Source of the DNA: a virus
Taxonomy: Duplodnaviria > Caudoviricetes
Virus record (IMG/VR): IMGVR_UViG_3300044850_000077
Span: 1-33,392 of that record
Length of the DNA: 33,392 nucleotides
Strand: one strand, 5' to 3'
Under the pieces are notes generated by a model. It did not search any database. It was given only the letters and a program-made list of their open reading frames with translations, and had not been told where the DNA came from. Positions 1 through 33,392 of this stretch are shown here, in pieces (position 1 is the stretch's first letter; every line of letters begins with the position of its first letter). A program made the translations under genes and the position numbers.

Positions 1-379
1 TTCGCCCCCCTCCGCCGAAAAGTTTTTTACCCCCCTTTGATCCATCTCTATATATTTTATAGTTGTGACATTGAACACATAACGGTTGCTCATTGGACTC
101 GTTGTCGCTCCCGCCCTGTCGAAGCGGCATGACATGGTCCCGAACGACCATCGGTATCAATTGACCAGGGTGTCGCCCAAACGGATCACAGCAAAACGGA
201 CTTCGCTTCCGCAAAGCCTCACGCTTTCGGACATGCTCGGCACCGTATCCCCTCTTTGACGCGGACGGACGATTATCCTGCGGACGCACGCGCACGGGTC
301 CGCACAACATGCACCAGCCGCCAACTGGAACAAGTACCCACGGATGTATCTTGCATGGACGAGACTGCTTCCTAGCCAT
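1..379 (-). CDS. HNH endonuclease (terminase-associated, HK97 gp74-like); runs off the window edge
   Basis: Not in the ORF track. Manual translation from ATG 379 (SD GGAGA upstream): MARKQSRPCKIH...RPSASKRGYG...PFCCDP...DHVMPLRQGGSDNESNEQPLCVQCHNYK. If the ends join, it stops at TAG 33342-33340, just before terS. Confidence 0.9.
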   Translation of the reverse strand, partial: MARKQSRPCKIHPWVLVPVGGWCMLCGPVRVRPQDNRPSASKRGYGAEHVRKREALRKRSPFCCDPFGRHPGQLIPMVVRDHVMPLRQGGSDNESNEQPLCVQCHNYKIYRDGSKGGKKLFGGGGR

Positions 380-393
380 CTATCATCTCCTTC

Positions 394-471
394 AAAACAT
401 GATGCGCCCAATATCTTTGAGATATTGGGCGCATCAGTCCAACACATTTTCCCGAACTGGTCAGGATTGCA
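394..471 (-). ncRNA. Structured late leader A (5' hairpin, antiterminator, 17-bp terminator hairpin) upstream of HNH/terS/terL
   Basis: Perfect 17-bp inverted repeat 400-416/420-436 followed by TGTTTT on the - strand. Same architecture as 30974-31056. Confidence 0.6.
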
Positions 472-476
472 AATAA

Positions 477-482
477 ATTATA
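477..482 (-). promoter_or_regulatory. Perfect -10 box (TATAAT) of a putative late promoter; no clear -35
   Basis: + strand attata at 477-482 lies about 6 nt upstream of leader A. Confidence 0.5.
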
Positions 483-563
483 CTATTGATCGATTCGCGT
501 TCTTCTCTTCGCTAGACTTCGCCACTAGCCACAAATAACATAGACTTTGATAAATACTGTAGT

Positions 564-761
564 TTACCGGAGTGATTGTTGTCCTGGTATAAAGCGACGA
601 TACACTTCTACGTCAATCGCGACAAGTCTTTCTTCAATATCACTAACTTGAAATTTCTGAACATTTATCTCAACGCGTAAACCAGCCTCGTTAAGCTTTT
701 TCAGAACATCATTCAATCCTTTGATCTTTTCTTCAAGCTCTTTTTCAAGTTGTTCGTCCAT
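564..761 (-). CDS. Hypothetical protein (65 aa)
   Basis: Strong SD AAGGAGAG before ATG; AT-rich segment. Confidence 0.7.
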   Translation of the reverse strand: MDEQLEKELEEKIKGLNDVLKKLNEAGLRVEINVQKFQVSDIEERLVAIDVEVYRRFIPGQQSLR

Positions 762-780
762 GTCACTCTCCTTTTGGCAA

Positions 781-972
781 TTATAACGCCAACGGTTTAC
801 GTTGAACGCTTTTTAGGCGTTTCACCGCATTGCGAGACACAATCTCACGCTGACCATTCTCAAACTCGATAAGGCAAGAGTTCATCCGACCACGAGCCAC
901 GACACGACAGGCACGCTTATATAGCGTTTGCCTTTTCTCATTGTTTTTCCAAGTGTAATAATATTCAAACAT
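781..972 (-). CDS. Small basic hypothetical protein, putative integron gene-cassette ORF
   Basis: MFEYYYTWKNNEKRQ...RMNSCLIEFENGQREIVSRNAVKR. ATG at 972 lies immediately after the GTTCGGCGTTT core, and the C-terminus reads through the attC-like remnant. Confidence 0.75.
   Translation of the reverse strand: MFEYYYTWKNNEKRQTLYKRACRVVARGRMNSCLIEFENGQREIVSRNAVKRLKSVQRKPLAL
786..822 (-). other. Degenerate attC-like site
   Basis: - strand AAACGCCTAA-AAAGC-GTTCAAC-GTAAACC-GTTGGCGT reads as R'' lacking its terminal C, a 5-nt spacer, an L''-like box, a spacer and an R'-like GTTGGCG. The central region is missing. Confidence 0.55.
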
Positions 973-997
973 AAACGCCGAACTCATGATTCAACAG
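973..997 (-). other. attI-like recombination site overlapping the 3' end of intI
   Basis: - strand GTTGAAT-CATGA-G|TTCGGCGTTT. The core begins at the first base after the intI stop codon and is near-complementary to the R''-like arm at 812-822. Confidence 0.55.
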
Positions 998-1958
998 CAA
1001 CGCGCTGTTTAATAACTGGCTTGTCAAGCGGCGAAACCACACCGCTTCCCTTCATCGTCACGTGCGTATAGATCATCGTGGTTTTTATATCCTTATGCCC
1101 CAACAAGTCCTGGATCGTGCGAAGGTCGTATCCATCTTCCAGCAACTTCGTCGCGAACGAATGGCGGAACGTATGCGGGGTTACAGGCTTATCGATGCCA
1201 GCCTTGCGCGCCGCATGTTTGATCGCCGCCTGTACACTCGTCTCGTATACATGATGTCGGCGAACATGACCACTGCGCGGGTCCGTCGAAAACTTGTTCG
1301 CAGGAAAGACATATTGCCAGATCCATTCAAACGGCGCGTTCGGATATTTTCGATCCAAAGCAAAAGGCAACTCAACTTCTCCGCAACCATTGGCAAGGTC
1401 TTCCGTGTGCTGTGCCTGGACTTTTGCCAGATGCAACAACAGTGCAGGCGCCACCGACTCAGGCAGGCAGGTCACACGGTCGCGGTTGGATTTGGTGTCT
1501 CGCAAGGTCAATGTGCGGTTATGGAAATCAACATCCTTGACGCGCAGTCGCAGGCACTCCATCAAACGCAACCCGCCGCCATACATCAACTGACCCATAA
1601 TCCTATACTGACCGCTCAATTGTTCAAGCGTCCGCATGGCTTCATCGTGCGTCAACACAACTGGCAGGTAGGTTAATCTTTTAGCTCGCACAATATCCAG
1701 GCTTCCCATTTCGACGCCGTAGAGCTTGTACAAAAACAGCAAAGCCGCCAATGCCTGATTCTGCGTTGTGGCGCTCACCTGCTTCTCCACAGCAAGATGG
1801 GTGAGAAAACGCCTTACGCCATCGCTCCCTGCTTCACGCGGATGAACAGGTCTGACAAACCGAACATATTGACGAATCCAATGCAGGTACGTCTTCTCTG
1901 TGCGATAGGCATAATGCCGCGTCCGTAACGCATCCCGCACCGTCTCGAAAAATTTCAT
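984..1958 (-). CDS. intI: Integron integrase (tyrosine recombinase with IntI-specific insertion)
   Basis: N-terminus [21 protein letters not shown] and [16 protein letters not shown]. Catalytic motifs [35 protein letters not shown]. IntI-specific insert [26 protein letters not shown]...[11 protein letters not shown]. Start taken as ATG 1958 (ATGA overlap). Confidence 0.93.
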
Positions 1959-2302
1959 TCCATCTTCTCCTTGCCATAGCGAGCCATCAAAGCCAGGAAC
2001 GCCGCCTTGCCAGTTTCCCAGCGCTCCGTCCTCTCGCAACCAGGATAGCGGCAACGGATGGAACGCACATCCCCGATCATCATGCAATCGATCTTCGGAT
2101 TGATATTGATCGGCGGGATTCTGAACGCTTCAACCGACACCTCCCAACGAGCCAGGGCGGTCACTTGTCTGCCCTCATCGCTGACATAACACAGGTGTCC
2201 GATGATGTGGCTTTTGGGATATTTATAAAGGTCTTCATGCTTTACGCATTGTCCTGTGCATAAAAAATAGCGGGCGACAACAGCCTGGGTACTTTCCGTC
2301 AT
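1955..2302 (-). CDS. Hypothetical Cys/His-containing protein (115 aa)
   Basis: Start MTESTQ at 2302, ATGA-coupled on both sides; CTGQCVKH and CRYPGC motifs. Confidence 0.7.
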
Positions 2303-2517
2303 GGCATGGTCTCCAATTTCATCGCTCGGCTCGTTCGGATCGCGTCCGCCCGTCGAAAACATTCCAGCGCATTCAAAAAATAACCGCGCTCGAAATACAA
2401 CACCGCCAGGGCTTCCCATTGAAGCGGATCGTTCCATCGCAGGCAGGCTTCAAATTGGGCTTGCAGATCGAACTCCCGCAAACAGATCGGGCGCATGGTC
2501 TGGATGTGATTATTCAC
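2299..2517 (-). CDS. Hypothetical protein with a single TPR-like helix pair
   Basis: WEALAVLYFERGYFLNALECFRRA pattern; overlaps both neighbours by 4 nt. Confidence 0.65.
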   Translation of the reverse strand: MNNHIQTMRPICLREFDLQAQFEACLRWNDPLQWEALAVLYFERGYFLNALECFRRADAIRTSRAMKLETMP

Positions 2518-3401
2518 GCGCGTCTCCTCAACAACGGACGCATATCCGAATCGTTATTCACGATGATCGGCTCGCCGCTCACAGCATTTCGTCCATCCCG
2601 CAAACGTGACCAGATGCGCGGCTCGAGACCAGCAGGGTCTTCGTTCATCGCGAATAGGGTGAACGATATGCCATCCAATCCATCCCGCCATCGTCGGTCG
2701 ATGATGTTCCTCAACTGCTCAAGCCTCCAGTCGGTGATCTTGATCGCCTGCAATTCGTCAATGGCAAGCATACGAATATATTTGACGCGTTCCAGCCTTG
2801 CGTACATCGTTTCGCTCTTCACGCTTCCGTCGCTGGCAAAGGCGTCCTGCAACCAGTTCAGCAGGTCATACGACGGCAGGTACAGCGCGGGAATGCCTCG
2901 ATCCAGAAATTCATTGACCGTTGCGATCAACGCCGCGCTCTTGGCATTCCCGTTCGTGCCCCAGATCGTCAACATCGCCGCCTTGCAGTCCAGCATCTCC
3001 TGGCACGCCTGCACCATCCTCGCCGTGTCCGTCCTGTTTCGGGTTGCGATTCCAGACAGTCGCAGTTTCGCTTCTGACTCCGTGAAATTACATACGCCCT
3101 GCAACTCGACCATCTGTCGGTCTATCCGCTCGCTCACACACGCTTCGCACGGAACGGAAAACATGTTCACCTGTCCATCGGTAACGACCAGCTCAATATC
3201 GTCCCCGTCATAACTGCGGATGTGGACCAGCTCGCCTGGGCGCGCATAACGCCAGCCTTCACCCAGGCATTGTGGACATTCCCGAGTTGATCTCTTCGGC
3301 AACGCGGCGGTCGGCTTCTGTGTAATCGCTGGAAGTTCCCGCTTGCGGACGTCTGGGTTGCTTTGCGCTCTTTCGATTGCTTGTGCCATTGTCATTGCCA
3401 T
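2514..3401 (-). CDS. DnaC/IstB-like AAA+ helicase loader
   Basis: CPQC...PCEAC Zn motif, Walker A-like WGTNGNAKS, Walker B LAIDEL, IIDRRW, RIWSRL; follows the replication initiator. Confidence 0.85.
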   Translation of the reverse strand: MAMTMAQAIERAQSNPDVRKRELPAITQKPTAALPKRSTRECPQCLGEGWRYARPGELVHIRSYDGDDIELVVTDGQVNMFSVPCEACVSERIDRQMVELQGVCNFTESEAKLRLSGIATRNRTDTARMVQACQEMLDCKAAMLTIWGTNGNAKSAALIATVNEFLDRGIPALYLPSYDLLNWLQDAFASDGSVKSETMYARLERVKYIRMLAIDELQAIKITDWRLEQLRNIIDRRWRDGLDGISFTLFAMNEDPAGLEPRIWSRLRDGRNAVSGEPIIVNNDSDMRPLLRRRA

Positions 3402-4056
3402 GTCTATTCTCCGATCTGATCAGGGATGGGCGTTTCTTTTCCGCCGCGCTGTTTTTCAAAATGCCTCGCACGTAACGCCAGTCGCGCTTGTTCGCAGAGA
3501 CCGCGATCTTGATTGCATCCTCGACCCACTCCATCGGATAGGTCTTGCAATCGTCCTCGATAAAATCGGCGATCATGGGCGTCAATGCCCCGAATTCGCG
3601 GCTGTAAATTTCAAAAAAATGCGGCGCGCTTACTACAACTACTAGATTCTGGTTTGTTTGTTTGGGTGACACAATTGTGTCACCCGATTCCGTGTCACCC
3701 GATTCCGTGTCACCCCTGTTAGCGTGACGGGGTGACAGGCTGTCACCCCCCAGTCGAAAACCAAGTTTCACCGATCCGTCATCGTTCTCGACCAGCGGAA
3801 ACGAATATTGGTTTGTGCCGCGTGGTCCCTTCCCGCTTGGGATCAATAAACCCATGCCTTCAAGCATCCTCAGGTATCGTTGTACGGTTCTGGCTGATAA
3901 TCCCGACTCCGCCGCCACCGTGTCAACTGCGGGATGCGCATGTGTGCCATCCTGCCAGGCGTGATCGGCATAGATGACGGCGATCAACTTCGCATCGGAT
4001 GTGTAAATCTCCGTGATCGGGAGGCGTAACACCAACCCGACGATCAGCCCGCTCAA
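3259..4056 (-). CDS. Phage replication initiator (N-terminal HTH, DnaD-like C-terminal domain)
   Basis: HPAVDTVAAESGLSARTVQRYLRMLE (HTH); FEIYSREFGALTPMIADFI...WVEDAIKIA...WRYVRGILKN (DnaD-like); internal iterons. Confidence 0.85.
   Translation of the reverse strand: MSGLIVGLVLRLPITEIYTSDAKLIAVIYADHAWQDGTHAHPAVDTVAAESGLSARTVQRYLRMLEGMGLLIPSGKGPRGTNQYSFPLVENDDGSVKLGFRLGGDSLSPRHANRGDTESGDTESGDTIVSPKQTNQNLVVVVSAPHFFEIYSREFGALTPMIADFIEDDCKTYPMEWVEDAIKIAVSANKRDWRYVRGILKNSAAEKKRPSLIRSENRHGNDNGTSNRKSAKQPRRPQAGTSSDYTEADRRVAEEINSGMSTMPG
3664..3749. repeat. Iteron cluster, putative replication origin
   Basis: TGTCACCC occurs six times in both orientations: 22-bp palindrome 3664-3685, 15-bp direct repeats 3677-3691/3692-3706, partial copy 3707-3715, inverted repeat 3729-3738/3740-3749. 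Confidence 0.8.
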
Positions 4057-4883
4057 TTTTCCACCTCGATCATTTCTGGAATTTCAACCTGAAACCCGCT
4101 CAAAGCGTCGTTCACCGTGCTGACAGAACATTGCAAAATTTGTGCGATCCCGTTCTGCGAAAGCGCGGGGAACGTCCGCCTGATCCCTCGAATGCGGTCA
4201 CGCAAAGAGTCGTCCTTGCCGAACAGCCACCGAATGACATCCCCCACCGCAAAATACCGCTGTTCGGCGTCATTCGCCCGCTGTTCGCTCAACCGAATAG
4301 ACTGTTCGAGAGACCGAATGGTGACATTCGCCTCCCGCAGGTCGGCTTTCGCCCTGGCGAATGCTGGATCGTCCTCGTATTCGCCCTCCTGCATCGTCGA
4401 GAGCGCCCTTGCGAACACGAACGAAACCAGTGGTAAAGCCATACCGAATACCACCTGGTAGAAACGAACCGACCACGGCGCGGTCAGAAACACCTGCAAG
4501 TTGCGGTTCGTAAACTCAACCACATGGGTGTAATTGGCAATCGCAGAGACGATCATCGCAGTCAAAAGGGTGGCCGCATACACATTCAGCCACCGATACG
4601 AAAAACGCCTGCCAGCCATGCCGTCCGCTTTATAACGCTTCGGCATCTCCATCCAATGCTGGTTCAGGCGATGCGTCACGATGCCGATCGTGATCTCGAA
4701 CACGCCTGCCAGCAACCACGCCAGCGGTGAAGCCTGAACGCCCAGAAAAGACCATTGCCCGCCGTCCACATCCTGAAATTGACCGATCGTCCACGCCGCC
4801 TGTGGGAACAAAACGAACAAAAAGGCGACATATACACCCCAGAATAAATTCGTGCTATTGATCTGCTTTTTCATGGTCTCCAT
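4053..4883 (-). CDS. Polytopic membrane protein with coiled coil and C-terminal HTH (SpdB2/DUF2637-like architecture)
   Basis: About four hydrophobic segments, coiled coil ARAKADLREANVTIRSLEQSIR..., HTH PALSQNGIAQILQCSVSTVNDAL. Start at 4883 or 4874. Confidence 0.65.
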   Translation of the reverse strand: METMKKQINSTNLFWGVYVAFLFVLFPQAAWTIGQFQDVDGGQWSFLGVQASPLAWLLAGVFEITIGIVTHRLNQHWMEMPKRYKADGMAGRRFSYRWLNVYAATLLTAMIVSAIANYTHVVEFTNRNLQVFLTAPWSVRFYQVVFGMALPLVSFVFARALSTMQEGEYEDDPAFARAKADLREANVTIRSLEQSIRLSEQRANDAEQRYFAVGDVIRWLFGKDDSLRDRIRGIRRTFPALSQNGIAQILQCSVSTVNDALSGFQVEIPEMIEVEN

Positions 4884-5088
4884 GCTCCAAAAAAAGTGTC
4901 TCCTGCCTTGCATGCCCGTCATTCACAACGGGATCATCTGTCACGGTCACTCCCTCTGAAAGTCCTCTGTCTACAAAAACCTCATAGTTCTTTGCCGTGA
5001 TCAGGTCGCTTGGTTTCCTATCACGGAAATACGCCTTCTGGTATTTCCGCATGTTTCGTACTGCATTCAAAAATTCCTGTAGTTGCAT
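4855..5088 (-). CDS. Hypothetical phage protein (77 aa)
   Basis: SD AAAGGAG; MRKYQKAYFR motif. Confidence 0.7.
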   Translation of the reverse strand: MQLQEFLNAVRNMRKYQKAYFRDRKPSDLITAKNYEVFVDRGLSEGVTVTDDPVVNDGHARQETLFLEHGDHEKADQ

Positions 5089-5126
5089 GTCGCTCCTTTC
5101 ATCTCATGGTGCTACTACTACTACAT

Positions 5127-7016
5127 TCAAGCCGCAACCATGCCTGTTTCCGAGCCTGGCAGGGTGGTAGTAGCGGCGTTCCTATAACTTCGGATCACGC
5201 TCGAGACCTTCGCCGATGCCGCTCCGCCGTTATAGCCATACAGCGCCTTCTCGATCTCACGCTGGCTCGCCCCAGACTGATACATCTCGATCACCCTCAA
5301 TTCCCTGTCATCCATCGCGCTCACCAGCTTCGATGTCGTTACAGGAAGTTCAGGGCTTGCGATCTCCATACCCTCCACCCATTCATCCCGCTCGATCTTG
5401 CTTACAGGTCGGCTTTGAAAAAATGCGCTGATCTCCTCGTCTGTGGGATTGAATCCCCCCGCTAATTTCAGGCTTCCAAACCGAGCCATGAAATAACCGT
5501 CATGCAGTGCGCTTGCGCCAGCCAGCGACCGATGCGCACGCTCTTCATCTGCCTCCACGCGGAAGATGGCTTTGCCTGTCTGCGACAAAATGGACGACAT
5601 TCCCGTCGCCCGCTGGTTGGCAATCACAAAATTGAAGCCAGCCTTGCGCCCTTCCATCACGCCTCCCTCCACCCAGATACGGCATTGATTCGAAGCCTCT
5701 CGATTCATCAACCGCAGGGCGTTCCCCAGTTCGTCCAGGATCACCCATGTTCGCTCACGTCCCGAATGCGTCCATGTGGATTGATGCGCCGCACTCAAAA
5801 TATCGTCGCGGCGATTCATTTCCTCGACGATTGCCTGCAAAATCCTCGCATAGCGCAATGCCTGTTCCTGCTCGGTCAGTTTGTTCACCCGCACCAGCGT
5901 TACATTCGGATGGCTTTCAAAGACACGATAATCGGCGCTCTTGCCAACGATCACCACCCTCTGCCCTGCGGCTAATGCGCAGGCGATCAATGGACGGATG
6001 AAACGTCGGCTCTTTCCCATCCCTGTGGCTCCCAAGACCGCCAGGTGTGGGAAACGCTCGCAGTCAACAACCTCCAACCCGCCAGCCGTATAATACGGAA
6101 TCCCGCGTCCGTCCCAGTCCTTCAGAACGGTCCATTCAGGCAGTTCAAACGACGTTCCCGAATACGAGGCTATCGGATTCGGCGCGTTCAGAAGCCGCTT
6201 GCCCTGCCGAGTCCGCGTCCCTGCATCCACCATTTGCGAACGCTCGATCACGGCATCCTGCCGCGCATCTGTGATCTTCGGGAGTTGTAAAAGAAATTGC
6301 CGCTTCACCCCCATCACCGCGTTCGCAGAACGTTCGATATCCCACGCCGTCCCGTCCAGCACATCGATCATCGGCACGCTCCGCCCGCGTTCATCCATAA
6401 TGTGCGGCATCATTGAAAGCCGCCGCGCGAACACATACGCAAACGCCACAGCCAGGATGAACACGATGGTTATCAGCGTGTACCATCCCGTCGCCTGCAT
6501 TTCCGCCCTGGTCGTCGCGTTTTCCGCCTGCAAATGGATTTGGGTCGCATCCGCCTGCAACTGCGCGAACACCACCGTCATGGTCGCGTTCGGCGTCGGC
6601 GTCCACGCCAGGGCGGTCGCCGTCATCGCGGAGGTCTCGGTCGCCTGGATGCTTTGCGCGGTCACCGTCCATGATTGGCTTCGATAAAGCGAAGCCTGCG
6701 CCGTGCTTGTCGCGTTGATCTGATACGCCGCCGCCGTCTCGGTGATGTGGATGATCGGAGCCTGCGCCGTAGCCGTCAGGTAACGCTCCTGGAACTCCGC
6801 CGCCTGCAATGCCGCATCAGACGTAGCCCGAGCCTGTTGCGCCTCGAGAAACAGGTCCTGCGAATGTTCCTCCGTCGGCGCAGGCGCGCATCCAGCCGCG
6901 GAAATTACGAGCACAAGAATGAAGAACACGCACACGCCCCACATCCAGTATTCGACACCTCGCATCCCCGTCTTCAGCGCATCGTTCTGATCGTTGTCGC
7001 TGTTCCAGCCAGTCAT
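5127..7016 (-). CDS. Membrane-anchored FtsK/SpoIIIE (TraB-like) ATPase with C-terminal HTH
   Basis: Start MTGWNS at 7016 (ATGA overlap). Hydrophobic N-terminus ending SAAGC, Ala/Thr-rich stalk, second TM, PHLAVLGATGMGKS Walker A, IVEEMNRR, WVILDEL Walker B, GRKAGFNFVIANQR, C-terminal HTH SQREIEKAL. Confidence 0.82.
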   Translation of the reverse strand: MTGWNSDNDQNDALKTGMRGVEYWMWGVCVFFILVLVISAAGCAPAPTEEHSQDLFLEAQQARATSDAALQAAEFQERYLTATAQAPIIHITETAAAYQINATSTAQASLYRSQSWTVTAQSIQATETSAMTATALAWTPTPNATMTVVFAQLQADATQIHLQAENATTRAEMQATGWYTLITIVFILAVAFAYVFARRLSMMPHIMDERGRSVPMIDVLDGTAWDIERSANAVMGVKRQFLLQLPKITDARQDAVIERSQMVDAGTRTRQGKRLLNAPNPIASYSGTSFELPEWTVLKDWDGRGIPYYTAGGLEVVDCERFPHLAVLGATGMGKSRRFIRPLIACALAAGQRVVIVGKSADYRVFESHPNVTLVRVNKLTEQEQALRYARILQAIVEEMNRRDDILSAAHQSTWTHSGRERTWVILDELGNALRLMNREASNQCRIWVEGGVMEGRKAGFNFVIANQRATGMSSILSQTGKAIFRVEADEERAHRSLAGASALHDGYFMARFGSLKLAGGFNPTDEEISAFFQSRPVSKIERDEWVEGMEIASPELPVTTSKLVSAMDDRELRVIEMYQSGASQREIEKALYGYNGGAASAKVSSVIRSYRNAATTTLPGSETGMVAA

Positions 7017-7126
7017 CGCCTGCGCTCCTCGTCTGACCTGCGCGCAAGGCGAAAAAAACCGATCACGAATATCAACAAAAAAATACCAACCGCACAATAA
7101 GTGGAAATGCAAATGTCCATTCTCAT
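7013..7126 (-). CDS. Small single-TM protein (37 aa)
   Basis: Manual translation MRMDICISTYCAVGIFLLIFVIGFFRLARRSDEERRR; ATGA overlaps at both ends. Confidence 0.65.
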   Translation of the reverse strand: MRMDICISTYCAVGIFLLIFVIGFFRLARRSDEERRR

Positions 7127-7389
7127 TTCACCCCCTCCTCGATGACATTGTTCAACTTCCTCAGCAAAGACTTGCTCTTTTCATCCAGCGCAAGCGCCTC
7201 TTCGTGGATGCCCTGCACGCCATACACCTTCTCTGCCGCGCGCATCCAGTACACCGTCCTGAACCCGTGCCTCTCGCCCCATGCCCGCGCCGCCTCCGTG
7301 CTCTGAATCCCGCGCATGATCATCACGTAGCCGTTGATCTTCGACGGCGGATTCTTCGTCTCGATCACGTTTACAACATCGGTCTTCAT
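7123..7389 (-). CDS. Hypothetical protein (88 aa)
   Basis: Coupled ORF in the early operon with a GGAGG SD. Confidence 0.7.
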   Translation of the reverse strand: MKTDVVNVIETKNPPSKINGYVMIMRGIQSTEAARAWGERHGFRTVYWMRAAEKVYGVQGIHEEALALDEKSKSLLRKLNNVIEEGVK

Positions 7390-7805
7390 AACTGCACCTC
7401 CAGCGATTCAAGATCGAACAACGAAGGCTGTAACAGGTTCGGGTATTTCCTTCTGGCCGCGCTGTCCATACAGCGGATCACTGCCGCAATAGACTTCACC
7501 TGCTGGACGTATTTCATGCGGAACTCCCAATACTCTTCCTCGGTCGCGCACAGGTAACGCCCACGCCCGTCGTTCAGGTTGAGGATGAGCCAGCCATGGT
7601 TTCGCAATCTTTCCACACTCTCCCGCACGCGGCGGTCATACACGTTCGTGTCATTACGCGGAAGGTCGAAACCTGCGCCGAAAATTTCAACCACCAGGTC
7701 CCAGCGCCTCACCGACCGCTCCTTCCCCTGGTGATCGCACAGGATGCGCTCGATCCGCTTGTCCAGTTCATCGTCTGTCAATTGGCTCTGCATCACATTC
7801 GTCAT
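7386..7805 (-). CDS. Putative winged-helix DNA-binding protein
   Basis: HQGKERSVRRWDLV...DRRVRESVERLRNHGWLILN...GRYLCATEEE pattern. Confidence 0.65.
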   Translation of the reverse strand: MTNVMQSQLTDDELDKRIERILCDHQGKERSVRRWDLVVEIFGAGFDLPRNDTNVYDRRVRESVERLRNHGWLILNLNDGRGRYLCATEEEYWEFRMKYVQQVKSIAAVIRCMDSAARRKYPNLLQPSLFDLESLEVQL

Positions 7806-7893
7806 GGTTCTCTTCCTTCCCTACAGCCTGGGCGCCATCCGCACAGACTGCCAGGAGGCTTGCCGCAGTTTTATGGGGGTGGCTCTTCCTCTT

Positions 7894-7923
7894 GACTGGG
7901 CGGGTTCTCCCACCCGCCCAGTC
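7894..7923. promoter_or_regulatory. 12-bp perfect hairpin in an early-operon intergenic region
   Basis: gactgggcgggt-tctccc-acccgcccagtc, extendable by imperfect flanking pairing. Confidence 0.5.
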
Positions 7924-7969
7924 TCAAAAGGAGGAGTCTCACCGCCAAAACGGGAACTGCCTCATCCCG

Positions 7970-8218
7970 CTATGGCTGATCAATATCGTTCTCGTCCATA
8001 AAATCCTGTGGACCCGCTTCCACAAGTTTCAACTCGATCTCGTTCGCCGCATTCCCGATCCGTGTCAACCTCAACGACAACTCCAAACTCGGCACACCCG
8101 CCCCTCGTTCCATCACATCCAGCATCGGCAATATCTGTTGCTTGATCCTGCGCGCCAGTGCGATCGCATCCATTCGCGCATGTTCGGCTTCGTTGGGCCA
8201 TCGCTTCCGTGGCGTCAT
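7970..8218 (-). CDS. Hypothetical protein (82 aa)
   Basis: ORF in early-operon orientation. Confidence 0.6.
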   Translation of the reverse strand: MTPRKRWPNEAEHARMDAIALARRIKQQILPMLDVMERGAGVPSLELSLRLTRIGNAANEIELKLVEAGPQDFMDENDIDQP

Positions 8219-8286
8219 CCCAAACCTGCCCGAACCTTCCCCAAATCCAGCCCGTTCATGACTTGCCTCTCGATTCGGGTTACGCT

Positions 8287-8358
8287 CTACCTAAGCGACC
8301 ATTCCATGCAGACCCATACGATCAAAAGCAAAACAAACCCCTGCGCAAGGATCATCAT
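8287..8358 (-). CDS. Putative hydrophobic micropeptide (23 aa)
   Basis: MMILAQGFVLLLIVWVCMEWSLR, ATGA-coupled to the upstream regulator gene. Confidence 0.4.
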   Translation of the reverse strand: MMILAQGFVLLLIVWVCMEWSLR

Positions 8359-8669
8359 ACGAACTCCTTTTTCGGTCTGGCTTTCACAGTCGGCAGTTGC
8401 CCTTTGCTGGCATACACCCTCATGCACGTCGGGCAAAAATACCCCGCACGCATCACAGATTTCGTCAGCGTCGCCCCGCCAAAAAATGTCTCGATCTGCA
8501 CGGCCTGCTTTACATGCTCACACTCAGGCAGTTCACGCCCCGCCCATTGCGCCACCTGCGCCCCCATGCCCCGTTCTCCAAAACCGTTCGCCTCCGAAAT
8601 CAACCTCACACGCTCATATACCTCGGGTCGAACGGGGATGGTCTTGTAAATCACTTTGTCTTTTTTCAT
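8355..8669 (-). CDS. Cro-position regulator (RHH-like N-terminus, Cys/His C-terminus)
   Basis: YKTIPVRPEVYERVRLIS strand-helix pattern; CEH...CPTC; first gene divergent from the repressor. Confidence 0.65.
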   Translation of the reverse strand: MKKDKVIYKTIPVRPEVYERVRLISEANGFGERGMGAQVAQWAGRELPECEHVKQAVQIETFFGGATLTKSVMRAGYFCPTCMRVYASKGQLPTVKARPKKEFV

Positions 8670-8676
8670 TCAGGAA

Positions 8677-8778
8677 ATGTCCTATGGGTTATTTTTTATT
8701 GCCTATAGGTCATTATAGGCAATTACAATTATTTGTCAAGAGGCAATTTTGTGATCCCCAAAGGTCATTGCCTAGGAT
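8677..8778. promoter_or_regulatory. Lysis/lysogeny switch: divergent promoters and three operator-like boxes
   Basis: Leftward TTGACA(8739-8734)-16-TATAAT(8717-8712). Possible rightward TTGTGA(8749-8754)-18-TAGGAT(8773-8778). ATGACC-N4-GGTCAT-like boxes at 8677-8692, 8698-8713 and 8753-8768. Confidence 0.75.
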
Positions 8779-8796
8779 GTAACATTCTTTTGCCAA

Positions 8797-9144
8797 ATGG
8801 AAAAAATAGATTTTGCTGATTGGCTTCGCGCAGAGATTGAAGAACGTGGATGGTCTCAATCTGACCTGGCTCGCACGAGCAAAATATCGCCAACACAAAT
8901 TGCTCGAATCTTGTCGAGAGAACGAAATGCAGGTAATGAAGCGATTGTTGCAATCGCTCATGCCTTCAAACTTCCCCCGGAGCAGGTATATCGTGCGGCA
9001 GGCATTCTCCCGCCTGCGCCTGAGATCAACGAGATCATCGAGCAAATTCTGCACGAGACGCAAGACATGCCTGAAATGGACCAGCAGGAAATCCTTGCCT
9101 TCATCCGCATGAAGAACAATCTTCGCGCCAGCCGTAAAAAATAA
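8797..9144 (+). CDS. XRE-family CI-like repressor (no S24 peptidase domain)
   Basis: FADWLRAEIEERGWSQSDLARTSKISPTQIARILSRER HTH. Confidence 0.88.
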   Translation: MEKIDFADWLRAEIEERGWSQSDLARTSKISPTQIARILSRERNAGNEAIVAIAHAFKLPPEQVYRAAGILPPAPEINEIIEQILHETQDMPEMDQQEILAFIRMKNNLRASRKK

Positions 9145-9254
9145 TGCCGCCCTCCACTGTTCACAATCCCGATCTCGGCGTTGCCTTCGTCATCATGATC
9201 TTTATCGTTGTCTTGCTCACGACCATCTTCCCTGAAAAGCCAGGTTCCAAATGA
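9144..9254 (+). CDS. Small TM peptide (36 aa)
   Basis: MPPSTVHNPDLGVAFVIMIFIVVLLTTIFPEKPGSK; TAATG overlap with the repressor and ATGA overlap with the next ORF. Confidence 0.6.
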   Translation: MPPSTVHNPDLGVAFVIMIFIVVLLTTIFPEKPGSK

Positions 9255-9418
9255 CCACCCACGAACTCATCGCCGCCCTCCTTCGATCCCACTCCGAAGA
9301 CCTGCATGTCATTGCCCAATACGTTGCCTGGCTAAAAGTCCGCCGCCATGTTCACAACGCCTTTTATCGCACACCAGCGCACTGGGTCCAGCCCGTCAAA
9401 ACAATCCACTGGGTCTGA
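9251..9418 (+). CDS. Small hypothetical protein (55 aa)
   Basis: MTTHELIAALLRSHSEDLHVIAQYVAWLKVRR...; ATGA-coupled. Confidence 0.6.
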   Translation: MTTHELIAALLRSHSEDLHVIAQYVAWLKVRRHVHNAFYRTPAHWVQPVKTIHWV

Positions 9419-9438
9419 AATAAAAGAAAGGGGTAAGC

Positions 9439-10092
9439 ATGAAAGTTATTCAATTCGACTCAACGTATGAAAACCCATACCCGCTTCAAGTAGTGGGGGA
9501 GGCGTCTTATCGGGACGAGATCGAGTCGATTTTCGGGTATGTAGATGAAACTGAAGGGGTCGATGACGACTATTTTCTGGCGCGACTGATACTGGAAGAT
9601 GACAACAAGAATGATCCTGGCAATGCAGTCAGGGTCGAGATTGAGGGAAGAACTGTCGGATATCTATCCAAACCAAACGCAAAACTGTATCGGGAACAAC
9701 TCCAAAAATCAGGCTTGGAAAATGTTATCGGCGAATGCCATGCAAGCATCAAAGGCGGCTTTATCAAAAGAGATGAAGAGTTGGCTGACTTCGGTGTCCG
9801 TCTGGACATGGATATCCAGTCACTTGGCTATCACATTACCCCAACCCTGAAAACGTCCGCATCGACTCCCAGGGTAAAAAAGACGACAGCATCACCGCCG
9901 CCAAAAAACAAGACAAAAACGAAATCGAAATATAAAATTCCTTTCATACCCATGAACGGAAAGGGAGTTCTTTATTTTTTGTTTGTCCTTCCAGTCGTGC
10001 TCTCTCTCAATATGATTATTCTGATTGTCGCTGGAATGGTGTTCGCCGTGATGTGGATCGCCGATCTATTGTCCAAAAAAGATACGAAATAG
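9439..10092 (+). CDS. HIRAN-domain protein with C-terminal membrane anchor
   Basis: LQVVGEASY...ARLILEDDNKNDPGNAVRVEIEGRTVGYL (HIRAN-like), Lys/Pro linker, long hydrophobic C-terminus. Confidence 0.75.
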   Translation: MKVIQFDSTYENPYPLQVVGEASYRDEIESIFGYVDETEGVDDDYFLARLILEDDNKNDPGNAVRVEIEGRTVGYLSKPNAKLYREQLQKSGLENVIGECHASIKGGFIKRDEELADFGVRLDMDIQSLGYHITPTLKTSASTPRVKKTTASPPPKNKTKTKSKYKIPFIPMNGKGVLYFLFVLPVVLSLNMIILIVAGMVFAVMWIADLLSKKDTK

Positions 10093-10178
10093 ACAGGCCA
10101 GATATTGCACCTGTTGGGTCGTCACTCTCCTGACTGCAAAGATACAAAAATGCAGTGATCCTCGATGTCATATCACGC

Positions 10179-10214
10179 CCGTGAGGTCGAGAGTTCGAAT
10201 CTCTCCGCCCCGAC
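10179..10214 (+). other. attP core: 3' half of a tRNA-Pro gene
   Basis: CCGTG-AGGTC-GAGAG-TTCGAAT-CTCTC-CGCCCCG-AC gives the anticodon-stem 3' strand, variable loop, perfect T arm and a Pro-type acceptor strand. No 5' half; lies next to xis/int. Confidence 0.85.
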
Positions 10215-10259
10215 TCTTTTTGGAACTTTGTGCGCCATCCGTGCGAAGTTCCAAAAAGA
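10215..10259. promoter_or_regulatory. 14-bp perfect inverted repeat directly after the attP core
   Basis: tctttttggaactt (10215-10228) / aagttccaaaaaga (10246-10259), extendable by G-U pairs. Confidence 0.6.
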
Positions 10260-10276
10260 AAATTGAATAACATCTA

Positions 10277-10343
10277 GCTTCAGGAGAGCGAAATGCCGCA
10301 GAAGGCGACGACCCCGTCGCATTTTTCTGTTTCATCCTGGAGC
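10277..10343 (+). terminator. Nested hairpin/terminator occluding the xis SD
   Basis: gcgacg/cgtcgc followed by ATTTTTCT; outer stem gcttcagga/tcctggagc contains GGAG. Confidence 0.5.
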
Positions 10344-10347
10344 AAAT

Positions 10348-10761
10348 ATGAGAAAACCCCTACTCAAACATCGGCATATTATCAAACTGGCGCGCCTGCT
10401 CGACATGCTCTATAAGCCAGGCGAAATTGCCGAAGAGCTGGGCGTTACTGTGGACACAGTCTATCGGTCGTATCTGCCCGCAGGACTCCCACACGCACGC
10501 GGGGCGAAAGGAGAAATCTGGATTCACGGTCCTGCCTTTGTCGCCTGGGCACGCGAAACCATATCTGGAAAACGAAACAAACGCGCAGGCTTGCCCGATG
10601 ACCAGGCATGGTGCCTCAAATGCGCCCGTCCAGTGGCGCTCATCTCCCCGAAAATAAGATCAGTCAATCGCTATATTGAACTCATGCAGTCACAGTGTCC
10701 CATCTGTGGGCGGACCGTCAATCGCGCCCGCGCCCGTCGGCGAGAACGGGAGCAGAAATGA
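10348..10761 (+). CDS. Excisionase-like HTH protein with C-terminal Zn ribbon
   Basis: YKPGEIAEELGVTVDTVYRSYLPAGLP HTH; WCLKC...CPICG; coupled to the integrase. Confidence 0.65.
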   Translation: MRKPLLKHRHIIKLARLLDMLYKPGEIAEELGVTVDTVYRSYLPAGLPHARGAKGEIWIHGPAFVAWARETISGKRNKRAGLPDDQAWCLKCARPVALISPKIRSVNRYIELMQSQCPICGRTVNRARARRREREQK

Positions 10762-11735
10762 TCCACCGCCAGAACTACCTCGATATCCGTGCCTACCTGA
10801 ATCATGCCGGGCGAGTTCGGCAAAACGATCCCAAAACCGTCTCCCGTTACTGGAACGCCTTGCGTCATCTCCTCGTATGGGCAGACGAATATCCGCTCAT
10901 CAAAGCCCGTTCCATTGATCCAACCTTTCCCGCCTATCTGTGCGACAGGCTGACTCCCGCCTCCATTGCCAAGACCCTGATGACTGCCCGCCAGTTTTTT
11001 GCTTTTGCAGGCTCAGAGTGGTCGCGCCGCTATAAACCGATTTCCGACTCATGGATCGAATCCCTTGTTCCGCCGCGTCACGCCCATCCGCTTGCCCGCT
11101 TGCGTGTTCGTGAATTCTGGACTCTGGAAAATGTCCGCAAAGTCGCATCCATTCCCACCGAGACGTTGCGTGAAGAACGCGGCAAGGTTGCTGTCTGTAT
11201 CTTGTTCCTGAGCGGAATGCGCGCCGATGCCCTGGCATCCCTGCCTCTCTCATGTATGGATCTGGATCGTAACGCTGTCTATCAACTCCCCGAACGCGGC
11301 GTCCGCACAAAAAACCACAAAGCCGCCGTCACCTATCTGCTCCAGGTGCAGGACATACTCGCTGTCGTTCGCCATTGGGATCGAAAACTTCGTTCTGCCG
11401 TTCATTCTCAAAATGGGTTGGGGGATCGTTACCTGTGGTATTCCCCTCTCACCTCCGATGGCATGGATTTTCATCTCATCGAAAACGCCTTTGCCGAACG
11501 TCATCATGTCATTGCCGAAGATGTCAAATTGATTTGCGCCAGAGCCTCCGTGCCCTATCTTTCCCCGCACAAACTTCGTCACGGGCACGCCGTCTACGCA
11601 CTCAAACGCGCTTCCAATATTGCCCAACTCAAGGCGGTCTCGCAAAACCTCATGCACGAATCGCTCGTCACCACAGATCAGATTTACGGCAGGTTGATCA
11701 ACGACGACGTGCAGGAGATCATCCTGCACCTATGA
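10758..11735 (+). CDS. int: Phage tyrosine integrase
   Basis: LSGMRADAL, RTKNHK, PHKLRHGH, LMHES, QIYG catalytic set; start ATG 10758 (ATGA overlap); adjacent to attP. Confidence 0.9.
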   Translation: MIHRQNYLDIRAYLNHAGRVRQNDPKTVSRYWNALRHLLVWADEYPLIKARSIDPTFPAYLCDRLTPASIAKTLMTARQFFAFAGSEWSRRYKPISDSWIESLVPPRHAHPLARLRVREFWTLENVRKVASIPTETLREERGKVAVCILFLSGMRADALASLPLSCMDLDRNAVYQLPERGVRTKNHKAAVTYLLQVQDILAVVRHWDRKLRSAVHSQNGLGDRYLWYSPLTSDGMDFHLIENAFAERHHVIAEDVKLICARASVPYLSPHKLRHGHAVYALKRASNIAQLKAVSQNLMHESLVTTDQIYGRLINDDVQEIILHL

Positions 11736-11770
11736 CCTCGACCGCGCCCCTGAACGCGGTCGAGGCTTTT
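11736..11770 (+). terminator. Rho-independent terminator between convergent int and tail genes
   Basis: cctcgaccgcg/cgcggtcgagg 11-bp stem followed by CTTTT. Confidence 0.8.
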
Positions 11771-11791
11771 AAATTAAGAATTCACCAATCA

Positions 11792-12403
11792 CTAACCAGA
11801 CAACCGAACTATGGAAAGATTGCTGTTTTCGAGATCGCTGTGCAAACTGTCGATCAATGTGAACATATCTATATTGATCGTTCCCGTAGTTGCGAAGTAA
11901 TGCGAACCAGTTGCCACGCCTGACCAATTCAGTTGCCCGCTGGCTTTCTGGTCCGCTGTCAGATAGATGCCATACGTCGAAGCCATACTGTCATCGTACA
12001 CCCACAGAATCGACTGAGGGGTACCAGAAGAACTTGACAACGTGAATCTGAAACTGGCAAAAAACACGTAAAGACCAGGCTCGGTTATATATATATATCC
12101 ATCAGCCTTGTCGGTAACATCCCAGCAACTGCCTCGATTATGAACAACTGTTGATAAATCAACTTCCCCGCCCGCTCCGATTGTCGTGCTTGCCGCCTGA
12201 AGGTGGATGTGAGGGAACGGGTCTATTCCTCCTCCCCCCCCGCCTGTTCCGCCTCCATAACTCCCGCTACCATACCCCGAAGGGAACGTCGGGATCGATC
12301 CCGACGCCACGCTGGCTACATATTTATCCAGGCGCGTCTGCGCAAACGCCCCCGCGGATTGATACTGCGTCCTGCCCCTGCGTTTCTTGCGTATCGGACT
12401 CAC
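11792..12403 (-). CDS. Putative receptor-binding/tail-tip protein with C1q/TNF-like C-terminal domain
   Basis: Gly-rich linker, then GYIYITEPGLYVFFASFRF...NLSIVRL beta-sandwich pattern; last tail gene. Confidence 0.6.
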   Translation of the reverse strand: MSPIRKKRRGRTQYQSAGAFAQTRLDKYVASVASGSIPTFPSGYGSGSYGGGTGGGGGGIDPFPHIHLQAASTTIGAGGEVDLSTVVHNRGSCWDVTDKADGYIYITEPGLYVFFASFRFTLSSSSGTPQSILWVYDDSMASTYGIYLTADQKASGQLNWSGVATGSHYFATTGTINIDMFTLIDSLHSDLENSNLSIVRLSG

Positions 12404-13371
12404 GCCTCATCCTCCTCTACATACTCAGCCTTCTGCACAAAGAAGGGCCTCATCGCGGAGATGCCCCCCAGCGTATCAGGCACGCCCTTCACGCGCACCC
12501 ACACCGCATTCAAACAGTTCTCAGGTTCCACCAGTTTTCCCTGCAATGTTTCCAGCATCCCATCAGGTCGCATGATGTATTCGGTTGTCTCTGCGATCTG
12601 TTCATAGACGTGCAGGTATCTGTTTTTATCCACGTATGCCAGCAGGGGACGCGCGTTCGTCGTGCCTGCGTTCAACAACTCCATGATATAAGCCAGCCCA
12701 TTGTTCGATCCGTCGCGTGTCGGCACAGATGTCATGCCTGCCGTGTTTTCGACGACCGTTCCATTGATGAATTGCCCGCACGCCGTCACGATGTCGCTGA
12801 CCTGCGTCGTGTTCTCCACCGCGCTCGTCGCCACGTTCGTATAATATTTCCATGCCAGCGTCTTCCACCAGCCATAACACTCGATGATGATCTGCGACTG
12901 CCCGCCTGAAAGCTCCAGTTCAGGCACCGCATATTTATGAGACCCCAGGTACGTGTTGCGATACCCCTCCGCCTCCGACTGGCTCGCATTGCTCAGGTTG
13001 ATGAAAAACTGCTTCGTTCCATACTCCGTGGTGGACTGCGTGTCGAGCGCGGCGGCGGTCGTCCCGCCGCTATATTTGATGCTGATCGAATTGTACAATT
13101 CATCCAATCCCAGCCCCACGCGTATCTTCCCATGCGGGATCGTCACACGGTTCACATACCCCCACCATTTGATCCCGCCATCGTCGCCATAGATTTCGAT
13201 CGGGCATCGCAACAACTTCGTCAGTTCCCATTTCTCTGCCAGCGGTTGCACACGCAGGATCGCCGCTTCGGGTCCGCCGATCATGTTCCACGAATACCGC
13301 TCCAGTTCGATGTCCAGGTTGAACGAGATCGTACCGTTGAAATCACGGTTATAGAAAACGATATTGCCCAT
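12400..13371 (-). CDS. Tail hub (Tal-like) protein
   Basis: Position after the Dit-like gene; YSWNMIGG, WWGYVNRV, STTEYGTKQ motifs. Confidence 0.65.
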   Translation of the reverse strand: MGNIVFYNRDFNGTISFNLDIELERYSWNMIGGPEAAILRVQPLAEKWELTKLLRCPIEIYGDDGGIKWWGYVNRVTIPHGKIRVGLGLDELYNSISIKYSGGTTAAALDTQSTTEYGTKQFFINLSNASQSEAEGYRNTYLGSHKYAVPELELSGGQSQIIIECYGWWKTLAWKYYTNVATSAVENTTQVSDIVTACGQFINGTVVENTAGMTSVPTRDGSNNGLAYIMELLNAGTTNARPLLAYVDKNRYLHVYEQIAETTEYIMRPDGMLETLQGKLVEPENCLNAVWVRVKGVPDTLGGISAMRPFFVQKAEYVEEDEA

Positions 13372-14727
13372 CTACAACACGCTCCGCCGCGGGCGATACC
13401 ACAGCTTCACCTTCCAGGTCTGGTCTACTTTGGCTTCACCGTCCTTGTCGCAGGTGTTGAAGTACAACCGCTGGTCCTTGTTCGGCACCAGATGGATTGG
13501 TCCGCCATAATCGCTGAACTCCGAGATCAACTTCGCGCTCGTGTCGGTGCGATAGGTAAAATTCTCGATGTCGTCGTGCGTCAAAAACTCCTGGTAGGCC
13601 GCGCCATCATCCACCGACAGGAATCGCTTCCAGCCTGAATCGCCAGAGATTGGCGAGAGTTGTAAATAATCCAGCGGGATCGAATGCGTCCCCGATTGGT
13701 TTCGATACCCATACATCTTCAACTGCAAATCCTTGATCGAAGCCTGCCCCGCCAGGTATGGCGGAATCCGCAAAACATCCAGCAAAGCCAGCTCACGCGT
13801 CGATGACACGATCGAAAGATTGCCGCTCCATAATACTTTGTCGTTCGCGGTCATCAACTTCAGGCGTATCCACGCGTTCGTATAGGGGAACAATCCCCGC
13901 CAGCGCGCCAGTACCGCAAACCTGCCTCCTGCCGCGTTCGTCACCAGCGTATTCGAGAGCGCCCAGGTCGCGATCAATGTTTCGGTCGTCGCCGTCCACG
14001 CCAGCGTCGCGTACATATCCTCCGAGCTGGTCGTGTCCGCGCCCGAATCCGTCACCGTCGCGCCTGTGGCATCCTCCGCTTCGAGCACATGGTCGAACGC
14101 GCTCGGGTTCGAGTACACATTATGCCAGGTGTAAAATTCCTTGCACGCATCTGCGCCGCTTTTCGTATGCTCCAACTGCAACTTGATCGGCGCGGGCAGG
14201 TCCCCGATCACATCCGCCGAATCCACATCCACGAAATTCTCAGCGGTCGAATCATACGCATTCGTGATCGTGATCCCGCTCGTGTTCCCGCTTGCCGAAG
14301 CGTTGCTCAACGGCACCTGCGTCAATGCCCCCTCCCAGAACGGCTCGCGCGTGATGTGCAGGATGCCATAGATGTATGCCGTTTCCCAGGTACTGCCGAT
14401 CGTGTCCTCGACCAGTTCGATATATCCGTCAACGACCATGCTTCGGTAATACGTTCCAGAACTGTCTGGGTCATATTCCAGGTAGACTCTTGACCCTGTT
14501 TCCGTCCTGCGAAAATTGCGCGCCTGCTCGAGCAGTTGGTTCACCCCGTTGAAGTTCGCCTTGTTCACTGTCGAACTGCCAACAAAACCAATGCGCGCCT
14601 GGTCTTCGACGTTCTTTCCCTGCGATGCCGTGACGACAGGCTTGTATTGCATCAGCCTGATATCATCGCCCGCCGAAAAGTTGATGACCGTCCCGCCGCT
14701 TGAAATTCTCAATAATGATGTGGTCAT
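13372..14727 (-). CDS. Distal tail (Dit-like) protein with insertion
   Basis: Directly after the tape measure gene; REPFWEG, GDLPAPIKL, C-terminal WYRPRR. Confidence 0.65.
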   Translation of the reverse strand: MTTSLLRISSGGTVINFSAGDDIRLMQYKPVVTASQGKNVEDQARIGFVGSSTVNKANFNGVNQLLEQARNFRRTETGSRVYLEYDPDSSGTYYRSMVVDGYIELVEDTIGSTWETAYIYGILHITREPFWEGALTQVPLSNASASGNTSGITITNAYDSTAENFVDVDSADVIGDLPAPIKLQLEHTKSGADACKEFYTWHNVYSNPSAFDHVLEAEDATGATVTDSGADTTSSEDMYATLAWTATTETLIATWALSNTLVTNAAGGRFAVLARWRGLFPYTNAWIRLKLMTANDKVLWSGNLSIVSSTRELALLDVLRIPPYLAGQASIKDLQLKMYGYRNQSGTHSIPLDYLQLSPISGDSGWKRFLSVDDGAAYQEFLTHDDIENFTYRTDTSAKLISEFSDYGGPIHLVPNKDQRLYFNTCDKDGEAKVDQTWKVKLWYRPRRSVL

Positions 14728-17000
14728 GGTTTTGCGATCCGCCGTGCCACTTCCTGCGCCATGTAGTCAATGTCCTGCTGACCGCGCACCGTGGCTGAAA
14801 TGTTGATGGTCACGTTCTGGTTGCTTGTATTGCTGTTCGTAACCGAACCCGCCGCCGCGCCCGCCAGCGAAGTTTGCGGAACGTTCGTCCCGATCCCGGG
14901 CAGTCCCAGTTGCAGGTTGTTCGTCAATGCCGATATCGTCTGCTCCAGTTGTCGGCGCGCGCTCGGGATGCTGTTTTCCACGCCCTTCGTGAGTCCTGGC
15001 AAAAGGTATTTACCTATGTCGTCAGCGAACACCGTCGAGGGCGATTGCACGCCAAAGATCGACTGGAATTCGTTGACAACCTTGTTGCCAAACGTTCGCA
15101 GGTTATCCAAGAAGAACGGCACCGCGTCCACGATGCCCTGCCATAACCCCTGGATCAGCGCTTTGCCGATCTCTGGCGCCTGTTCCCAAAACTCTGCCAG
15201 GGCAAGCCCGAGCCTGTAGATCAGGTCCCCGATCGCGACCAACACCTGTGGGATCGCAAGGACGATGCCTGCGGCAAGCATCCCCAGCAACTGCCCAGCC
15301 GCGGAAAGCAACAACGGTGCGGCCTCGATCAGCGCAAGTACAATGGCTTCGATCACCTGTGGAAGCGCCTCGATCAAAATCGGGAGGGCGATCAAAATAC
15401 CTTTTGTCAAACCCAATATCAACTGGGTCGCGGCCTCCACCAGCAGGGGCAGGTTCTCGACGATCGTGTTGACGATCAGGATCAACGCCTCGATGATCGC
15501 AGGGATCAATCTCGGCAGGGCTTCGCTCAAGCCGTTTGCCAGCGCGATGACCGCCTGTAACGCGGCTTCCACCAGCAGGGGCAGGTTGTCCAGTATGAAT
15601 TCCAGCAAGGAAACCACGATCTCGATCGCCGCAGGTATAAGACTTGGCAGGGCGGAAATAAGCGACTGAACGATGGACTGTAAAATGACCACGCCCGTTT
15701 GGAGCAATTGGGGCGCCTGCGCCGCGATATCGCTCACGATCCGAGCCGCAAGTTTGCCGATGCCCTCCGCCATCTTCGCAATGTCGCCGTCTGAACTTTC
15801 GACAATGCCCTTGAACCCCTTGAGATAACCGCCCAATTCATCGAACAACGACTGGAACCCGGGCAGAAACGACGCCGCCAGTGTTCCCAGCGTGCCCTTC
15901 AAGCCAGCCTTCAAACTGGCAACCGTGTCGTCGAGTTCTTCAAACGCCGCGACATTCTCCCCAGACATCACCGCCCCCACCTCATGCGACTCCTGCGCCA
16001 GACGCGCCATCTCCGCCGAACCCGCCTTGATCAATGGGTTCAATTCTTGCGCGCTCTTGCCGAATAATTCCATAGACAGCGCGTCACGTTCCGCTTCGTT
16101 CGGTATCCGTCCCAGCGCAGTGATCACGTCGGCGAACACGGCTTCGTTATCTCGCAATTTTCCGCCTGCGTCTGTCACCTTGACGCCCAGCTTATCGAAT
16201 GCCGATGCCGTGTCTCCTAATTGCCCGTCGAACTCCTCGCCTGCGGCAAGCGCCTCTTCACGGTCCTGGTTAAAGTCCGCCTGCTGTTGTTGCGCGCTTC
16301 CCATCGATCGCACCAGCCGCGCCATAGACGAAACGATCGTATCCTGCGATGTGCCAACCTGCTCGCCGATATATTCCATCTCTTGCAAGCGTTCTGTGCT
16401 GATGCCTGTTTTTGCCGATAGGTCAACCAGCTCTGCGGATGCGGTTGCTGTATCGAATACAAGTTTACCAATTGCCAGACCGACACCCGCCACAGCGCCT
16501 GCCAGTCCAGCCACGATCTTGATCGTCCCAGCCACGACCTCCCCGATCCCGCCCATTACCTTTTTGAAATCCTCCATCTTGTCACGGGCGGTATTTGCGG
16601 AATCCCCCGCCTCGTTTTCAGCGGTCGCAAGGTCCTGCAATGCCTGCTCAGACCCCGCCAGTTCTTTTTGCATTTCATTTAACTGTTGTGTCTCTTTGTT
16701 CAGTTGTATCTCGGCGTCCTGCGCCGCGCGGCTGTTCTCCCCGTTCTGCCTGACCATCTCTTCATAGTTTTCGCGTAAAGCCTCCACCTTCAATTTCTGT
16801 ATGTCTATTTTTTCGGTGAGCGAGGAGATGCGGTCCTCAAGCCCTCCCGCGTCCTGCGTCCAATCGTTCAACGCGGATGCGCTGGCGCGAAAACCAGACT
16901 CCAGCACGCGCAACTCGCGGTTTGCCGCCGCCAGTCCCGTCTTGAAGTCGGTTGTGTCTATGCCCAGCTTGCCAGAGAGTTTTTGAACAGCCTCGCCCAT
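14724..17000 (-). CDS. Tape measure protein
   Basis: 758 aa, Ala/Leu-rich and helical; N-terminal KLGIDTTDFKTGL, periodic Pro repeats, C-terminal GVQSPSTVF. Confidence 0.92.
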   Translation of the reverse strand: MGEAVQKLSGKLGIDTTDFKTGLAAANRELRVLESGFRASASALNDWTQDAGGLEDRISSLTEKIDIQKLKVEALRENYEEMVRQNGENSRAAQDAEIQLNKETQQLNEMQKELAGSEQALQDLATAENEAGDSANTARDKMEDFKKVMGGIGEVVAGTIKIVAGLAGAVAGVGLAIGKLVFDTATASAELVDLSAKTGISTERLQEMEYIGEQVGTSQDTIVSSMARLVRSMGSAQQQQADFNQDREEALAAGEEFDGQLGDTASAFDKLGVKVTDAGGKLRDNEAVFADVITALGRIPNEAERDALSMELFGKSAQELNPLIKAGSAEMARLAQESHEVGAVMSGENVAAFEELDDTVASLKAGLKGTLGTLAASFLPGFQSLFDELGGYLKGFKGIVESSDGDIAKMAEGIGKLAARIVSDIAAQAPQLLQTGVVILQSIVQSLISALPSLIPAAIEIVVSLLEFILDNLPLLVEAALQAVIALANGLSEALPRLIPAIIEALILIVNTIVENLPLLVEAATQLILGLTKGILIALPILIEALPQVIEAIVLALIEAAPLLLSAAGQLLGMLAAGIVLAIPQVLVAIGDLIYRLGLALAEFWEQAPEIGKALIQGLWQGIVDAVPFFLDNLRTFGNKVVNEFQSIFGVQSPSTVFADDIGKYLLPGLTKGVENSIPSARRQLEQTISALTNNLQLGLPGIGTNVPQTSLAGAAAGSVTNSNTSNQNVTINISATVRGQQDIDYMAQEVARRIAKP

Positions 17001-17003
17001 TGG

Positions 17004-17255
17004 TTACATCCATTTCACCTGATCGGCATAGACAGGCGCAGAGGGCGCCGCCTTGCCGTCTTTTTTTAACTTCGGGTATTCCAGCATGAACAACAGCACG
17101 GTATAGATGTCCGTCGCTTCGATCTCGCGCAGGCTCCCCAGTTTTCCGAAATCCAGCAGGAGATATTTGATCCTGCGCGCCCAGTTCGTGATTATTTGCC
17201 CTGTCGCACTTTCTGCAAGTTCTGCTTCTGCGAATTCAGGGCTAGGGTAGGGTTT
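17004..17255 (-). CDS. -1 frameshift extension of the tail assembly chaperone (gpGT-like)
   Basis: Slippery A-AAC-CCT at 17255-17249; the -1 frame stays open to ...VYADQVKWM* (TAA 17006-17004), just before the tape measure gene. Confidence 0.75.
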   Translation of the reverse strand, partial: KPYPSPEFAEAELAESATGQIITNWARRIKYLLLDFGKLGSLREIEATDIYTVLLFMLEYPKLKKDGKAAPSAPVYADQVKWM

Positions 17256-17578
17256 TTCTGCATGATGTCTGACACGCGGGCGAATATCTGGCGGAAGATG
17301 GAAAACATCTCCGTCAGGCTCGCGCCGTTGCGTATCTCATCAGGCGTCACCGCATGGTCGAAAATGAACGCGACGAAGTCCGTCAACAGCGCGATCTGTT
17401 CGCGGGTGAAGTTTTGCGGTTCGCCTTTTTCGTCGAATGCGACGCTCTCGAACTCTGCTTGCAGGTCGATGGCGCGCTCGAGGATGCCCCAGGGGACGAT
17501 CGAGCGCGTCACCCTGCGTTTGACCTCGTCATCCACGCCATACAATATCAGTTCCAGCGGCGCTAAAGGGATTGGCAT
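17192..17578 (-). CDS. Tail assembly chaperone (gpG-like)
   Basis: Lies between the major tail and tape measure genes; start MPIPL at 17578 with SD GGAG. Confidence 0.8.
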   Translation of the reverse strand: MPIPLAPLELILYGVDDEVKRRVTRSIVPWGILERAIDLQAEFESVAFDEKGEPQNFTREQIALLTDFVAFIFDHAVTPDEIRNGASLTEMFSIFRQIFARVSDIMQKNPTLALNSQKQNLQKVRQGK

Positions 17579-17592
17579 GTGAAGTAATCTCC

Positions 17593-17630
17593 AATGGATG
17601 TGACGCCCGTGATCGGGCGTCACATCCATT
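17593..17630. terminator. 17-bp perfect hairpin after the major tail gene
   Basis: aatggatgtgacgcccg-tgat-cgggcgtcacatccatt; no clear U-tract, so it may be a stability or processing element. Confidence 0.6.
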
Positions 17631-17635
17631 TGTCA

Positions 17636-18550
17636 TTAGGCTGTGGTGAAATCGTACACGGTATCGGCGAGCGCCTGACCGTAAATGTCTGACACGCCTG
17701 GCACAACGATCATGTGCGCCGCGGCCGCTGTCAGGTTGCCCGACGGGTCGAGAGTGACGATCGTGCGAGCCGCATTGATCGTGCGACTGCATGTCACAGG
17801 CGCGGCGGTGCTGGTCCGCAACAGGATGATGCCGTCCTCTGCATGAGAGGCAAGCGCGTTGCTGAAGGTCAATGTGATGGTCACACCCACAGATACACCA
17901 GCCGCTCCATCCGCAGGCGACGGGGTACAGGTAAACGCACCCGGGGAACCAGCCACAGGCACCTGCACGGCGTCGAACCAGGTCGTTCCGACAAAATTGG
18001 TCGAATCCTCATCGCCCTCGACGCCCTTGAATCCGTCCGTCACAGACCCAACCGTGAATTGGTGGATCGTCTTCACCGCGGTGAATGTGATCGTGGTCGC
18101 TTTCGGGTCGGGACTGTCGGTCTTGCTTGCCGCTTCCTGTTCGGGGGCGGTGAATTTTCCCTTCAAATACTGAAGGTATTTGTAATTGCCATTCGACTTG
18201 ACCGTGCGGAATGACAGCGCAATATCGGGAGGCGTTCCGCCGTTGTCCATCAGGCGACCCGTGGCCGCGTCCCACACCTTCCCAAGGATGGTGGCGCGCG
18301 TCTCCATCGGGATGGCAGTCACATCCATTTCGATCTTGGTCTCGCCCTCGCTGGTCATCGTGTCGAATGGACCGTCGTCGGCGTATTGCGTCTGCGAATT
18401 GGACGCAGGCGTCACCTTCACCGACATCGCGGGCGCAAAATATTCAGGCGTGTCGGCGGCGTAGGCTCCGTCGTCATCCTGGGTAACAAGCGCGAAATAC
18501 AGGTCGCGCACCCCTACAATACTTTTTCGTTCAGTGGCATTAACAGGCAT
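17636..18550 (-). CDS. Major tail protein (phi13 family) with C-terminal Ig-like domain
   Basis: VGVRDLYFA, QYADDG, YLKGKF motifs; C-terminal PSPADGAAGVSV...ITLTFS...YDFTT. Confidence 0.88.
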   Translation of the reverse strand: MPVNATERKSIVGVRDLYFALVTQDDDGAYAADTPEYFAPAMSVKVTPASNSQTQYADDGPFDTMTSEGETKIEMDVTAIPMETRATILGKVWDAATGRLMDNGGTPPDIALSFRTVKSNGNYKYLQYLKGKFTAPEQEAASKTDSPDPKATTITFTAVKTIHQFTVGSVTDGFKGVEGDEDSTNFVGTTWFDAVQVPVAGSPGAFTCTPSPADGAAGVSVGVTITLTFSNALASHAEDGIILLRTSTAAPVTCSRTINAARTIVTLDPSGNLTAAAAHMIVVPGVSDIYGQALADTVYDFTTA

Positions 18551-18617
18551 ATCTCAATTCTCCTTGTGTAAAATTTTTTCGACATGGATGAAGTTTTTTG
18601 TTTCATATCGTCATGGC

Positions 18618-18968
18618 TCACTCCTTCGTCTCGAGATAGACATAATCAAGAGCCAGTCCATAATGACCCGTGCCCGCGTCCTGGGGCAGGGAACGGCTTG
18701 AACTTTTCTCGAAACCCGCCGCAAGCATGGCGGCGTCCACACCAGGCAGGGAGGCCAGTCCGCTGTGACTGAACACCGAAACCTGGATGATATAGGATCG
18801 TTCCGTCTCCGAATCGTCGGCGTGTTGCTCGGGTTCGCCAGCGATCATTTGATACGCCATATATTGATCGGGAAGGTCACCGCTGGATTTATACGGCGCC
18901 ATCGCAAACGGCACAGCGGGATTGATCGTCCCCAGCGCAGTTTCCACACGCTCGAAAATGGTGGTCAT
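18618..18968 (-). CDS. Tail terminator/completion protein
   Basis: Synteny; PDQYMAY...HADD...IQVSVFS...GFE pattern. Confidence 0.75.
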   Translation of the reverse strand: MTTIFERVETALGTINPAVPFAMAPYKSSGDLPDQYMAYQMIAGEPEQHADDSETERSYIIQVSVFSHSGLASLPGVDAAMLAAGFEKSSSRSLPQDAGTGHYGLALDYVYLETKE

Positions 18969-18969
18969 A

Positions 18970-19374
18970 TCAAGCCAGCCCCCATCGTTTGAGGACTCTT
19001 GTCATCGCTTTTTTGACCACGTTGCGCTTGGTCTTCAACGCAGGGCGTATATAGGGTTGCGCCCCAACGCTTGCCGAACCGTACTCGATCACATTCGAAT
19101 AGATCGCCGTGTCCCTGTCGGTGTGGGCGCGGTCATGGATGACGCCCACGTCGGCAAAGATATAATTCCCAGTCTGGTTTGGCCCATCCACCTGGATATG
19201 GTCGTACAGGTTGCCCGTATCAATTGGCACAAGCCTGCGCATTTCATCCTGCACTTCTTCGGCGGCTTCGCCAAGTACCTCATGGGTGAAGCCGTCCACA
19301 TCGCGCCCTGCCGCGGCGATATCCTCAAGCCAGCTTTTCAAACCAGTCATCGTGAATTTTCCCTGGGTGGTCAT
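18970..19374 (-). CDS. HK97 gp10-family neck protein
   Basis: LVPIDTGNL, IEYGSASVGAQPYIRPA. Confidence 0.85.
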   Translation of the reverse strand: MTTQGKFTMTGLKSWLEDIAAAGRDVDGFTHEVLGEAAEEVQDEMRRLVPIDTGNLYDHIQVDGPNQTGNYIFADVGVIHDRAHTDRDTAIYSNVIEYGSASVGAQPYIRPALKTKRNVVKKAMTRVLKRWGLA

Positions 19375-19745
19375 GTTTTCACCGTTCCTTTCGAGCGCTC
19401 CACGATCATTTCTGTCCAGCGCCTGCGCTCGCGTATGTGGTCAATGGATACGATCTGCCATGCCTTGCCGTCCTTGAGAATCCGCCATGTGGATTGGATA
19501 TCCTCGCGGTATCGCACGGTCACGGTCGCGCGTTGTGAGAACTTCAAGGCGTCGCTTTGAACAGCCTCCTGCCCGTGTGCGTTCACCCAGCGCGCCCACA
19601 CGAACGGATCATGTTCGACGTTGGCGTACCCGAACACTTGCGCGCCGCCGTCATCACGCGCCTCGGTCGGCTCCTGAAAAGTGATTCGGGTCCGCAGGTC
19701 GCCCGCGTTGATAAGAGTATCGAACCTGTCGAACCTGTCAGTCAT
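19371..19745 (-). CDS. Head closure/head-tail adaptor (SPP1 gp16-like)
   Basis: NAGDLRTRITFQ, VWARW, TVRYREDI...WRI. Confidence 0.85.
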   Translation of the reverse strand: MTDRFDRFDTLINAGDLRTRITFQEPTEARDDGGAQVFGYANVEHDPFVWARWVNAHGQEAVQSDALKFSQRATVTVRYREDIQSTWRILKDGKAWQIVSIDHIRERRRWTEMIVERSKGTVKT

Positions 19746-20059
19746 GCAAGATTTCCTTCCACAAAAAAGGCAGGTTCAGGATGGCTGTGCCCTTTCCATG
19801 CGCCCAGTTCGTAATACGCCTGCGCCTTCCACTCGCCCAGGTTGTCGATGTCGCCGTCCAGTACGGTATAAGAGATCGAGCCCTGTGCGAGATTCTCCGC
19901 GGACGCGGTGAATTCCTTGCCATTGGTGCTCAGGGTTGATTTTATTTTTATCTTCAGGTTGCTCGCGCCCGTCAGGTCACGCACCGCGCCATCTGGGTCT
20001 TTTACGTTCACAACCAGCTTGAATCCATAATTGCCAAGTTGTACGATATCCAAAATCAT
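19742..20059 (-). CDS. BppU N-terminal-like small structural protein
   Basis: DPDGAVRDLTGA...GSISYTVLDGDIDNLGEWKAQA. Confidence 0.6.
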   Translation of the reverse strand: MILDIVQLGNYGFKLVVNVKDPDGAVRDLTGASNLKIKIKSTLSTNGKEFTASAENLAQGSISYTVLDGDIDNLGEWKAQAYYELGAWKGHSHPEPAFFVEGNLA

Positions 20060-21465
20060 GGAGCATCCTCCGCGTCTACGCTCACCAAAGCGACAGACCT
20101 TGAATTGATGGACAATGGATCGTTCGAGATCGAATTGATCCCGAAATCAATATACGCGACCGAGTCCACCAGGATAATCCGCGTCACCGCTCCGCTGAAC
20201 ACGATTGCCTGCGCCGCATCCACCTCCGACGCCTGACCAACGCCCCTGGACTTCAATCGCGCAAAGGCTTGCGATAGATCAGATTCATTGACCTGCACCA
20301 GGGTCGCTTGCTTGGCAGGCGAGAATGCCTGCGCCAGGTCGGCTTCATTGACCTGCAATAACGCCCTGATCCTTTGCGGACTAATGGATTGCACACTATC
20401 GAATTCGACCACCTGCGCCACGGAAACGCGCTTCGTGCGGAAGAACTGTTGCGCAATGTCCGTTTCTTCGACCTGCTGGACAAGTATTCCTGTGACGCGT
20501 GTGATGCTTTGCGCCGAATCCATCTCCGACGCCTGACTGGTAAGTTTCGCCTTCAATTTTGAAAGCGCCTGCGCCTCATCAGATTCGGATGCCTGACCTG
20601 CGACTCTTGCCTTCTGTCTCGCAATTGCCTGCGCTGTATCGGTTTCGCTGGTTTGCGCCATTGCGTAGCGTCGTTGCGCTGTGATGCCTTGCGCCGAATC
20701 CGCCTCCGAAACCTGACCTGCGACTCTTGCCTTCTGTCTCGCAATTGCCTGCGCTGTATCGGTTTCGCTGGTTTGCGCCAATGCGTAGCGTCTTTGTGCA
20801 GTGATGCCTTGCGCCGAATCCGCCTCCGAAACCTGACCTGCGACTCTTGCTTTCTGTCTCGCAAACGCCTGCGCTGAATCGGTCTCACTGGTTTGCGCCA
20901 TTGCATAGCGTCGTTGCGCTGTGATGCCTTGTGCCGCATCCGTCTCTGTAACCTGGTTCACTGGCACAATCGTCTGGTTGCTTCCAGGTGTGATCGTCTG
21001 CGCTGAATCCGTCTCGCTTGCTTGCGCCATTGCATAGCGTCGTTGTGCAGTGATCCCTTGCGCCGAATCCGTCTCCGAAGCCTGACCTGCGACTCTTGCC
21101 TTCTGTCCAACAAACGCCTGCGCTGAATCCGTCTCGCTTGCTTGCGCCATTGCATAGCGTCGTTGTGCAGTGATCCCTTGCGCCTCATCAGACTCGGATG
21201 CCTGTCCCGCGACTCTTGCCTTCTGTACAACAAACGCCTGCGCTGAATCCGTCTCGCTCGGTTGTGCAACCGCATAGCGTCGTTGCGCTGTGATGCTTTG
21301 CGCCGAATCCGCCTCGCTGACCTGCCCGAGCGTGCGAATCTTTACGCGATTGATCGCCTGCGATTCGTCGGTTTCACTCGTCTGACCAACCGCGTACGCC
21401 CCAAGCGCGCCATACACACGTATGCGAATGACCTTCGCGGGAAAACCACGCCCAAGCCTCGCCAT
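20056..21465 (-). CDS. 20-residue tandem-repeat fibrous protein
   Basis: About 20 units of Q[VAT]SE[TAS]D[SET]AQ.I.. Confidence 0.85.
   Translation of the reverse strand: MARLGRGFPAKVIRIRVYGALGAYAVGQTSETDESQAINRVKIRTLGQVSEADSAQSITAQRRYAVAQPSETDSAQAFVVQKARVAGQASESDEAQGITAQRRYAMAQASETDSAQAFVGQKARVAGQASETDSAQGITAQRRYAMAQASETDSAQTITPGSNQTIVPVNQVTETDAAQGITAQRRYAMAQTSETDSAQAFARQKARVAGQVSEADSAQGITAQRRYALAQTSETDTAQAIARQKARVAGQVSEADSAQGITAQRRYAMAQTSETDTAQAIARQKARVAGQASESDEAQALSKLKAKLTSQASEMDSAQSITRVTGILVQQVEETDIAQQFFRTKRVSVAQVVEFDSVQSISPQRIRALLQVNEADLAQAFSPAKQATLVQVNESDLSQAFARLKSRGVGQASEVDAAQAIVFSGAVTRIILVDSVAYIDFGINSISNDPLSINSRSVALVSVDAEDAP
20200..21390 (-). repeat. 60-bp tandem repeat with alternating A/B (120-bp) period
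   Basis: 21001-21060 is identical to 21121-21180; 20641-20700 is nearly identical to 20761-20820. Confidence 0.9.
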
Positions 21466-22739
21466 TAGATCACCGCTCCTCGGTTGAGAGCCTGCAATAC
21501 CACCTGTGGACGGACTGGATATTGCTTATTATTGCCAGCCGCCACGTACCACACAAACGCCTGGGCAGGGTCGGCGTCATCCATGATGCAGGTAAACCCA
21601 TCGGCATCCACGCTCTTGATGTCCATCAATCCAACCACTGCATCGCTTGCCCCGATATTGATATACACCTCATCAAATTCAACCGCGCTGTCGCACTCAC
21701 TATCGGCGGTTGCATTCTCCATATAGGATGCCTCCGCAATCCTCGAACTTGCGCTGTCAAACGCCCCGACGCTGTTGCTCCAATTTGCATCCACGACATT
21801 CTGTGTGCTTTTAGGCAAAGTGTGCGAAAAAAACATCCCAAATTTTGGGGTAAACCCAAAGCCGCTTTCCACAATATCTGTGGATGTGTCTGTTTGTGTC
21901 AACAAACTGCCTATCAACCATTGACCGCCTTTGATGCACAGGTAATCGTATGAACCCGCCGCAAGTTCAAGCCAGTTGATCGTGAATCCATCCGAATCCA
22001 TTGAAACAAAAGTGCCGCGGCAACTGATGTCGAACGTGGCTGACGTGTTGCCAGCCCCAAGACACTCGCCGTCATAGGAATAACTTTTTGCGTCCATTGT
22101 CAGTTGACCGCTTGGCGCGCCGCCGAACAGAATAGCCTGTTGTGAACTACTGACCGCCGCGCCAAATGATCCTTCTGCGTTCGTCCCGTTCGAGCCGCTT
22201 GTAGTAATGCGATTACATGCAAAGAAAACAATGTCAGGCTTGAAACCAACACCCGTCACAGCCTCATTCCCAGTTCCGCCCGGAATAGACCTGCCGTTCG
22301 CGGCAAATACATTTGTGATGTCGTCGCCTCCAAGAGCCAGATAACCAATCCTGAATGACGTGACGAACTGGTCATCCACGATCAGCGTAAAGCCGCCGCT
22401 GTCGAACGAAACGAAATCCAACGACCCATCAACAGTCGTAGTTGAACCCGAGGCTGGATGCACGGTGATCGCCTCGTCGCTCTGCCGATTTTTGTTGGTT
22501 GCAGAGGAAGTGCGGGCATCACGGGAAGCGGCGGCTCGATTGGAGCGGGAGGACGAACTGACAGCCCATCCCATACCCATCGAATTATTCGCGTTGAATA
22601 ATGCGTCCACCGAACCAGTTGCGCCCGTCCACCAAAAAATGACGGCTTTCGGTTGAAAGCCAACATCATTCACCACCACATTCGAGGACACCGCTCCCGT
22701 TCCCGTGAGGAACGACCCAACCTTCGACAATAATGTCAT
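21465..22739 (-). CDS. Beta-rich virion appendage/adhesin-like protein with three internal repeats
   Basis: GFQPKAVIF / GFKPDIVFF / GFTPKFGMF, each followed by a later D-x-x-GFT motif. Confidence 0.6.
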   Translation of the reverse strand: MTLLSKVGSFLTGTGAVSSNVVVNDVGFQPKAVIFWWTGATGSVDALFNANNSMGMGWAVSSSSRSNRAAASRDARTSSATNKNRQSDEAITVHPASGSTTTVDGSLDFVSFDSGGFTLIVDDQFVTSFRIGYLALGGDDITNVFAANGRSIPGGTGNEAVTGVGFKPDIVFFACNRITTSGSNGTNAEGSFGAAVSSSQQAILFGGAPSGQLTMDAKSYSYDGECLGAGNTSATFDISCRGTFVSMDSDGFTINWLELAAGSYDYLCIKGGQWLIGSLLTQTDTSTDIVESGFGFTPKFGMFFSHTLPKSTQNVVDANWSNSVGAFDSASSRIAEASYMENATADSECDSAVEFDEVYINIGASDAVVGLMDIKSVDADGFTCIMDDADPAQAFVWYVAAGNNKQYPVRPQVVLQALNRGAVI

Positions 22740-22742
22740 CGG

Positions 22743-23147
22743 CTAGATACCCAGTTTCGACCTGACTTCGGCAGGGGTGGTGTATTGAGTTACAACATCT
22801 TCCGCCAAAATAAACACGGCATGTACCTTCTCCATGAACAGGGCTTTGTTCGCCAACGCGGTCGCGGTCGAGCCTGTCGGTGCAGTTGCAACCAGCGAGT
22901 CGTACTCCGCCTGTGCCGCGGCGTCCATTGCAAAATAGGTCTTTACCTGCGCCACCGTCACCGCGCCGCGGATCACCTCGCTCTGCGCCGCAAAGAAGGT
23001 ATGCACAGGAATCTTTGGTTCTTCCAAACCCATCAAACGTTCAACGAGTGCCATAGTGTTCATATCCTTGTTGATACGGATCACGATCAGGAATAACGTA
23101 GTCGCGATACCCGAGAGGACGCAATACGCGACTACGCACTCCATCAT
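22743..23147 (-). CDS. Hypothetical protein (alternative starts at 23063/23054)
   Basis: ATGA-coupled long start with a hydrophobic N-terminus; internal AAGGA SD before MNTMALVER. Confidence 0.65.
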   Translation of the reverse strand: MMECVVAYCVLSGIATTLFLIVIRINKDMNTMALVERLMGLEEPKIPVHTFFAAQSEVIRGAVTVAQVKTYFAMDAAAQAEYDSLVATAPTGSTATALANKALFMEKVHAVFILAEDVVTQYTTPAEVRSKLGI

Positions 23148-23599
23148 TCCTCGAAGTACACGTTCACCAGGTAATCCGTCACGGTTTCAGCAGATTGCCA
23201 GGTGACACGCACCTCCCAAAATTCACTGGGCGCCATCTCGATCTCGCGTCCCAATGGAAACTGCACGACCATGCCCGATGTGGCGGGCACCAGCCAGGCT
23301 TGCTGGATCGTCGGCGACGAGCCATCGGTTGTGTCGTTGGTGCGCGCGGTCGTCACAGATGCGACCCGTGACTGCACCTTGATGGGCGTATAGGTTCCAC
23401 CGCCAGAGGGCGCGGCGGTAGTCTTGACCAGTTCCACCAGCACAGGCTTTGCCGCCGCGTTCGTCCCGTTCAGCGTGACATCGATCTGCGTGATGACGTT
23501 GCGGACGCCTGCTCCAGTCGCAAGCGCGACGGCGACCTTGACAGAGCCTGCCGCCGCGCCTGCTGTTTTGCCGCTTGTGACCGAGAATAATTGTCCCAT
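23144..23599 (-). CDS. Putative structural protein (beta-sandwich-like)
   Basis: Thr/Val/Ala-rich; QFPLGREI, C-terminal VYFEE. Confidence 0.65.
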   Translation of the reverse strand: MGQLFSVTSGKTAGAAAGSVKVAVALATGAGVRNVITQIDVTLNGTNAAAKPVLVELVKTTAAPSGGGTYTPIKVQSRVASVTTARTNDTTDGSSPTIQQAWLVPATSGMVVQFPLGREIEMAPSEFWEVRVTWQSAETVTDYLVNVYFEE

Positions 23600-23611
23600 C
23601 GTATACCGCCT

Positions 23612-24085
23612 TTACGAGGCTCGGAAGAAACCAGCCGCCGCGATCTGCGCCACAATATCCGAACCATCAGGCGTGACGGCAAAATCATGGCATGTCAACG
23701 GGATGATGGCTGAATCCGTACCGCCCGTGGTGTCTGGGTCATAACATACCAGGATGTCCGTCCATGCCGTTCCTGCCAGGATCGTTGACCACGTCTGGTC
23801 TGGCAGGTCGATATCGTAACGGTCATTGGTATCATCTGGCGCGGGAAGCGCCGCCAGGTCTGCATCGGTCAGCGTTTTGCGGGCGTAGTTGGTGTTCGTC
23901 ACCTCGTTCGCCGTTCCACCCAGCAATGCCGCCAGGTCGTCTCGGTCCTTCATCGTCGCATCCGTATCTCCATTCGCGTCGATCACCACCAGGATCAGCG
24001 CGCTATTCGTCGGATCGTTCGATTTGACGCGGTTGTAATATTCCACAACCCGCCCCTTCGCAATGTTGAAAACAAAATCAGCCAT
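23612..24085 (-). CDS. Putative virion structural protein
   Basis: Strong SD AAGGAG; NYARKTL, DFAVTPDGSDIVAQIAAAGFF. Confidence 0.7.
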   Translation of the reverse strand: MADFVFNIAKGRVVEYYNRVKSNDPTNSALILVVIDANGDTDATMKDRDDLAALLGGTANEVTNTNYARKTLTDADLAALPAPDDTNDRYDIDLPDQTWSTILAGTAWTDILVCYDPDTTGGTDSAIIPLTCHDFAVTPDGSDIVAQIAAAGFFRAS

Positions 24086-24100
24086 AGCCTTCTCCTTAAA

Positions 24101-24619
24101 TCAAGCGTTCACATCCTCCGCTGGATGTTTCAATATGACAACATAGGAATTGACGGATAGATCGCCGCCGTCGGTCTGCGCAATGACGCCATCCGTTGAG
24201 ATCACCGACTCGAACTTACTGGCTTGATCTCCGCTGACGCCGCGCACCCCAACCAGGTCTTCGATCACATCGCCCTTCATGGCGCCTGTCAGATGGATCG
24301 TTCCCGCGCCGCTTCGCCCGTCGAATTGATATTTGCGATATTTGAGCGCCTCTGATTCCAACTGTACCAAAAGCCCGTTCACGCCATCGTCGCTTTTCCC
24401 GATCATCATCGGGTTGTCATACCAGGACAATGTCAGAACCAATGCCGCCGCTTTTGCCTTGCCATGAATCGGAATATCGGCGGTCCAGTCGCGGCCTGTT
24501 GCGCCCTCGATATATTCATCCACCAGCGGCAGTAATTGCGCCACCAGCGGATTATCATCCTCGGTACGCAGGAAGAGCGCGGCTTCGGAGGGGGTAAGTA
24601 TGTTTGTCATAGTTTTCAT
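24101..24619 (-). CDS. Head-tail connector (gp6-like) with C-terminal extension
   Basis: ILTPSEAALFLR.EDD...VDEYIEGATG...AKAAALVLTLSWYDNP, plus about 75 extra residues. Confidence 0.8.
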   Translation of the reverse strand: MKTMTNILTPSEAALFLRTEDDNPLVAQLLPLVDEYIEGATGRDWTADIPIHGKAKAAALVLTLSWYDNPMMIGKSDDGVNGLLVQLESEALKYRKYQFDGRSGAGTIHLTGAMKGDVIEDLVGVRGVSGDQASKFESVISTDGVIAQTDGGDLSVNSYVVILKHPAEDVNA

Positions 24620-24660
24620 TTTTCTCCCTCAAAATCCATCACGATCCTGAGGGAGAAAAA
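24619..24660 (-). promoter_or_regulatory. Long hairpin sequestering the connector SD
   Basis: 13-bp perfect inverted repeat 24619-24631/24648-24660 extended by G-U pairs; the 3' arm carries GGGAG and reaches the ATG. Confidence 0.55.
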
Positions 24661-24661
24661 A

Positions 24662-24823
24662 TCATTTTTTCTTTTTCACGGGAGTCTCGTCCGCGTTTTT
24701 CTCTGCGGCAACAGACTCGGGTTCGACCACCGTCCAGCCCAGCCGTTTATGATCTTCCACACAAACAGGGTTGACATTGATGGTCTCGCCGTCCTTGGTC
24801 ATGGAAATCAATTGTTCAGCCAT
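24662..24823 (-). CDS. Small post-capsid protein (53 aa)
   Basis: Manual translation MAEQLISMTKDGETINVNPVCVEDHKRLGWTVVE...KKKK. Confidence 0.75.
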   Translation of the reverse strand: MAEQLISMTKDGETINVNPVCVEDHKRLGWTVVEPESVAAEKNADETPVKKKK

Positions 24824-24827
24824 AAGC

Positions 24828-25976
24828 CTAACCTTTCAACAGCGCGACGTGTTCCGGCTTGATGACCGAGACGCCCCAGGCAACAGCCACCATGTAGACG
24901 TTCATGCCGAACCCGGGATAGATCGCAAACTCGAGCGGGATGCCTGTCATGGGATCGGTGATGATCTCGCGGTCAATCGCCAGGTCGCCTTCGGGCGGGA
25001 TGTAGCGCAGGCGGGTCGCAAGCAAAACCGCATTGCGGCTGAATGCGACATTGGCGCTGTAACTGTTCGTTACGGTTACAGCATCGTTATCCACATGCGA
25101 GCACAACAGACCAGGCGCGGCAATGACCAGGTTCCCACCAGAAAGAGCCGTTGTCACAACATACTGGTTGGTATCAGCGGGAGTGCCGTTCGCGATGGTG
25201 ATCACATCGCCCGCCACGATGGTGCCGCTACCGGTATCCACCGCGATGGTCGTTGCCCCAACAGCATGAGCGCCATTCAATTGATAGGACGCGCCGGTGC
25301 CTTTGGTGTGATTCTGAACCTTCGCAGACTCACGCACAGCCAGGTTATGCAGATCCAGCAACTGACCGCGCCGCACCAAATCCTGCGAACCAGCCTCGTT
25401 AACCTTTGTCAATTGCGCCAGCGTGCGGAGCTTGGCTCCCGCAGTGGTGTTGAGGACGAGCGAGCGATCCGATGACGGCGCGCCGTTGTCGTCCAAAATT
25501 TTCTTGATGTTGGCAGGGTCAGACAGGTCTGAAGCAAACGGCGTAGTGCCTGATGTACCGTAGGCGCGTGAGGCGGCTTTATAGGCGGCCAAAGCGATAT
25601 CTGTTTCCATTTCATTCATCGCGGCGCGGATCGCCTGTGCGATCTGGTCCTGCTGAATGGTCAGGTAACCGGGACCTGCGTCAACAGACCGCTGTTCCTC
25701 TCCCGTCCAGGAAAAAGGAAAATAGCGGTTCTTGCTGATGGTCAGCGATTTATTTCCGATCGTCTGGTCAGCCGCGGCAGGCAACGACATCGCGGGAGTG
25801 GCGTCTGCGCCAGCGGCATTCGGGGGGGTCTGCGCCACGCGCAGGGTCTGTCCCACCGCCACGCGGTCGGCTTTTGCATCGCGGGCGACCGCCGGGATAA
25901 ACCCGACAAGCTCACGCGAGACCACGTCCAGCGCGGCATAGGCGTCGGGAATCAAGTTTGTAAGTGTGTTAGCCAT
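24828..25976 (-). CDS. Major capsid protein (P22 coat/gp5-like) with inserted domain
   Basis: MANTLTNLIP...LDVVSRELVGFIPAV, LDDNGAPSSDR, AVAWGVSVIKPEHVALL; insert GATTIAVDTGSGTIVAGDVITIA. Confidence 0.85.
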   Translation of the reverse strand: MANTLTNLIPDAYAALDVVSRELVGFIPAVARDAKADRVAVGQTLRVAQTPPNAAGADATPAMSLPAAADQTIGNKSLTISKNRYFPFSWTGEEQRSVDAGPGYLTIQQDQIAQAIRAAMNEMETDIALAAYKAASRAYGTSGTTPFASDLSDPANIKKILDDNGAPSSDRSLVLNTTAGAKLRTLAQLTKVNEAGSQDLVRRGQLLDLHNLAVRESAKVQNHTKGTGASYQLNGAHAVGATTIAVDTGSGTIVAGDVITIANGTPADTNQYVVTTALSGGNLVIAAPGLLCSHVDNDAVTVTNSYSANVAFSRNAVLLATRLRYIPPEGDLAIDREIITDPMTGIPLEFAIYPGFGMNVYMVAVAWGVSVIKPEHVALLKG

Positions 25977-25988
25977 TGTTTATCTCCT

Positions 25989-26357
25989 TTAGGCTTCGAG
26001 CAATGTTCCGCCGGAGCGTATGAACTCCCAGCGTTTGCGACTATCGAGCGCCTGGAACTCAGTACGCTTCATGGTTTTCCCGTCGGGGTTGCCTTCGGGT
26101 TCAACAGGCAGTTCAGAGACGGGCACAAAGTTCTTCAACAGATCGTTCGGCGCCTGCGCCTTCACGAGTTTGTTATAGAACTGTTGCGCCTGGTCACGTT
26201 TGGCAATGGCTTCGTCCAGATTCGACTCCAATGCCAACGCTTCTTCTGCGCCTTCCGGGGTTTCCAACTTCATCGCCGCTTCAATCTGGTTGACGATGGA
26301 TTGCACAGCGGCTTGCGCGTTGGTCACACGGTCGAGAAAGGGTTTTAGATCAGCCAT
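25989..26357 (-). CDS. Scaffolding-like coiled-coil protein
   Basis: Start MADLKPF at 26357 with SD GGAG; helical; C-terminal MKRTEFQALDSRKRWEFIRSGG. Confidence 0.7.
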   Translation of the reverse strand: MADLKPFLDRVTNAQAAVQSIVNQIEAAMKLETPEGAEEALALESNLDEAIAKRDQAQQFYNKLVKAQAPNDLLKNFVPVSELPVEPEGNPDGKTMKRTEFQALDSRKRWEFIRSGGTLLEA

Positions 26358-27144
26358 TGGTTTCTCCTTGTATTTGGTTGATACGTTCGCGCAAGCGCTC
26401 ATATTTGCGTTCGCGCTCGACATTCTCCGCCTCAGGTTCGGATTCCTGTCTGGTCAGGTCTCTCAAAGCGGGCGGGACGTTTAGATAGGATTGCAGGGCA
26501 TTGACGTAAGCAATGTTCGTGATCGGACTGCGGGGCGCCTGCTGGCCGCCGCTGTATATCTCATCGGCAAAACCAAGTTCCACCGCTTCACGCGCAGACA
26601 TCCATGTCTCGGATGTCATCATGCGCGCAATGCGTTCCTCGGTCAGTCCGGTCTTCGCAGAATAGGCTGGCACAATACCGTCCTTGATCGCCCGCAGGTC
26701 ATCGCGCAATTTTCCAAGCGTCTCGATATCGAGTTGCGCCAGGAAGACCACGACCGCAGGATCATGGATCATCATGTAAGCCGCGTCAGTGATCTGCACA
26801 CGCCTGCCGGAAATGGCAACGATCACTGCCGCGGAAGCCGCCATGCCCTCGATACGCACCGTGATCTCGCCGGGGTAATCGGTCATGATCGCGCGCATCT
26901 TCGCGGCGGCGATCACATCCCCGCCGGGTGAATTCAACTTCATCAATACGGGACCACCCCTGCCGTTCTGATAAAGTTGCTCTTTGAATATCTTGGGCGT
27001 GATTTCATCCTCGAACCACGAATATTGTGAGATGACGCCGTCGATTTCCATCTCAGGCTGGTCCGTGTCTATATTGACCCAGCGCCAGAATGGATCATGG
27101 GGCAGGTCATCTCCATCAAAACAGCGAATGGGTGGATTAGGCAT
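26350..27144 (-). CDS. ClpP-type head maturation protease
   Basis: LNSPGGDV, EGMAASAA, MMIHDP, ETWMSAREAVELGFAD. Confidence 0.92.
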   Translation of the reverse strand: MPNPPIRCFDGDDLPHDPFWRWVNIDTDQPEMEIDGVISQYSWFEDEITPKIFKEQLYQNGRGGPVLMKLNSPGGDVIAAAKMRAIMTDYPGEITVRIEGMAASAAVIVAISGRRVQITDAAYMMIHDPAVVVFLAQLDIETLGKLRDDLRAIKDGIVPAYSAKTGLTEERIARMMTSETWMSAREAVELGFADEIYSGGQQAPRSPITNIAYVNALQSYLNVPPALRDLTRQESEPEAENVERERKYERLRERINQIQGETNG

Positions 27145-28372
27145 CCTGTAATTCTCCTTGCTTCGTTTCCTGGACTCGTTGCAGGTTTGACATCATCCAA
27201 AATTCACCGCCGCCGTCATATGGGCTTTGTTCGTCCAGGGCACGCGCCTCGTTCGGGGACATTTGCCCGGTTTGAATCTTGATCGAATTCGTTTCCGCAC
27301 GCGCCTTCGCATCCATGCGCAACAGGGAGGCACGGTTGAATTTGAAATAGGTGCTCGATTGTTCCTCGAGTGTCAGCCATTTGATACGCGCCCCCTCCTC
27401 CCACGGCACCAGGTACGCATCCAGCGTGCCCTGTAAATACTCGCCATATTTTTGCTCGTTCGAGTTGTATGCCTCTTTTCCACGGTTGAGCATATGCTCA
27501 GACAAGCCCAGGAAGTTGCAAATATCCCGGTCAGTCGCGTTTATGCCTTCCAGGAATTCGGCATCCTTCGGGTCGATCTGGATCGGCTCGAACTTGGTAA
27601 TGGCGTTATCGAGAACCGCCAGCCCGTATGCGTTTTGCGAGCCTGTCATCGCCTTGGAATACTCCTCGCGAATCTTGTCCCTGCCTTCAGAACTCAACTT
27701 TGCGTTGACCTGTACATAGGCAGAGGCAGTCAAGCCGCTTTTATATAGCTTGGACTCTGTCCTGTAGGCGCTAAGTTGCCGCCCGATCGACTCGCGCGCA
27801 AACCGCAGGACTCCGCGCCCCATCACGCCGCTTTCGTCCGGGTTGATTAACAGATGCAGGATTTCGACATGCGGGATAAAACGCTTTTCGCCGTTGGAAA
27901 ATGTATGCTGATACCACAATGCGCCAGTCTCTTTTTCAAAAACGGGCACAGTTCGTCCCGCAGGCAGGATGAGTAACTGGGGCGGAAAGATCGGAGGCTT
28001 CCAGATGAACGCATTTCCGTGCGTGATCTGCCAGTCTATGATTTGTTTCTTGAACTGGAAGGGCGTCCAGCCCCATTCGTTCGGCGAAACTTGAAGCAGA
28101 TAAGCCAGGTTGCGTAAAAGGGAATCGGCTTCGATCTGCGAAACATTGCCATCATCACGCCTGAATTGCTGGAATGGCATCTTGGCAACATCATCAGAAA
28201 TGATATTCTTGCCGCGATAGAACGTCGCCACAGACATGGCATTCTCTATTGTGACCCGCTCCCCGGATTGAGTGTCATTGCCCGAGCGCGACGGATAATC
28301 GGCGCGCGGGCTGGCTTGCGAATCCGCAACGACCTTATTATTGCTGTTGAACAGGTTGGATATTAGCGCCAT
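27137..28372 (-). CDS. HK97-family portal protein
   Basis: IISDDVAKMPF, PNEWGWTPFQFK, HGNAF, DAEFLE, MSPNEARA. Confidence 0.93.
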   Translation of the reverse strand: MALISNLFNSNNKVVADSQASPRADYPSRSGNDTQSGERVTIENAMSVATFYRGKNIISDDVAKMPFQQFRRDDGNVSQIEADSLLRNLAYLLQVSPNEWGWTPFQFKKQIIDWQITHGNAFIWKPPIFPPQLLILPAGRTVPVFEKETGALWYQHTFSNGEKRFIPHVEILHLLINPDESGVMGRGVLRFARESIGRQLSAYRTESKLYKSGLTASAYVQVNAKLSSEGRDKIREEYSKAMTGSQNAYGLAVLDNAITKFEPIQIDPKDAEFLEGINATDRDICNFLGLSEHMLNRGKEAYNSNEQKYGEYLQGTLDAYLVPWEEGARIKWLTLEEQSSTYFKFNRASLLRMDAKARAETNSIKIQTGQMSPNEARALDEQSPYDGGGEFWMMSNLQRVQETKQGELQDA

Positions 28373-28523
28373 TCTTTGCCAGCTTTCTTCCGATCAACAA
28401 ACTCCAAACGATCATCTCTGCGCCTGCCACGATCCACGCAAACGCAACGGACATCTGTGCCACGCCCACCACAATGGATACGCAACCCAGGAAAAAAAGG
28501 AGATCATCCACATAAGATTTCAA
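28338..28523 (-). CDS. Small two-TM protein preceding the portal
   Basis: Probable TTG start at 28523 overlapping the upstream TGA; DDLLFFLGCVSIVVGV...AWIVAG. Confidence 0.65.
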   Translation of the reverse strand: MKSYVDDLLFFLGCVSIVVGVAQMSVAFAWIVAGAEMIVWSLLIGRKLAKNGANIQPVQQQ

Positions 28524-29329
28524 CTCACCACCATCCAATCCGTCGGGATGAAATACCCCTCCGGCACAAGCGACCCGGAAATATCGAAGTCTCTCCAATC
28601 CAGCGCCACAGGCAGGTACACCAAACCCTTCGGCGTATAAACGGAAGTATCATCGCCCTTGTACACACACGTCGCCCTCTGCCACAACCACGGATACACT
28701 CGCGGGTCTCTATCCAGGTCCGCACGGCGGAACGGCAACAGCCTGCGCATCGTCACATTCCTCTTTGTCGTCTCGCCGCGCAAGCGCACATAAAACGTAT
28801 GGATCGTCTCACTCACTGCCACCATTTCCCCACCGTTCACCATCGTCCCATACCGTTTCTCGCCTTCCTCCCACCATTCCCCCTGCCCCCACATCGTCAA
28901 ACTGGTCGGGCCGCCAGACCATGACTGATACATCCATCCCATCTTCTGCTTCAGCGTCCAGCCATCCGACAAAGGCACGGTCATATCCCGGATCGGGTCC
29001 AGTTCCTCTCGCCCAAATGCGATCAACTGCGCCCTCGCGACCTTCAGCATATCCTCCCGCGTCAAACGGTTGTACTTCGTCACCGCGCTCCAATCCCCGA
29101 CCGGAGGCGTATACAACTCCACCACCTGAAACGTCCCCACAGGCTCCGCCCCCGCCGCATACCGCTTATAAACACTGCAATCCGCCTGCGCCACCATTAT
29201 CGGATCGCCCCACTCGCGCATCCGCATCAAGCGATAACCCGCAGGCGGCGCAATCTTCGGCTTTTGTACGCGCGTCACCTGCACGATGACATCGTCCAGT
29301 TTATGAGGCGCATCGAGAATGATGTTCAA
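28520..29329 (-). CDS. Hypothetical protein in the lysis region (269 aa)
   Basis: Coupled to the endolysin gene; no family recognised. Confidence 0.7.
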   Translation of the reverse strand: MNIILDAPHKLDDVIVQVTRVQKPKIAPPAGYRLMRMREWGDPIMVAQADCSVYKRYAAGAEPVGTFQVVELYTPPVGDWSAVTKYNRLTREDMLKVARAQLIAFGREELDPIRDMTVPLSDGWTLKQKMGWMYQSWSGGPTSLTMWGQGEWWEEGEKRYGTMVNGGEMVAVSETIHTFYVRLRGETTKRNVTMRRLLPFRRADLDRDPRVYPWLWQRATCVYKGDDTSVYTPKGLVYLPVALDWRDFDISGSLVPEGYFIPTDWMVVS

Positions 29330-30204
29330 TTCGGCTCCATGTGGACCACACCAGAACCGTCCGCATATCCATCACGCCTGATCGTGACCGTCACATCGAA
29401 CGGCTCCAATACAGGCGCAGGCGGAACGCCCAAACCATAAAATGAACGGAATGACTGCTCATTCCCATTGTGATTGTTAAGATCGATCGTCGCGCTCGAT
29501 ACGCCGTACAATGCGCCCATGCCGCCGCTGGTGTATTGCCAGCGCAGGAGACTCGCCTCATCCCACGGTTGCGGAATTTTCACTGCATCGGGATTGGCTG
29601 AATACCACGCCAGCCACAGGCGATGGCGCTTGAACCATTCCATACTCCCTGGCACATTCAAAGGCGCTTTGCCCGCAGAAAGCCAGTAGTAATAGCCTGT
29701 GTACAATGGCACGCGCTCATCGGGTAAACCTGTCTTCATCTGAAATTCGCTCATGAACTTATACAGATTCACCCATCCGCCATAATCGCCGTCATATCGT
29801 TCCTCGTAGTCTGCGGCATGGTCCAGTTCGCCATGATCGTTATTCAGGATGCTTGCCCATAATCTCGCCTGTGAGATCGGGTCTACGCGGCTATCATAGA
29901 AAAAATATGAACCGCGCGGCAAACCTGCGGTTTTAGCTTTCGCATAATACTCGTCGAACTTCGTGTCCTTCCACAGGTTCTGTCCTGCGCGGATGATCGT
30001 TCCCTCCGCGCCAGCCTGCTTCATGAGGGAGAAATCGGTCTCACCCTGGTAGAAAGAAACATCCGTGAGGATCACTGAACGGTCGATGGTGATGCGCGGC
30101 TTGATCTTGATCCGCGTATATGGCTTATGGAAGGCATCACGGATCAAAGCGGTCAGGTCGCCGTAGTAACCGCCCGCTTGCATCCCTGGGCTTATATCAA
30201 GCAT
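29326..30204 (-). CDS. Endolysin, GH25 muramidase
   Basis: DVSFYQG, IIRAGQ, GLPRGSYFFY, ADYEE, LWLAWY, WQYTS, IDLN. Confidence 0.9.
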   Translation of the reverse strand: MLDISPGMQAGGYYGDLTALIRDAFHKPYTRIKIKPRITIDRSVILTDVSFYQGETDFSLMKQAGAEGTIIRAGQNLWKDTKFDEYYAKAKTAGLPRGSYFFYDSRVDPISQARLWASILNNDHGELDHAADYEERYDGDYGGWVNLYKFMSEFQMKTGLPDERVPLYTGYYYWLSAGKAPLNVPGSMEWFKRHRLWLAWYSANPDAVKIPQPWDEASLLRWQYTSGGMGALYGVSSATIDLNNHNGNEQSFRSFYGLGVPPAPVLEPFDVTVTIRRDGYADGSGVVHMEPN

Positions 30205-30529
30205 TGGGTTTCCTCTTGATCAATTTCAAAAGTTTCGGGTCGCTTTCCAGGCCGATTGGGGGATTGGGAGGCGTGAGATCGTTGGAATGAAAATTCTCGA
30301 TCAACGTGTACACGTATTGCCAGAGCACGCGGTTCTTATCCTCGAACCGTTCAACCTCGTTCTTTAGTTTCAGCAGATCGTCGTTGAGGATTTGAACCTC
30401 CTTCGACAATTTGAAAAGCGTCTCCACGTCCACGGCGTTTTTCTGCGCCTTTGACAACGACCGTCCACCGTGAAACGATATCAAAGCCACGACGATGATC
30501 GCGATTGCGCTGATGATGGCTTCGTTCAT
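30197..30529 (-). CDS. Single-TM coiled-coil lysis-associated protein
   Basis: Start MNEAIISAIAIIVVALISF at 30529; coiled coil; Pro-rich C-terminus. Confidence 0.6.
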   Translation of the reverse strand: MNEAIISAIAIIVVALISFHGGRSLSKAQKNAVDVETLFKLSKEVQILNDDLLKLKNEVERFEDKNRVLWQYVYTLIENFHSNDLTPPNPPIGLESDPKLLKLIKRKPNA

Positions 30530-30536
30530 GCGCTGA

Positions 30537-30959
30537 TTAGTGACCAGGCTTTTTCGCGAGGGTGAACGCGGGGGCAATCTTCCCGAGAACGTCCGCCAGC
30601 AAAATGTTATATAAAGCCGTTGCCACGGCGAACAATTGCGCGCCAGAGGTCAATAATGCGCCGCACCACGCAAACAATCCGTTGATGAAGATCACGAAAT
30701 CGCCATCGAACGTTGGGAAATTCGGTATCACGAATCCCTGGAACAACACCGCGCACATGACCGAAAGTATCAGCAACACGCCTGAAAGGTGGAACTTGCT
30801 CACCTCTTTGCCTGTGCGCACGGCGATCAGTTTCACCGTCCACACGACCACGATCGCGATCAACGATAACAATGCCAACTGGTTATCCTGCGTCCACACA
30901 AACCCGCTTGCCACCAGCGCCAGCACGATCTTTGCCACAGTCTGCCAATCGAATTTCAT
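30537..30959 (-). CDS. Holin-like polytopic membrane protein
   Basis: Three to four hydrophobic segments, strong SD, first gene of the lysis block. Confidence 0.6.
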   Translation of the reverse strand: MKFDWQTVAKIVLALVASGFVWTQDNQLALLSLIAIVVVWTVKLIAVRTGKEVSKFHLSGVLLILSVMCAVLFQGFVIPNFPTFDGDFVIFINGLFAWCGALLTSGAQLFAVATALYNILLADVLGKIAPAFTLAKKPGH

Positions 30960-30973
30960 GTCATTCTCCTTGT

Positions 30974-31056
30974 GAAAATAAAAGCACCCGACGAATCTTG
31001 TGATTCGTCGGGTGCATCGGTTCCGAACATCGTCCCGATATGTAACCGGGACTGCT
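30974..31056 (-). ncRNA. Structured late leader B with intrinsic terminator
   Basis: 14-bp stem 30984-30997/31002-31015 followed by TTTTATTTT; upstream GTCCCG/CGGGAC hairpin; resembles leader A. Confidence 0.65.
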
Positions 31057-31112
31057 TTTTATATGGCGTGTGGCGAACAGCCTGAGGGGGACAGGTTGCC
31101 CGCCACGCTTGA

Positions 31113-31141
31113 ATACTACCCCAAAACCTGTGAAAAATCAA
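31113..31141 (-). promoter_or_regulatory. Sigma70-like late promoter
   Basis: TTGATT(31141-31136)-17-TAGTAT(31118-31113). Confidence 0.55.
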
Positions 31142-31163
31142 TTCCCATCAGGTTGTAAAAACA

Positions 31164-32747
31164 TCACATACCCCAGTCATCATTCATAATCGCCGCCAAT
31201 GACCCAACGTCGTTGAAGCGCGCCCGCGCCATTGCGCACACCAGGGCGGTGATCAGGTCAATGCGCTTGGTTCGATCCACATGCTTGCCTTTGCGTTCTT
31301 TCACATATTTGATCTGGGCGTTCCCATTCTTGGCAATGGATGTGTTTCCAAAACACCAGCGCGCAACGGGATTAGATTCGTGTGTCATCCTCTTGCTTCG
31401 CAGGAGAATCTCGATGGTGTTCATCGGGTCTGTCAGGCTGGCGTAAGTCTGTGGGATATCCACGACATTCATTCCATCCTGCTCGAGCCGTTGCAGTAAC
31501 ATCGCCGCAAAGGATCGGTCAGCATCCAACTCCTTGACATCATACAGTTTGCGGCATTCGTTGATCCTCGATTCGATCAACGTATAATCGATCATGTCGC
31601 CAGGTGTGGAAGACAACCATCCAGCCGCAACCCATTTATCGTATGGGACGTGGTCCATGCGAATCCGCTCCTTCATGTTGATCTCTGGAATCCAGCAATC
31701 CCAGATCACACGCCATTCATCAAAACCGTCCTGCGGCGGGAATAATAAACATATCGCGGACAGGTCCGTTGTCGTTGACAAATCCAAACCCATATAGCAC
31801 TCTCTTCCGAGAAGGTCGTTGCGATTCCATTTTCCGTTCGTGCTATCAAACAGATCAAGCGGAAGCCAGCCTGCCAGCTTTGTCGTCACCCACTGGTTAA
31901 GGTGCAACCAGCGGAATGTCAATTCATCGGATGGGGAGAGTTTCGCATCATCCGCCAGTACCCGCAAATCCTCGATTCGCAAATGCTCACCCAATGACGG
32001 GTTCGCCTTTTTCCAGTTCTCCTCGTTGTAGATATCCTCCCCGTTGTAGCCATAAATAACAGGATACCAGGATGGACTATCCTGAGAGAGATCGCCTGAT
32101 TCACGCGCCTGTAAAATGATCTGCGCCTTTTCATGGATTTCCCATCCTATCGTCACACGGTTGGGGTCCATACCTGCGGTGGTAATCACCCATAATAACG
32201 GCTGGCGACGCGCCAGGAATGCGCCTTTCGTCATCACGTCCCATAATTCACGCGAGGGTTGCGCATGGAGTTCATCGAATAATACGATGGACGGTCGATA
32301 TCCATGCTTGCTGAAGCTCTCACTTGACAATGCCTTGTACTTTGTCCCCGTTTCTGTGTTGGTGATCTCCTTGTAGCTGTCAACGATTTTCACACGCTTC
32401 ATCAACGCCTTATCCTGCTCGATCATTTCAACGGTTGTATGGTAGATGATGGATGCCTGCTCGCGGTCACTGGCACAGGAATATATTTCCCCGTTTGGCT
32501 CCTCTTTATCGAACAAATGCAAAACATTTATCGCGCCGATCAACGCCGTCTTTCCTTGCTTCTTCGGAGCCTCCAGATAAACATTGCGATATTTTCTCAA
32601 GCCGCGTTCGTTCAACGTTCCAAAAACATCCCAAATAATTTGATGTTGCCACTCCAAAAGATTGAACGGCACACCATGATAATCATTGGTCAAATTCAGA
32701 AGGGAGATAAATTTAACCGCCCGCTTTGCTTTTGCACGATCGAGCAT
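31164..32747 (-). CDS. terL: Terminase large subunit
   Basis: EAPKKQGKT Walker A, LFDELH Walker B, ITTAG, GLDLS nuclease motif, KRIDLITA. Confidence 0.95.
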   Translation of the reverse strand: MLDRAKAKRAVKFISLLNLTNDYHGVPFNLLEWQHQIIWDVFGTLNERGLRKYRNVYLEAPKKQGKTALIGAINVLHLFDKEEPNGEIYSCASDREQASIIYHTTVEMIEQDKALMKRVKIVDSYKEITNTETGTKYKALSSESFSKHGYRPSIVLFDELHAQPSRELWDVMTKGAFLARRQPLLWVITTAGMDPNRVTIGWEIHEKAQIILQARESGDLSQDSPSWYPVIYGYNGEDIYNEENWKKANPSLGEHLRIEDLRVLADDAKLSPSDELTFRWLHLNQWVTTKLAGWLPLDLFDSTNGKWNRNDLLGRECYMGLDLSTTTDLSAICLLFPPQDGFDEWRVIWDCWIPEINMKERIRMDHVPYDKWVAAGWLSSTPGDMIDYTLIESRINECRKLYDVKELDADRSFAAMLLQRLEQDGMNVVDIPQTYASLTDPMNTIEILLRSKRMTHESNPVARWCFGNTSIAKNGNAQIKYVKERKGKHVDRTKRIDLITALVCAMARARFNDVGSLAAIMNDDWGM

Positions 32748-33299
32748 TTACAACAACTCTTCCATTTCGCTTTTGGGTTCATCGGGTTCTTTTGTTGGCG
32801 GCGCCACTCCCGCACGGGAACGCGGCGTGAGATAAAGACTCTGACTCAACGCGTGCAACAGCTTGCGCTTTCCATCCAGGCGGGCATCCATGCCTTGAAA
32901 ACGCTGAAAGAGACCGTTCACCACATCCCACATCCTGCCCCACTCTTTTAAGTTTTTATCGTTTGGCTTGATGCGCTTCGCTTGTTTGAGTTGTTCCTGC
33001 CATTCCTTTTTGATTACGACGCGCAAATCCGACAACTCTATGACCTCCTCTTCAAGCAGACAGTACTTAACGAGCAAATCCGAATCGAATGCAGTGGCGA
33101 TCTTGCCATCGATTTCAAAATACAACGATACAACGCGTGTCCATGTTGTAGATGCAACCTTGTGTCCATTCAGCAACTTGGGCGGCTTGCGGCTCAAGTC
33201 GGTTTTCGGGGTCATTGCAGACTCTCCGTCAACCCGCGACTGACGATCCACCCGAGTCTCATCACGAACAATCAAAACTGATGATTTACGAGCAGGCAT
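32748..33299 (-). CDS. terS: Terminase small subunit (P27-like)
   Basis: Directly upstream of terL; PPKLL...W, D..LLVKYC, LYLTPRSRA. Confidence 0.85.
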   Translation of the reverse strand: MPARKSSVLIVRDETRVDRQSRVDGESAMTPKTDLSRKPPKLLNGHKVASTTWTRVVSLYFEIDGKIATAFDSDLLVKYCLLEEEVIELSDLRVVIKKEWQEQLKQAKRIKPNDKNLKEWGRMWDVVNGLFQRFQGMDARLDGKRKLLHALSQSLYLTPRSRAGVAPPTKEPDEPKSEMEELL

Positions 33300-33392
33300 A
33301 CGTCACGAATTCCCTATATTGAAAGTTTTTTTTATATCGCTAGCCACCTGCGTTCGGGCGCGTGCGCGGGGGGGTGGTGGTGGGGGCGGTGT

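Follow-up and report, generated by a model that had tools for sequence, protein, structure and literature searches.

Integrons are usually treated as bacterial devices that are carried by phages occasionally, by accident. The accessible text of Qi et al. (2023; PMC9892861) describes a survey of 10,705 phage genomes that turned up 3 complete integrons, a single In0 and 17 CALINs, and shows that phage attC sites work with IntI1. The complete integrons come from Vibrio phage Va_90-11-286_p16, from Shewanella prophage M16-3 and from P1, the last with a class 1 integron, and CALINs are described in TJE1, PH101 and P12002L. According to the same text, the integrases are of host type: they stem from a subset of the host's chromosomal integron, share 95% identity with the IntI of S. 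oneidensis, or belong to class 1. Chromosomal integrons with an inverted integrase, co-oriented with the cassettes, are known as the Treponema type (accessible text of PMC3607928 and PMC4889954), and the inverted-integrase group is reported to be paraphyletic in the latter source.

The window analyzed here, by which we mean the whole virus record of 33,392 bp, belongs to a lineage that resembles the phage integrons in the accessible text of Qi et al. in that IntI, attI and attC are found in temperate phages and DNA methyltransferase cassettes occur in both. However, those are 4 cases with a host-type IntI, whereas a distinct IntI clade recurs here in 21 viral contigs. The lineage also differs from them in the coupling of intI into phage gene runs, the location of attI inside the 3' end of intI and the short, phage-type cassettes. 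With the Treponema-type integrons it shares an intI co-oriented with the cassettes and an attI 3' of intI. These are chromosomal, whereas in the phage attI lies partly within the coding region and no separate promoter region precedes intI. IntI4/IntIA of V. cholerae (PDB 2A3V) can be aligned over its full length with the phage IntI, including the insertion that grips the folded attC, but is part of a sedentary chromosomal super-integron, unlike the phage setting. The V. cholerae system is under SOS control.

In the literature searched, which mostly excluded subscription papers, no paper described an IntI lineage that resides in phages and has a cassette pool to itself, and the accessible text of PMC13366799 and PMC13323075 describes no such phage lineage. 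Phage-borne integrons and co-oriented integrases were already known, and a phage-resident lineage with its own cassettes would be the new part. The interest lies in the picture at the level of the lineage, of which the genome in the window is a decayed example with one cassette.

The phage genome and its integron integrase

Family scans of the window returned terminase, portal, Clp-type protease, capsid, tail, tape measure and endolysin genes, together with a tyrosine integrase, a repressor, an FtsK-like protein, DnaD- and DnaC-like replication genes and an HNH gene. We conclude that the 33-kb genome is that of a temperate siphophage. Going by the gene order, and by one public contig that extends 36 bases beyond position 1, the contig may be circular. 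The features discussed below are collected in Table 1.

Table 1. Positions, strands and supporting observations for features of the window
Feature	Position	Strand	Observation
Likely terminator before the HNH gene	400..436	-	17-bp perfect hairpin with T-tail; z -8.2
Possible cassette 2, 65-aa orphan ORF 761-564	564..792	-	after a second G/TT (793/792)
Cassette 1, 190 bp	793..982	-	83% identity to L126 cassette
Cassette-1 ORF, 63 aa, phage-type	ATG 972, stop 783-781	-	reads through attC remnant
Dead attC remnant, 32 nt	787..818	-	top match of covariance model R1
attI, inside the last ten codons of intI	977..1016	-	conservation, synonymous constraint
attI R core GTTCGGC, crossover G983/TT	983-977	-	
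attI 5-nt spacer	988-984	-	
attI L-like box GTTGAAT	995-989	-	role inferred by likeness to host attI
attI upstream box ATTAAAC	1013-1007	-	role inferred by likeness to host attI
intI, integron integrase, 324 aa	984..1958	-	TIGR02249, 2A3V match, invariant catalytic residues
Phage gene of unnamed function upstream of intI	1955..2302	-	joined by ATGA overlaps to intI on one side and to the preceding gene on the other
Replication module, DnaC-like loader and HTH/DnaD initiator	2514..4056	-	
Sigma70-type promoter, 12/12 consensus	8712..8739	-	faces leftward operon, divergent from repressor gene
Repressor gene	8797-9144	+	repressor PHROG matches, E 6e-11
tRNA-3'-like piece, candidate attP	about 10180-10214		upstream of integrase module
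Ordinary phage tyrosine integrase	10758..11735 (about)	+	family scans

The initial annotation, which was made from the sequence alone, had described a full-length IntI with the IntI-specific insertion and intact catalytic residues, present in addition to an ordinary phage integrase at 10758. Both proteins were recovered as described. The score of the putative IntI is 415 bits on TIGR02249 (cut-off 265) and 335 bits on PRK15417, the latter being under the cut-off of 435. On the XerC and XerD models it scores about 132 bits, far below cut-offs near 330, and the clustering with XerC/D that had been named as a contrary outcome is absent. The best match among solved structures is V. cholerae IntI4 (2A3V; residues 2-312, E 1e-82), with the IntI-specific insertion aligned across about residues 185-240. 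Residues R131, K156, H262, R265, H288 and Y297, which we take to be the catalytic positions, are invariant in 13 relatives. A longer gene with a TTG start at 2087 was rejected because the relatives align from 1958.

The comparison of IntI with 12 relatives gave a pN of 0.135 and a pS of 0.75, and dN/dS was 0.04-0.08 in the 5 of 12 pairs for which dS could be estimated, the other pairs being saturated. Judged by these substitution rates, the phage IntI is under strong purifying selection and is therefore old in the lineage.

Scans of IMG/VR identified 155 and 315 stretches with relatives, from each of which the best 80 were kept, and 119 database proteins are 76-84% identical to this IntI. A FastTree phylogeny of 256 IntIs placed it in a clade of 39 members (support 0.974), along with 21 IMG/VR contigs, 17 metagenome contigs and none of the 93 bacterial-genome rows. 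Genome contigs were scanned in 1/64 of the collection, for the supply of outgroups only. An IQ-TREE analysis of 62 rows gave SH-aLRT values of 90-95 for the phage clade and 95 for a separate clade of Anaerolineales. The phylogeny proposed in the initial annotation has thus resolved a distinct IntI clade; no Treponema IntI is included in these trees.

In a scan of 10 viral loci, which covered 67 of their 131 ORFs, packaging or virion genes were seen within 10 kb of intI in 6. The gene order of contig L309 is like that of the window, with a DnaC-like loader, intI, array, hairpin, HNH, terminase and portal. Among the 17 metagenome contigs counted in the clade, the viral nature of 16 is presumed only, and the remaining one, L162, has housekeeping neighbours and a gap of 129 nt upstream of intI. 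The clade is therefore not purely viral. Positions 7001-14500 of L162 represent a chromosome-like co-oriented integron with long cassettes, nested in the phage clade, and the first of these cassettes resembles a HigB-type toxin-antitoxin gene. A transfer from phage to host may possibly explain this contig.

The host of the phage is likely to be a member of the Anaerolineales, since homologues of the ordinary integrase (up to 52%) occur in 38 of 301 genomes of that order and since attC sites of the order score on the model built from phage sites, as detailed below. The tRNA-like candidate attP was uninformative for naming the host, with an exact match in 0 of 151 genomes and a match with two mismatches in 1 of 61. 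It was found in 0 of 5 non-Chloroflexota genomes, and the window contains no whole tRNA.

The attachment site and the cassettes

According to the initial annotation, attI is located at the 3' end of intI, with a GTT core right after the stop codon, a crossover at 983/982 and a co-oriented cassette-like ORF behind it. All of this withstood the comparison with relatives. The G983/TT begins at the first base after the TGA of intI (986-984), and the sequences of close relatives stay alike as far as the GTT behind the stop codon, then diverge at once. The majority conservation is 84% at positions -30 to -1 versus 43% at +7 to +36 (28 sequences). Synonymous differences drop from 75% in the body of intI to 7% in codons 315-324, and by this measure the attI stretch in the 3' end of the gene is under constraint at the DNA level. 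Paired boxes with a 5-nt spacer before the G/TT were also seen, by eye, in the attI sites of host integrons. An ATG inside attI was rejected as a general in-frame start of first cassettes, since no more than 2 of 21 loci gain a frame of at least 45 aa from it.

Once a cassette has been integrated, integron biology predicts that the core behind the crossover complements the one with which the attC of that cassette begins. Among 22 loci, the R'/R'' complementarity of first cassettes was perfect in 17 (83 of 88 bases), while 50,000 permutations gave 2.5 perfect loci on average and never more than 10. The 22 loci are those of the 38 in the clade that have a model match downstream, the other 16 having no such match in the available DNA; L005 and L007, which are outside the clade and showed no site fitting the pattern in the first run, were dropped. 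The genome in the window is not among the 22 loci because its own cores match imperfectly (GTTCGGC versus a damaged GCCTAA), and complementarity fails here. The first 250 nt after attI formed only 8 alike pairs among 34 segments, none of them like the segment of this genome. Since G/TT is the conserved crossover point of the whole clade, the junction in the window is not due to chance, and comparison identifies G983/TT as a historical crossover point. Thus, the presence in a phage of a true IntI with attI at its 3' end is confirmed at the level of sequence comparison.

The attC sites of the lineage were studied in an alignment of 32 sites from viral and metagenome loci. Here, 94% of the cells pair and the covariation is 0.507, as compared to 0.142 after shuffling and no more than 0.152 in slid controls, for a structure that was set by hand from the same 32 sequences, which favours it. 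Based on the alignment and the pair counts, intact attC sites with R'', L'', L', R' and unpaired bases are present in the clade. From 1 to 6 attC matches were found in 15 of the 21 viral clade members, all downstream of intI and on its strand; four of the 6 loci without a match end within about 130 nt. The arrays of related phages carry different small cassettes at attI. The variable arrays anticipated in the initial annotation hence exist, and the invariant downstream content that would have spoken against it was not observed. Of 47 phage cassettes, 5 recur in other loci, and several are DNA methyltransferase-like (one by a PHROG match, the others by eye).

The left-arm motif of attC occurs in about 190 viral stretches, including L126, L127 and L413-L560, and L126 displays 8 attC model matches with no intI within 4 kb. 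In L308 (11395-11779), attC-like complementary terminal arms enclose a whole ORF, and similar units are seen in L006, L120, L153, L157, L165, L311, L318 and L464. Such units measure about 230-470 nt in phage arrays, have the cores AAC or AAT and GTT or ATT, and resemble a gene inside the variable stem of a giant attC. The chromosomal Chloroflexia contig L245 has versions of 176 nt. In the phages L002-L004, whose IntI is 56% identical, divergence sets in at an AAC immediately 5' of intI, a canonical position of attI, about 130-140 nt upstream of the intI match; their upstream ORFs seem to point towards intI and are possibly inverted cassettes of a second phage design. In L005, L006 and L007, co-oriented arrays of this attC family are headed by a second IntI lineage, which is 42-45% identical and falls outside the clade. 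L007 has 9 such sites, and the ORF preceding intI in L006 is large-terminase-like.

Cassette 1 of the window matches a mid-array cassette of the phage contig L126, and the homology begins exactly at the G of the GTT, which provides a direct footprint of its insertion at attI. The cassette in L127 is 87% identical, and the same ORF is located behind an attC there. The cassette-like ORF may alternatively start at an in-frame ATG at 987, which overlaps the stop codon of intI, and it has homologues in 21 viral loci. The attC remnant at 818-787 scores 14.2 bits on model R1 (E 0.04), with 92 model positions missing. It lacks the C of AAC as well as the entire inner stem, and does not fold as an attC. 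The same letters are present in an independent sample from 2018. The attC of cassette 1 is damaged in all three copies (here, L126 and L127), by different lesions. A regex-and-fold scan identified no intact attC in this genome, and the covariance model finds the remnant only. As read from these matches, the array consists of one clear cassette with an internally deleted attC. With its only attC destroyed, nothing is left to shuffle in this genome. Cassette 1 is therefore predicted to be fixed in place, and attI is predicted to be still open to new insertions.

The ORF at 564-761 is a possible cassette only, not a proven one: it has no attC model match and no relative in viral contigs, and the leader motif is weak (8 of 35 first cassettes, with a background of 7%). 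Neither ORF downstream of intI belongs to a Pfam or PHROG family. Their Atlas matches are only to hypothetical, mostly viral clusters, with low recognition. No cassette-level polymorphism was seen in the contigs of four runs, contigs being prone to lose rare forms; a single joint in those runs, at 1178-1525 in X3 (side 29), probably represents another organism.

The chromosomal integrons of the Anaerolineales (L230, L383-L412 and L561-L572) provide the comparison with hosts. An IntI is present in 130 of 401 genomes of the order, with 59% as the best near-full-length match to this IntI. The attC family is common to both, the phage-built model R1 scoring up to 98.7 bits on chromosomal sites, and the chromosomal attI has paired boxes and a 5-nt spacer, like the phage attI. 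However, the host integrons are divergent in all 11 loci with an attC match (33 searched), and their integrases form a separate clade, 50-59% identical. Their attC sites are uniform, about 130 nt, and the cassette ORFs stop before the attC, whereas 37 of 47 phage cassettes, versus 1 of 28 host cassettes, have an ORF that extends over 20 nt into the attC. The median cassette length is 333 bp in phages (n=47) versus 826 bp in hosts (n=28; P 2e-8), where the phage cassettes come from 17 loci, among them two arrays with no intI close by, one array of another IntI clade and three metagenome contigs, and the host cassettes from 3 arrays. No tblastn match of the phage cassettes was found in 15 chromosomal loci. 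The cassettes look like phage genes and not like cassettes captured from a host.

Placement and expected transcription of intI

The minus-strand genes are unbroken from 8669 to 564, with intI and the two following ORFs at the end of the run. The initial annotation had coupled intI by an ATGA to its upstream gene, denied it a promoter region of its own and wired it into the early operon. The ATGA overlap is located at 1958-1955; the upstream gene has no PHROG match. There is no intergenic region upstream of intI, and a consensus-type search, which a non-consensus promoter would escape, identified no sigma70-like site on the minus strand in 1-2600, either for intI or as a dedicated cassette promoter (Pc), in agreement with the lack of a promoter region for intI. 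An exact search of the genome for one type of LexA box gave 0 matches, providing no indication of SOS control via a LexA box in an intI promoter.

Terminator-like matches between the 8739 promoter and intI are weak, at the chance level, and a hairpin similar to that before the HNH gene follows the array in L052/L309. Iteron-like repeats of 15 bp are found at 3677-3715 in the replication module. From the layout, with a promoter, an unbroken minus-strand run and a closing hairpin, we infer co-transcription from the 8739 promoter to the 436 hairpin. The gene order suggests that intI would be expressed during lytic growth.

A co-directional ORF ends at most 20 nt from the start of intI in 23 of 32 clade loci, as compared to 0 of 17 chromosomal loci. 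The genes upstream of intI in the relatives vary, and include the small terminase region, an integrase and a phrog_2045 gene; in some relatives intI is located in late or integration modules. The wiring into the early operon thus applies to this genome, where intI is at the end of the leftward operon, but is one of several placements in the lineage. Across the loci compared, intI and attI together act like a mobile unit, which is often located close to the border of early and late genes.

Probable origin and proposed activity of the phage integron

We consider it probable, at roughly 0.78, that the window contains an integron of a phage-resident lineage, in which IntI inserts and reorders phage accessory genes that are transcribed by read-through. 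The past insertion, the purifying selection and a cassette pool unlike the sampled host arrays are established by comparison. The intact IntI, in combination with the different small cassettes at attI in relatives, suggests that the enzyme likely carries out these insertions and rearrangements. One transcript would extend from the 8739 promoter to the 436 hairpin, with translational coupling, so that the cassettes would be read from the phage operon and not from a cassette promoter. Recombination of folded single-stranded attC is the mechanism of bacterial integrons, and the phage IntI would act on such sites during phage replication. Cassettes would be exchanged with co-infecting phages or prophages in the Anaerolineales host. 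In the present genome, cassette 1 would have become fixed after the deletion of its attC, with attI accepting new insertions. The capture and shuffling of cassettes proposed in the initial annotation hence agrees with the variable arrays in relatives but not with the present genome, in which the sole attC is destroyed.

A wider interpretation, to which we give distinctly less than even odds, is that phages of the Anaerolineales with domesticated integrons act as a cassette factory, in which early genes would be turned into minimal cassettes and shuffled by a phage-only, lytically expressed IntI. At the birth of a cassette, the native stop codon and the ribosome site would be replaced by attC sequence, and the ORF would for that reason read through the attC. 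The cassette-1 gene seems to exist in both states, being attC-linked here and in L126 and L127, and apparently free in 19 viral loci without obvious attC flanks, as judged by eye. Such pairs of cassette and non-cassette genes are concrete material for studying cassette birth, and if this interpretation is true, the question of how gene cassettes arise becomes directly testable.

Several other explanations were weighed against the phage-resident integron. The platform could be real while the phage IntI is silent or marginal here and in many other genomes, the cassettes being moved for the most part by the chromosomal IntI of the host in trans, or during lysogeny. The attC family common to host and phage (up to 98.7 bits), the arrays of L126 and L127 without intI within 4 kb, the many viral stretches with an attC left arm and the dead attC in this genome all fit this explanation. 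We nevertheless find it unlikely, given the strong purifying selection on the phage IntI, the DNA-level constraint on attI, the tight coupling of intI to phage genes and the many different first cassettes at the phage attI. Less probable still is a passenger fragment of a host chromosomal integron, picked up recently, as in the Vibrio and Shewanella prophages. It would match the published pattern (accessible text of PMC9892861), the chromosome-like integron of L162 lies within the clade, and the GC content of the window falls to 41% at 501-1000. This explanation is largely refuted, however, by chromosomal IntIs of at most 59% near-full-length identity in 401 genomes, by the divergent layout in 11 of 11 host loci with an attC match, and by phage cassettes that lack a tblastn match in 15 chromosomal loci and are of another size and build. 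Moreover, synonymous divergence among the phage copies is saturated, which argues for long residence in phages.

The attI could also be a second attachment site, by which IntI places the phage into host attC arrays, with cassettes gained by imprecise exit. A Vibrio prophage flanked by attC sites (accessible text of PMC9892861) and the attC family common to the hosts would agree with this, but the phage already possesses an ordinary integrase along with a tRNA-like candidate attP, its cassettes are not host-type, and no IntI of the clade is found in 401 genomes of the host order. We regard this explanation as very improbable. A chimeric assembly, in which a bacterial intI was joined to a phage contig, might be suspected from the metagenomic origin and the low-GC stretch. 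It is refuted by two public assemblies, either of which may be the source of this DNA, that cover the locus (1-3339 and 1-4200) with zero differences, and by the same layout in L309, an independent phage contig. In addition, the 2018 sample, from another study, matches exactly over 749-899, and its pieces cover 627-899, including the dead attC. The concern about a chimera raised in the initial annotation was thus not borne out.

If the preferred reading of a phage-resident integron is true, a long-resident phage IntI with a pool of short cassettes would constitute a site-specific engine for the turnover of accessory genes. The DNA methyltransferase cassettes suggest that this turnover is possibly aimed at host restriction. 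Because the attC type is common to phage and host integrons, the phage integron would also be a route for phage genes into the bacterial cassette pool.

Two features elsewhere in the genome were also observed. A gene for 469 aa on the minus strand (20059-21465) contains internal repeats with a period of 60/120 nt, and its sole PHROG match is to a family annotated as unknown. At 27137-30959, also on the minus strand, an endolysin gene (GH25) and its neighbours separate the terminase gene from the portal gene; this arrangement is unusual and is suggested in L309 as well.
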